Shown here in pieces: positions 1 through 64,000 of a DNA stretch of 64,000 nucleotides (position 1 is the stretch's first letter; the number at the start of each line of letters is the position of its first letter). The position numbers and the translations under genes are program-made. The stretch is taken from positions 1,696,001 through 1,760,000 of the forward strand of contig CH464491.1 of NCBI GenBank assembly GCA_000002445.1, written 5' to 3'. This DNA is from Trypanosoma brucei. Its lineage: Eukaryota. A model generated the notes under the pieces. That model saw only the letters and a list, made by a program, of their open reading frames with translations. It was not told the DNA's origin and made no database searches.

Positions 1-589
1 CTCCCGAAGAGGCTGTGATGTCTGCACCCGCTGCCCGTAACAGAATAACAAGCAACGCGTGTACTGACTCTGGAGTCACACGGTAACCTTCTTCCACTGC
101 AGTTTGGACAACACCTAGAGCACGCTGTAAACGTGTTGAAGGGGTGCAGTTTGATTTTATTTTCCCATGTCTTCCTTCTACCGTGTCAACGTCGTACTGA
201 GACTGGTGAACACTTCTTAGCACCGAGCGAAGGTGATGTTCTCTCCACGTATCCAGTCGGATGGCTGCAACAAGCATATCCTTCCACTCCTGCTCATCTG
301 TTGTAGTAATGAGTGTGTGAAGGTACGTTCGAGTTGCCACATGAAGGGCTGAGTCTTGCTCTTTGCTCAAACGACAAACATTAATAGTCATCGACTCGTC
401 CATATCCAACAAATCTTGCAGGGGTGCATTGGACGCTATTGGAGTTCCCTCAGCTCCTTTGAGAGAATTGTGGCCGCCATGTGATCCACTGCTGCAGAAG
501 CGCCGTGACGAATGGGCAATTGCAATCATGAAAAGCAGCCGCCGCACGCTGCAGACTCTCAGCGCCTTTTGCAACATCAAAGAGTTCAT
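1..589 (-). CDS. 5' portion of a protein-coding gene that runs off the left edge of the window; function unknown. The product begins MNSLMLQKALRVCSVRRLLFMIAIAHSS..., a basic and amphipathic stretch that could be a mitochondrial presequence.
   Basis: By hand translation the minus-strand frame is open from position 2 up to an in-frame TAG at 605-607. The first ATG after that stop is at 589 (reverse complement of cat at 587-589); alternative ATGs lie at 577 and 529. The translation is not low-complexity. A minus-strand polypyrimidine tract lies immediately upstream at about 700-1010. The ORF track omits it because no stop codon falls inside the window. Confidence 0.5.
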   Translation of the reverse strand, partial: MNSLMLQKALRVCSVRRLLFMIAIAHSSRRFCSSGSHGGHNSLKGAEGTPIASNAPLQDLLDMDESMTINVCRLSKEQDSALHVATRTYLHTLITTTDEQEWKDMLVAAIRLDTWREHHLRSVLRSVHQSQYDVDTVEGRHGKIKSNCTPSTRLQRALGVVQTAVEEGYRVTPESVHALLVILLRAAGADITASSG

Positions 590-699
590 CCCTCCTTTCC
601 TCCCCTAACTCAACTCAACTCAACTCAATACCACTCCAAATGCCACTACCGCTTTCTTTTTTTTTACTGAAGAGAAGTGGACAGTGGCTTGAACTAAGA

Positions 700-1012
700 A
701 AGGACGAAAGTAGAAAAAAAACAAAAGGGGTGGAGCATAACGCAGCAGAGGAGATGTGAGCAATCATGTCAAACACAAATAGAGTGAACAGGAAAGAAGC
801 AACAACGCAAAACGAGAATAAATAAATAAATGGAAAACACCGAGCGCAATCACTCCAGGGAATGAAAATAACCCCTAAGAAAACAACAACAACAACCAAC
901 AAAGGAAGGGAAAGAAAAGGAGGGTAGGTATTGGAGAAAAACCAAAAGGGCACACACATATACACCCACACATAAAAAAAAAAGAAAAAGAGAGAAAAAA
1001 GAGAGAAGAGGT
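700..1012 (-). promoter_or_regulatory. Long polypyrimidine tract (purine-rich on the plus strand), presumably the trans-splicing / polyadenylation signal region between the ABC transporter gene and the gene at 1..589.
   Basis: The plus strand here is almost entirely A/G, for example aaaaaaaaaagaaaaagagagaaaaaagagagaag at 975-1010. It sits directly 5' of the minus-strand ATG at 589. In kinetoplastids such tracts direct spliced-leader addition (established knowledge). Confidence 0.4.
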
Positions 1013-2702
1013 TACACATTTGCGGTGGGGGCATATTCTCAATTGCAAACGTAAGTGCAGAGACGCCGCTAGTTGGAGCCAACTGAAGGGATATGATAGG
1101 AAGGAATATATACTCGGAAAGGCGTTGCCGTACTTGGTCTTTTCTGCGGCCCACTACCGCCGTTAAGACAAGACTAATATTAGCGTTTGAGCAAGAAAAA
1201 AAAACAGGCGAATATATGAGTATGTGCAAATGTGAGAAACTACCACAACCTTTTTAACACAACGCAATATGAATGATCACACAAAACACACACACAAGTG
1301 CAAATATTTTACTTAGCGAAGATGAATACCATCTCCCCTTCTCTCCATTTGTTCCGCTGTGGATTTTCCCTCTACTCAACACACGCATACACAAATAAAT
1401 ACATAAACAAATATGAACATTCGTACATGCGATTGAATGCCCTTGTATATGCGTGTGTTGAGTGGAAATGGAAAAACGAGTTTCGGAGATGCATTGACAT
1501 AGGCAATATTTACTCGTCAAAATATTAAAAGTTCTATGCAAACACGTAAAAGCGAAAATTCAAAGTTTTAAAGAAAGGGGGGGAAAGGGAAAGCACAAAA
1601 ATGAAGAATATATTCCTCTTTCACGTACACGGACCGACGTGTCGACACCAGCTTCATTTCGTCTGTAATGTCATCAACTCCTAAAATGGTAATTCGATGC
1701 AGGTACAAAAAAAAAAAGTTATTTTTGTTTGTTGGTGGCGTTCGAGTGGAAGAGGGAAACGAAAGGGAATATAAAAAGTAAAGGGAAGGGAACGAGGAAA
1801 AAAGCGGAATGGTAAAGAGACAGGAAACGGTACTGAGAAGGGTAAAAACGTGCCGCCAAAAAACTAGCAAATAAATTTACTTTATCTATTAAGCGTTGCT
1901 TCTAGGAAACTGAACGGGGCCTTTTCTTGCCTTTTTTTTTTATTCGCGCACATGGCGTCGTGCCTGACGTGTGTACAAGCAAACAAAACAAAACCGAAAA
2001 AAGTAAATACGATTTCGTAAAGGTGACGCAGCAAACATTTACATTGAGGCCGTTTGTAACCATAAAATAATCTTTAAGCTAAAGTTGTCGACGACGCGTT
2101 GAAGAGCAAGGTTATAAAATATCACCGCTATACTTGACACTTTTCGTGAAAAACTTCACAGAAGGAATTATTTTTTTTTTCATAACTCGCCGTTCTTCCA
2201 CATTGCTTCCTTTTTTTAAAAAAGTTTCATAAATTCCCTTCACTCATTGAAAATAATTTTGTTTTGCTTTGCTTCCGTTTTCTCACTTCTTTCCAGCGGC
2301 ATCGAGGGGAGAAGAAAAGAGAATACATAAACAAGCCAATACAAAGTTACGAAATAAAAATTTTACAGTCCGAAAGGTAAAACGGAAAAAGCAAAAAAAG
2401 TGGTGTGAGTGAAAAGTAAAAAAAAAAAGAAAGTGAATTCAAAATTTGAGAACGGGAAGCACACATCACTTAAAATCGCATTAAAGGGTATAGACAATTT
2501 TATACAATTTTACATAGTTTTCACCATCCACATTAAACAGAAAAAAGAAAAAGTTTGCCCTACTCCCACACGCTTTGCTAAACGCAGAGCAGCACTAACG
2601 GCATCTTCCGCTGTGGGTTCCATTTCGTTTGCCAGCAGCACACGCCGCATAAGTTGGTGGGAAAAAATACGTAAGTAAATAAGGGACCAAGAGGAAGCAA
2701 AG

Positions 2703-2712
2703 AAAGTTTAAA

Positions 2713-2754
<42 letters not shown>

Positions 2755-2770
2755 TATATATATATATATA
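2703..2770. repeat. Compound microsatellite, (TAA)n with about 16 units followed by (TA)n with about 10 units.
   Basis: Direct reading of the sequence: taataataataataataataataataataataataataa then tatatatatatatatata. Confidence 0.9.
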
Positions 2771-2928
2771 GTCCCATAAAAAAAAAGAGAGAGAGAGGGA
2801 AAGGATAGGAAAGAAAAGAACGAACGAACACAGCAAAATAGTAGCAAACGCAAAAAAAAAAAAGATCATTAATATAGACATATCCATACACCAAATTCAA
2901 ATTGGGTGTAAAAGCAAGCGAGAAAACG

Positions 2929-5900
2929 CTAGACGATATCCATTTCAGTGGTCTGTTTGGAAACCCATTCATCCTGCTCGGTGATCTGAAGGAACACACG
3001 TTCAATTGTTGCTTGCGAAACACTGTAGTCAACGATACCAAGTAAGTCTTTGCTTGACTCTAGCGTTCGAAATGCATCTGCAAGCGACGTAGAGCGGGGA
3101 AGTGCGTACACAAGTTGTCTGCCCTTACATTCCCTTAAAGTAGCACCTGCGAATTGCCTGTCCACGAACTCTCGTACCAACGCGGGTAACTCACCCTCCG
3201 CTACACAAATGTGCATTTCATAGCCGGCGCCATATTTGTCTTTCAGATGAGCATTCCTGCCAACGCAACGCATCGTTCCGTCCTTCATAATGGCCACACG
3301 GTGGGCGAGGGCCTCAACCTCCTCGAGGTGGTGAGTTGTTAGAACCACCGCGCATTGGCACGCAGCACGTTCAATAACGGACCATATCTTGCGGCGGGCA
3401 ATAGGGTCCATCCCGGCTGTTGGTTCATCAAGGAAAATAACACCGGGCCCACCAACGAGAGCGACAGCTAGGCTGAGTTTGCGCCGATTACCACCGCTTA
3501 ACTCTCCCGCTAGCGATTTGCGATACTTCGTTAGGTCGCACATATAAAGCAAATCTGTCACAACATTTTCCACTTCTTCGCCAACCATACCGTACAATCC
3601 GGCTTGCAGTCGTATGTGCTCTTCCACCGACAGGAGGCTGATGCAGGTGTCAAACTGTGGGCAGTACCCGATGCACCGTAGAGCCTTCCCTCCTTGCTTC
3701 ACGATGTCACATCCGCAAGTTTCCACCACCCCACCCGTAGGCATGAGCTCTTGGCACAGGATCGACATCGTTGTAGTCTTTCCTGCGCCGTTTGTGCCAA
3801 GTAATGCGAATATCTCGCCTGAAGAAACCAAGAAGAAGAGGTCACGTACAGCCTCCTTGCCATTGGGGTATTTTTTGCTAAGATTCACAACGCGCGCAGG
3901 GGGATAACCCGGTCCGTCAACCATGGGAAGGCAAACACGACACCGTTCCTCTTCCACATCTGAATCACCGCTATGAGCCTCATCGAATACCTTCGTCCGG
4001 TCGTATGACCGCCGATTCCACCACGCACGTCGCCGTGGATGGTCGAAGAGGAACCCCAGAAGTGAAAAAATGGGGAATTCCACGGCGAGATAGATGAAAG
4101 GGTAACCGGTAACATCCATGTCGAATGCGGACGTCGCGTTCCCTACGGCTTTTCCGAACCTGAAATGGGAAATATTGATGATAGCTTCCCCAACACAAAA
4201 GGAAGGAATAAGCCGAAACGGCCAACGGAGGCTTTCGGACGTCTCCCTTGTTATTTCGAGCAATGAAAATACGTACACCACTATGACCGAGAGGAAACCA
4301 ACGACAAAATTGAATCCCATCACAACCAGCTGCGCCTTCGAGTGTTCACGGAATAGAAAACTGAGCAAGTAGGCGAAGACGATGCTCGTCAGCCCATAAA
4401 GCATAAGTGCAGTAATAAACGCTCCAATTGTCTCGCTACCAACGTAATCCTCTTGGTCAAACAACATCAATACCGAAACTATAGCAGATACTGAAATAAA
4501 ATACATAGTGATATCAAAAAGAAAGTTGCTTGCCCAGTAGATGGGAAACCTCAGTCCGGCAATCCTCTGCATGTGAAGCGATCCGCATTCCCGTTCCTTC
4601 ACAACCCACGCTAGCGGGTTAGAAGAAATAAGAGTTAACGGGATCATCATAATCGCACCTATCAACATGAGTTGCAGCGCGCCGACGTACGTGGCCTCGT
4701 CCTCGAGTACTCCAACCGACCACGATACATTGGCCTGCACTCCTGACACACGCTGCAAAACAAGTTGATAAAACATTGACATGGTAATAGCCACTTGGTG
4801 AAGGGCGGAAGAGTTGTACAGCATCACTACAGGCATTCCTCGCAGCTTGGGATTATAAAGCATCCTATCCCCACAGAAGATAGCAGCGTACCTTGGATAC
4901 TCATGGGCGAACCAAGTTTTCATGCCGTAAATACTGAGTTCCCTAGTGTCTTTAGCAGATATTTCACTGATGTGAACATTCGGTACACCGGGGCTCTTTC
5001 CCCAAAACAAACCACAGTTGGCCGAATCGACAATAACTTTTTCATCGTAGAGGTCAAAAGTCAACGGAAGCGGCCCTACCTGTGCGGGATTAGAGCCTAT
5101 CAACACCGTTGCCAGCAGCACACTGGTAAGGCACACAACCTGCAACATGTGCATCCGCCGGTCACGCAAGGCTGTGAAAATACGTTTCAACATGATGGCC
5201 TTTAACTGAGTTATCCCTGCAGCACGACGTCTCGCTCGTCCCCACAGGGAGGAGCAGTCACGCGGCTTCTCAGCAGAACATTGCTGCCCACCACAAACAC
5301 GCAAGAAGACCTCCTCCAGGGTTGTAGCAGCAAGAGAATAAGAATTAAGGTTTACATCGGATGCTATTTCCAGCTTCTCGATCAGCGACGGGAATGCAGC
5401 AACGCCGCCCAATGGTAAACGATAAATCACTTCACACCCACAGTAACTCAACAACTCTGCTCCGGGCACGTGCTTTTTCACAGCGTCATCAACAAAGCAG
5501 AAGTTGTCTTTCGATCGCATAACAACGGTAAGACTATATCCCAAACCCAATTTAGACTTTAGGAACATGCTGCTACCGGAACACTGCAGCCGACCATCAT
5601 TCAAGATCGCGATACGGTGGCCAAGTATGTCTGCCTCATCCATGAAGTGAGTCGTGAGAAGAATTGTGTGGTGGGCTGCCATCCGTTGCAATAAACCCCA
5701 TGCATGACGTCGGGAAGAGGCATCCATGCCCGCAGTCGGCTCGTCCAGTAATACAAGTGGACTGCCGCCCACGAATGCAATGCCTACCGAAAGCATCCGT
5801 TTTTGTCCACCAGAGAGATGTCCCGCGAGGTCGTCACTTTTTTCAGATAGTCCTGTTTCGTGCAGCACATGCCCTACTGCAAGGTCCAAAGCCTTCCCCT

Positions 5901-8145
5901 TCAAACCTTTGATCTTGCCAAAGAACTCCAAGTGCTCACGACAAGTTAACTGCGGCCATAGAATGTTGTGTTGAGGACAAAAACCCATCTGTTGACGCGC
6001 CGCCGATAGCTCCCTTCGCACAGATCGACCATTCACGTAACAGTCGCCAGCGTCAGGCTTCACCATTCCTGTTATCATATTTATCACCGTGGATTTACCT
6101 GCACCGTTGAGACCCAACAGCACGGATATTTCTCCTCTGCCCATCGACCAACAGAAGTTGTTGACGGCGACAAAAGTGTCTCCACCGCGTTGGTACTCTT
6201 TCCTAAGACCTGCCATCACTACAGTGGCTTCCTCTTTAGTGTCCCCAATATCCTCAAACACACCGTTATCTGCACGCCCATCAGTGAAAGGGCAAGCGGA
6301 TGTCCCGACCTTCCGACGTTCCCAAAAAAGTGCCCTGATGGGGTTCGTTATGAAGAAAAGTGGATGTTTCGTTGTGCCCCAATCGTTTTGCAGCACTGTG
6401 TCCAAATATAGCATGAGAAGTGTGTAAAGTACAAGGTCGGCAACCAACATAATCAACAACATTTCGGCACACACTGGGTCCCCGCCGATTCGAAGTTGCG
6501 TAAGGTGAAAGCCGCCCGACACCTCCATGGCCAAGGCACCGTGCACGATAGAAATAAATGCGGTTGGTGATAGCAAGGCTGAGATCATGCACAGCAATCC
6601 ATTTGTTGGCCGCTCAACAGCGTATGGCAGGGTCATCAGAAAGTATATGATGGGGGATACGAGCAAGGCGAGCCGTGTTTTGCTGAAGAAGCACGAAATG
6701 ACACCTGACAGGGGAATAGTTGTCAACGCGAAGACAAAAAGTACAACAAACAGGGACACCGAGCCACTCCGTGGCATATATGTGAGCTTGAGCAATACAG
6801 TAATAAGGGAGCACACCACAAGATCAATGAGCAGAGGTTTCAGAAACCACACCACATTAAGCACAGACTTCCTCATACCCATAATCAAAATGGTTTCCCG
6901 TATCTTGGACTCTTTCTCCATCACATTTACGTGCACACGAGACGTTACAGTGAAAAGAAACGCGAGACCGAAGAGTACCGGCAAAATTCCGCGAGCGGTC
7001 TGGAGAAGTGGGGTTTCCGTAAATTCCACAAAGCCTTGCGGCATCATGTAAGGCGTGATGTTCAAGCCCATACCCGGATTGAAAAGTCCCATATGATGTT
7101 CCGATATTTCCTTTTGCAAAGTAAGGTATCCCGAGAGGGCGTACATTTCAGCTCTGTTGTGTTGAAACCCACCCGGATACGCATTAGCGACGGTTTCACG
7201 AAGCGTTGGCAGGGCTGTGCCGTTCAAGTAAATTTGAACGTCTAAACTGCCAGGCTCAAAACACCGGACGTGAACAATCCCCCAATTTAAGGTTTGCCTT
7301 CTCACTTCTTCCTGAGCCTCTGGCAAAGTTTCAAAGGTCCCACCGTAAACGTTGGTAAAATAGTGAGAGACTCTTCCCAAATGTTGTACTATCCCCCTCA
7401 CCACGGAGGCATTTCCTACAAAGTACAGCAGACCGGAACTTTGAATGGCCGACAAGCGGTTGTTCGGAATAAGGCCTCGAGGTATTAGCACTCGGGTATT
7501 TGCGTGACGTGCAAGCCATTGGTGCATAATAAGCGTGTCAAGTGGAGGAATGGGCGCAATACGACCGACAAACCCATTGGCAAAAAAGGCTACCAAAGTG
7601 GTAGCACCCACTCTCTTGTGCACGCAAACGCCTCTGAATGGAGCCGTGATCTCGTCTTTTATACACTCCACTTCCTTCTTGTTGCGACACACTCTAAGTC
7701 CTGGTACGCCACCTAGTTTAGCGCTGCACGTAAAGTGCTGGTAAATTGTTGGGTTCATGGTCCTCGGTAGTGCCCCGTAATCGATACGTGGTGATTCCTC
7801 AATATGATTGGTACCCCATATAGACCACAGAATGACAGTAACAGTCATGAAAAGAAGTGGCACTACCACTTCCAAAACTACCTCAGACTTTCGCCGGACA
7901 GTTTGCCGGAATAAACGTTGAACAGTTGCCCGAAACATATCCATAAATGACGCACGACAGTTATGCACACCCGATACACCATCACCTATGCGATTGCTGT
8001 CCTTTCGCACAGCATGCAAAGATATATCATGGGTGGATACTTCCACGCTGCCGGTTGTTGCACTGCTTCGAGAATCCATTTGCAGTGTTGTTGTCGAGGG
8101 CTCATGGACGCCACCATTAGCATTCGCGTCAAAGGGTTCTTGCAT
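2929..8145 (-). CDS. ABC transporter of ABCA type, full-length with two membrane-spanning halves and two nucleotide-binding domains, about 1738 aa from the first ATG.
   Basis: Both nucleotide-binding domains carry Walker A motifs (GLNGAGKST and GTNGAGKTT), ABC signatures (LSGGQKRMLS and LSGGNRRKLS) and Walker B motifs (LLDEPTAGMD and FLDEPTAGMD). The N-terminus MDMFRATVQRLFRQTVRRKSEVVLEVVVPLLF resembles the ABCA start. The ORF-track start at 8352 is a TTG. Real in-frame ATGs are at 8145, 8079, 7944 and 7938; 8145 is the first ATG below a polypyrimidine tract and AG at about 8206-8260. Confidence 0.85.
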   Translation of the reverse strand: MQEPFDANANGGVHEPSTTTLQMDSRSSATTGSVEVSTHDISLHAVRKDSNRIGDGVSGVHNCRASFMDMFRATVQRLFRQTVRRKSEVVLEVVVPLLFMTVTVILWSIWGTNHIEESPRIDYGALPRTMNPTIYQHFTCSAKLGGVPGLRVCRNKKEVECIKDEITAPFRGVCVHKRVGATTLVAFFANGFVGRIAPIPPLDTLIMHQWLARHANTRVLIPRGLIPNNRLSAIQSSGLLYFVGNASVVRGIVQHLGRVSHYFTNVYGGTFETLPEAQEEVRRQTLNWGIVHVRCFEPGSLDVQIYLNGTALPTLRETVANAYPGGFQHNRAEMYALSGYLTLQKEISEHHMGLFNPGMGLNITPYMMPQGFVEFTETPLLQTARGILPVLFGLAFLFTVTSRVHVNVMEKESKIRETILIMGMRKSVLNVVWFLKPLLIDLVVCSLITVLLKLTYMPRSGSVSLFVVLFVFALTTIPLSGVISCFFSKTRLALLVSPIIYFLMTLPYAVERPTNGLLCMISALLSPTAFISIVHGALAMEVSGGFHLTQLRIGGDPVCAEMLLIMLVADLVLYTLLMLYLDTVLQNDWGTTKHPLFFITNPIRALFWERRKVGTSACPFTDGRADNGVFEDIGDTKEEATVVMAGLRKEYQRGGDTFVAVNNFCWSMGRGEISVLLGLNGAGKSTVINMITGMVKPDAGDCYVNGRSVRRELSAARQQMGFCPQHNILWPQLTCREHLEFFGKIKGLKGKALDLAVGHVLHETGLSEKSDDLAGHLSGGQKRMLSVGIAFVGGSPLVLLDEPTAGMDASSRRHAWGLLQRMAAHHTILLTTHFMDEADILGHRIAILNDGRLQCSGSSMFLKSKLGLGYSLTVVMRSKDNFCFVDDAVKKHVPGAELLSYCGCEVIYRLPLGGVAAFPSLIEKLEIASDVNLNSYSLAATTLEEVFLRVCGGQQCSAEKPRDCSSLWGRARRRAAGITQLKAIMLKRIFTALRDRRMHMLQVVCLTSVLLATVLIGSNPAQVGPLPLTFDLYDEKVIVDSANCGLFWGKSPGVPNVHISEISAKDTRELSIYGMKTWFAHEYPRYAAIFCGDRMLYNPKLRGMPVVMLYNSSALHQVAITMSMFYQLVLQRVSGVQANVSWSVGVLEDEATYVGALQLMLIGAIMMIPLTLISSNPLAWVVKERECGSLHMQRIAGLRFPIYWASNFLFDITMYFISVSAIVSVLMLFDQEDYVGSETIGAFITALMLYGLTSIVFAYLLSFLFREHSKAQLVVMGFNFVVGFLSVIVVYVFSLLEITRETSESLRWPFRLIPSFCVGEAIINISHFRFGKAVGNATSAFDMDVTGYPFIYLAVEFPIFSLLGFLFDHPRRRAWWNRRSYDRTKVFDEAHSGDSDVEEERCRVCLPMVDGPGYPPARVVNLSKKYPNGKEAVRDLFFLVSSGEIFALLGTNGAGKTTTMSILCQELMPTGGVVETCGCDIVKQGGKALRCIGYCPQFDTCISLLSVEEHIRLQAGLYGMVGEEVENVVTDLLYMCDLTKYRKSLAGELSGGNRRKLSLAVALVGGPGVIFLDEPTAGMDPIARRKIWSVIERAACQCAVVLTTHHLEEVEALAHRVAIMKDGTMRCVGRNAHLKDKYGAGYEMHICVAEGELPALVREFVDRQFAGATLRECKGRQLVYALPRSTSLADAFRTLESSKDLLGIVDYSVSQATIERVFLQITEQDEWVSKQTTEMDIV

Positions 8146-8220
8146 GGAAATATTTGCCAAGGGACAGAAATGTCCGCGTGTTGGCGAGTGGGTGCCTTTT
8201 TTGTTACCTTCAATAAAACG

Positions 8221-8262
8221 TGTGGAGGAAGGAGGGGGAAGAAAGGTGAAAGATGAAAAGGA
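8221..8262 (-). promoter_or_regulatory. Polypyrimidine tract with a downstream AG, the candidate spliced-leader acceptor region for the ABC transporter mRNA.
   Basis: The plus strand reads ggaggaaggagggggaagaaaggtgaaagatgaaaag, which is a C/T run on the minus strand. It lies immediately 5' of the first ATG at 8145. Confidence 0.35.
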
Positions 8263-10316
8263 ATAGTGGTCAACATACGGTACATTCAAATTGATTAAAA
8301 AGGAAGAAGAGGGGGTATATAACAATACGAGAGAATCATAAATAAATACCAAAGCGCAACATTATCAACGCACCCGCGTCTATAATGACAAGCATCAACT
8401 TTAACGAGCGAACAATTCATCCATCCAACATATGACTGTCAACTCCTACAACTTTCCCCTCTCCACAAGGTATATCTAAAAGGCTAAAAGGGGAAAACGC
8501 ACCAATACAGTATACGGACTCAAGGGCATCGCGCACACATGCAAAGGCGCAAATGAATACATACATTCCTACACACCTCCTCATTTTTGTTCTAACGTTT
8601 GTGGGTTTTTTCTCCTGATTATTCGCTTTCGCTTTCAACAATTTTGCATTTCTACACTCTGTGCGTGCCAAACAACAGATGCCAAGAAAGGTGTAAAGAA
8701 AAAAAATCTTCGGGAATTCTACAAAGAGTTGAGAGCAGACGAGATGAAGAGATGGGGACAGTGAAAATAGCACACAGCACGCCCTCTAATCACCAGACCG
8801 TTCTGGCCTCTCCTTATCAGGGAATTATTGTTGTCATTGCTTGATATATTATTACGATGCATGAGCAAAAATATCTCAATGCAGCTAAACAGATCAAAAA
8901 GTGTTAGGTGTATACGCGCACAAATATATATGTATAAGCGTATAAATTTTTATAAAAGCATAAACATACACAGGTACATATGCAAAACATATACGTATCT
9001 GGCAAATTTCTGGCTGTTTAGCTTCCTTCTCCTCCCTTCCTTTTTTTCTCTTCGTCTGCCAATAGGGGAGGCTACCGCACGTTCCGTGTCTCACTATTTT
9101 ATTTTATTTTGCATTTGCTCGAACCTTCGGTCTCTTCTCACCACTTTAAAACTGAATAACAAACCGCGGGTGTGCAACCACTCGAATAAACAGAAATGTG
9201 GCAACACTTCCCCTTCATCCTACACTGCTCAAACCCACTTCCAACGCTTAAGAACACACAACTACCCTCTTTTGCATTTATTGCTAATTTCTCACCATTT
9301 TCCTTCATCTGTTCCATTCGAAGAAGTTTCTTTCACATATATGTATGCATACGCGTTACTCTTTCATATCATTGGCAGAATAAAAATAAAAACGACAAAC
9401 AACATCACATACCCTTCCCTTTCTTTTTTCTTTTTCTTTTTCATTTCCCTCCCTGCTCCTTTGTCTTTGCCCATACCGCGAACCCCTCTCCCGTCAGAAG
9501 CGACACATTACAACTCGTTGGGGCAATACAAGACCTTGTAACAGTCAAATAAATGAAAAAAAAGAAGGCGAAAAGAAAAGCGAAGTCTGTCGATGCTAAA
9601 AATGAAAAAGTTCAAAGATTAAAGCCCGTCCCATTAGTCAATCTGTGGAGAAAAAATACTGGAGACGATGACCCAATGAATGCTCGAAGGTTGTGAATGA
9701 ACGTGTGTGATGGAAATTGCAGCGATTGAACAAAAAGAAATTGACTAAACACCGAATGAACGGGATTTTTTTTTTAAATGGCAAAATGAAGCGCTGACCA
9801 CAAAACAGCTCCCCGGAAACAAAAGAAAAAATAGCGAAGGGACAAATCCCTACCCGCTGTTTCCGCTTCCCGCGTCCCCACATACGAAAACACATTAACC
9901 GCCAGAATGAGATAGAAGGGGGAAATTCTTTAACAAAAGGTGGAGCCATAAACACGAACCGTTCCCGTTCCTTCGCACGGCAGCCAAAGAACACACACGC
10001 ATATATCTACACATGCAAAGGCTTAAGTAAATGCATATAAATCGTACACACCAACACTACGAGGGAAAGAGGCTAGTAATGAAAGTATTAAAAGAGGGGG
10101 GAAATATGCCTCCGGTTTTGTCCTCTCTTCACTATCCCTCGGTCCTATTGGTCGCCCGCCCTCACCGTAACAAGTATGTTTAGTGAAGAAACAATGACGA
10201 CGAAGTAAATGACAGCAGCAACAACAACAATAATAATAACAGCACACCAGCCTCTCCCTTAAGAAGAGAAGGGCCCCATGTGAAATGGAGCCCAGACGGC
10301 TGAGTACATTTATTTT

Positions 10317-10865
10317 TTACGCCTCTTCGCACCAGCGGTTCTCCTCCCGTATTTTCTCCTCCTCTTCGGGAGTGAAGTCGCTTTCAATGTTGAAGAGTTC
10401 TCGAATCTGCTCAGCAGACTTCCCACGGATCATGTTCGCTACACACGCACAGGTGAGATCCAGTAGATCCCGCACGTTCAGAAAATTTGCCGCCATAATG
10501 ACGTCGATGAGAACCTCGTGTTGTTTCTCGTCATGATCCTTTACCAGTTCGGTGTAGAGGAAATCGTGGTCCCACGGGGAGATGATCTTCTCAATGTTTG
10601 ACTTAAGTGGCTTCTCGATGGGATCAGCCCGTTCCTTGTGGTGGTGCTCCATGTATTTAATCACAAGTTTGAGTGTGCGAGCGGAAACGTTAGGGATGGG
10701 AATGATGGGGTCACCACCATTTTGGTCCTCCAACATGTCCTTCAGCAAACCTGACATCATAGCGGCCTCACGCCGCACCTTAAACTTAACAGGCGTCGGA
10801 TCATTGCTCTCCAGGATGCAATATTCCGTAAAGTCCACGTCCTGTACCGACACCTCTTCCGCCAT
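10317..10865 (-). CDS. SKP1: SKP1-family protein, the SCF ubiquitin-ligase adaptor, 182 aa.
   Basis: Shows BTB/POZ-like N-terminal and Skp1 dimerisation C-terminal signatures (PIPNVSARTLKLVIKYMEHH, FLNVRDLLDLTCACVANMIRGKSAEQIRELFNIESDFTPEEE, ending ENRWCEEA). The start codon is a real ATG. Confidence 0.85.
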   Translation of the reverse strand: MAEEVSVQDVDFTEYCILESNDPTPVKFKVRREAAMMSGLLKDMLEDQNGGDPIIPIPNVSARTLKLVIKYMEHHHKERADPIEKPLKSNIEKIISPWDHDFLYTELVKDHDEKQHEVLIDVIMAANFLNVRDLLDLTCACVANMIRGKSAEQIRELFNIESDFTPEEEEKIREENRWCEEA

Positions 10866-11539
10866 GACTGTAGCTTAAAACTTATGCAGCACACAGTCAA
10901 AAAAATGAAGGAGTAACTGGACTCTACCCTTTATTGTTGTGTTGATGGCTTCCGATCCGTTTGTATCTAACCGGATTCCTCCCTCTCTTCTCTGAGTACT
11001 TACTCTTTTGTTGTTTCAAACTATCTTCTCTAAGCTTTGAATCGCCTCCCTCAGCTGCTTTAATTTCCCGCTTTGTTGTTGCCTTGTTTGTGGTTTCTAA
11101 CTTTAATAGCTTACGACGGTGTCTCGTACACACTGTTCGTCTTCAATATTGTATCCTACGACAAAATGATCGCTACCCTTTATTGCGGATCACTCCTCCT
11201 TTCCCGATGCAAGCAATACCAAGAAAAACAAAAAAGGAAAATAGGTGCCGAGCACAGGAAGAAGAGTTGGTACAATCAAAACTAGTGGTTAGGAGCGGTC
11301 AAACGCAGTAGTCGTTCCCCCCCCCTCTCACTTCGGCGTCACAGCATCGCTAGTGCAGCCACCCGTGCATACACAAGTCTAATTTTTGTTGTTTTTTTTA
11401 CTCATTTTTCTTTGAGGCAATAAGAAAAGGAAAATTGAAAAGCAGAACGGAGCGATTATGGAAGCTGAGTAACGCACTTCGAGGTACGACTTAGCGTGCC
11501 AACGCCAAAAGCATCTCCCCTTGTTGCCATCATTGGCGC

Positions 11540-11932
11540 CTAGTAAAAGAAGCCGAGTACCTTACCACCAGTGTTACGTGCACGGGCTTCTTCGTGGTCC
11601 ATGATGCCAAGTGATGTCGTGAGCACCACGAAACCAAATTGACGACTCGGGAGGATGTTCTTCACCCATTTCTCGAAGTCACGGGCGGTACAATCGAAGC
11701 GAGGGCAAATGGCACCACACTTGTTTAGACGACCATTGAGGTTCACGACAATCTTCCCCGCACGGTGGTCATCGACAATCTCGAACTCGCCAATGTATCC
11801 GTGTTTTTGCATGACTTGCAAGAACTTCACCACAACCTTCGAGGAGGGTCGGATGAGAACCTGACGCTTGCCGCGGCGCTCTGCGCCCGCAATGCAGCGG
11901 AGCGCATTCGCCAGAACGCTCATCATTGTCAT
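11540..11932 (-). CDS. RPS15A: 40S ribosomal protein S15a (uS8), 130 aa.
   Basis: Full-length similarity to eukaryotic S15a/S22 ([11 protein letters not shown]..., C-terminal GGKVLGFFY). Real ATG at 11932; the true start could be the third codon, also ATG. Confidence 0.9.
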
Positions 11933-12495
11933 CCTTGCGCTTCCTTGGCTCCTTTGTTTGTTTTGATTATTGTGATTGTGTTACCATGCGGTGTCATTCA
12001 TGAAAAGGAGGTGAAGCATGAGGGAAAGAGAGAGAGGTGTAGACGAATTGTCCCTGGTAAAAACAAGGAGTAAACGACAGTAACATAATAATTGTAATCA
12101 CTTTTTAAGGTCCAAAAGGGCAAACCTTCGTGTTCGCACGGAATAGAAGACGATATAATGCGTTGAATTACACACTGATACGCGTGCTCAACATATTGAA
12201 GAACGGGATACTTCAGATTCCACGAGCCGAATGGGAAGCTGATGCCCCAACAGCAGTCGCAGAACCCACCAGCTGGCAGAATCACTACTCCAGCAAATGT
12301 ACCCACTCCCTTGTGTGGAGGGAAAGAACCACAGCATCTGAAGGGGGTAAAAGGAGCGACACACACACACACACCTGCACAAGGTAAGCAACCCCTTTGT
12401 CTCCGCTTCCGCTTCCGCTTTCTCTCCTTCATCTTTTCCAATATTACCCCTTACCTTCACTACTGTTCCCGTTACTCACACAGGGCTACTCTGCG

Positions 12496-13752
12496 TTAGT
12501 CTTTCACCTTTCTCCCCCTTGGGTGATTCGTCTCTTCCTCAAATACAACATCATCGTAATTCTCAATCTTATCAAACTTCCTCTTTTGGCGCTCCTCCCG
12601 AAGGGCCTGCCGCTTTGCTTCTCGTCTCTTTCTTTCTTCCTTTGAGGCAAATAACCTTTCCATTAGGGAGGCACCAGGCACATCCACAATGATGTGCGCC
12701 CTCGCCACCGCTGGCGGATCAGGAAGCTTAAAGAAGTCACGGAACGGCTGCCAACGGAGCAGCAGCGGCTGAAGCAAACCAGCTGTCGAAAGGCCAATCC
12801 AATAGGCAAACATAGCAGCAGGCTGCGAAGAGAAGAAATAAACACCAATGACCGAACCTACGCGCATGCCCCAGCGAACGTATAGGCCGGTTGAACTGCG
12901 GCCGCCGCGCTGCATCATTTGGTTCAGTTCGAAATTCATTAAGAACATGCCTGCACATATCATGGGAAGTCCGTACGTGGGGTCAGGCATCGTCAAGTCA
13001 ACAATCCAAAGAAATGGTGCTCTCTCGAGGTCCGTCTCGTACACAGCCAGGCGACGGACAGAGATAAAAGCAGAGAGAGTCACAGGAGCAGTTATCATCG
13101 ACAAAAAGTTCTTCCATTGTGCGCAGTGATGCTTTTTCATCAGAGCGTACTTCATGCGATTGTACCCCTCCTTAATGACACGTTTCTCCGCCGTGCTAAG
13201 TGAGCGGTCGCTCTTGGCGCGGTTCTGGCAAGTAGCGATCTCCGATAGCTGAGGGTTAATGTGACTTAGGCGGAGGGCATTGCGATGACTTAGCAACGAC
13301 GGGACAAGCGTACACAGTCGCATGAAGATACCATAAAAGAAGAATACGTTCCCCCAACCCCCAAAGTCAAAACCGAATACGCCTTCGTTCCGAAGGTGCC
13401 GCATGATCTCCACTTGCTTCTCAACTGGCTGCAGAAATCCCACAATCCAATCCCAAAAGTCCTCTAGCCGCTCAAAGACGCTCTTCTCAGGACGAATGAA
13501 ATCGTCCACCTCCATCGGCTGCTGAGCGAACACTTCTGGTAATTCTTCTTCGATTTCCTGATGAGATTTGCGCCCTATTGTGTCGGTATTCATCCAACTC
13601 GCTGGGTTCCAGCTGAAACAACGAATAGCCCCTGTCATGGGTGAGGCCAAACCGGTTGCTCGTGGAGCCGCTACAGCGCCGGGCCCCAGTCTACAACCTG
13701 ACACGAGACGGCGCGTGAGCACCCCGCGTGAGACAAAGCGGTGGGCCGACAT
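12496..13752 (-). CDS. Oxa1/YidC/Alb3-family membrane insertase-like protein, probably mitochondrial, 418 aa.
   Basis: Carries the conserved YidC/Oxa1 core motif FLWIVDLTMPDPTYGLPMICAGMFLMNFEL followed by hydrophobic segments. The N-terminus is basic (MSAHRFVSRGVLTRRLVSGCRLGPGAV), like a mitochondrial presequence. The C-terminal tail is charged with K/R/E residues, like Oxa1 ribosome-binding tails. Confidence 0.6.
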   Translation of the reverse strand: MSAHRFVSRGVLTRRLVSGCRLGPGAVAAPRATGLASPMTGAIRCFSWNPASWMNTDTIGRKSHQEIEEELPEVFAQQPMEVDDFIRPEKSVFERLEDFWDWIVGFLQPVEKQVEIMRHLRNEGVFGFDFGGWGNVFFFYGIFMRLCTLVPSLLSHRNALRLSHINPQLSEIATCQNRAKSDRSLSTAEKRVIKEGYNRMKYALMKKHHCAQWKNFLSMITAPVTLSAFISVRRLAVYETDLERAPFLWIVDLTMPDPTYGLPMICAGMFLMNFELNQMMQRGGRSSTGLYVRWGMRVGSVIGVYFFSSQPAAMFAYWIGLSTAGLLQPLLLRWQPFRDFFKLPDPPAVARAHIIVDVPGASLMERLFASKEERKRREAKRQALREERQKRKFDKIENYDDVVFEEETNHPRGRKVKD

Positions 13753-14355
13753 GCCTCACTTGCATGAACTAACAAATGAACGAAAAGACTGCAGAAGTAA
13801 ATAAATAATGAAGAATATCGACAAGGTTTGCGTGGAATGATAGTAATAACAATAAAAGCGGCAACAATAACAATGAATATGTGTCCACTGTTAAGGACGG
13901 AACCGCCCCCTCACTAGCTGTATACAGACTTAAACGAAGAGAGAAACACAAAGAACAAGTCTGACAAATTTGAAAGGGGGATAAGTGGGCGAAAAAAAAA
14001 AGCCGAGCTTTCCAAACTGTCACCTCCATAAAAATCATCCTTTCCCGTACCCCAGACATTAAAGTACCTGTTTGGTTTAGCCTCTCTCGTAACAACTTTC
14101 TTAACGAAACAAATGGAAAATGGAGAAAACAAAAAAATTAAAATTATATATTAGGTCGCCTTGAAGCAAGCATTTATGCCGAATTCAAGGTGAATAGTGG
14201 GAAAAGAAGAACACGTCGAGGAGGGGAAAATCCCGACAACTATCGCCACCTTCCAGCTATTTTTTGTTCTCCCATCACTGTACACACGAGTATGTTTTTA
14301 CCACGGGTGTGCAAACATTGAGCATCCTCCAACTAAAATGAAGTTCAGCGGACTT

Positions 14356-16452
14356 TTAAGCTTTACCTGCGTTCGCCAGCGACTCCCTAGTAGATTCATA
14401 GAGCTTCATGACAAGACCAATAGCAATGGTCTTACCGTCTTCACGCAACATGAAACGACCCATTTTGTCAAAATCCTTGTGGGGCTCGAGCACGAGCGCG
14501 CGCTCCAACTCCATTCGAGCGATCACAACATCTCCAGCCTTCACGTGTGTGGGGTCCTTCTGCACAACCTCACCCGTTTTTTTATCCACTTTAGCCAGAA
14601 GTTTGTGGAAAGAAACCTCCTCCTGTGCCGCGTGAGCGTGCAACATGACACGCGATCCAGCACATATAATATTTTTCACGTCCAGTATCACCACACGGGC
14701 CTGGAAGTACTCAACAGCGCGAAGTGACGTCGGAACCGATGTACCCACGTAGCCAGCGTGAACGTCGCCTTCATCCACGCCGCGAACGCGAAGGTGGACG
14801 TTGTCTCCGGGATAACATTTCTCAAACTCTGTCGCCTCAATTGAAATGCCTTCAACAACCGCCTCCTGTTTGCTTGGAAGTATCTGAATCTTTTCCCCAA
14901 CAGCCACGGAGCCAGACTCTACCTTGCCATACACAAAAACGCGACCCTCATCCTTGTATGACCCAACAAGTGGAATACAAAGGACATCGTTTTCGCTTTT
15001 CGTCTCTGGTAAAACAAGCTCGTCGATGAAGCTCATCATTGTTGGTCCTTTGTACCACGGACAGACGCCTTCTGCTGTTTCGCGGATGAGATTGTCACCC
15101 GTAAGGCCAGCAATCGGAATAAATATGAGGTTTTTGGCCTTCTCTTCATCATAACCGTTCTGACGAAGGAAGGGTTTTAGCTTCCCCAGTATGGCATCGT
15201 AACGCTCCTTGCTCCAGTTGACCTCGTCCATTTTGTTGATAACACAGATCATTTGCTTCACGCCACACGTACGGACAAGCATAGCATGTTCGCGGGTCTG
15301 GCCACCTTTCTCAAAACCTGTCTCGAACTCACCAGTACGACTGGAGATGACCAGCACACACACATCTGCCTGGGTTGCACCTCCAATCATTGACGGTACA
15401 AACGCTTTGTGGCCGGGGGCATCGAGAACCGTTATCCGGCGCTTCTCTGTTTCAACATACGCAGCTCCGGTTTCACGCGTGATTCCTTTCGTTCGCTCAT
15501 CTTCCGAAACGTCCATCACATACGCGTACTCCCAACCTTCACGGTGGTGCACCTCCGCCTCACGCCGCAGTTTCTCCATTTCACGCTGGTCCACCAGCCC
15601 CTTCTCCATCAAAAGATGTCCAGAGATGGTCGATTTACCCGCGTCCACGTGACCACAGAAAACAATGTTGAAGTGTGGACGAGGGTCCCTAACAAATTCC
15701 TTTTTATTTTGCTCACGTTGCTTGGCAATCTCGCAACGCACTTGCTCACGAAGTTCCTCCGGGGTCAGCTTCGCAGAACCCTTCTTGTCGTCAGCCGTTG
15801 TCGTGGTTGTGTTTCCGGCGTTATCCTTCGGTTGGCTATCGCTCTTTGCGTTGCCCTCTTTGGGTTTGGTTTCTTCTACCTTCTTCTTACTGAGAGAAAG
15901 AGTACCTGCCTTTGCCTTCTTGGCCGGTGGAACAAACTCGGAGGCACCGCCACCCAGAGACAGCTTTGATGTCTGGGCGGAAGAGGTCTTCGGTTGCTCT
16001 TCCGGCTCGACCTGTTGAGGGGGATTAACATAACCTTGAGTGGGAGCGCCTCCCTGCCCAGTACCTTGGCCTGCGCGGTCGTATTGTTGTGATTGGAACC
16101 GCTGTTGATTATGCACTGCGTTGTAACCGCCTCGTTGCTGGTTGTATACCGGAGTATAACCGCCCTGTTGACCGCCATAACCTTGATTATACCCTCCCAT
16201 CTGATGATTGTAACCAGGGACGTATCCGCCCTGTTGTTGGTATGAAGGATTGTAGCCACCTTGTTGACTGACAAAAGCCGGGTTGTACACCGCTTGCTGC
16301 TGTTGTTGATAAGGCGACTGGTAGTAGTAACCCTGCTGTGGCGCACCACCGGCGTGTCCCTGGTGCTGCTGTGGGTATTGACCCTGTGGGTGTGACGGTG
16401 TGAAGGCGTTCGCGTTGGGGTTAAACCCCCCTGGTTGTGCCCAACCTGACAT
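14356..16452 (-). CDS. ERF3: Eukaryotic peptide-chain release factor 3 (eRF3/Sup35-like translational GTPase), 698 aa, with an N-terminal Q/N/Y/G-rich low-complexity domain.
   Basis: C-terminal EF1A-like GTPase with G1 FCGHVDAGKST, G3 DAPGH and G4 NKMD. The N-terminal roughly 165 residues are prion-like GGY/QQ repeats. The overall architecture matches eRF3 rather than EF1A or Hbs1. Confidence 0.85.
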   Translation of the reverse strand: MSGWAQPGGFNPNANAFTPSHPQGQYPQQHQGHAGGAPQQGYYYQSPYQQQQQAVYNPAFVSQQGGYNPSYQQQGGYVPGYNHQMGGYNQGYGGQQGGYTPVYNQQRGGYNAVHNQQRFQSQQYDRAGQGTGQGGAPTQGYVNPPQQVEPEEQPKTSSAQTSKLSLGGGASEFVPPAKKAKAGTLSLSKKKVEETKPKEGNAKSDSQPKDNAGNTTTTTADDKKGSAKLTPEELREQVRCEIAKQREQNKKEFVRDPRPHFNIVFCGHVDAGKSTISGHLLMEKGLVDQREMEKLRREAEVHHREGWEYAYVMDVSEDERTKGITRETGAAYVETEKRRITVLDAPGHKAFVPSMIGGATQADVCVLVISSRTGEFETGFEKGGQTREHAMLVRTCGVKQMICVINKMDEVNWSKERYDAILGKLKPFLRQNGYDEEKAKNLIFIPIAGLTGDNLIRETAEGVCPWYKGPTMMSFIDELVLPETKSENDVLCIPLVGSYKDEGRVFVYGKVESGSVAVGEKIQILPSKQEAVVEGISIEATEFEKCYPGDNVHLRVRGVDEGDVHAGYVGTSVPTSLRAVEYFQARVVILDVKNIICAGSRVMLHAHAAQEEVSFHKLLAKVDKKTGEVVQKDPTHVKAGDVVIARMELERALVLEPHKDFDKMGRFMLREDGKTIAIGLVMKLYESTRESLANAGKA

Positions 16453-17379
16453 CTCCTTTTAAACTTGCGCTCGAAAAATAAGACTTTCTACAAAAAAAAA
16501 ATGAAATAAAGTTGAACTGACCGTTGGGCACTTCAGTATCTAAAATTTTGTTTGAGGTACGTAAGTAGTCAACGCCATATTACCACACCCACGGAACCTA
16601 ACCAAGCGTGTTTTATAGTGCAGTTAAGGGCATTTCCCACCATCGCTCAGTCTCCCCCAGAACCGGCTTTTTCGCCCTAAATCACACCAATCAAAAAATG
16701 AAGGGGCGTAAGAGGGAAGAGCTACAAAAATTTAACCCAACGGGAAGCACACACACTTTCATACACGGAAGCTGGTAAGAAAAGCGGCGATAATTATTTG
16801 GAAAGAAAACAGAACGTAAAGTGGCAAAGAGCAGAGCATGCTTCAAACGTATACTCATTGGGGTCATTTATGCGAGGGTGGTGAGCGCACCCCTTTCAGG
16901 CCCGTTTTCATTCACAGTAGTGTGTTCTTCAGCACAAACAACAATGCCAAGAGGTTGAAAACGGACGAGGCATGCGTGAAAATTCAAGTATTTAATATGT
17001 CATCATTCTCCCATCGAATGCGCATATATATATATATACGTCTCACAGTAACCTGGTTCAAATACAACGGTGAGTACAAAACAAAAACTGGGGAAGCTCT
17101 TCAGTGTCTAACCACAGTTATTAGATGTCGTTCGTAACAACGGTACACGTCCCTCTTCTCATCCTCCTTAAACCATATTAGCACGTGAGTGGAAAGTAAC
17201 ACCTCAAGAGAAGTGGTGGTCGATGGAGAGCCGGATTTGTGGTTCGTCCTTCAAGTACAGACACGTCCGTACAAATATATGCAACCCGGCGACAAACAAA
17301 CACCGCACAGGTGCAAAGGCACACAAACATGTTTTCCTTTGAGTGCCATGTGTGCCTGCTCGTGAGCGAGCCACGCCTT

Positions 17380-20300
17380 CTACTGCAGAAACTTGAGGTT
17401 ATTAATATGTTGAATTGCCGAAAAGTGCTTAGTGGCGAGCTCTTTCCACATTTCCCTTGAGCGTTGTGATCCTAAACAATTGATATACTCCGATAGAAGA
17501 CCAACCACATCTGGGGGTAAAGAACCTGTCTGCAAGGCTTGGAATAGCTCCATAGCTGCCTTTGCTATGGCTGAACGGCGTTGGGCGTTTGCTACCTGCT
17601 GAATGGTCGTGCGCAACTTCTGCGCTAAGTCCCGATGTTCTGGGTTCAGCGACGAAATTTCAAACGACGACAAACCAAAATCATCCGCCGGTCGACCACC
17701 TGCGGCTGCAAACCGAGGTGGGGCGCCAGGGTTCGCGACCGGAGCGTACGCCACGCCGCCTACCCGTGGAGCTGTCACCACAGGGGGTGCGGTACCAACT
17801 GCAGTGGAAGGAATCCCGGGGGGAGGAGGAGCAACAGAACTGGGCGCTGTCATCGATGCTGCCTGAGGGGGTTGGTTTGTCACACTCTGGGGGTTCATGT
17901 TCCAGTTGGCATTTGAGCCGTCACTGGGCATACGTGGTGGTGGAAGCCCACCCGAGGTCATCGACGGTGGTGCCGACCCTGGTGGTGCCACCATCATATT
18001 CCCAACCCGCGGAGCTGACGGCTCCGGCGACGGGGAACTTTTACCCGTCCGATGCAAACTTCCTGTTGGAGGTGCACCAAAAGTCGATGTCGGGTTGGTG
18101 TCTAATCCTGATGGCGCCCTAGGAGGTAGAGGCATTCCACGTGGACCTGACGGTGGCTGCGCAGGAGTAGGAAATTGCTGAGGTGGTGCTAAAGGAGTTC
18201 CGATGACCTGCTGCGACGGCAGTGATGGAACGACCGTCGGTTGTGCTGGCGCGTGGAGCCCTTGTACAGATGTTACTGACGACCCACATGACGGCGGGGG
18301 TATCATTGGCATAGAACGTTGGGGATCCATATGGTTCGGCGGGCGTGGGGGGGCGGAAGTGGGAACCGGACCTTGCAATTCCTGACTCGGCAGATTTTGA
18401 GGAGGAGCACCACAGTAACCGCTCATCGTCGCAGTGGCAGGGGGGTGGTTTGTTACCACACCTCCTCCAACAGACCCCAAAGAAGACCAGGAAGAAATGG
18501 GATGAGGCATCAGTCTGGGTACCGGTGCAGCGGAGTTCGCCGTTACCGCCGGTCCCGGTTGTTGGGCGATGATCCCTGGTGCCGGCGCCTGTTGCTGCTG
18601 CCCACCGTACATATTGGGTTGCACAGCTGATGGAGGTTGTTGCTGCTGCCCACCGTACATATTGGGTTGCACAGCTGATGGAGGTTGTTGCTGCTGCTGT
18701 TGTTGTGTCGGTGGCGGCATCGTGGCTCCCATACGTTGCTGCTGGTACTGGGGTTGCACAACTGATGGAGGTTGTTGCTGCTGCCCACCGTACATATTGG
18801 GTTGCACAGCTGATGGAGGCTGTTGCTGCTGCTGTTGTTGTGTCGGTGGCGGCATCGTGGCTCCCATACGTTGCTGCTGGTACTGGGGTTGCACAGCTGA
18901 TGGAGGTTGTTGCTGCTGCTGTTGTTGCTGCCCGTTACCCTTGTTAGCCAAAAACTCCAAGCACGACTGACTTAGTGAATCCGAAAGAGGAGTCGCAACA
19001 AACGGGAAGGTGATCTGTCCACACGGAACTTCGAACCTCATCCGGTCTACCATAATTGCGGCGTTGCGATTGCCGACGTTAGCGGACCGCTGAAAAATTG
19101 GCATCGCCTTCGTAAGCAACCCCTTCCCCAACAACCCCAGCCCATATTCATACAAGTAATCCCCAAAGAACGTTGATGTAACCTTCCGCCCCGTCACTTC
19201 CTCAAGAAGAAGTACCTCCTGCACCAGCTTCTCTACAGGCATATTTTCCTCGTGCCACAGTTCCGCAACTGCATCCACATTTCCACTGCAAATAAAACAG
19301 GTCATAGCACTCTCCCTGTTACCCGCTTCCTTGAGGGCAAGTGCCAACTTGTCGCAAGCCTCCGAAAATCTTTCCCCTACAAATGATATTATAACGGAAA
19401 GAGCCTCCTTCCACAACGCGTTCCCACCGACCATCAACGAGCGAAAATCTCCTGCGGCGACTGCAGACGCATACACGATATGCCGTTTCCCCTGAGAATT
19501 CATTAAAATATGCCTGGTATATTCCTGCTGCACTCGCTGCATCAGCTTCCCTCCTTGCAAATAGGCAATAGCAAAGGCATCACCAAACTCGCATTCGTCC
19601 AAACATGCCTCAACCGCCTCATTGATGCGGCCTGCTGCTACATGTGAAGCAGCAATATCTTCTAATGATTTTTGTGTGCCCTGCATCGTCTCAAATGGGT
19701 CCTCCGTGTCCTCAGTTGGTGCGTCCTCGGCGAGGTAGGAAAGGATGGGGGTACGATCGTTTTTGCACGCTGCTGCAGCGGCCAAAAGTGGATATTGGTG
19801 CGCCTTTAGCCACTCTACACGCTCCACAGAGGCGGGTGGTAGTCGAGAAATCTCAGCGACAGGATCCCCACCGCTCATCCCTGACGGATCGGATGCGTTG
19901 TTTGTGACGATACGTGTAAGTCTGACAGCGTTTGCGGAGTGAGAAGACACCGACGCTACGAGCCCACTTATGCCAATAGAAGCCCCACATGGGCGCTGCA
20001 AAGACTTTTGTACCGATGCACCAGGGGCAGGGGCAGAAGACACATCCTCAGCCGTTGATACACAAAACAACGGCTCAAAGGATGACGTCGCCAGGACCAC
20101 CGGAAGTGCTCGAGACCACTTCATGTCAACCATATAGCCGTTTTGCTGTTGCAGTGCGCCATTCCGCTCTCCAGTCGAGGGGTCCCACCATAGTGTCTTC
20201 CCGTCCGCATCACATGACGCGAGAATCGCGTGGTCTGTCATATTCCACGCAAGTCCAGTTACAGCATTCTCGTGACCCAGCATCTCGCGAAGAGGCATCA

Positions 20301-21075
20301 TTGCTTTTTTTAAATCCCAAATTTGTATGGCAGGATGTTTTTCGTCGAGTCCGACAGCAATTTGAGTCGCCATAGATGGATGCCAAGCAATAATGTTTCC
20401 AGATGATCCCGATTTCCCACTCTTGGATACATGCAGCGACACTGCTAGGGTCTGTGTCTTCAGGTTCCACACATTGACAACGCCGTTAGCAACGGAAGTG
20501 GCTAAAATGTGAGGCCACTTCGGGTTCCACTGAAGGTGTGTAATGCCAGCCGGTTGAGCAGAGTCAGGCATAATAGGAACACGCTGCGGCTCTCGTGGGT
20601 TTTCCAACATCCATACATCCCATGCCCCGTCGTCGCCACCGATAGCAAGAAATGTGGGTTGGGACGGGTTGAATTGGCAACCACGGACGGCGCCGCGGTG
20701 CTCAGCAATAACAGAAAGTCGTGGTTCTTCCGTGTTACGGTCAGGATTGATTCCATAGTTTTTCATCATGATAGACGCATCGTACACGTACACGGCTCCA
20801 TCTTCACAAGAAACAGCAATGATGCCTCGTTCCCCGCCGTGTGGACTCCAGTCAACACGGAGAGCGTGTGCCGGAATCACCGTACGACCCAAAACGGGCA
20901 TCTCTGTCTCATCCGTCTGCGTGACATCAACCAACCGTATCTCGAGAAAGGCCTCACCAGAAAAGTTGTCATCAATTGCTCCGGCAACGGACGCCGCGGC
21001 GAGAAACGTTGGTGTTCCCAGAACCTCCGGTGCCCACGCAAAAACGCAGGTCAGGGGTGTGGCCTTTAAGCGCAT
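17380..21075 (-). CDS. SEC31: SEC31-like COPII outer-coat protein, 1231 aa: N-terminal WD40 beta-propeller, central P/Q-rich repeat region, C-terminal alpha-helical region.
   Basis: The N-terminal roughly 330 aa contain WD40 signatures (for example VNVWNLK and IQIWDLK). The long proline/glutamine-rich linker with near-perfect internal repeats and the conserved C-terminal helical region are typical of Sec31. Real ATG at 21075. Confidence 0.7.
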   Translation of the reverse strand: MRLKATPLTCVFAWAPEVLGTPTFLAAASVAGAIDDNFSGEAFLEIRLVDVTQTDETEMPVLGRTVIPAHALRVDWSPHGGERGIIAVSCEDGAVYVYDASIMMKNYGINPDRNTEEPRLSVIAEHRGAVRGCQFNPSQPTFLAIGGDDGAWDVWMLENPREPQRVPIMPDSAQPAGITHLQWNPKWPHILATSVANGVVNVWNLKTQTLAVSLHVSKSGKSGSSGNIIAWHPSMATQIAVGLDEKHPAIQIWDLKKAMMPLREMLGHENAVTGLAWNMTDHAILASCDADGKTLWWDPSTGERNGALQQQNGYMVDMKWSRALPVVLATSSFEPLFCVSTAEDVSSAPAPGASVQKSLQRPCGASIGISGLVASVSSHSANAVRLTRIVTNNASDPSGMSGGDPVAEISRLPPASVERVEWLKAHQYPLLAAAAACKNDRTPILSYLAEDAPTEDTEDPFETMQGTQKSLEDIAASHVAAGRINEAVEACLDECEFGDAFAIAYLQGGKLMQRVQQEYTRHILMNSQGKRHIVYASAVAAGDFRSLMVGGNALWKEALSVIISFVGERFSEACDKLALALKEAGNRESAMTCFICSGNVDAVAELWHEENMPVEKLVQEVLLLEEVTGRKVTSTFFGDYLYEYGLGLLGKGLLTKAMPIFQRSANVGNRNAAIMVDRMRFEVPCGQITFPFVATPLSDSLSQSCLEFLANKGNGQQQQQQQQPPSAVQPQYQQQRMGATMPPPTQQQQQQQPPSAVQPNMYGGQQQQPPSVVQPQYQQQRMGATMPPPTQQQQQQQPPSAVQPNMYGGQQQQPPSAVQPNMYGGQQQQAPAPGIIAQQPGPAVTANSAAPVPRLMPHPISSWSSLGSVGGGVVTNHPPATATMSGYCGAPPQNLPSQELQGPVPTSAPPRPPNHMDPQRSMPMIPPPSCGSSVTSVQGLHAPAQPTVVPSLPSQQVIGTPLAPPQQFPTPAQPPSGPRGMPLPPRAPSGLDTNPTSTFGAPPTGSLHRTGKSSPSPEPSAPRVGNMMVAPPGSAPPSMTSGGLPPPRMPSDGSNANWNMNPQSVTNQPPQAASMTAPSSVAPPPPGIPSTAVGTAPPVVTAPRVGGVAYAPVANPGAPPRFAAAGGRPADDFGLSSFEISSLNPEHRDLAQKLRTTIQQVANAQRRSAIAKAAMELFQALQTGSLPPDVVGLLSEYINCLGSQRSREMWKELATKHFSAIQHINNLKFLQ
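18590..18940. repeat. In-frame tandem DNA repeats inside the SEC31 coding sequence. Sub-units of about 42 bp and about 95 bp encode QQQQQQPPSAVQPNMYGG / QQRMGATMPPPTQQ peptide repeats.
   Basis: The 42-mer ctgcccaccgtacatattgggttgcacagctgatggaggttg appears at about 18600, 18641 and 18782. The longer unit tgttgtgtcggtggcggcatcgtggctcccatacgttgctgctggtactggggttgcaca appears at about 18700 and 18833. Confidence 0.85.
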
Positions 21076-22101
21076 CGCTCCACGTCAGTAGTCAGCACCC
21101 TTAACCTTATGTCAATTCTCTTAACACTCTCACAGTCTTACTCTTTCTTTATTACGTGCTGGTTTACTTGACTCTATTTGTCGAAAACTGTCTCAGGCAC
21201 GTCCTTCCTTTTTGTCCTTCAAGTGCGCTCTTCTTTTCGTCCTCTGCTCTGTTAGTTCAGTTTGGTATTATGAAATGCTATCAAGTGCGCCGCGCGTCTC
21301 CCTATAGTATTGCTTTAAATACAACCACCTACTGGCACATTAAAGAAAAATTCAACGGGGGAAAATGTCAACGACAGGAACAAAAAATAGAAATGTGGGG
21401 CGACTAGCGAAAAGAAGGTAAACAAGAGGTCAATTGGGGAAATTTTACACGGAGCAAGGACGCCTAGGACAAAACAGAGAACCAGGACGCAACCATAACG
21501 GACGTCGCAATGTGTACAGACCAAAAGGAGTAGAAAATTTGCACTGATTCTTCACTGCTACAACACTCACTCTCACGCCTGTCCCGGACAAAGCGTCCGT
21601 ACAAACAAGTAACAAACGTCGGCCTTCAGTGCATCAATTTAGAATGATGATTATGCCTGAGTGCACGGTAACTGAAGCCGCCGCATGACACCAGCTTCTA
21701 GAAGAGGCTAAGTAGCGATCCGTCGGCAGTAGGCAAAGTGGCGTCTGCTTGGCTTCCCTAAACCGTGGCACAAACCGTCCCAACACGCCGTCCCCCATGC
21801 CCCTTACAGTGCAGGAAACGTTGTGAGCCGCTCTAACAAAAAAGCCGTGTTCTGAATCGCAAGAGCTCACGAGGCAACACAAGCACTCCCACATGGCAAC
21901 TAGATGGCAACATCAGGTACACAAAGAGTAATCAGTCCTCCCTCCCATAATGACTGCAGCCTCGTAAACCGCTCAAAGGCTGTATATACTGGCTAACGAG
22001 CTATTCAAGCCCTACCAAAAGAACAAGAACAAAGATATAAAAGGAAACATGACAAGCAACGTATCTTGATGGTTAGCAATAGAATACACACTTGCACAGC
22101 A

Positions 22102-22862
22102 CCCTCAAGCAGTGAGAAAGGAGGGGGGAAATAATCATCTTAAAGCTTCTCAATGTAAACGAAAAGGAGAACTGTAAATCAAAAAAAGGTATGGAAACGA
22201 CTGATCACACCATCAGTACGCACAAGCAGATGGCAATCCCTTCCCTCGACCTCAGTTACGCTTTGGGCGGACTGTCTTTCGGTGGAAGTGCATCTTCGAT
22301 GAGCGCTCCTTGCGAGCAGCACACACCTTCTTCATGCGAGTGATGGTACATGCCATCTTGCGCGCGCGACGGTATGCCATCTTAGCAAGGTCGGGGCGGA
22401 TGTCGGCAACAGCTCTCTTCACCACTGATGACTTCACGCCAGGTTCCATCACAGTCTTCTTATACATCAACTTGGGCTTGTTGTTTGTATCACCGCTCTT
22501 TGTTGTCAGGAGGATGCGATCACCCTTCGTCTTTATCACTGCGGCCTTCGTGTTCAGGAAACCAGACTGTCGCTTTGTCCAATTCGCGTTGTTATTGAAC
22601 GGATCACTGCTCAATCGAATGCCATTCCGCTTCTGCAGAAATTTACTGTTCTGGCGAACCAACAGCCACTGAAGATCAGTGGAGTGCGTCATTTGTTTCT
22701 CACACCCTACAGTACAGGCAACAGTAGAAACAGGAACAGAAGGATGAATAAGGAAAATATATGAGAGAGCGCTGAACAATGGGCTCCACTTGGTGAGGAG
22801 AGCAGTTAAGGGTGCGACAGACGGAGGAAAACTAAAACTCTCCCACCCAGATATTCGGAAGG
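22102..22862. repeat. Copy 1 of a 761-bp direct repeat unit that carries the RPL28 gene plus its flanks; the second copy lies 1567 bp further along.
   Basis: 22102-22862 matches 23669-24429 with only a handful of differences. The ones I located are gggggg/ggggg and aat/aag at 22124-22135, a synonymous tat/tac Tyr codon, and t/c at 22716, which is outside the CDS. Confidence 0.9.
22252..22692 (-). CDS. RPL28: 60S ribosomal protein L28 (eL28), copy 1, 146 aa.
   Basis: The product MTHSTDLQWLLVRQNSKFLQKRNGIRLSSDPFNNNANWTKRQSGFLN... is a full-length eL28 match. The ORF-track start at 22932 is a TTG; the real ATG is at 22692. Confidence 0.85.
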   Translation of the reverse strand: MTHSTDLQWLLVRQNSKFLQKRNGIRLSSDPFNNNANWTKRQSGFLNTKAAVIKTKGDRILLTTKSGDTNNKPKLMYKKTVMEPGVKSSVVKRAVADIRPDLAKMAYRRARKMACTITRMKKVCAARKERSSKMHFHRKTVRPKRN

Positions 22863-23076
22863 TGCCATCATTACGTAGCACCCATTCCGTGGCAACATTA
22901 GTGTATGTCCCAACCTCACGACTCCCATACAAACACCAAAAGGGGTTATATATCTTTTTTATCTTAAATTTTATTTATTTATTTTTTTTACGATGCGGTC
23001 GAAAGGTTATTCCTCTTATCAACAAATAGCATAAGGGAAAACCAGTTGCAAAAAAAATCTGAGAAAAGTAGGGGGA

Positions 23077-23514
23077 CTAAGCAATACCCACGGAAACACC
23101 AGGAACCACAAACCTCTGGCGCCGGAGCAATACCATCTCTGCCTCGTGGAGTCGGTTGACCATTTCCATTGTGTCATTCCAACTACCGGCGCATACCCCT
23201 TCACTACCTTGCTGAGCATCCACGCAGAAGCGGTACAAAAGATCCGTTACGAGTGTTGAGAGTGAGACACGTTGAAGTGACGAGCCCCAAAATTTAGCAG
23301 CTATCCATATAGACGCCAGCTGCCTTTCAGCAACTGTACGCCGTTCCACCTCTGAGGACCACAAATCGATCACCGCAGCCGGCTTTGGGGGGCATTCAGT
23401 ACCCTCAACTCCAGCTATAAGAAGACGAGACGAATTTATAATTTTTTCCTGCAGTCGCGACCCTTCGTGGACGCCTAGCAGCTTGAAAAGTGCATCATGA
23501 AGTACGGGTGTCAT
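23077..23514 (-). CDS. Hypothetical protein of about 145 aa in the unique spacer between the two RPL28 copies.
   Basis: The ORF track starts at a GTG at 23526; the first ATG is at 23514 (MTPVLHDALFKLLG...). The sequence is non-repetitive and of normal composition, but I recognise no domain. It is on the same strand as its neighbours and leaves roughly 300-400 bp to each L28 copy. Confidence 0.35.
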   Translation of the reverse strand: MTPVLHDALFKLLGVHEGSRLQEKIINSSRLLIAGVEGTECPPKPAAVIDLWSSEVERRTVAERQLASIWIAAKFWGSSLQRVSLSTLVTDLLYRFCVDAQQGSEGVCAGSWNDTMEMVNRLHEAEMVLLRRQRFVVPGVSVGIA

Positions 23515-23668
23515 ATGGTGGCACACCTCAAACCACGCAATTGACTACACCTCAAAGCTAAAAAAGACTTAACTAACAAATAATTTCTCAAGAGCGAAGA
23601 AGGGGGGAAACGCGAACACTTGCTAATGTGAAAGAACATTCTCAGGTAACAAGTTTAAAAAATATGCC

Positions 23669-24429
23669 CACTCAAGCAGTGAGAAAGGAGGGGGAAAAGA
23701 ATCATCTTAAAGCTTCTCAATGTAAACGAAAAGGAGAACTGTAAATCAAAAAAAGGTATGGAAACGACTGATCACACCATCAGTACGCACAAGCAGATGG
23801 CAATCCCTTCCCTCGACCTCAGTTACGCTTTGGGCGGACTGTCTTTCGGTGGAAGTGCATCTTCGATGAGCGCTCCTTGCGAGCAGCACACACCTTCTTC
23901 ATGCGAGTGATGGTACATGCCATCTTGCGCGCGCGACGGTATGCCATCTTAGCAAGGTCGGGGCGGATGTCGGCAACAGCTCTCTTCACCACTGATGACT
24001 TCACGCCAGGTTCCATCACAGTCTTCTTGTACATCAACTTGGGCTTGTTGTTTGTATCACCGCTCTTTGTTGTCAGGAGGATGCGATCACCCTTCGTCTT
24101 TATCACTGCGGCCTTCGTGTTCAGGAAACCAGACTGTCGCTTTGTCCAATTCGCGTTGTTATTGAACGGATCACTGCTCAATCGAATGCCATTCCGCTTC
24201 TGCAGAAATTTACTGTTCTGGCGAACCAACAGCCACTGAAGATCAGTGGAGTGCGTCATTTGTTTCTCACACCCTACAGCACAGGCAACAGTAGAAACAG
24301 GAACAGAAGGATGAATAAGGAAAATATATGAGAGAGCGCTGAACAATGGGCTCCACTTGGTGAGGAGAGCAGTTAAGGGTGCGACAGACGGAGGAAAACT
24401 AAAACTCTCCCACCCAGATATTCGGAAGG
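23669..24429. repeat. Copy 2 of the 761-bp RPL28-bearing direct repeat.
   Basis: Near-identical to 22102-22862. Confidence 0.9.
23819..24259 (-). CDS. RPL28: 60S ribosomal protein L28 (eL28), copy 2, 146 aa.
   Basis: Protein identical to copy 1. Real ATG at 24259 (cat at 24257-24259). Confidence 0.85.
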   Translation of the reverse strand: MTHSTDLQWLLVRQNSKFLQKRNGIRLSSDPFNNNANWTKRQSGFLNTKAAVIKTKGDRILLTTKSGDTNNKPKLMYKKTVMEPGVKSSVVKRAVADIRPDLAKMAYRRARKMACTITRMKKVCAARKERSSKMHFHRKTVRPKRN

Positions 24430-25929
24430 CACAACAAACGAAAAGAATGACGCTTTCCCTGCCCCCACCGGGAGGTCACAGAAACTGAACCAAAAGACAC
24501 TGTGGAGAGGAAAAAAAGGGGGGGCGACACCACATTTTCCTTCATGAATAATACGTTGGTCGCGTTTTCCTGAATCGGGCGCGAAAAGGCAATCACTTCA
24601 CCTATTTGATGCCTGTGCGCGCGCATCGGCGTATTATTCTGTGCTTCTTCTTTCTCTCTCGTGTCGGAGGTTACTGTTCCATTTAAATATATGCAACGCG
24701 GACCAGTAAAATGAAGTTTCAGGAAATGAGAAGGAAACCCACAAAAATCGAGCAGGCGACGGACACAAGAGAGGCGATGCCTCGAGACGAGCGTCAGTTC
24801 CTTTCAACATTTAAAAATTTTTTTAAAGGCTAGGTTTAAAAAAAAAAAGAACGATATAAGGTTCATTTCCATGAAACTGAATGGTACGACTCACCCACTA
24901 AATTTTTTTCTATATTCACCCTCCTAGACCGGTGGGGTTGCCCTCACAAAAAACGACCATGTCCAGTTTTCCCGGTTAGGTGCGACACAACTTCTCAGAC
25001 CTCGCAGGTCTCTGCTAAGTTCTTTTTGCTTAATGTTAATAAGTGGTTAAATGACTTCCTCCTACCTCTGTTTAACATCACTTCTGAATTTATTGTTCAC
25101 TCTCTCGTTCCCCCACCCCCACCCTTTCTTCCGATGGCGGAAGTTCTTTTTTTTATTTTAAAAACAAATAAAACGGTTGGTGCCCTCTTGGGGTTAAAAA
25201 AGCGACCGTAATCGATTAATAAAGGTAATATATAAGCAGCTGTACATACACAAACTCCTTGTCTTTGCGTCCTTACACTGTAATGAACACTACAGGGAAA
25301 AGACGTTAGGATGCGAGAAAGGAAAAGTGAAGAAGACCATGTATCTATTCACTTAAACCCAAAAAACACGCGCACACGGCGGACTTACATATGAATCTAA
25401 ATTATTGCCATACTTTCTTTCTCCCTTTTTAGGGGTTGATATCTCCCCACTAATCACAAAAGAAGGATTGCGCAGCTCCCACACTCACTCCTTTAAGTCT
25501 ACATCTGTGCAGTTAATCAGGACAACTTTGGTAAGAGGAAAATTGCAATAAAGGTAACAAGTTCTCTTATCCAACATGATGCTTAATTACACGCGCATCT
25601 CCTTCTGCTCACCTGACGCTCTTCGCATCGGGTTGCTCGGCTCCCCACTTCTTACACGATGTACTCGTCCCCCAGTTGGAGCCATACAACAAATAAATAT
25701 ATATGCATCAGGGTGCCCATTGCACAAAAGTAACAAGAGGTGCCTAAACAAAAAAAAAAGAATGAAAGAGACTTTCCAATATGTGGAGCTCCAATTCCCC
25801 TCTCTCTTGCACCAACAACCATGACAACAGATAAACTCAACCCCAGAAGGAGAGTTCCCATCGGCCTCGATAGTGTGGTGAAAGCATGACTAATACATGC
25901 CATATGGAGAGTCACGCTCACAATCGAAT

Positions 25930-27453
<1,524 letters not shown>

Positions 27454-27498
27454 TTAACGCTAAAACTGTTTGTGTCGCTCCCTCAACTGTATGTTTGT

Positions 27499-27520
27499 AT
27501 ATATATATATATATATATAG
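27499..27520. repeat. (TA)n microsatellite, about 11 units.
   Basis: Direct reading: atatatatatatatatatatat. Confidence 0.85.
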
Positions 27521-29003
27521 ACGTGCCTCGGATTTTATACACACGCACCCCCACACTGGCTATTTGTGCTGCGATAAATATAAGCGTTGATTTGTATTAA
27601 CCCTTTGCTTTTTTCTCTTTAGCTTCGTCCCGACCGCAATACCAAAACAGAGGAATAGGAAAACATTTTCCCATAATAAAAGTTGTGTGAAACAACAAAA
27701 GAGATTAGTAAAAATGCACAAGTAACGCCCACCCGCCCACCCCCAAAAGAAAAAAAAACATATATATAATAAAATAGGATGCCAATGTTCTTCTTTCAAC
27801 CTTCTTTTAAAGAAAAATAAAAAAAAGGAAGCAAAAAAGGAAGCGCCAATACCTTCACGAGTCCATCCATAAGACTGTGACGATGAATGAATGAATGGAA
27901 AAGAGGCTACTTCTCATTTCCACTCATACATACAGGCTTTCCTTTCAAGTCCTCCTTTATTTATCCACTCTAAGCAACCGTTCGCCACTTACAAGGGCAG
28001 TTGACCAAAGCGGAGAAACTTAAAAAAATGTGCATATATATAGTCACCTGCTCGCTGTGCCTCCCTGCGGCCACATAATTTTACAATTAAAAATCTTATC
28101 CCGATACAAAAAAAAAAAAACGTACCTACACTACCCGAAAAATGAAACCTCGATACTGACAAAAAAGCAAGGGTGAAATGGGGAAGGTAGGGCAAACAAA
28201 TATAGAAATTATATATATGTACATATGCATTTAAAAGGGTGAGCACAGGGGGGAAGAAATTAATAAAAGGATACCATCATACGCAACGAGCACGGCAATC
28301 ATATATGCCTCCATGACGCTACCAAAGAAAAGGCGATTATGACAACAGAAAGTAAGGGCGCACTGGTGCGACAGTTAATTGAAAGCAGACGAAACTCAGA
28401 AACCGAAACAAAAACAAAATACGTCGTGTTGTAAATGCGATGAGCGGATGCATGTGCAACGAAATAGTCACTTACTCAATCGTTCTTGGCGACAGCTACA
28501 CTCCGACTCTCTTCAAAAATGAAAAAAAAACATATATATATGCGCCCGTTTGCCCGCTGTTCTGCACAATAAACCTATTTGACATACAAAGGATGAAGCA
28601 GTTTTTTTTTAAAAAAAAAAAGCAAACCTCCGCGCACCGGCAGAACACAACCGAAGTACCGAATTGCGTGAGGGAAAGAGGTTAAAAAGAAAAAAAGCCA
28701 GACACCGCCGGAAACCGCTTCTAAATGTAACCACACGTCCCAAGAAGGAAGAAGGTAAAGTCACCACACACATACGCGCACAAGCTACCGCGTGGGAATA
28801 AAAATTGCAAAAACAACATGAAGCTTCACTTCAATCGAATCGTAGCAAGTATTCCCACCGCTTGGTCCATACTGGTATTTTCTCCCTCATCGTTCTACCC
28901 TTAATTTAACCCTTAAATAATACATATTTGTATATTACTTAAATGCCTTGATTTTGTGGTTTTCGTTGTTGCCAATTCAATTTAATGTTCCCGTCAACAC
29001 GCT

Positions 29004-30740
29004 CTAAAGTCGCTCTAGTTCCTTTGCCGCCGCCGCTGGCAGCACATTTCCCTGCCGTGGTTGCGACACTTGCCGCTTGCTCATGATGTACTCGTACGTT
29101 GTCATGTTGGCGCGGTTCAGCATGATATGGAAGCCTAACAAGTGTATCAAAGGGACACATGTTAGGAGGACAAGCGCACAGAACAGAAGAGGTCCGGCGC
29201 GAAAGTACACGGAATACGGCAGCAGACGGTTCCACCACTTCGCTAAAAACACAACAGCGGCTATCAGCCCTAGCACCATGCTACACAGAGCTGATGTAAC
29301 AAATGCTATGAATAACCGATAATTTTTCGAACCTATGCACATGTTAAGCCACTTGCAGTGGTGGTCAAACCCCTCAATGCATTTATTACACGCCTTGCAA
29401 TGTCGGGAATCGAGCAGCGTCCGTCGTTCACAAAACGAGCAGGGCTCACCCTCGTCATTTATATCCCCATTCTCTCTAAACGCAATGACCAACATCAGAC
29501 CAGATGTACACACAATGGAAGTGAGAACGAGCGTGCTGGACACAATTACCTCCCACAAACACTCCGAGCACCCCTCATCGCGGTACAACAGAACATAACC
29601 AGGAACCACTGAGCTCACAAAAAGGGCAGTGAAAGTTACTATCGTGCAAATCGCCATAATCTGCAGCGAATGCAGTGGCCACTGAAAAGCATGACGCCGT
29701 GGTTTATTGTATCGCCAGCTATCGGGGTTGGAGCGATCGACGCAGCACGAAGCGCATGGCGGGTGATTCCGAACTCTATCAGCAGGGGAATCGGAACAGA
29801 GACTATTAACGTCTCGTGACGCACGCAAAGCACCATCAGAAGGTGTCTGGTTGGGGTTTGACCATTGTGGGACCGCGATGCCATCGACACTGCACCCAGC
29901 GTGAGACTCACTACTACCATCACTGCTGTTGGTTGTGGTTTCTGAGTAACCACGATCACTGGTATTGATCTTTTGGGAAGAAAATGCACCATGCTGAGCA
30001 TTTAATTGGTTGTTCATAAAGGTGACCTCGCCATGATTTCGTCTATCCGACCCTCCAGGTGGTCGTACTACGCTATGTTGTTCACAGAAACTGGACACCG
30101 TGCTCCCTTTCATCCGGTCATTTGGCGGCCACGCAAGTTGAAGAGGACCCTCAATAGGTGGCAGCGGAGCTGGCACTACGGAGGCCATAGAGGACGGAAA
30201 GGTTCGTCCCGTATCCCTATCAGATCCCAACTCAGTGGCACGCGAGTGGTGTGAAGAAGGGGAGAGTCCACCTTTACGACCTCCCCGCGCCTTGTGGGAG
30301 GATATGCGATGATTTAAAGGGGAGAGGGCCGCTTCCTCCGCTGCACTATTTGCCTTCTCCGTCCCCCTTGCCAGCGGTGAATCGAGAGCACTGAGTTTCG
30401 TTGGGCCTTCGTTCTCGCCGGCGTCCCTCATGCGTGCAGTAATCTTCGCCCACGCATTTGCCTCGTCCTCTGCGGTACGCGATGCACAGGCCCCCTCCTG
30501 AGTGGTCTCAGGGTTCCTTGCGCCGCAAGTCGGCGAGCAACCTTCATCATATGATGACTCTTCTATGCACTGCCCCATCGCAGCGCCAGCACTATTACGG
30601 TTATTCCTGCTAACATCCCCCCGATGGCCACTTGAAGTTAAGGGGGGTCCCACCGTGTCAGCAGCACCGCTGACATCACTAGTGGATGATTGTGAACGGC
30701 GATGCCTCCGATTTCTCCGATGACCCTCCCGCGTTGGCAT
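29004..30740 (-). CDS. DHHC-type zinc-finger protein S-acyltransferase (palmitoyltransferase), 578 aa, with a long hydrophilic S/R/G-rich N-terminal region.
   Basis: Has the DHHC-CRD motif CSFCERRTLLDSRHCKACNKCIEGFDHHCKWLNMCIGSKNYRLF flanked by four predicted transmembrane segments. Real ATG at 30740. Confidence 0.85.
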   Translation of the reverse strand: MPTREGHRRNRRHRRSQSSTSDVSGAADTVGPPLTSSGHRGDVSRNNRNSAGAAMGQCIEESSYDEGCSPTCGARNPETTQEGACASRTAEDEANAWAKITARMRDAGENEGPTKLSALDSPLARGTEKANSAAEEAALSPLNHRISSHKARGGRKGGLSPSSHHSRATELGSDRDTGRTFPSSMASVVPAPLPPIEGPLQLAWPPNDRMKGSTVSSFCEQHSVVRPPGGSDRRNHGEVTFMNNQLNAQHGAFSSQKINTSDRGYSETTTNSSDGSSESHAGCSVDGIAVPQWSNPNQTPSDGALRASRDVNSLCSDSPADRVRNHPPCASCCVDRSNPDSWRYNKPRRHAFQWPLHSLQIMAICTIVTFTALFVSSVVPGYVLLYRDEGCSECLWEVIVSSTLVLTSIVCTSGLMLVIAFRENGDINDEGEPCSFCERRTLLDSRHCKACNKCIEGFDHHCKWLNMCIGSKNYRLFIAFVTSALCSMVLGLIAAVVFLAKWWNRLLPYSVYFRAGPLLFCALVLLTCVPLIHLLGFHIMLNRANMTTYEYIMSKRQVSQPRQGNVLPAAAAKELERL

Positions 30741-33719
30741 TACTGGACACGCAGGCTAACGCTCTTCTAAGCTGGTGGGCGTGCCAAACACACCCGATAA
30801 TAATAGTAATAATAATAGTGATGAACTTCGCGCCCCACCACAAGAACACGAAGACTGTTCCGCAAGACACAGAATGGCCGGTGGTGTAAACTCGAAAATC
30901 TATGGACAACCGCGTGTGGTTGAGCTCCGCAGTATGCGGTGATGTACTATCCGGCCCACTCACTCCTCCCAACCTCCTAATGTGTTACACAACCCTCGCG
31001 TCAGAAGCGTGTAGTCGAATCAGCGCTCGGGTCAAAAGGAGTTGATATTACTTCAGTGTGTGTGAGTACACTAAACCTATATACTCAACTCACCTAATTA
31101 TGAATGAACAAGTGCCAAACAAGAAGAAGAGAGGAGGGAAAATGGGTGGCATAAAGCAAATGAGCCCCGACTAGGCTACACGACGAGTGATATTGGTGAC
31201 TGGGAACGCATATTGAACAAAACGTTCACTCTGTTGTGAACACAAAAAATCAAACCCGTTGGTTGAGACGATAACTTGACACACACACACACATGTTACT
31301 TACCAACGCCGTTTTACAAGGCACTATACCGCACATCTTTGAAGGCACACGAATAGTTCCGAGTTTTGACACAAACCATACCAACGAAAGGGATTCAAAA
31401 CATTTAGAGATGGCAAACTATTGTCAAATAGTATTTGTTCAACTGCAGTCACACCATCCCTTGGATACAACGACGGGTTGCGACTCATGGAAGGAATTTC
31501 TCTCGACTGCGGCGCATCGTCACAGCAACGACATATTTCGTATACCTTTTATTCTGCTACCTGATACAAGGGAAATAAGAGGGAAAGAAAAGTGAAGAAA
31601 TCATAAAACGCGATGGAGGTGCACAAAATGTGGCAACAACAACTCATGTGACGTGCACGCTCGTCCACTATAGTTACCGGCAGCGTGTAGACATATTATA
31701 TACCACCTTCATTCATTGTATCTCCCAGCAGCTGTTAAAACTAGAGAGAGCAACAAAAACGTTTTAAATTTACCACAATCACGTTTCCTCTTTTTAATTT
31801 TTTTTATTTTCATTTTTTTTTTGATTTCTTCTCCCCCTCTTCTTTCACTCCTTTCCCGCTGTTCACCTCCATCGCTTCAGAAAAGTAAGTCCATTTTGAT
31901 AAAAGCGGCAGATGTGAGAAGATGTAGTGGAGGGGAGCAGAGGGAAAAAAAATGAAACGGCGGGCAATGAAAGGGGGGGGAAAGGAAAGAACAAGAATAA
32001 GAACAAAAAAAGAGAGGAAATGAAATGAAATGAAATTATTATGAAACGAAGGGATGCAGTAAAGAAGAAAGAGGTGACACACAGCAACTCAAATAAGCAA
32101 CCGAATTGAACTCAGCCGTCACCACCGGTACCGCTTCTGCTAGTCTTAATATATATAACTCCCTCTCTGTTCTTCTCTAACGCTACATTTTACCTTCTCC
32201 CTAATAACTAGCGGCCTTTGAACTAAATCCGTGCATCTGCCTTCATTCTCCACTTCACCTGCGGGTCCCATCATTGTTACATATCATAATGGCGCCAAAC
32301 CTAAAAACAAAGCGACATTTTATTCTTTTTTTTTTTTAGCCTCTTCTTTTCCCTTTCACCACCATCCTCATCTTCATTTTTCCTTTTTCGTTTCCTGCAA
32401 CAGACACATATAAGTGCCAACACAACAACCAGCAGATGAGCGGAAATACAGGGGAAAGATTGGTATGGGTGTGCAAGCACGGTCTTATTGTTATTTAACT
32501 TTCACTTATAATATTCTCCAAGGAGTATCGATGCGCAAAGCTCATAGCTCCATTACAACAATATACCGCATGTCCCACTCACTATTTACACCCAAATAAA
32601 TAAGTAGCCACACATATTTTGTTTTCTTCATTATCACTCTTTCTTCCGTCACGAAGCCATATCAATCTCTCTTTTCTCTCTTTTCATTTCTGGGACCTTT
32701 CATAACACTCAAGGAAGAGATGGTGGAGCCAACGAGAAAAGTATTTAAAAAAAACAAAAAAAAGGATGATCAAAATGCTATGGAAATGTCATGCGGTTCA
32801 CAACACCCCCCCCCCCATCATCCTGCACCAGCGCAAGCACGCGACAAGCGTACAAAACAATTCCTTTTTTAAAAAAAAAAGGAAAGACGGCTGTTTCTAT
32901 TAGTATACGCTCAAATATACATATTCCCTGCACCAGCGCTAAATAAATGTCGTCTTAGGGGAAAAGGAAGTGGTTCGAGGGAGAGAAGAGAAAAGCAAAC
33001 GCATCCCTTCCGTTACATGTTCAACTGATGCGAAAGAGAAAAATATCTTCCTCCAGCGCGATGGGCACCTCTTATTTCGTCTATATTTGTTCCTGCTTAC
33101 CCCTCGTTAGCTCCTCCTCCTCCTCCTTACCGCAACTCTCTCACACACACCAAAGGGGGAAAAAACACGAGAAGAAGAAAAAAAAAGAGGTCGGCAGGTC
33201 AACACTCTCCTTTCCTCTCCGCACACACACACACACACGCGCCACTGTTGTGTCACGGGGAAATCGAGAGCGTAAACCAAGTCACTGTAGAGACGTTTAT
33301 TCCAAATAAGTCACATTCACCTCCCACTTCTCAGTGCTTCATCCTTTTTTTTGTTTGTTTTAGCCTGTATTACCTTTCCTTCCTCTCCTGGAAACCTCCT
33401 ACCACAAGCACATCCCCCGCCTCCTCTTAACAATCAATGTACTTTCATTTAGCAATCTTTCTTTTTCTCTTGTTCCTTCTTTTCCTCACATTTTTCTTTC
33501 ATATTTCTTACTTTCCCCTCCCTCCATCCCTCTCCTCCCACCTCCGGATTGCTCTCATTCTTCAACCCGATGGCATTGGCAACGCTTCCATTTACCTTCC
33601 ATTTCATCTAAACACTCCTCTCTACCAAACACACAAATAATGCGACAGCGTTCACTAGTTTTGACGTTCAAACATCACCTATATTCCGCTTTCTGCCGCT
33701 TCATCTTCCTTACTTCCCC

Positions 33720-35165
33720 TCACGCAACCTTCCGCTTGATAAAGTTGTAGCCCAGATCTTCTCCTTCCTCACGTAAGATATCATAATACTGGTTAATCAT
33801 TGTAACGGAAAGCAAAACACCCGTGCCGCTACCAATAGCACCAAGGAAGTCAGCAAAAAGTGTAAGCGCACCAACACATAGGCCACCAAAGCTAGCGGCA
33901 ACGGGAATGTACTTCTCAAGTAAACGTGCCATATCCTCCTCACTCTCGCGCGCCTGCGCCAGCCACCGTCCCTCTGAAACGAGGCGCTTAGCCACATCAC
34001 GCGGTCCCGTGTGGCTGATGGCCACCCACAGTTTAGAGAAGGTGGCACATGAGAAGAGAATGAAGACAATATACAGCACAGCGTGGACGGGGTCGTTGAT
34101 CATGTCGTAAAAAGTAGAAGGAGCTGTAAGATAGTACGCAAGTCCGCCAACAGGGTACATTTGCCCGCTCTGGCTATAAGCCCGTGACTCCCAACGACCG
34201 AGAAGGTTGATGAGGAAGTTGAACTGACCGAAGCGGCGCGAAAGGATCTGCGAAAAGAAGTTGATGTTGGACACCACACTGGTCTGCAGAATGATGGGCA
34301 TATTACTTGTATAGAAGAGTTTGATGATGTACGGCTGGCGGTCGGCAGCAGCGTTTCGGGACTTCGTCATAAGAGGGACGCGGAAACCTTGGAGGAACAC
34401 CACCACAGCGAAGAGTAAAACAGTCGCAAACACGTTGGTCAGGTTTGGCAACTGAGGGCGGTAAAACGCTTCCTTGAGAGCGCGCACCTTGTCTGTGCGA
34501 GTGACCAATAAGTGAAAGAATGCAATGATAGCACCTTCAAATTCCGAACCGCGACCTGTGTTGATAGTGGAAGGGGAGAAGCACTTCCAAATAATGGTGT
34601 CACAGATGTTGGTAGCAATGAATAAAGACGTCCCTGCGCCAAGTCCCCAGCCATTCTGCAGCAACTCGTCAAGAAGAATGCAAACCATCGTGGCAAATGT
34701 CAGCTGAAGAACAATTAGTCCACACATGAAGACACCAATCTCCCGTACGTCACCGTACATGCCAGACGAAACATATGCAGTGGCCTCCACTATAGTGATG
34801 AAGAGGGCCACAATCTTCTGCACACCCTCATACACTGCACGTTCCCGCTTGTTGTTAATGTCGTAACTTATGATCCTCACGCCAACGAGTAATTCCATGA
34901 CCAATGAGGCGGTAACAATAGGTGAGATACCGAGCTCCATGAGTGTTCCCTTATTACTGGCCAGGACGACACGCATCCAATAAAATGGGTCACTTGCTTG
35001 GCCGGGACGGGCTCCAAACACGGGCACTTGGCAACAAACCAGGAATATGAACAATGCCACAAAAGTCCACATGATGCGCTCCCTAATGGGGACAACACGT
35101 AACGGAGTGGCCACCTCTGGCAGGAAGGCCAATATGGGACTCATCTTCATGAGGATGTCGGTCAT
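33720..35165 (-). CDS. SEC61: Sec61 alpha subunit of the ER protein translocon, 481 aa.
   Basis: Full-length match to Sec61alpha/SecY (…IMWTFVALFIFLVCCQVPVFGA…DPFYWMRVVLASNKGTLMELGISPIVTASLVMELL…) with 10 transmembrane helices. Confidence 0.92.
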   Translation of the reverse strand: MTDILMKMSPILAFLPEVATPLRVVPIRERIMWTFVALFIFLVCCQVPVFGARPGQASDPFYWMRVVLASNKGTLMELGISPIVTASLVMELLVGVRIISYDINNKRERAVYEGVQKIVALFITIVEATAYVSSGMYGDVREIGVFMCGLIVLQLTFATMVCILLDELLQNGWGLGAGTSLFIATNICDTIIWKCFSPSTINTGRGSEFEGAIIAFFHLLVTRTDKVRALKEAFYRPQLPNLTNVFATVLLFAVVVFLQGFRVPLMTKSRNAAADRQPYIIKLFYTSNMPIILQTSVVSNINFFSQILSRRFGQFNFLINLLGRWESRAYSQSGQMYPVGGLAYYLTAPSTFYDMINDPVHAVLYIVFILFSCATFSKLWVAISHTGPRDVAKRLVSEGRWLAQARESEEDMARLLEKYIPVAASFGGLCVGALTLFADFLGAIGSGTGVLLSVTMINQYYDILREEGEDLGYNFIKRKVA

Positions 35166-35954
35166 CTTCTATGCAATTACCACTGTCAGTTGTTTGCTTG
35201 ATGCTACGCTTTTTAATCTTATTATATATCCCCCTTTTCCAAGGAACAAAAGAAAAAGGATCAACCAAAGCAGTCCGGCTTCCCTTCCTTTTTCGGGGGT
35301 AGACCTTTTTAAAAAAAAAAATTATTTCGGGTTTTATTTCACTTCACAATAGCTTTCTTCCTATTCTGTGTAGGGGGGATTATTATTTATTTATTTTGAA
35401 AAGAAAGAAACAGCAACAAAAAAGGAAAATGCAGGCATTGGGGAAACGGAGTGGTGAGAGACAAACGCGCATGCACGCACAGAAATGCAAAAAAAAAAAA
35501 TGAACGCAGCCCAGTGAGTTAAGGGCCACAAAAAATTTTAAAGGAAACAAAACGACTGTAGTGGGGCATCCACATCCGTGCGGCAAATCATCAGAAAATA
35601 AGAAGATTCACCTTGTTATAGGACGGAGATCATCCGAAGGAAGTTTAAGGAATTGAATAGATAAATAAAAGGTAAGGGTAGAGAGAAAGGAAGTAGAAAA
35701 TGGAGTGAAATCATTGAGGGGGGAGCCGCACACAACATAATAATATGAAGACTTGGTGAGCAATGTAAGTAAGTTCATATTAATTGGGTTGACGCATGCA
35801 TGAAGTAAATAAATGAGATCAAAATATTCCTTTTACAACAACTCAAACTTACGTCACGCACATTACTCGGTACTCAAAACGGTGGGGACCTCTCAAAACC
35901 CGCGCACTGGGTGATTCCTCACTCCTCGAGATCGGTATATATATATAATTTAAA

Positions 35955-35998
35955 TATATTAAGTGTATTAAGTATATTAAATATATTAAATATATAGG
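35955..35998. repeat. Short AT-rich tandem repeat with a period of about 9 bp (tattaagtg / tattaaata units).
   Basis: Direct reading: tattaagtgtattaagtatattaaatatattaaatatata. Confidence 0.6.
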
Positions 35999-37475
35999 CA
36001 GACACGAAAGTCACAAAACGTTTAAAAAAATAAAGATAGAGTTATGGCGTGTATATATGTATAAATGAGTAGATACGGATGGAGAAAGAAGAGGAAAGTA
36101 CCTGTTGGTGTCGAGGGGTTGAAAGCGCGGAAATAACCCCCCCCCCCTCCCGAAAATATTAATTAGGAAGCCAATAAAAATAAATCAAAAAACAATGCGA
36201 AAGAAGCCTGAGAAAAAAAAAAAAGTAAAGGGAGGGGATACCAGCAATACACGAGTCCCTCAATTCTCCTCTTCTCCTCACGATTATTAATCCCGTGTTG
36301 TTGCCATTCCTGTGGCTTTCCCTTCCGGTGAACGCATATAAGTCTTTGTGAGGTTAAGAGCGGTAATTAAAAGGCACCCGACTTCCATAGTGAGTACAGT
36401 AAACAAACCAAAAAAAAGAGAAAGGTACACAAATAAACGAAACAGTTATAAGAAAGAAATTAATGACGGAGCGAAATCGTGGGCCGAGCTTCCGGGAGTC
36501 CACATACGCTAACGTGTGCTACCGCACGGGACACCGGAAGTTAAGTACGTAGTGTGACGAAAAATGCGGTGAAAAGGAATATTAAAACAGCGACCAACAT
36601 AAAAGGTAGATGAGGAAGAAGGAAAACAAAACAACGAATGAAATTTACGCAGATATATGAAACTCGCACCTAACAAATAATAATTAATGCTATGAGGGAG
36701 GGAAATGAATACGTGATGAAAGAGCGAAATATAAAGGAGATGCACGTTACCTTGTGAAGGGCTAACCCAGCGACCAGAGGCAAAAACGTTAACGCTACAA
36801 GTGCTTTAATTTGAAAACGCTTTAAATGTTGCTGATATTGCTTGTCTTCTTTGCTACTCCTTTCCTCTCACCTTTGGTTGCCCCTTCTTTTCCCACTTCC
36901 GTAACCCCTTTCCACATTTCTCTGCCAACCCAAGTTGGCATTCCCATCCCATCATTTGCTACCGCCCCTTAGTCCGTGGTTCAAAAAAGAGGAAAATGAA
37001 ACAGGGCGAAAACACAACATAAGCCAACACCACGAAGAACAAATAAATTAAGCGCATAGCGGTCGTGCATCAGCATTACCAATTAACTGTGGAAAGATAA
37101 GGAAGTGAATTGAAGTTTGTCAAAAGGAATAATTCCTTTTTTAAAAAAAAAGCGGATAGATTTAGAATGACAGTAAAAAAAAGATAGTAGTAACAAAATG
37201 TACGGTGGTAGGTATAAGTCCGTAAAATGGGTCGAAACGCATGAGCGGTAACTCATGCTCATCCCCGACGTGTGGAAACGAAGGAGGAACAATTCCTTTC
37301 ACATTATCCGCAACAATCTACGGTTATATCTGCTGACCAAAAAGCGGCAACAGCAAAGATTGGTTCGCTTTAGTTATTTAAATTTCCGTCGTAACACGTG
37401 CACACAAGCTTCCTCATCTCGCTAATTAAACTCCTTCCCCTCTCCCGCTCCCTCCATGTGTATGCCTGTGGCTGC

Positions 37476-39212
37476 TCAACAGCACCTTACTTCTTTTTTC
37501 CCTTGAGGAGGGCGCGCTTGCCGAGTATCCTCACGGGCAAACTGTACACTGACGAATTTTCGTAGCACCGGTTGCTGGCGCAGCCACCGCAGGCACTGAA
37601 GGGCGTCCACGGGCCGATCGAAGCGTACAAAAGCGCTCCACCGCGAAAATCCCACGTACGAACGGAAGCCGGCGAACCGCTCCGAATAAAAGTCTTGGCT
37701 CAATATCATTGACATCAGAGTTTCGGCGTTGTCACCATCCGGTACACGAGAAGCACTCGTGGAAACAGTGGTCGCAGTCGTTGAGGCCGTTGCGACTTCT
37801 TCATCCGGTGATGTGGCTGTGGAGCCGACTTGGTTGTTTGGTGACTCAGGTGAACTGGGTTCAGGTGGGTACGCCGGTTGAGGTGACGCGCGGTGACGAT
37901 GGTGGAACTGCGACCACCATTCATACAGAAGCTCCAGAGGATGCGGCTCCCTCCTCTCATCACACTGCCGTGCGTATGCAGACAACCTCCCTCCTCTCCC
38001 AGTCAGTGAGGGTGAGGGTGGGCCCAACGAGGTGGTGGGGGACAAACAATGCGGTGGTCCAGAAGATGTGCCACAAGGCTGCGAGTCGTTCCCAGATGAG
38101 GACCCACCCCGGGCACCCGTAACCCTGACGAACAGTGTGCTGCTGGGCAGCAACTCATCTTTAATCAAGGTCGGTGTAGCAACAAGCCCAGAAGAGCTGC
38201 CTGGCATGAGTTTCTCATCCTGAAGAGTCGCGCGGACGTCATATGGTGGGGTGCCCCTCTCCCAGTCACCTCGGCTCGGAAGGGGAACCTCATGCACGCG
38301 ATGTGAAGGAATTTGTGAAACCCCACCTCGTGCAGCTTCCGCGGCACTAAACAAGCACTCGAGGTTTCCACCAGCACCGCCACAATGAGTGCTGGGGACA
38401 CCATAACACTGTGAGAGATGGTGATGCGTGTAAACGGGTGCTCGCGGTACTGTGGAATGGTTCGATTTGCCGGTGGGAGGACCGGCACCACGTGAACCCG
38501 GTGGTGGAGGTCCTAACTGTGGTTGCCACCCTACAGTCCCTGTTGGTACGAGGTGAAGGGCAGCAGCGGGATCAGTGTTGCCGCTCGTGCTGTGGGGCGC
38601 CACCAAATAATTCGGAGGGTGAACTGACGGCGGCGGGGAAAGGTACTTTGGCCGGCACGCGGGGCTGCTCAGGGACCATTCCGCAATAAGAATCACGCTG
38701 TTAAGCAATAACTCAGTGGATCGAACGGGATCGGCCTCACAACAATTATACTCCTCATATGGAACGGGGTAGCGGAATCGAGACTGTGTTGGCGCCCACG
38801 TGGATGAGCTAACCTTTGAGCAGTCATACGCAATTTGGGCTGTTACAGCCACCTTTTGAAACCACCTCAACGCACGCAAAGCAAAGTCACCAGTCTCGTA
38901 TTCAGCGAAACCGACATCCCGACCCCCACTACGTTTCACACGCAGCTCAATAAGCCCCTCCCCCGGTACATATGGCAGTAGACGCAACCCGTTGTCAATA
39001 GTCAGTGGTAAATTTGTGATAAATATTGTACGCCTGAGAGGAGGTCGGTGCTCCCGCGATGGGGTTGGTGGCATGTGTCTTGAATACTCCTGACAGTGGC
39101 CCGGACACGGAGGCCCATGTGGCAACGGAGGCCCCTCGGGTGCTGCCATTCCAACCTGTTGGTGGGAGGGCAACTGGCCAGCCCCATAGTAGTGGTACAA
39201 CCTCGGACGCAT
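37476..39212 (-). CDS. Proline-rich RNA-binding protein of 578 aa with two RRM-like domains, one N-terminal and one C-terminal.
   Basis: N-terminal RNP-like segment RTIFITNLPLTIDNGLRLLPYVPGEGLIELRVKRSGGRDVGFAEYETGDFALRALRWFQ. C-terminal segment RFAGFRSYVGFSRWSAFVRFDRPVDALQCLRWL. The central region is P/G/S-rich. Real ATG at 39212. Confidence 0.55.
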   Translation of the reverse strand: MRPRLYHYYGAGQLPSHQQVGMAAPEGPPLPHGPPCPGHCQEYSRHMPPTPSREHRPPLRRTIFITNLPLTIDNGLRLLPYVPGEGLIELRVKRSGGRDVGFAEYETGDFALRALRWFQKVAVTAQIAYDCSKVSSSTWAPTQSRFRYPVPYEEYNCCEADPVRSTELLLNSVILIAEWSLSSPACRPKYLSPPPSVHPPNYLVAPHSTSGNTDPAAALHLVPTGTVGWQPQLGPPPPGSRGAGPPTGKSNHSTVPRAPVYTHHHLSQCYGVPSTHCGGAGGNLECLFSAAEAARGGVSQIPSHRVHEVPLPSRGDWERGTPPYDVRATLQDEKLMPGSSSGLVATPTLIKDELLPSSTLFVRVTGARGGSSSGNDSQPCGTSSGPPHCLSPTTSLGPPSPSLTGRGGRLSAYARQCDERREPHPLELLYEWWSQFHHRHRASPQPAYPPEPSSPESPNNQVGSTATSPDEEVATASTTATTVSTSASRVPDGDNAETLMSMILSQDFYSERFAGFRSYVGFSRWSAFVRFDRPVDALQCLRWLRQQPVLRKFVSVQFAREDTRQARPPQGKKEVRCC

Positions 39213-39474
39213 GACGCTCTTTCCCTACAGCACGGCTATTTAATTTAGCTCAAGTCCTTTGCGAACCGTCTCTCCCCCACCCCCTACTCGCCCTCGCCCT
39301 CCCCGGTGTTCCTCGGCCGGTCGAACAAAAAAAGGTGACCGTTATAAGTTGTGATCCCACGCTTACAAACACGAGCAGCAGCGCCCAAAGCGATGTTGAC
39401 CCGAGGCAATGAACAATAACACCAAGCAACAGACGTGTAAATTAATTAACTGCAGTAATTATCCCTGTTCAACC

Positions 39475-39480
<6 letters not shown>

Positions 39481-39521
<41 letters not shown>
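39481..39521. repeat. (TG)n microsatellite, about 20 units.
   Basis: Direct reading: gtgtgtgtgtgtgtgtgtgtgtgtgtgtgtgtgtgtgtgtg. Confidence 0.9.
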
Positions 39522-39524
<3 letters not shown>

Positions 39525-40293
39525 CGCTGCTATATAGGGAACCAGGAGGAGGAAAGGCAATGGACCTTCGCTATATGCGGTAAACAAACGGTGGCCGGAG
39601 CTTATATGCTTATATATATATTCACAAATGTGTGTGAAATATCTCCTCTGTGCGTACGTGTGCTTGAATAAAAAAACAAGGAATAGTAGGGGTGTTGCAA
39701 ACCAGCTGGAGCGAAGCGTCAGACGACGTAGTTACGGCCGCTCCAGAGTAACTTGAACGGTGCACACCACGCTCACAACAACAACGGTAAAAGAACCAAC
39801 ATCTACCCCTTCTCCTCCCTACGGATAGACACCATAACTAAAGTCACCGCCTCCCAGCATTCCTACAGACAAAAAATAAAATATAATAACATCCCTAAAC
39901 TCAAAACGACGTACGCTGAACCGTCAAATCCACGAGTGCCTGAGTCCGCCATGGTGCACTTCTTACCGAACGACGAACGTTCTCGCCACAATGGCCACGG
40001 TTTCCCTCCTTGTAGAGTCAGCTCCCGACGGCATAACCTCTCCACAAACCGCCACAACTTCCCCCCTTTCTCACAAATGCAACCATGCACTCTCCGGTAC
40101 CTAAGGACAGGAAAACAAGAGGCGGCGGTACCCCACACTCGCACAAACACCAACCTTTGCAGTTCAAAACGGAAGAAATGAGGTGATGCCTAAGGGTACC
40201 ACAAGCACAGAGGCAACGCTCCAAACAGGTTGTACAAATCACTCCACTCTAAATCAGGCACACTACGTCGCGGTACGAAGAATCTTTGGCACG

Positions 40294-41103
40294 CTAAAGT
40301 GCAGAAACCACCGCCCTAGGGTTCTTCGAAGCAGCCGCCTCCACCTTGTCGGCCTCACTCGACAAGCCAAGCTCTCGTAACTCCTGCGCTACAGCTAGCG
40401 CAACTGACTTGAAACTGTGCCCAGCAGATATTTTCCCACCTTCAACTGTATGGTAAACGCGGCTTACACCACCAACGACTCCCGCGAAAGCCAGTTCAAT
40501 TTGTTCTGTTGCTGCCACATCATTCAACAGCACCACTCCGAGTGATTCGGGGTTCACGATCAACTGATTTGCCACGGAGGCCGTTCCAACCACCTCAGTG
40601 GTTAATCCCGCCGACTCGATTGTCTCCGTTGAAATCTTTTTAAATAACTCGTTGATGCAATTGTGCTTACTTGCCTGCTTCACGACCAGCACGATGCGTT
40701 TCACTCCCTTCGCCTTTGCCTTCCCAACAGCAACCTCTGCGCTCTTCTTGAAGGCCTCCGTGGCAGACCTCACCTCCTCTTTGGTGTCAATCCCAGCAGA
40801 AGCGTAAACGTCAAGAGCGTCCCGTAACTGCACGGAGTCGGGTGCAGCACGGGGAAGGACTGCGCGCACAACAACAGTTGACACACCAGAAAAAAGAGGG
40901 TCCTGAGCCGACTTGGGGGCCTCCGTCACGGCAGTGTGCACACCGATTGGAGTTTCTGGCCCAACAACGACGGCATGGCGACCAGCTTCCTTCGCTGTTT
41001 TGGTCTGCACACGACCGCCCGCAACCTTACTGACGATAGCACTGGCTGACTGCAGGACGGCAGCAGTGGCGCCCGCTGATATAAACGTTAGTTGCTTCGA
41101 CAT
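40294..41103 (-). CDS. Hypothetical protein of 269 aa with an isocitrate / isopropylmalate dehydrogenase-like fold, truncated and catalytically degenerate.
   Basis: The segments VKQASKHNCINELFKKI, VGTASVANQLIVNPESLGVVLLNDVAATEQIELAFAGVVGG and NPRAVV.. line up with IDH/IMDH motifs (VHKANIMK..LF..I; VDNASMQ..P..FDVLV.PNLYGDILSD.AA.L.GGLG; NPTAMI). The NLYGD active-site block is replaced and the N-terminal third of the enzyme is absent. The ORF-track start is TTG; the real ATG is at 41103 (MSKQLTF). Confidence 0.5.
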   Translation of the reverse strand: MSKQLTFISAGATAAVLQSASAIVSKVAGGRVQTKTAKEAGRHAVVVGPETPIGVHTAVTEAPKSAQDPLFSGVSTVVVRAVLPRAAPDSVQLRDALDVYASAGIDTKEEVRSATEAFKKSAEVAVGKAKAKGVKRIVLVVKQASKHNCINELFKKISTETIESAGLTTEVVGTASVANQLIVNPESLGVVLLNDVAATEQIELAFAGVVGGVSRVYHTVEGGKISAGHSFKSVALAVAQELRELGLSSEADKVEAAASKNPRAVVSAL

Positions 41104-42212
41104 TCCGGGCAAAATGAAACTTCCCTCTCTCTTTTGTGCCTCGGTTTGTGAGCGAGCTCGTAAATTACCAACTAAAGAGGGGGGAAATGGAGAAAATTAA
41201 CAGATAAAAGAAAAAAATAGCACGTTCATCTTTCGGATAGTTAGTTCAACACCGGGCAAGCGCGGTGCAAAAGCAGGGAGACAAATACATAGGTGGAGAA
41301 GTCAAGTCAGCACACTGCAACACGGTTTTTTTATTTTTTTTGTTTTGCCACTGGCGAAACGTCACCCTACACTTATCAGGCGATTTACCAACTCCCGCGT
41401 CACACCCCACGCCTCAGTGGTGAAAAGAGTGGAGGGAGTTCTTTGAATCCCACCGCACTCACCCACCGACTGCGCTGCTTTGGCAGCTTAAGAAAAAAGG
41501 AAAAGAAATGCATAGCGGCTGCATCGCGGACCCGCGGGATGCACGCACTGTGGGAATTGGCCTCGAAAGAAGCGAAAAAAAAGTGCAAAAGGGGTCCCTT
41601 GGGCGCGGAACATCTACGACATCAGGACGCACTACAAGGCAATAAGGAGCGACTGTTTATATGCTATGAACTCCTCGTTCCTCCAATGTCCCTTCTCAAG
41701 ACCCCAACTCACCTGCGATAACACGCCCCTACATGTGCAAAATTATTGGTACCCAGCTGGAGTTTACTCCGCTCCCTAGTTAAGCAATCCCGTCACTGTT
41801 CTCCCAAATGTGGTAGACGCAGAGAAAAATCAAGCAATGAGGGGGGGGGATTAGCTGCAATATTTATTGGGAATGTTCCGAGGCGAACCGCCTTTCTTTG
41901 GCATAGAGCGGCCAACTAGGGTCGGTAGACCAAGGCAAACCACTCAATCAACAGATGCATGTAGGGGCACGTGAAGAAAAATTGACTTCGAGCCCCATAA
42001 ACTTTTTCTTAACATAAGCAACTGCAATCGTCGAACTAAATCAGCCCCACGAATGGAAATAAAGTGGATAAGGGTATTCCTCCAATACACGACGCTGTTC
42101 GTGCAAACTTGCTGCGGGGAGGGAAGTTTCTGTTACATATGCTGGGAAACCTCCCAAGCGCTTCGGCAAGAGTTCCAAGGTGGTTCAGCGATACCCCCAC
42201 GACAAATACCTG

Positions 42213-44615
42213 CTATGCGAGGTTAGTTGGAGCGCGTCCCCCCAAAAACTCGTATGTCTCCCAAAGATGAATGAGATCTAATACCGTGGGACACATCAGT
42301 AGTGTGTGTGGCGGAAACGGCAGCCTCGTGTAATGTGATAACCTACGTGTAAACTCCACTCCGGTCTGCAACAGAACACACCCGGAATGCACCTCGTAAT
42401 ACTTCACCGTAGGCGAAACCTGGTGCACACCAACTGCTCCAGGAGGTTGCCCATTCGCAACGACGATATACTCAGGTAAGCCACAAGACTGCTCTTGTGT
42501 TGCCATCACATCCTCCCACAAACAGTTCACGGAGGGAACACCACAACTAGTGCACGTGCCTGTCACAGGATGCGACACCTCGCACAAGCGCTGGTAACAT
42601 TCATTGATTTCCCTTCCAGTTTCTGGCCTTTTCATAACCAGTCCAAAGTCGACAAAGGTGCAGGAAAGGGTTTCCGTATATGCGAGTCGGGGTTCACACT
42701 CCCAGGATATAACTTTCAATATATCGTTGATTACGGCACACTTATTGAGGGTAGACTCCATAACGTGTTTGGCTCTACCCCTGCGAGGCGTCGAAAGGAT
42801 ATTCAGGGCGACAACGTCTGCAGGCTCAGATAGTACTACAACATCCCGTTGCTCCCACTCAACAAGCTTTCCAATACCCGGTTCGGTTGCGGAAAAGTCA
42901 AGTAACACATCGCCGTTTTGTAGCTGCTGGAGAGAATGTGTCAAGTCGTGGGAAGAACAAGTCACTGCCCGAGCAACTTCATCCAAAAGAGAGCCTATAG
43001 ACTCACTACTCCATGGCTTCCCGTCAACGGGAGAGTACACAGTTAAATGCATAGATGATGCATCTAGTTCCACACCGTTGTCACTCCAAAGCTGCAGAAG
43101 TTGGAGATGTTTAGACTGATTGTAGAAAAGGCTGTTCTCGGGAGTAAATATGGGAAGAAACTCCTTGTGCACCTTGATACCAGCGGCGCATGCGTAGCGC
43201 AGCACAAGAATGTCGAGGCGTTCCAGATCTACGGGATTGCCACAAACGATAGCGCAGCGGGTGCTTATAACTCGCGTTATCTCAACCTTGGAGAGGGGAA
43301 TAACACAAGCTGTCGGGCCTTCTGTGCGATCATAACGTGCCCGGGAAAAAATCTGGACTTGGTTTATCCTCTCAACCAAAAGCTGCAGGCATGGTATCGT
43401 TATGTTAACTAGAAGTAGAGCGAAGCTACAATTAGAGCACTTCCGTACATGGGTTTCAAGGCATCTCTCATCGTCAATGTAAACTGAACCGACAAAAAAC
43501 GCCGCATGGTACATGTTTGAGACGTTTCGCAGCAGGTCCTCCTCTGTTGGAGACATGGCAATGGCTAGTGCGGCTAGCACGTCCTTCCCACACGTGAGCA
43601 GCCCACCTCGCAGGCGAAGGATATCGAAGAGATTACGATACCCATGCTGCTTAGCCGTAACGTAGAAACAGGATGCGGCGTACAGCACACTAAACGGCCA
43701 GGCGACCAACGAGTAGTCAAAGAAGTACTCCCCAGGGGCGTCTGAAGGGTTGCGCAGGAACTCCACGATGTTTACAACATCCGGAAAAAGTGGCGGGCAC
43801 TGATCCACTACATGCTCCACAAACGGCTCCAGCAACTGGCGGTGCCGCTTGAAGAGGGCAGCAAAAGATTCGAAGCGGTCACGCTCCATCATGCTAAACA
43901 GACCAAAAACACTACACGCGGGTTGCCGCGGCAGTTTTGGGATATACTTGGATGCCCCACCCCACACTTCTGGCAGGGTCGCGTCACCTGCATCTTTTCC
44001 AACATCAGGAGAGCCGTAGTGCTGCAGCAAGTCACGCAAACTCGATACGCGCACGCGCCCACACCCGCAAGCTGCGTTGCCAACAGGTAAGAGTTCGCTA
44101 TAAGAGCTACTTCGCCCCATTCTCGTACCCCTGTTGCTGCAATGACTCGCAGGCGCGGCCACAGACCATGTTGCCGCAGCGGGGCTTGCACTGATATCAC
44201 TCCCGGGTTTACCGAAATCCTGATCGCCAGCCCGCCTCGGGTTGCGTAACGAGACGGCCCGCTTCCGTACTGGCGGAAGCACATTTTCTACATCAAAGGA
44301 CTCACAAGCATTAAGCGCACAACTCCTCATAGTTGTGGTGCTTCGAGTTGCCTCTGTGCTCGGTTGCGACTTGGGCCCCACCGAGCGAGACTGGGATACA
44401 TCTCGTGAAACAACTTCCCCATGATAAGGAACACCAGCTTCCCAACTTCGCCGCGACAGAAAGGGGGGGATCCCTTCAGTTTGCGCAGGCACAACCTCAT
44501 GCAAATGCGGCGATTGAGAGTCGCCAGGGTACGTTTTGTTGCGATTAACAATGTTTTCACTAGAATCCACAGCGGAATAGCGCCGCAATGGGCATCCTTC
44601 AGCTCCATCCGCCAT
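42213..44615 (-). CDS. Hypothetical protein of about 800 aa with no recognisable domain; Cys-rich in places.
   Basis: Long uninterrupted ORF on the strand of its neighbours, with non-repetitive composition. The ORF-track start at 44717 is TTG; the first ATG at 44615 gives MADGAEGCPLRR.... Confidence 0.6.
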   Translation of the reverse strand: MADGAEGCPLRRYSAVDSSENIVNRNKTYPGDSQSPHLHEVVPAQTEGIPPFLSRRSWEAGVPYHGEVVSRDVSQSRSVGPKSQPSTEATRSTTTMRSCALNACESFDVENVLPPVRKRAVSLRNPRRAGDQDFGKPGSDISASPAAATWSVAAPASHCSNRGTRMGRSSSYSELLPVGNAACGCGRVRVSSLRDLLQHYGSPDVGKDAGDATLPEVWGGASKYIPKLPRQPACSVFGLFSMMERDRFESFAALFKRHRQLLEPFVEHVVDQCPPLFPDVVNIVEFLRNPSDAPGEYFFDYSLVAWPFSVLYAASCFYVTAKQHGYRNLFDILRLRGGLLTCGKDVLAALAIAMSPTEEDLLRNVSNMYHAAFFVGSVYIDDERCLETHVRKCSNCSFALLLVNITIPCLQLLVERINQVQIFSRARYDRTEGPTACVIPLSKVEITRVISTRCAIVCGNPVDLERLDILVLRYACAAGIKVHKEFLPIFTPENSLFYNQSKHLQLLQLWSDNGVELDASSMHLTVYSPVDGKPWSSESIGSLLDEVARAVTCSSHDLTHSLQQLQNGDVLLDFSATEPGIGKLVEWEQRDVVVLSEPADVVALNILSTPRRGRAKHVMESTLNKCAVINDILKVISWECEPRLAYTETLSCTFVDFGLVMKRPETGREINECYQRLCEVSHPVTGTCTSCGVPSVNCLWEDVMATQEQSCGLPEYIVVANGQPPGAVGVHQVSPTVKYYEVHSGCVLLQTGVEFTRRLSHYTRLPFPPHTLLMCPTVLDLIHLWETYEFLGGRAPTNLA

Positions 44616-45215
44616 AGGAGCTCCTTGCTGTGACCTGCACAGCCCCTGAAAGCAAAAAAAAGAGGGAGAAAAAGAAGAATTTACTAAACCCAGCGATTTC
44701 TCTACACCCCTTACCAATGACTGCTGATTAGTAGTTAAATTTCCTGTGTTAATCTTAATGCAATAAAATGGAACCCCACAACATCTGGCAAACGAATCGT
44801 TTCTTCGAGGCCTTCACCCTAAAAGGGAATTCCTCTGTTATCCGCAGCAGATACACACAAAGAGCTAATGCGACCAAAGCACAACGGTAAAGAAATCATC
44901 AATGGCCGCGTGCCGTTCCACTCCCCTCACCAGCAGCCCAGTCGCCTGTGAGCAGGCACATCGCCAACCAACAATAGTGGATAGGGATTATGAAGCCTCA
45001 AAATACTGGAAAAGTCACCGGTGCAGACGTATACCAAAAGCAACGGGACTCACAGCGGTCCTCATCACCAACCCCGGTCTTTCAGTATTCACGCACCAGC
45101 CGCACTCGCGTACGAACACTGTTCAGGGCAGGAAAAGTTGTCAAGGGCAGCAGACAACAGGAAGACAACTGCAAATAAGTGGCAACCGCGCAGTAGCGGA
45201 TTCGGTCCCACGGTC

Positions 45216-46910
45216 TCAAAAAAACAGTGTCACAGCGGCGTGGTCGGTGTGACGCAAGGCTACAGAACGATACACATACCGGCGCAACGCCCCCACGCCA
45301 GTTCCGCCGTGGGCAGTAGCACTGCTTCCCGCCACCGATTGTGAAGTTCGGCGCCCTGTCATGAGTTCCAACGCGGGAGGGTTCCACAAGACGCGGTCAC
45401 ACCACGCGGGTACACGCCTCCGCCCGTATGGATGGTGTGGTATGGAAGAAAGGCGTTCCAACACGCGAACCACGCTTATCCTGTCACTGGTCCCACTCTC
45501 TCGTTTATCCTCCCCATCATTAACCAAATGGACAGGAGTATCAATCTGGAAAGTCGCTTCCTCCGAATCCCTCGGGGATTGACACAAATATGTTGGGGGA
45601 AACCGAACCGCAAATTCCGCTAGCTCCATGCCACTCTGCTGCGCCACTACGTCCAGCAGGCGCTGCACCTCAACATCGTAAGGTCGGATTACTCCCATAT
45701 GCTGTGGGTTTTCAAAAAGCTCCCAGAAACTGTCCGGCGCCCGCACGTCACCGTCTGAAACTTTAACGTCCAGATTCTCCACTTCTTTTAAATACTGTAG
45801 CATATTATGCACGTCGAGGCGCGTATTAAAGTCGCCAAAAATGAACAGGGGGTCATCGGGGGAGATGAATGCCGCACACTCCGCCAAGGTTTCGAGCAGT
45901 GCCTCCTGACGCTGCAAAGCATAGGGGCTAGGACTCGCTGCCGCTGCCTCCTTGCTTTTCTTGTCGTTGTAGAGGTGCACGTTCAAAAAGTTCACCACAA
46001 CAGTGCCGAGGCGAAGTGATATGAGCAAATATCCTTTCCGAGACTCACCGGCACCAGAAAACTTCCCGCCGTGAAATAGAATAGTAGGCGAACTCCCGTA
46101 TGTCACAGGGTCGTCACCCACACAAACGAAGGTACGGTGGTGAAAGGAAAGAATGCTACTGATAGGGCACATGCGGTGAGACAGGTACACAACGCTTCCC
46201 ACAGCGGTGAATTGGTCCTCATCATCATTCGCCCGCATTAGTAATCCGGAGGTCCATCCAGCCTCCGGCAGTAGCTCCTGCAGGGCGTTAGCGAAGTAGT
46301 TGTTAAATTCTGTATGGAAACTCTTACCCCCGATTTCTTGGAAATGCACTACGATCACATCAATCAGTGGGGGTGGTCCCTGGCCACCAATATCGGCTGC
46401 CGAAGGATGAGAAGGGTCGTCGTCACCTGTGTTGCTCACTCTGATGTGCGCTGTGTACTCGCGGCGGCTGTATTCGAATATCAGCAACCGCAGCTCTGAA
46501 AGAAACTCCCTTACATCCTTCTGAGCATCCGAAGAGAGCTCATCATTACCGGCCTGTTTCTCACATTCCCTTCTGTGCTCTTCACCACCTTCTTTTGCCC
46601 CAGCGGCAGTGTCCCCAATGGCACCAACATTCTGAGTTATCATGAGCATTCTAAAGGGAAAATCGGGAGGCGAATGCGTGGAGAAGCGGGAGTACCCAGT
46701 GATGCAGTCCATCGGGGCGCCTCCCTTTGATGAAACCGGCCCCTCAACATGCGATAAATCACGCTGAGCAACCGCTGGTACGCCGCCGCTAAACGCCTCC
46801 TGCGCAGTGGTAGGCACCCCGGTAGACGTGGCATTACGCGGATCCCAGCCTGTCTGATGCTGTTGCGCGGACCGGAGTGTTGAGGTTATACCTTCCAGTA
46901 GGCTGCGCAT
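45216..46910 (-). CDS. Inositol polyphosphate 5-phosphatase-like protein of the endonuclease/exonuclease/phosphatase (EEP) superfamily, about 564 aa.
   Basis: Carries the two signature 5-phosphatase motifs: FIFGDFNTRLD (the GD[LF]N[YF]R class) and PAWCDRVLW (P[AS]W[CT]DRIL). The ORF-track start is GTG; the first ATG at 46910 gives MRSLLEG.... Confidence 0.7.
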   Translation of the reverse strand: MRSLLEGITSTLRSAQQHQTGWDPRNATSTGVPTTAQEAFSGGVPAVAQRDLSHVEGPVSSKGGAPMDCITGYSRFSTHSPPDFPFRMLMITQNVGAIGDTAAGAKEGGEEHRRECEKQAGNDELSSDAQKDVREFLSELRLLIFEYSRREYTAHIRVSNTGDDDPSHPSAADIGGQGPPPLIDVIVVHFQEIGGKSFHTEFNNYFANALQELLPEAGWTSGLLMRANDDEDQFTAVGSVVYLSHRMCPISSILSFHHRTFVCVGDDPVTYGSSPTILFHGGKFSGAGESRKGYLLISLRLGTVVVNFLNVHLYNDKKSKEAAAASPSPYALQRQEALLETLAECAAFISPDDPLFIFGDFNTRLDVHNMLQYLKEVENLDVKVSDGDVRAPDSFWELFENPQHMGVIRPYDVEVQRLLDVVAQQSGMELAEFAVRFPPTYLCQSPRDSEEATFQIDTPVHLVNDGEDKRESGTSDRISVVRVLERLSSIPHHPYGRRRVPAWCDRVLWNPPALELMTGRRTSQSVAGSSATAHGGTGVGALRRYVYRSVALRHTDHAAVTLFF

Positions 46911-48086
46911 TCGGATCTCGCGTTCCTTTTCGGGAGGACAACACGCGATCTTTTCAAAATACACTTATTGCTACTCCCCTCAAGGACAACTCTACTTCTA
47001 TTGCTCCTAAACCTCTACGAATGCAAGCCGCAGTAAAAAAAAAAAAATGGCCGCCAGGGGCACAACCAGAGTATCGGGCGGAGAACCCTAGTGGGCAACG
47101 AAATGATCTCCACGGCGGTAGCGTAATTCAATTCCCTTGGTTTATTGCCCTTAACCTAACAGTCCCCCCCCAACGTACGATTAACGCAGAAACAAATGTT
47201 TACGTAAAGAAATATAACATGCCCATTAACTTATAACGTTTTACTTTCACACACACACGCACAAACGATACCCCTTCTTCTCCCTCAATCCCTACCTCTT
47301 TATACCAATCTAACTTTGTTTTGGTTTTGCTTCACTTACATCTTTCCTTCCTCCCTCGTCCAAACAAAAAAAAAACGTACGTACTGCACAAATCTCTTCT
47401 CCCCAACACTAAACTTGCACTACCGCGTGATTCTTTCACCCCGAGAACAGAAGCTCTCATATCCCCGCGGCACCCATCACTTTCCATATAGGTTCTCTCG
47501 CCTTTTGAGGGGCTATCAATACCGAAACAAGGAAGGGAAGAAGAGAGCCGCGGCGGAACCCCTCCGGGGAAAAGTTTGCGTCTAGTAGCCTGTATCAGGT
47601 TTAAAAAAAAACGATAAGTTAAAGAGAGAAAAAATAACTATCGGCAGACACTTCCTGTCCGTCAATTTGCCCACCTACACCCCCTTCCCTGCATCCCCAA
47701 GCTTGGGAAACGGTCACGACTATCGCTTAATAGACGCCTCCATGCTATAATTGAGATGACAACCACTGAAAAAAAAAACCTGCAGGGGGTCGATCAGTCG
47801 TAAAATTTAAAAAAAAGGTGATGGGGTGATGAATTTTCCCAATATTCGCTGCTGGCGGGAAAACATTGCTTAAGTGTTGACGCACACTCTGGGTGATGGG
47901 AATACAGGTACTACTCAATTGGCGTCACTGGAACAGGGTGAATCTACCGCGCACACAGTGCCATAACGGACAATGCAGATTGTATTTCATGTTTGTTTGT
48001 TTTTCAATAGGGTTTAATTACATCAACTGCAGTAACATCCCCCACGTTCGAGCTGAGCGAGACACGGGTTCCCTCCCACGTCCTTT

Positions 48087-50828
48087 TTAAAGCTTGGCCG
48101 CGAATCCCTTACGCGCCTTCATCGCAGCCCTCCTATCCTTAATGGAGGCATGAGCAGCGGCAACAATCGCGACAGGCACACGGAATGGTGAGCAGGAGAC
48201 GTAGTCCAACCCCACCTTGTGGCAGAAACCAATGGTCGCAGGGTCGCCACCGTGCTCTCCACATATGCCCATCTTTAGCATTGGTTTCACTCTCCGACCC
48301 TTTGTCACGGCAATGCGCACCAGCTCACCAATGCCTTCTTGATCGATCGACTGGAAGGGATCCTGTGCGTATATCCCAAGGTTACCGTAGTGTCTTAAAA
48401 AGGGGCCGGCATCGTCACGGGAGAAGCCACATCCCATTTGAGTAAGATCGTTGGTGCCAAAGGAGAAGAAGTCCGCCTTTTGCGCGATTGAGTCGGCAGT
48501 TACTGCGGCGCGAGGAACCTCAATCATTGTGCCGACAGTGTAATGAACACGTTTTCCCGATTTTGTGATTACAGCTTCGGCCGTCTTTACCACCTCTTCC
48601 CTTATAAGCGAAAGTTCTTCCTTTTTCCCCACCAACGGAACCATGATTTCTGGGATAACACTGCTTCCTTCCTCACTTACCGCAATAGCCGCCTCGATGA
48701 TGGCCCTTACTTGCATATTGTAGATCTCAGGGTACGTGATACCCAGCCGGCATCCACGGTGGCCAAGCATAGGGTTCAACTCGTGCAACGCATTTACACG
48801 ATTTCGAACCTTCTCTGCAGGCATCCCAAGCTTCTGCGCAAGCTCAAATTGTGCAGCGGCGTCATGTGGCACAAACTCGTGCAGCGGCGGGTCGAGAAGC
48901 CGAATCGTCACGGGAAGTCCCCTCATCGCCCTCAATATGCCAACAAAGTCAGCACGCTGAATAGGTAACAGTTTGTCGAGGGCAGCCTTTCGGCCACTCG
49001 CCGAATCCGCCAGAATCATCTCACGGATGAAATTGATTCGGCTGCCCTCAAAAAACATGTGCTCCGTGCGGCACAACCCAACACCTTCAGCACCAAAACT
49101 GCGAGCCTTTGCAGCATCGGCGGGTGTGTCAGCGTTAGTGCGCACCCCAAGTCGTTTCATCTCCTGGCACCACTGAAGAATGGTCTGGAAGCTTCCCTTC
49201 AGATCTGGTGAACGAAGTTTCAGCTTGCCGGCGTATATCAGTCCTTTGGACCCGTCAATGGTGATGTAGTCGCCCTCCCGGAAGACACTGCCATTCAATT
49301 TAAATGACTTCCCCCTGATTACCATATCACCGCATCCGGAAACACAGCACTTACCCATTCCGCGAGCAACAACGGCTGCATGCGATGTCATCCCGCCACG
49401 TGCTGTAAGAATACCACATGCAGCATCCATGCCAGCAAGATCCTCTGGTGAGGTTTCAAGGCGTACCATGATAACTTTCTTCCCTCTACCACTCCACTCC
49501 TTTGCGGATTCTGCATCAAACACAACCTGGCCGACAGCGGCTCCGGGGCTCGCAGCAAGGCCCCTTCCGATGGGTTTGTTGGCCTTCTCAGCTCCAGGTT
49601 CAAGATTTGGGTGCATCAAATGGTCCACCTGATACGGGTCTATCCGCAAAACAGCTTCCTCCCTAGAGATAAGACCCTCATTGACCATATCGATGGCAAT
49701 ACGAACCGCTGCGTGAATCGTACGCTTGCCATTGCGACACTGAAGCAACCACAGTCGACCGTCCTGGACAGTGAACTCAAGATCTTGCATATCGCGGTAG
49801 TGATTCTCCAGTCTCTTACGAACATCACAGAGGAGTCTGTAGTTTTCGGGCATCGCCTCTTCCATGGATGGATAGCGCTTGCGACGCTCTTCTTCGCCGA
49901 CACCGTGAGCTTTGGCCCAGCGCAGCGAAAGCGAATGATTGATCTGTTGGGGGGTACGGATGCCCGCGACAACGTCTTCACCCTGCGCGTTAACAAGATA
50001 CTCTCCGAAGAAAAAGTTCTCGCCGGTGCTGGGACTGCGTGAGAAGGCAACGCCGGTGGCGGAGCGGTCGTTGATGTTACCAAACACCATTGCCTGGACA
50101 TTCACAGCCGTACCAAGAAGACCTGTGATGTTGTTCATGCGGCGGTAAATTGTGGCGCGGGGGTTACCCCAGCTACGAAACACAGCTTTGATGGCTGCGA
50201 ACAGCTGCATTACTGGGTCCTGGGGAAATGAGCACCCAGTCTTCAGCTCGAACAGCTCCAAGTACCCATCACAAAGCTCCTTTAGGTCCGAAGCGGTCAG
50301 GTCAGTATCAAATTTAGTACCACGTCTCTCCTTCATTCGGCTAAGTGCCTCCTCGAAGTCTTCACGCCCGACTTGCATCACAATGTCGGCGTACATAGTA
50401 ATAAAGCGACGGTATGAGTCATACACGAAGCGTTCGAGGCGAGGTGCGCGACGTACCCACGCGTCAACTGTCACCTTATTCAGACCGAGGTTCAACACAG
50501 TGTCCATCATACCAGGCATCGACGCTGCAGCCCCAGACCGCACTGAGAATAGTAGCGGGTTGGTAGGATCGCCAAACTTTGCCCCCATCTCCTTTTCCAC
50601 GCGGCTCACGTTCTCCCTCACCTGGTCCGCGACCTCTTGAGGAATAGTCTCCGTTTCTTGATACGTCTTGCAGGCTTCTGTGGTGATAGTAAATCCGGGA
50701 GGGACGGGGATGCCAAGGTTCACCATCTCTGCAAGGTTGGCTCCCTTCCCACCGAGGAGCTCCTTCATGTTCTTGTTACCGTCCGCCTTTCCACCACCGA
50801 AGTAGTAAACCCACTTTTTAGCCACCAT
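48087..50828 (-). CDS. PPDK: Pyruvate, phosphate dikinase (PPDK), 913 aa, with a C-terminal -AKL PTS1-type glycosomal targeting signal.
   Basis: Full-length PPDK with the PEP-utilising-enzyme phosphohistidine region GGMTSHAAVVARGMGKCCVSGC and a TIM-barrel PEP/pyruvate domain. The N-terminus MVAKKWVYYFGGGKADGNKNMKELLGGKGANLAEM and the C-terminal ...KGFAAKL fit the glycosomal trypanosomatid enzyme. Confidence 0.95.
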   Translation of the reverse strand: MVAKKWVYYFGGGKADGNKNMKELLGGKGANLAEMVNLGIPVPPGFTITTEACKTYQETETIPQEVADQVRENVSRVEKEMGAKFGDPTNPLLFSVRSGAAASMPGMMDTVLNLGLNKVTVDAWVRRAPRLERFVYDSYRRFITMYADIVMQVGREDFEEALSRMKERRGTKFDTDLTASDLKELCDGYLELFELKTGCSFPQDPVMQLFAAIKAVFRSWGNPRATIYRRMNNITGLLGTAVNVQAMVFGNINDRSATGVAFSRSPSTGENFFFGEYLVNAQGEDVVAGIRTPQQINHSLSLRWAKAHGVGEEERRKRYPSMEEAMPENYRLLCDVRKRLENHYRDMQDLEFTVQDGRLWLLQCRNGKRTIHAAVRIAIDMVNEGLISREEAVLRIDPYQVDHLMHPNLEPGAEKANKPIGRGLAASPGAAVGQVVFDAESAKEWSGRGKKVIMVRLETSPEDLAGMDAACGILTARGGMTSHAAVVARGMGKCCVSGCGDMVIRGKSFKLNGSVFREGDYITIDGSKGLIYAGKLKLRSPDLKGSFQTILQWCQEMKRLGVRTNADTPADAAKARSFGAEGVGLCRTEHMFFEGSRINFIREMILADSASGRKAALDKLLPIQRADFVGILRAMRGLPVTIRLLDPPLHEFVPHDAAAQFELAQKLGMPAEKVRNRVNALHELNPMLGHRGCRLGITYPEIYNMQVRAIIEAAIAVSEEGSSVIPEIMVPLVGKKEELSLIREEVVKTAEAVITKSGKRVHYTVGTMIEVPRAAVTADSIAQKADFFSFGTNDLTQMGCGFSRDDAGPFLRHYGNLGIYAQDPFQSIDQEGIGELVRIAVTKGRRVKPMLKMGICGEHGGDPATIGFCHKVGLDYVSCSPFRVPVAIVAAAHASIKDRRAAMKARKGFAAKL

Positions 50829-51070
50829 TGTGTATAGTGGATGCTGATAGGTTTAGATATTTGGTTATAATGAATTTAAATTCTCTTATAATAGCCTCAA
50901 ACTATGCGACGACGCAGGATTGTTCGCAGAAAATTCAAAGAAGACGGAGGAAAAGATTGACTGCAGTATCATAAATAAGTGAGACACTACATTAATCAAG
51001 TTCAAATGAAGGTAACTGCAGCGAAAAAACACTCAAACGCCAGCAAACACATGCGCTCCTCCATGAGTCG

Positions 51071-51844
51071 TCACACTATGAACTTCATACACCTAGTTGC
51101 CTCATGCACAACATGACATTCGATAGAGCAAAAAAGCGCAGTGCGACAACGTACGCATCTGTAACCCGCGGGAAGCAAACAAACGGAGCACAAGTGATGA
51201 CCACCCGCATGAGCCGGTGGTGGCGCCGTCATTGACGCGTAGCTCACCGGAGGAACCCGAAGCTCGGACGAGTTCAACCCTTGTGCAAGCAACCAGGAAC
51301 GGATGTATTGGCATTCACGGGCCAAGTCGTCAGAGGAAGCCGTCGTAGAATCCTTATCACATTCGATATCGTCGTTATTACCACTTGCTGAACCACATGA
51401 AGTCCTCCGGCCACTCCTCTTATCTTTTTCTGCATGTGGCTTGGCGTCCCGCCGCATACGCTTGCCGCGAACCGGAGGAGCAACTAACTCATCCTTCTCA
51501 GAAGATGCTGCAGACGACCACGTCGACACGGAAGATGAATCTCCCTCCGCCTTGGTCTCTCGATGCTGCTTTTCATCCTCATTCAATCCCATGGCCTTTA
51601 AGTAGGTACGGTGTTGTTCCAGGATGAATCGGCTAAGGTGAATACGCGACGGGGCGGTGGCCGACGCCACACTTTCCTCCAAGAACTCAGTCTCTGAAGC
51701 AACGCCATTCGCTGGAGGTGCATCACGCCGTTGCCTACGAAGTACATCGGTTACATTAACAAAAGCGTTGTCATCACAAAGTTTCTCCAGCCGCTCCTCC
51801 TGGAGCTGCTGCGCGTATGTGTTCCGGATGCGGGGGCCGACCAT
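51071..51844 (-). CDS. zf-HIT zinc-finger protein, 257 aa.
   Basis: C-terminal HIT-type zinc finger CSVCLLPAGYRCVRCRTALFCSIECHVVHEATRC. The rest is a charged, low-complexity segment. Confidence 0.6.
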   Translation of the reverse strand: MVGPRIRNTYAQQLQEERLEKLCDDNAFVNVTDVLRRQRRDAPPANGVASETEFLEESVASATAPSRIHLSRFILEQHRTYLKAMGLNEDEKQHRETKAEGDSSSVSTWSSAASSEKDELVAPPVRGKRMRRDAKPHAEKDKRSGRRTSCGSASGNNDDIECDKDSTTASSDDLARECQYIRSWLLAQGLNSSELRVPPVSYASMTAPPPAHAGGHHLCSVCLLPAGYRCVRCRTALFCSIECHVVHEATRCMKFIV

Positions 51845-52080
51845 GACTCTCTTTTAGGAAAGTGCTTTCAATTGCAATCCAATGTGAAAAGAGGACAACA
51901 AGAAGGATTTTAAAAAGCTGAGAATAAAAGTCCCAACAAAGATTCCTTCAAGAGTATATCTCCCACCACCACACAGGTCAAACAGAGGATAAGAACATAA
52001 ACCTAAAAAGATCAAAATCAATAAAACGGGAAATGGGCAAATAGAAACGGTGGTAAGTACACAGCTTACACCACGTCCTC

Positions 52081-52653
52081 TTACCGGTTGGCCTTGGCGA
52101 CGCGCTCCACCTCATCCTTCTTTTTGATGGCATAGGAATTGGAGCTACCCTTCGACGCATTCACGATCTCGTCCGCAAGGCACTCAGGAAGTGTCTTGAG
52201 GTTGCGAAACGCCGCCTCACGCGCCCCCTTGCACATGAGGTAGATTGCCTCATTAACACGGCGCATCGGTGACACATCAACAGCCTGCCGCCGCACAACA
52301 CCACCAGCGCCAACACGTGTGGAGTCCTCACGCGGAGCTCCCTTGGAGACGGCATCAATAACCACCTGAATGGGGTTCTGATCCGTCAACAAGTGAATGA
52401 TCTCCAATGTGTGCCTCACAAGACGCACGGCCTGCAGCTTCTTACCATTGCCACGACCCTTGAACATCAGACCATTCGTGAGGCGCTCCACAATGGGGAT
52501 GCGTGCCTTGCGGAAGCGCTTCTTCTGCCAACGTCCAGCAGAGTGAGGCACATATGTTGGTGTCCGCGTGATGTAGTCGTTAAGAGCTATCTCCGTCGTC
52601 TGGAGATTCTCATATGACCACTTGTTGAAGAGCTTCGGTGCCTTTGCGCTCAT
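52081..52653 (-). CDS. RPS5: 40S ribosomal protein S5 (uS7), 190 aa.
   Basis: Full-length uS7 match (…TEIALNDYI…[33 protein letters not shown]…[27 protein letters not shown]…), ending ...AKANR. Confidence 0.9.
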
Positions 52654-52891
52654 GATGGTTTTCTAAATTTATCAAACGTGAATTTTGTAGGCAAAGGGGG
52701 AAAGGCCGTAAGTGAAGCTGAATAACAGCAGCGAGAAAAGGTGAGAAAACAGAACGAAACAAAAGGGGGAGCATTTATGTACCACCTTATCGGTTATCTG
52801 CATATAAACGATTTGTACGCAAATGCTTGAGGGTTGTTTGATGGGTAGGGGAGCTGCCTCGTAAAGGTGAGGCCCTTGAACACAAACGCAC

Positions 52892-53746
52892 TCAAAAAAA
52901 GCCATTATCGTCACCGCTGCCCTCTGGCCCATCCAAGTCTCCACCATCGTCGTCGTCATCAATCCTGTAAGAGAGCGATGCCTCGTCATCGTCCTTGTCA
53001 TATCCAGCATCTCCCTCTTCCTCACGAATGTCCCCCTCTGCCCGCTTTGGTTGCACAGGGCCACGAGGTTTCTGCTCATCTTCCTCGGTCAGTTGTTTCT
53101 TGATTTTGCGAGCATCTTGAGGTTCCTCACCTATGTTGTAAACAAATACTTTAGCACCCCGTCGCATCGGTTTCACCAGGCGCTTTCGCTTAACTGGTCG
53201 AATCCTCAGGTGATCCATGGCAGTGCTAGACAACTCACACTTCGGAACACCGTAGCATCGAAGTTCGTTCGGGAGATTCAAGACCTCCTCCCACAATCGC
53301 AACTTTTGAGCAGTGGCCCCGCTCCTAGGTGATGCATCGTTTCCCACATACGTTTCGCTTCTTTCCTCTGTGCCAACACACAACAAAGCGGGGTAATGCA
53401 AAAGATTTAGCATTTCGTTACCGGACGCGATAATATCGAAAGCCCGCGCCTCAGCTGAACACTGATTGACATCAACAAAGCAGCCCACAAAATCACGGAG
53501 TAATGGCGGCGACTTCTTACACATAACGGAAACGCCGGCATCTGAAGTCACATCCCTCCCCCGCAAATCACCGACACCATCATCAATACTGGGTCCAACA
53601 ATAACCGACGTGTTTGCAAGGACACCACTGGAAGGTACAGTGTAGTAGTGGTAAACACGAGGTGGGTAAAGGGCTGTTGTGTAGCTATTAATAGCACCAG
53701 GTTGCTGTACCTTGTCTAGACGTCCCCTACGAAAACCAGTGCGCAT
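52892..53746 (-). CDS. Hypothetical protein of 284 aa with a strongly acidic D/E/G-rich C-terminal tail.
   Basis: Intact ORF with a real ATG at 53746, on the same strand and regularly spaced within the cluster. I recognise no domain. Confidence 0.5.
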   Translation of the reverse strand: MRTGFRRGRLDKVQQPGAINSYTTALYPPRVYHYYTVPSSGVLANTSVIVGPSIDDGVGDLRGRDVTSDAGVSVMCKKSPPLLRDFVGCFVDVNQCSAEARAFDIIASGNEMLNLLHYPALLCVGTEERSETYVGNDASPRSGATAQKLRLWEEVLNLPNELRCYGVPKCELSSTAMDHLRIRPVKRKRLVKPMRRGAKVFVYNIGEEPQDARKIKKQLTEEDEQKPRGPVQPKRAEGDIREEEGDAGYDKDDDEASLSYRIDDDDDGGDLDGPEGSGDDNGFF

Positions 53747-56149
53747 TCCTGGTAAAGTCAGCTATTCTAAAACAGTGAAGAAACAAACAGAGACGATGAA
53801 AGCGTTCTTCTTGCTCAGGCATGTGTAAAGAGCCACTCTTGTGGTACGTAACGGTACGTGGCAGGTGCCGGACCCGTACGGTATCAACTTCAGAGGCAGC
53901 ATGTTGTAAGCAACTACCGAATTAAAAAGTCATCGACACAAGCTGGTGATTCGTCCCCCCCCTCCTATTTTAAATTTTCTCGAGCTCCGAATCGTGCGTT
54001 AAGTGTCCCGAAGGTAATAACTAGCGGCGTGGTACCCAAGTGCAAGTTGAGCTCTCAAGTTCCACGCTCATGGAACTGAACTGGGGGCAGCATATGTCCT
54101 CGTACTTCGCTGATAACAACGGCAGTAACAGTTTAAACGTCACACATCGACGTTCTCCCGAGCGGCATTGGACAAAGAACTAAGAACTCGCACGTTCTAG
54201 CACGAGTAAATGGCACGGCTGCTTGCACAACCTTTAAAAAAAACGAAATAAAGTTACCAAAACGACATTAAAGGGGAAATGCAGTAACCCCAATGATATG
54301 ATATAACGGATAGTTTTGCTCCCTTCTCATGCGCGTGCGTAGGTACAGCAACAAAACGTTGTGAGCACCGTTGCGCCCTTTACGACACATCATCAGCATG
54401 TTTCATATAATGTAACAACAGATGAAAGAAACTTCCATCAATCCAGAGAGTCACAGCGATACGTGCAGAAAAGAAATCGAACGATATTTCAATTTGCTTC
54501 CAAACGAAATATGTCTTCATGTTACGCGTGTCTTTGTGTGTGTGTGAAAGCAAATTTGGAATGCAGTCAGTGATCAAAACTATGGATATGACCCCAAACC
54601 TGTCGAGGAGCAAAACTGTAACCCATCTACGGAAACGTGCGTCAACCATAGTGCCGGCATCGAAGATAAAAAGAGGGGTATTGACGCCTCCCTTCAAGTA
54701 GCGTGTTAGTCACAAACCGTAAATACCAACAACGACTATCCATCGGGACCTCCGTTCTTACATTACAGTACATAACTACGCGTGAGCACATCGACGTATT
54801 TGGCGGTTTTCTTGTGAGCAATCAAACACGAGAACTACCGGTGACATTACTGATCAAAAACTCTCGTGACTTCCATAACCAGTCACAATGTTAACCACTG
54901 GTCATTTTTACACAACACCAGCGACCAGTAGGCGTGATAAGATTGTACACGCGAAGGTCGACTGACGGCAGCCACAGTGGCAGTTTAGCAAATTTCAGAA
55001 TTTTTTTTACATTCGAGGTTGTCCTTTGCTTCGGCGAAACTAATCGCTCCAAGACAATATTCCTCACATGACATAATTCAGCACAATAAGCGCGGTACTT
55101 AACCCCAAGAAAAGTCAAACAGGCCATACCGTCATCAGAAACGATATATCGTGGGCGTTCAACTGAAAATAAATAACTTCGACCGCAAATACATGGTTTT
55201 ACCATCAGAACTCTCGAAGAGAAAAAACTTAATGGGGACACGACCCTACAATAAACAAATTACGAAGGATATCGAGGCAAGATCACACTTATCAAACACT
55301 AAAAATACTTCCAGCCTTCCCTTCACTTAAAGACAGTAAATTCTTACATTGCGCTATACAGTCCTAGTTAGTAAGAAATTGCTCCCACAGAATTAATCCA
55401 GAACGCATCGGTCGTTAGCAAATCGTTCCGACGGTAGATAAGGTCAAACGAGTCTTCGTTCCAGTACTTAACAAGGGGAAAACTTTTACTCAAAATGCGC
55501 TTTCTATTCGCCATCATGCGGCTCTGTCATGGCGTCACCGGCCCGACATACTCTCATCAAAAAGTGTAAACGAGAGAAGGGGAAACAGATCAGAGGGGGA
55601 AAAGATAAAAGCAACGACCTACAAGCAACAAAATAATTATTACTCCCTCACCAAGCACTTACCCCTATAAAAATTGAGCAGGGACAAACAATCCCGTGTA
55701 TGTTAGACAGAACCAATAGTTAAGAAACCAAGCACAACAAAAAGAAGAGTAGAACGAACATGCCCCTCGGTACCTCCAGAGCATTCCTCCTCCCCTCAGT
55801 TCCTCGGTAGCGCACCGCTGAATTAGCAAAAATACGTCAGCATGGAAAGAAAATGAGTCCCAGGGATAACTACCCACCACACACCCACTACAATGCCGCA
55901 GACAACAAAATATTTAAGTGGTGAAGCGCCACATGCACCTAGAAAAATGTGCGCGGGATAGTATTAACACTTCCAGTCCCTCCGTTACATGACATTACAT
56001 GCTCACGAGCGCAACAAGCCTTGTAAGCCACAAAGAGTGACGCCGACAGGAATTAATCCTGTGTTGAACCCTCTTATTCAAGAAAAAGAAAAATCGAGCA
56101 GGGCTGTACGACATTAGGAAACAATATTGAAACAAAGACGCCAATGACC

Positions 56150-56152
<3 letters not shown>

Positions 56153-56192
<40 letters not shown>
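56153..56192. repeat. (CA)n microsatellite, about 20 units.
   Basis: Direct reading: cacacacacacacacacacacacacacacacacacacac. Confidence 0.9.
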
Positions 56193-56195
<3 letters not shown>

Positions 56196-56542
56196 TCTCA
56201 TCACTCTCTTGGATGGCCCATACGTAGGAAAGTAGCCTCCAGATATCCTTCCCCACAGCAAAGAAAAAGGAATTAGGCAAATTCGGATATGTAGGAGCCT
56301 TCGAGATAATCAGTGGCTAAACAAAAAAAACTAGGACTATCAACGACTAATAGTGCAAAAGAATGCAAAGGACAAGAGAAGGCAACGGCATATATCCACG
56401 AAACCGAGTAAGATGTATACGTATGTGACCATATACATTCTCGTTTTCATCGGAGAGGGTCAACCAAACCGGAGGGAGAAATGTGACAAAAAATATTGAA
56501 GTAAGAACAGAGAAGTGTTGTTGTGATTAGTAGAAAAGTAGA

Positions 56543-57961
56543 TTATTTACGCCGGTGAGAACGAACAGAAGGGTCACGACGGCGACTTCGTCGCCGACTA
56601 CCGCGACGTCGTTCTCTGCTCGTTCTACGGTGCTTTTCCCGACTTCTTCTCCGCACACTTCGCTCTCGGCTCCGCGAGCGAGCCCTCCGCCCACGTGGGG
56701 GTAGTGACACATGTCTCATGACGCATTCGCTCCGTGTGCACCGACCCCTCATAAAATCTCTGCAAATTTGCCGTTCCTTGGGGACAACAGAAAGTTTCCT
56801 CTCTTGCTCTCGTTTCTCGCTACAGTCCTTTTCGGTATGACCGCTCACATAACAGAAGGTGCATGTCGGCTCATGACCTCCATTTCCCGTCGCAGGTATA
56901 GCATCACTGAGCTTGTTTGTCATCAGCTTTTCGATACCTTTTGGAGGTTTCCCCGGCGGTGGTTTGGGAATGGGACCGCTTCTCTTCTTAACGCTGATAG
57001 TTACACGTGTCCCATTTGAAAGGGCGTATTCTTCGGTAGGATTAATAAAGAAGCGGACTTCGGTGGGCTCATCGGCATCAACATGTTGCACCACTTCGGT
57101 TTCGACGGGTTCAGCACCAATAAGCTTCAACAGTTCTTCGGGCGAAGCTTCTTCAGGGGATTCTTCAAAACCCTCGTTGTTTACGTTACTTTCACCAAAG
57201 GTACTTTCGTCTTGCACCTGTTTCAGTAGAACTTCCCCTCCGGGTCTCGCCCCCGCCTCAGGTGCAGATGGATTTACCGTTTCCGGACCCTGACGAAGCA
57301 TCTGCTGGTGCTGTCGTTCTTGCTGCGCTTGCTGCTGCTGAATTTCATCTTCAGCGTCTGCAACACGCCTCAACGCCTCTAGTGCCTCTTTAGCCTGCTG
57401 TTCTTCGGCTTCTCTTGTCGCTTGACGAATTAATTGTCTAGCCTCTCTTTGCGTTTGTAAACGTTGGTTCCACCTTAAGAACATAGGGTGCTCTGCTGAC
57501 AAAAAGCCGTATCTTGGTGTAGTCCGCAGCAGCTCATTGACGTCAATGCAAGAATCGCCGTTCTCGTTAAAATTCTTTTCTTCCTCATTTAATATATTTG
57601 CCAATAATTCGGACATGGCCGCAGTCGATTGGAGTTTAATCACTAACGTCAGAAGCTGGGCCGCGATATCTTCAAAATCTGCGCGACTTCCAACGAACTG
57701 GTTGTTGACGGCAATAATCATATAATGAAGTGGTATGTTAGATTTTGCCGCAGGTGAACCAACCTCAGTTGACAAGACCTCAGCATCTTCCGTTAGTTTC
57801 AGTCCCAGTGCTGACAGAGGTTCACTTGCATATTGCCTCTCAACACGCCTAAGTATTACCCCATCCCCATCAGGGGGTGCGTTATTGTCAATTGCAGCTG
57901 ATGTTGTCCTCCCTGACTTAAGTTTCTCGAGGAACGATTTCGCGGATCCAGTCCCCTGCAT
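56543..57961 (-). CDS. RNA-binding-type zinc-finger protein of 472 aa. It has a PDZ-like N-terminal segment, a coiled-coil Q/E-rich middle, a CCHC zinc knuckle, a CCCH zinc finger and a C-terminal Arg/Ser-rich (RS-like) tail.
   Basis: CCHC knuckle CTFCYVSGHTEKDC (C-x2-C-x4-H-x4-C). CCCH finger CRDFMRGRCTRSECVMRH (C-x7-C-x5-C-x3-H). Tail RRARSRSRERSVRRRSREKHRRTSRERRRGSRRRSRRR. PDZ-like segment GLKLTEDAEVLSTEVGSPAAKSNIPLHYMIIAVNNQFVGSRADFEDIAAQL. Real ATG at 57961. Confidence 0.6.
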   Translation of the reverse strand: MQGTGSAKSFLEKLKSGRTTSAAIDNNAPPDGDGVILRRVERQYASEPLSALGLKLTEDAEVLSTEVGSPAAKSNIPLHYMIIAVNNQFVGSRADFEDIAAQLLTLVIKLQSTAAMSELLANILNEEEKNFNENGDSCIDVNELLRTTPRYGFLSAEHPMFLRWNQRLQTQREARQLIRQATREAEEQQAKEALEALRRVADAEDEIQQQQAQQERQHQQMLRQGPETVNPSAPEAGARPGGEVLLKQVQDESTFGESNVNNEGFEESPEEASPEELLKLIGAEPVETEVVQHVDADEPTEVRFFINPTEEYALSNGTRVTISVKKRSGPIPKPPPGKPPKGIEKLMTNKLSDAIPATGNGGHEPTCTFCYVSGHTEKDCSEKREQERKLSVVPKERQICRDFMRGRCTRSECVMRHVSLPPRGRRARSRSRERSVRRRSREKHRRTSRERRRGSRRRSRRRDPSVRSHRRK

Positions 57962-60900
57962 CGCCTATATCAATACAAGAAAAATGAAGGAAAACAATCG
58001 GGACAGACTCAAAAAAAAAAAAACTACAGCTATTGACAAATGGCAACCCCGAACAGCAAGAATAACGGGCCAAATTCAAGCAGATCTGTGAAGGGATTTG
58101 CGAACTAAAGAGACAGCAGCCACAACAAATTAGAGAGGAACGACTGTTCAGGTTCTAGAGGAAACAAATAAAAAATGTGGAAGACACCATAATTTGGTTG
58201 AAAACGCACGTCAAATAGGCATCAAAACGTCTTAACTCTCAGGAAAAAAAAGAGAAAGACGGAAGCAACTTTCACTAACGGATGATTCAACTAGTACGAA
58301 GAAATATGTGCAAAAAAAATCTGCTGAAGGCGCCCCGGTGTTTTCTTTCCACCATCGCACGACACCGAGTCCGGCAGCGTACAACAAAAAAAAAATGGAA
58401 CCACACGGGCGAACCCGCAACGGCTCATTCAGGTAAGCAGTCGCCGTGAACAAGTCGCAAATACCATCACTACCATCAACCCTTTGTCTCAGCCTAACGC
58501 GTCTCCGGGAGGGGTCCGGAGAAATCGAATAGATGAACGAACCGCTGGAACGAACTCGTGCTTTTAATGCGACACATCGCCATGCATGTTTCGCATCCAC
58601 CACGCGTAACATGAGACTTCTACGCGCATACTCCGTAAACACAAAGAACGCTGATAACGGGCCCATTGAACCATCAACCTCTCTTCCCAACCCGAACCGG
58701 CGAGCATCGAGGAAGTATCAACGGCTCCACTGCCGAACGGTAGGGGTCACTCCCTTTGTTTTGTGCCCCCGGACCGATCCATCCGTATCTCAAGCCAAGA
58801 AGAAAAAACACGACAAGGGCTCTGCGTTATACAAAACTGGCATCGGAGAAAAATACATACGGCGCGCCCAAATATGAAAGCGGTCCTTTCCCCCTGACCA
58901 CCGGTCCCGGAGCCGACGCCACCAAGCCACCTGTTAGATGCCAAAGTAGCACATTCACCCCCCCCCCCGGCTTTTTTGATGGATCTTCATTGAGAGCCAC
59001 CAGTGGCAAAATGGGAGGCGCCCGGGGGACCGGCAAGTAAATAACAGCGTTCCGGCAAGACGCGGCTGGCCTCAATGCTGTATCATGCTGCCGCCCAGGC
59101 TCAACGGCGTTCCCTAGGTGAAAAGGGCAGCCAGTCCCCCAACCGCCCCGCAAAAAAACACAGAGCCACATCGAGGGACCCGATATCACGACGCACTTCA
59201 CACGGTAGCCGCATACGATCGGCGAACCACCACGGTTGATCGATTTTATGAGGACGCCGCCAACCCTCATTCCAAAAGCGAAGATGCCATCCGATCTCCC
59301 CTTCAGCAAAAGTATCTGGCGACCCGCTTCCAGCAAGACTATGCAGTTTTATCCGATGTGGGCGCATTACGGAACGGTAACCCGATAAAACATTTGCTCT
59401 TGTGATGAGAACGTCCCGTTCGTAAGAACCGGAACGGGCAACACCAACTGACAATGAAAAAGACATGCAATACGTAAAGCAGTGAGCGAGTTTTTTAAAA
59501 AAAACGGGGGGGTGAAACAGAATAGAATGGCAGTTTGCCCATGTTTCTGTGCTTCCCTCCTTGCGTCCAGTGCTCGAGGTCGGGGACCATTTTGCCCTCA
59601 AGACGCTGCAGCGCATGAAAGTGATAATATTTCCTTAGGGAGTGTGGCGCGTTTCATGACGACATTTTGTGGGACCTGGGGGTTGCAGGAAGGGGAACCA
59701 CTGGAAAACGCGGGCAACAGAATCCCATAAATGGACGACAGGGAAATTAACCGTGGGGCCGGCATCAACTGGTCCCCTGAAGCTCCGGATGTTTACCGGG
59801 ATCCCCCCTAAGGAATGAGCAAGTTGGAGACTTTTTAAGCAAAAGAAGTGGGGCCACCCTCCACGACGGCACCAGCATTCTTCACGAGGTTATACGGAAA
59901 TCGCATGGTGGTGTAAGAGGGGTGTGGGAAAACAATCAAAAATGTGCGACGCACATAAAGCAACGGATTGAAAAGCTGCAGCACATCCTAAAGCATTCGA
60001 CTCGTGAAATCAGATGCGTTCCCCAGAAGCAACGCCTCCGAGAGCGCATAAATCACGAACAAGAAACTCCCCCGGTGAGACAAGACAAAGTACAGGTTAG
60101 GAAAAGAATGGTGAAGAAGCGAGGCTGGACGGCGGTCCTGCTAGGTGGACTATGGCGATTTCCGGCCCATTCGACACCGGGTGGAGTATGCCGACCACCT
60201 TTGAAAAATACGTCGATGGTGTCCACGAATCTTGGAGGGGGAACAATCGGGTGGACCCCGCGAAGGCGCCCTCTTTTTCATTCTTTAGGTGACGGGCCAC
60301 CTCTTGTTGACATTTCCGAAACTATGAGAAGGGCGCCGCCCATGGAACTCCCTTGAGAAACTGCGAGAAGTCTTCTAGGAGGATCGCCGGTACGCCCCAC
60401 CTTTACGATACCGAGAGCGGCGTCGGAGCCAAAGGTGAGCAACTCGAAACCTCGTTGCCGCCTCCGCGATGTCGCCCACCCACCCCCTAACAAAAAAACA
60501 GCGGCGCATATCGCCTCAAGGGTCGACTTAACCGCAGGTCGCCCTCTCGAAGAGGCGATACGCAATCCACGTGCTTACGAACGACACCGGCGGAATTCGC
60601 ATACGGTTCTTGCAGCGATAACGCATCTCTGCCAGCCGATCAAAGCAAAATTGGGAGGGGGAAACATGCACACATTCCCCTGATGCTCGAATTTCTCTCC
60701 TCCCCAGCCAGGGGCGCTACCCGTCTGTTTTCACACGGTGGGAGCAATTTCTACCATAAGATCAAATTATGGCGGCAGGTGGGGGAAGCGTCCCCGTGTG
60801 ATGCAGTGGGCAGGCGTTTGCATCCACACATGGTAGCGTCGTCAAGTTTCAACGGCTCGCCCGTGAAAGGATAGAGGAGTTACTTGAGAGCTGCTTAGGG

Positions 60901-61989
60901 AAAAGGAAACCATGAGAAAGAGGGTACAGAATACGGAAAAGCCAGAGCTGGGCTCCGAAGTGCGACAGAAAGAGGTTTCACACCAACTCCGAAAGGTGAC
61001 GGGTGGGCCTTCATTGGACTAAGAATGCCGCGAGTGCTGACAAAAGTAAGACAGGCCCGAACGAATTGGTAGAAGGTAAAGAAAGCAAACCACCTTACGG
61101 CATTACAAAAGTGTATGCTTGCTCGACTTGCGGGGATGGTGTATTTGTCGCGGTTTTCGCAACGCAGAAGCGGATTGCTTCCGCCGCGCTTTGGGAGTGC
61201 CAAACGCAGCAAAGGCAACATGGAAAAGGAGAGTGGCCGTGGGTTTGGTTTCTGGGAACAGGAGAGGCAAGGGTTTTCCGTGGCGTAGGCGGGGAGAAGG
61301 AGGGGACCGAACCTGGGGGTTTGAGATTTAGTGAGCACTTTGAGGATGAAAAATGTCGTTTTACGTTGGGCTGGGGGTCACCTGACACCTCAACGGGTAG
61401 CGATGACTACACTTCCAGCCAGTGTGCACCGATACGATTTGGCACGGCGCCGTTCAGGAGAGTTACACAAATGCCCTCTTCCTCTGGCGGTGGGAAGAGA
61501 GGCCGATCCTCGGAAGGCCTTCGGGGGCGCATGTAGCGGTTCCTTCATATTTTTCTCTTGTTCCCTCCGCACGAGCTAGCAACCATGTATCTGCGTCGTT
61601 GCATCCCCCACCAACCTACGTTCACCCACCGTGGCCTCAAAGGAACGGACCGTACGGATACCAGTCAGCGGAGATCGCAGCGCTCAGCAAGCCATCAAGT
61701 CTTTAGCACATGCCACCGCGTCGAAGTGGGATAAAGAGAACTCGGTCACAAGTGTTTGCGCCACGCAAAACGCTCCCACATATTTGATCGCCTATCCTAC
61801 CATACACTTCCAGACCGCCCCTTCCGGCTTCAAGAATGCACCGCATGGGGAAAAGGCTGAATAGAGAGACGAAAGCAGTGGAAATTGCCCCTAAAGGACC
61901 GAAAACGCACCAAGCGATGCAGACTGGGCGCATAGATAATTTGAACAACACCGCGACAGAGATCAGTGTGTCACTGCCAAATTGGAAAG

Positions 61990-62790
61990 TCAAAACTTTG
62001 CCAAGTTTTCAGCAATCTCCTTATCTAACAAGAACGAAACGTTCCCCTCACAACCCCGAAGGAAGCGAGCAACGGGAGCTTTATGGGCGGTGTCCGCCAG
62101 TATGCCATCAACAACCCATTTCTTCTCTGCACCCGTCGCAAGTACGATGACATTACGCGCTTGCATAATCGTTGCTGGCGACAGCGTGACACGCCACACC
62201 TTCGGCTTCATGGTTTCGCTGGGGAATCCTACGCTGACAACCACCTTTCCGTCTGTCTCCTTTTCAGCCTGGCTTCCTGGGAAAATGGAGGCCGTGTGGC
62301 CATCAGACCCCAAACCCAAGAGTACGACATCAAAGACGGGAACTTTCGCTCCCGCTTCTCCCACACTCTTCAGGGGAAGAAGCGAGGCAAGTTGCTTTCC
62401 GTACGCCTCAGCCACCCTCATGGCGTCAGCAGATGTCGCCTCTGCCGAAGGCGTGACGGCGCTGGTGTCGAAAGGAAAAACGAGGTCGTCGGGGATGTCG
62501 TGAAGAAGGACTTCCCTCGCCATGTTGTAGTTGGAATCGGTGGAGTCGGCGGGGACCATCCGCTCATCTCCCATAAAAAAACGCAGCGCGCGCTTCTCCC
62601 TAAGCAAATTAAGGTGCTCATCATGCAGCCGCGCGTAGGTCATCTTTGGCGTGGAACCACCCGCAAGGGCGATGGACAAAGGCCATTGTTGGCTCCCTGA
62701 AGTCTCTATGATTTCCACTATCTTTCGACACCCTGCAGCAGAGAGCTCCTGAGGCGTCGCGTGAACGCTGATGGTTGGCTTGAATGACAT
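61990..62790 (-). CDS. PGL: 6-phosphogluconolactonase (pentose-phosphate pathway), 266 aa, with a C-terminal -AKF PTS1-like tripeptide.
   Basis: Member of the glucosamine-6-P isomerase / 6PGL family with the signature VFDVVLLGLGSDGHTASIFPGS and the N-terminal LSIALAGGSTP. Real ATG at 62790. Confidence 0.9.
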   Translation of the reverse strand: MSFKPTISVHATPQELSAAGCRKIVEIIETSGSQQWPLSIALAGGSTPKMTYARLHDEHLNLLREKRALRFFMGDERMVPADSTDSNYNMAREVLLHDIPDDLVFPFDTSAVTPSAEATSADAMRVAEAYGKQLASLLPLKSVGEAGAKVPVFDVVLLGLGSDGHTASIFPGSQAEKETDGKVVVSVGFPSETMKPKVWRVTLSPATIMQARNVIVLATGAEKKWVVDGILADTAHKAPVARFLRGCEGNVSFLLDKEIAENLAKF

Positions 62791-63273
62791 ATTATGATGT
62801 ATGGTTCTGCTTTATCTTCGTGATGGCACAATGCAGGTGCATACAAAAGAGGGAAGGGGAAACATGCTAGTTTTGAAGAAAAGGAAGTTGGGGATCTACA
62901 AACACAAACATTTCTGACTAAGTCTCCTCATGCGTCGAAAAAGCATACTGCACCGCTTTTTTTTTTTTGATTACCACAGACATGCGGCAGATGCCGCGCC
63001 GAAGCGAAGTTTCTGCGGTATGGGGAGCGCACACCGCAAGGCGTATAGCCCAGCCACGTCAACTCTCGCCCCTTTGCGACCCCCAAACGATGCACACAAT
63101 GGAAAGAATTTCACACACATATACGCATGCTTACACAATATTCACGTCCGTAATCCCCCGACCTATTGTCATTTTTTGCGGCTCAATATCCCTCTCCGCC
63201 AACAAAACGTGACCTCAGGGGTTAAGCATACGAAATTTTCAAAAAGCATAGGGCGGCGGAAGTTGCGAGGATT

Positions 63274-64000
63274 TTACTCTTCTCGGTACCCGAACCTCGA
63301 GTCACCTCCCTTTCCCATGAGTATCTTCACTGCTTCCTTCAATGGAACACGATGGCCCTGCAGTTGCGGGGCCCCCTCACCTTCTCTTTTGGTTGCATCT
63401 GACACCTGACGCGCCTCTTCGTTTTCACACTGCCGCTTCTGCTGTTCGCCCATCCTTCTTGCATTAAGCAGTTCTGCGCGCATTGCCCTCCTTGCCTCTT
63501 CATAGTCACGTTGCCTGAGCTCTTCCCGAGCAGCCCGAACAGAGGCCTCCACTTCATCCAACACTCGTAGCGCATACTGCAACTCTCTCTCTGTCGCGCC
63601 GGACTCATCACGAAAGACCAAGGCAGACTCCCCAGACTCCTCCACTAATTTACCCCCCGCATACTCCACAAGCAGCTCCAGCGCCCCTCGCTGCTGCACT
63701 ACACTTTTGTACACCACTCGGTTACGAAGTCGCAACCTACGATATTTCTCCTCCATGGGATGCAAAATCATATTCGTTAACGCGGTGCGGAGAGTTTCAA
63801 TGTTGCTCGCGGAAGTGTAAAGTCCGTCACCCGCGTCGTCTGCAGAAAACTCTTGAGCAATGTAAGAGCGCAGTTCTCCGACAGCCTTTGCCTTCTCACA
63901 CCGCTCGCGTCGCACTTCAAGTCGCAAATTTTGGCGCAACTGCACATAATTTGGCTCGTTGGCTCGTGCATCCTCTTCCCGACGACGTAGGTAACTTATA
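63274..64000 (-). CDS. PUB-domain-like coiled-coil protein; the 3' portion is in the window and the 5' end lies beyond the right edge.
   Basis: The ORF-track start at 63945 is a GTG. The frame stays open upstream to the window end (...ISYLRRREEDARANEPNYVQLRQNL...). The segment MILHPMEEKYRRLRLRNRVVYKSVVQQRGALELLVEYAG resembles the PUB (PNGase/UBA-UBX) p97-binding domain core. Confidence 0.5.
   Translation of the reverse strand, partial: ISYLRRREEDARANEPNYVQLRQNLRLEVRRERCEKAKAVGELRSYIAQEFSADDAGDGLYTSASNIETLRTALTNMILHPMEEKYRRLRLRNRVVYKSVVQQRGALELLVEYAGGKLVEESGESALVFRDESGATERELQYALRVLDEVEASVRAAREELRQRDYEEARRAMRAELLNARRMGEQQKRQCENEEARQVSDATKREGEGAPQLQGHRVPLKEAVKILMGKGGDSRFGYREE

Follow-up and report, generated by a model that had tools for sequence, protein, structure and literature searches.

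The locus considered here raises the question of what the N-terminal extension of a trypanosome termination factor, eRF3, is composed of, and what it may be for. A sequence-only reading of the window (the whole stretch of 64,000 nucleotides of Trypanosoma brucei DNA that was analysed) had described this extension as strongly reminiscent of the prion-forming domain of yeast Sup35, and had assigned to it two PAM2-like motifs of the kind that bind the MLLE domain of PABP. The answer reached below is a more sober one: the protein is an ordinary, already annotated T. brucei termination factor whose N-terminal feature is mostly known, and the extension, which is disordered, is probably best understood as a series of short linear motifs with low-complexity sequence between them. 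What is new is modest, namely the assignment of one PAM2 motif and the recognition of an architecture (PAM2, low-complexity region, LSLG block) shared with other eRF3s.

Identity of the gene and layout of the protein

The complete coding sequence, 698 amino acids plus the stop codon, occupies positions 14356..16452 of the minus strand, to which all coordinates given below refer, and is 100% identical to the eRF3 of T. b. brucei TREU927 (XP_828690.1 / Q385F3). All the strings quoted in the sequence-only reading are found in this ORF, and the identification of the protein as eRF3 is confirmed by this identity, by the Pfam domains (GTP_EFTU, D2 and D3) and by the ranking of solved structures, headed by eRF3a (2e-124) and S. 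pombe eRF3 (2e-113) and followed by Hbs1L (1e-98) and EF1A (3e-94). Both paralogues, Hbs1 and eEF1A, are more distant from the ORF than eRF3 is. Plus-strand ORFs overlapping the gene were discarded as antisense artefacts of its reading frame, and Rfam, run over all 64,000 nucleotides, returned no non-coding RNA.

The eRF1- and ribosome-binding core, made up of the GTPase and the beta-barrel domains 2 and 3, extends over residues 259-684 (14401..15678). Its Pfam matches are all over the cut-off: PF00009 at residues 259-456 (E=2.6e-44, 151.5 bits), PF03144 at 507-569 and PF03143/PF22594 at 578-684. The AlphaFold2 (AF2) model of the full-length protein, obtained with a 35-sequence alignment, has pLDDT values mostly >85 in the core, and models residues 1-226 as disordered, with values <50. 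Neither the PAM2 motif nor the LSLG block described below is docked on the core in this model and, since all residues up to 226 stay under 50, intramolecular docking is unsupported. Moreover, a sequence search with residues 1-253 found no match among solved structures, even at E=10.

Extension and core are connected by a charged linker rich in Lys, Glu and Thr (residues 192-230, 15763..15879), which is the equivalent of an 'M' region; the composition of residues 146-255 includes 16.4% K and 11.8% E. The linker is followed by a helix, TPEELREQVRCEIAKQREQN (residues 231-248, 15709..15762), modelled with a pLDDT of about 80-84 and conserved in trypanosomatids as K-M-T-P-E-E-L-R-E-x-V-K-K-E-I-A-R-Q-R, which leads into the G domain.

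The low-complexity region and its repeats

The low-complexity region covers residues 21-145 (16018..16392) and contains 25.6% Q, 20.0% G, 13.6% Y, 8.8% P and only 6.4% N, so that it has to be described as Q/G/Y/P-rich and not as Q/N-rich. Its AF2 pLDDT lies between 30 and 37, and secondary structure is absent. Repeats of the GGY-QQ type had been attributed to the first 165 residues or so; they do exist, at residues 65-118 (16099..16260), but the compositional bias is limited to residues 21-145 and no repeats are found at 146-165. Five imperfect units of 10-11 residues follow the consensus GGY-x-[PQA]-x-[YH]-x-[QHG]-Q-x, with GGY triplets starting at residues 65, 75, 86, 97 and 108, a periodicity which is rarely reproduced in composition-preserving shuffles of residues 21-145 (P=6e-5). 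The string originally quoted, from GGY to GGYN, corresponds to residues 65-111 (16120..16260). The repeats exist at the protein level only: TRF detected no DNA tandem repeat in 15700..16500 at a minimum score of 30, and the Q codons are mixed (18 CAA and 15 CAG), no single-codon run being present in T. brucei.

In other species of the genus the region takes different forms, with four near-perfect GGQQGGYYPSYQQQGGGY units in T. melophagium, three units of different sequence in T. cruzi and a shorter region in T. vivax. Such variation of sequence and repeat unit even within Trypanosoma could be expected if the stretch were a neutral flexible spacer, shaped by replication slippage and mutational drift, with selection acting only on the short motifs that flank it, and the same may be said of the amino-acid differences between T. 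brucei subspecies, all of which are located in the N/M region (residues 55, 102, 112 and 225). However, although the sequence itself has turned over completely, most euglenozoan and many fungal eRF3s have in this very place a stretch of 60 residues of which Q, G and Y together make up at least 60%; furthermore, slippage does not typically yield an enrichment in Tyr, and the DNA-level tandem repeat and single-codon run are both missing in T. brucei. Neutrality is consequently regarded as an unlikely explanation. Within an extension built of motifs and low-complexity sequence, residues 21-145 are instead taken to be a flexible, multivalent 'sticker-spacer' segment which, to judge from its composition, probably favours self-association of a weak and reversible kind, or entry into RNP condensates.

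The two candidate PAM2 motifs

The protein begins with the peptide MSGWAQPGGFNPNANAFTPS (residues 1-20, 16393..16452), where an invariant W4 is followed by a PAM2-type motif, FNPNANAFTP (motif 1, residues 10-19, 16396..16425), in a disordered context (AF2 pLDDT about 34). Motif 1 fits every specified position of hydrophobic-N-x-x-A-x-x-F-x-P, and when the N-terminal 260 residues are shuffled, the pattern [LFMIV]NxxAxx[FYW]xP appears in just 0.09% (9e-4) of cases. It is also the best match in the window to a PAM2 profile built from non-euglenozoan eRF3s (13.3 bits, E=0.004). In an alignment of 35 sequences from Euglenozoa and relatives, the conserved columns are W4 (31/33), N11 (26/30), A14 (26/31), an aromatic residue at 17 (31/31) and P19 (30/31). 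The strict PAM2 consensus is present in the eRF3 of T. brucei, T. congolense, T. vivax, T. cruzi, T. rangeli and T. melophagium, in Leishmania, Leptomonas, bodonid-like and euglenid eRF3s, and likewise close to the N-terminal end of the protein in fungi, red algae and vertebrates. In several trypanosomatid-like assemblies (P0010, P0023 and P0027-P0029, the P0010/P0027 sequences coming from Logan runs SRR22803254, SRR22803263 and SRR22803264) the motif is not recognisable and is therefore dispensable in some lineages. The sequence-only reading had made its proposal depend on the conservation of FNPNANAFTP in other kinetoplastid orthologues; since the motif is conserved there and in the wider Euglenozoa, this part of the reading stands.

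Known PAM2 peptides give further support. Motif 1 is close to MNPNATEFMP of Leishmania eIF4E4, which has been crystallised on the PABC domain of PABP1 (PMC6379680), closely resembles the N-terminal PAM2 of eRF3s from fungi, algae and vertebrates, and aligns with LNVNAKPFVPN of human eRF3a, whose PAM2 binds MLLE (PMC2854688). Moreover, the MLLE domains of both PABP1 and PABP2 of trypanosomes bind the PAM2-bearing eIF4E3 in vitro (PMC11754739). No paper noting a PAM2 in trypanosomatid eRF3 was found, and the main texts of PMC2613156 and PMC12153298 lack the term. Against the assignment stands a survey in which the PAM2 proteins of T. cruzi were collected with HMMER, eRF3 not figuring in its main text. 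A search for association of eRF3 with PABP, or for its localisation to granules, brought up no trypanosomatid pull-down, BioID or stress-granule result that names eRF3: it is unmentioned in the main texts of PMC6075789, PMC8575317, PMC4652759, PMC11556693 and PMC7682498, and only eRF1 is listed in the accessible part of the supplement of PMC6075789.

The second candidate (motif 2), proposed as GGASEFVPPA (residues 168-177, 15922..15951), lies below 15957, the lower limit originally given to the feature. Aligned as LGGGASEFVP (residues 166-175, 15928..15957), which is still almost wholly outside that limit, it has the L, A, E, F and P of the PAM2 consensus, correctly spaced, the Asn being missing. 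The eRF3 would then have two functional PAM2 sites, motif 2 providing a second and weaker MLLE contact as in the PAM2-N/PAM2-C pair of human eRF3a, where PAM2-C is also short of one consensus residue (PMC2854688). Compatible with this are the rarity of the pattern [LFMIV]xxxAxEFxP, which occurs in only 0.016% of shuffles although it was chosen post hoc, the position of motif 2 as second-best match to the eRF3-PAM2 profile in the whole window, and the presence of AEFVP in T. vivax. Nevertheless, that profile match amounts to 5.8 bits (E=1.1) and covers the C-terminal half alone, and Pfam PAM2 matches neither the T. brucei nor the T. vivax copy. The decisive column is residue 173, with Phe in 3 of the 35 aligned sequences and Pro, the majority residue, in 14: the Phe is kept only in T. 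brucei and T. vivax, Ser taking its place in L. infantum and in T. congolense, which is the sister species, and Pro in several Leishmaniinae as well as in T. cruzi, T. rangeli and T. melophagium. The flanking KLSLGG, PKK and GTLSLGKKK, on the other hand, are conserved and represent a different motif, found in fungi as well. A second PAM2 site is accordingly held to be doubtful, and motif 2 was rejected as a PAM2, being the spacer inside a widely conserved K-LSLGG...GTLSLGKKK block.

This basic block, KLSLGGGASEFVPPAKKAKAGTLSLSKKK (residues 163-191, 15880..15966), carries two copies of K-x-[LIV]-S-[LIV]-[GS], and its conserved columns are K163, L164, L166, G167-169, K178, K179, L185, S186, L187 and K189-191. 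It is disordered (AF2 pLDDT <50) and undocked. In the N/M regions of fungal and other-protist eRF3s the motif is enriched, with 62 occurrences observed vs 3.6 expected. The block is conserved separately and may serve to bind a partner, and the EFVP read as a second PAM2 is a lineage-specific variant of its spacer. Neither the block nor the shared motif order was found noted in PMC12153298 or PMC2613156.

The PAM2 likeness of motif 1 might itself be coincidental, in which case the conserved peptide would be an N-terminal signal recognised by some partner that is not PABP. Its sole Pfam match, PF07145, reaches 16.6 bits (E=0.0064), under the cut-off of 20 bits, the human eRF3a control giving 39.7 bits. 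Most orthologues carry Tyr or Trp instead of Phe, and such variants (T. cruzi, Leishmania and a bodonid-like sequence) have no Pfam PAM2 match; in addition, the invariant W4 upstream is outside the PAM2 definition. The sub-threshold score and the Ala that replaces Glu before the Phe both count against a PAM2 function. However, a Trp-for-Phe PAM2 variant, that of LARP4, binds MLLE, animal eRF3 has an experimentally proven PAM2 at the same position, and intermediate forms of the motif, such as MSGWNPNYNPNAHEFVP in Gonapodya and MNPQAKEFVP in Galdieria, bridge the groups. Coincidence is thus considered quite improbable and, as far as sequence can tell, motif 1 is a credible PAM2. Its most likely docking site is the MLLE/PABC domain of PABP1, of PABP2 or of both in trypanosomes and, by analogy with the PAM2 motifs of human eRF3a, such docking would link a ribosome engaged in termination with the poly(A) tail.

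Prion-like character of the N-terminal region

The prion-like composition of kinetoplastid eRF3, with its Q/N/G/Y-rich repeats, has already been reported (PMC2613156, in 2008, and PMC12153298, in 2025), and the N-domain is PLAAC-positive according to the latter work, whereas the former states that evidence of prionogenicity does not exist for kinetoplastids. The prion-like region is, then, already in the literature and opens no new question.

The propensity was evaluated with PAPA at a threshold of 0.05. The maximum for T. brucei is 0.122, at residue 58, a value which is approximate because the code is a re-implementation; yeast Sup35 scores 0.10 with the same code, a comparison that is likewise approximate. 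Orthologues range from -0.023 to 0.117 and straddle the threshold (T. congolense 0.011, T. vivax -0.023, T. rangeli 0.033, Leishmania about 0.05), and this scatter around or below it means that prion propensity as such is not conserved. Hence the predictor check suggested for the N-domain gives a positive result in T. brucei but not in T. congolense or T. vivax. The classical criterion for yeast prions is at least 30 Q+N in a window of 80 residues, and T. brucei, with a maximum of 29 (at residue 44) vs 38 in Sup35, fails it marginally.

Some features of yeast prion domains are indeed present, namely tandem oligopeptide repeats and a PAPA score above threshold in a disordered region, and the likeness to the Sup35 N-domain was rightly perceived as regards composition, repeats and score. 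'Prion-forming', however, is overstated for a region with scarce Asn, 9% Pro and 29 Q/N per 80 residues, as Q-rich, N-poor, Pro-containing sequences make poor amyloid prions. A true Sup35-type domain, whose self-propagating amyloid would sequester eRF3 and heritably raise stop-codon readthrough in trypanosomes, would suit the disorder, the PLAAC result, the PAPA value and the GGY/QQ repeats (cf. the PQGGYQQYN repeats of Sup35), but is very improbable in view of this composition, the Q/N density, the orthologue scores, the re-implemented PAPA code and the statement on prionogenicity in the 2008 work. A heritable amyloid prion is less likely than weak reversible self-association or condensate partitioning.

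Shared architecture and significance

The order PAM2, low-complexity region, LSLG block and G domain is observed in 36 of the 37 eRF3s having all three N-terminal features, and the same N-terminal order is found in Euglenozoa (Discoba) and in chytrid and ascomycete fungi. Such agreement across Discoba and Fungi speaks against an opinion found in the literature, according to which the repeats of kinetoplastids have no relation to those of fungi, and draws attention to LSLG as a conserved eRF3 motif that is so far uncharacterised. It might tentatively be proposed that the layout is ancestral to eukaryotes rather than convergent, that LSLG is pan-eukaryotic and that the 'prion domain' of Sup35 derives from a very old condensate/low-complexity module, a scenario which is possible although the balance is against it. 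If it held, eRF3 would possess in the LSLG repeat a short linear motif which is pan-eukaryotic and has not been described before. The putative ancestral layout begins with a Ser-Trp element and PAM2, after which come a Q/G/Y-rich low-complexity region, between one and five copies of K-x-[LIV]-S-[LIV]-G, a charged linker and finally the GTPase.

The PAM2 assignment has its own consequences. Trypanosomes possess two PABPs and several PAM2-bearing cap-binding factors, their gene control is almost purely post-transcriptional, and eRF3 is an essential factor of the parasite. If motif 1 binds PABP, termination and poly(A) would be coupled in trypanosomes through the same PAM2-MLLE contact as in animals, and the same MLLE pocket would be contested between eRF3 and the other PAM2 proteins, eIF4E3 and eIF4E4 among them. 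The PABP-binding hypothesis is cheap to test.

Comparison with known systems

The likeness to Sup35 consists of a Q/G/Y-rich disordered N-domain with GGY/QQ oligopeptide repeats, followed by a Lys/Glu-rich middle region, and extends to similar PAPA scores, the comparison being approximate. The T. brucei repeats, of 10-11 residues, have a consensus unlike that of Sup35; Asn amounts to 6% (residues 21-145) compared with about 14% in the N/M region of Sup35, Pro is higher in T. brucei, and Q/N density is lower. Prion formation is known for Sup35 and putative here. Non-prion, stress-responsive behaviour has reportedly been described for Sup35 too, and the condensate role proposed for the T. brucei region would be comparable.

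The kinetoplastid eRF3 N-terminus treated in PMC12153298 and PMC2613156 is the same domain of the same protein family as here; the focus of the former is a Blastocrithidia-specific acidic insert, which T. brucei eRF3 lacks.

Leishmania eIF4E4, a cap-binding factor with a solved PABC complex, is a different protein from eRF3, yet its PAM2 shares with motif 1 six of ten residues (N, P, N, A, F and P) besides a hydrophobic first position. The Glu that precedes the Phe in eIF4E4 contributes to affinity, whereas T. brucei eRF3 has Ala there.

Finally, human eRF3a/GSPT1 (PMC2854688) belongs to the same family, and in both proteins a disordered N-terminal extension precedes the GTPase. Its PAM2 and FNPNANAFTP have in common the hydrophobic residue, Asn, Ala, the aromatic residue and Pro. 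In the human protein PAM2-N and PAM2-C overlap and there is no Q/G/Y-rich region, whereas in T. brucei a single convincing copy, at residues 10-19 and predicted to bind, is followed by a long region of this kind.

The eRF3 gene and its surroundings

The eRF3 gene is an ordinary, already annotated one: its 698-codon ORF occupies 14356..16452 of the window (minus strand), with the N-terminal extension under study at its 5' end, and the product is 100% identical to the T. brucei brucei TREU927 protein XP_828690.1 (Q385F3), annotated as 'eukaryotic release factor 3, putative', and, likewise, to T. equiperdum eRF3. Residues 259-456 form an EF-Tu-type GTPase domain (151.5 bits), with domains 2 and 3 after it; the solved-structure relatives are headed by mammalian eRF3a (E=2e-124) and include S. 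pombe eRF3, with Hbs1 and eEF1A ranking lower. Ahead of the ATG (16452..16450), a T-run and an AG form the pattern that would be expected at a trans-splice acceptor region.

All window ORFs of at least 250 aa lie on the minus strand, a layout typical of a trypanosome polycistronic unit, and no Rfam families were found in the window. Downstream of eRF3 stands an Oxa1-like gene, and this synteny is kept in other trypanosomatid contigs. The upstream neighbour (17380..21075, minus strand) encodes a Sec31-like protein (1231 aa) that combines a WD40 propeller with a TPR of the Sec16/Sec31 type; its 135-bp repeat (18616..18919, 2.3 copies, 98% identity) encodes a Q/P-rich region (QQQQQQPPSAVQPNMYGG... 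and QPQYQQQRMGATMPPPT...). Two further minus-strand ORFs, 29004..30740 and 37476..39212, lie 8.5 kb apart and are exactly 578 aa each; the first is a DHHC palmitoyltransferase and the second has no Pfam match, so that the equal length seems to be coincidence and not the mark of a duplication.

The low-complexity N-domain

The strings quoted in the sequence-only reading all occur in eRF3: FNPNANAFTP at residues 10-19 (motif 1), a GGY string at 65-111 and GGASEFVPPA at 168-177, the last lying at 15922..15951, just outside the range assigned to it. GGY oligopeptide repeats are indeed present; instead of the roughly 165 residues proposed, they span about 54, as five imperfect units of 10-11 residues starting at 65, 75, 86, 97 and 108, a spacing seldom found in shuffles (P=6e-5). 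No DNA-level tandem repeat was found under these units, and the Q codons of the region are mixed. Residues 21-145 are rich in Q (25.6%), G (20%), Y (13.6%) and P (8.8%), with N at only 6.4%, and the following 110 residues are rich in Lys and Glu.

AlphaFold2, run on a 35-sequence alignment, gives pLDDT below 50 and no secondary structure for residues 1-226, followed by a helix spanning 231-248 and a core modelled with confidence. This helix (15709..15762, TPEELREQVRCEIAKQREQN) is confidently predicted, amphipathic and conserved, immediately ahead of the G domain, and may match the N-terminal extension that touches the core in the crystal structure of S. pombe eRF3. Among the copies of T. b. 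brucei/T. equiperdum, T. b. equiperdum and T. b. gambiense, amino acid differences fall at residues 55, 102, 112 and 225 (about 16288..16290, 16147..16149, 16117..16119 and 15778..15780), all within the disordered N/M region (N-domain plus charged linker); neither GTPase-core differences nor repeat-number polymorphism was found among them.

With a PAPA re-implementation whose values are approximate (threshold 0.05), eRF3 scores 0.122 versus 0.10 for yeast Sup35; its peak Q/N count per 80 residues is 29 versus 38. Equally approximate scores of the orthologues fall either side of the threshold, with 0.117 in T. melophagium and 0.059 in T. cruzi above it, Leishmania at about 0.05, and T. rangeli (0.033), T. 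congolense (0.011) and T. vivax (-0.023) below it. The Q/G/Y/P composition is retained across orthologues and the repeat units are wholly different from species to species; composition and disorder are conserved, a specific amyloid-forming sequence is not. The prion-like N-domain is not new: Gln/Gly/Asn/Tyr repeats were seen in the eRF3 of L. major and of T. cruzi by Atkinson et al. 2008, who judged homology to the fungal repeats unlikely and saw no evidence that they behave as prions (PMC2613156), and PLAAC assigned a prion-like eRF3 N-terminus to all kinetoplastids in a 2025 mBio paper (PMC12153298).

The LSLG motif and the proposed second PAM2

A second PAM2 (PABP-interacting motif 2, PF07145) had been proposed in the segment LGGGASEFVP (motif 2, residues 166-175), which has the L, A, E, F and P of the consensus, correctly spaced, and lacks the Asn. 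The proposal did not hold up: Pfam PAM2 does not match the segment in T. brucei or T. vivax, a profile of eRF3 PAM2 motifs ranks it second-best in the window without significance (5.8 bits, E=1.1), and its Phe column holds Phe in only 3/35 sequences, Pro being the majority and Ser standing in T. congolense. What is conserved around it is another motif, K-L-S-L-G-G-G ... P-K-K ... G-T-L-S-L-G-K-K-K, so that the 'second PAM2' is a salivarian-specific spacer variant within it; that motif 2 binds MLLE at all is improbable.

The unit of this motif, [LIVMF]-[ST]-[LIVMF]-[GS], usually with Lys ahead, forms the basic LSLG block of T. brucei eRF3 (15880..15966, residues 163-191; copies KLSLGG and GTLSLSKKK) and recurs in the N/M region well beyond Euglenozoa (AKVLSLG, AKAVSISIGG, SKSISLGS), where 58 non-euglenozoan proteins hold 62 of them versus 3.6 expected, frequently as 2-5 copies. 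Tandem copies of K-x-[LIV]-S-[LIV]-[GS], often 2-5, are seen in the linker of fungi, euglenids and other protists (search relatives P0085, P0104, P0109, P0111, P0065 and others). Docking of the block on the core was not seen in the AlphaFold2 model, and we know of no described function for the motif.

A PAM2-like motif, an LSLG unit and a 60-residue window with Q/N/G/Y at 60% or more occur together in 37 eRF3s, and in 36 of these the PAM2 comes first, then the low-complexity region, LSLG and the G domain; 15 of the order-keeping proteins are fungal or euglenid. The relatives were collected by a word-seeded search that used the full-length query and may be enriched for similar N-domains, and no prevalence can be read from them. 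Because the order is common to euglenozoan and fungal eRF3s, the layout may be ancestral instead of convergent, which would contradict the 2008 view of kinetoplastid versus fungal repeats (PMC2613156).

The probable N-terminal PAM2 and its known counterparts

The PAM2 proposed at the extreme N-terminus is well supported by conservation. The pattern [LFMIV]NxxAxx[FYW]xP stands at residues 9-17 in nearly all euglenozoan eRF3s recovered (FNPNANAFVP, FNPNANAYNP, FNSNAPSYTP, VNPNAPSFTP, FNPNAAGWTP; Euglena MNPGAANWQP), with N-terminal counterparts in basidiomycetes (LNPGAFEFVP), chytrids (FNLGAAEFVP), Galdieria (MNPQAKEFVP) and vertebrates (LNVNAKPFVP). Across the 35 aligned sequences, all 31 that have no gap there keep an aromatic residue (17 Tyr, 9 Phe, 5 Trp), and Pro is retained by 30/31, Ala by 26/31 and Asn by 26/30; the pattern arises in 0.09% of N-domain shuffles. 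The profile, made of 33 eRF3 motifs from outside Euglenozoa and run against the 920 six-frame ORFs of the window, has its top match at eRF3 residues 8-20 (13.3 bits, E=0.004). Pfam PAM2 is the sole family matching the peptide, at 16.6 bits, below the 20-bit cut-off (human control, 39.7 bits), and does not match the Tyr- or Trp-bearing versions found in T. cruzi, in L. infantum and in a bodonid-like sequence. This may be why eRF3 is not listed in a published HMMER-based survey of PAM2 proteins in T. cruzi (PMC11754739).

A Trp stands upstream of PAM2 in 44/72 eRF3s versus 10.8 expected; fungi and vertebrates have it within SWE[DE], Euglenozoa within MSWQQP or MSGW, and Gonapodya within MSGWNPNYNPNAHEFVP. 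The T. brucei residue, W4 (16441..16443), lies just upstream of the motif and is conserved far beyond kinetoplastids, which suggests an extended N-terminal motif. Motif 1 is absent from a few trypanosomatid-like assemblies: the search relatives P0010, P0023, P0027, P0028 and P0029 (loci L001-L003; Logan runs SRR22803254, SRR22803263, SRR22803264) have lost a recognisable N-terminal PAM2 but still have MSWQ and the remainder of the protein; the first LSLG copy is also missing from P0027 and P0028.

Neither a mention of PAM2 in trypanosomatid eRF3 nor interaction data for this protein were found in the searchable literature, and it seems that the motif had so far gone unremarked for trypanosomatids. 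We take motif 1 to be the orthologous eRF3 PAM2 and, probably, a trypanosome PABP binder. The human eRF3 PAM2 pair binds the MLLE domain of PABPC1 (PMC2854688), the MLLE domains of T. cruzi PABP1 and PABP2 both bind eIF4E3, a PAM2 carrier (PMC11754739), and T. brucei motif 1 resembles the Leishmania eIF4E4 PAM2, MNPNATEFMP, crystallised on the PABC domain of PABP1 (PMC6379680).
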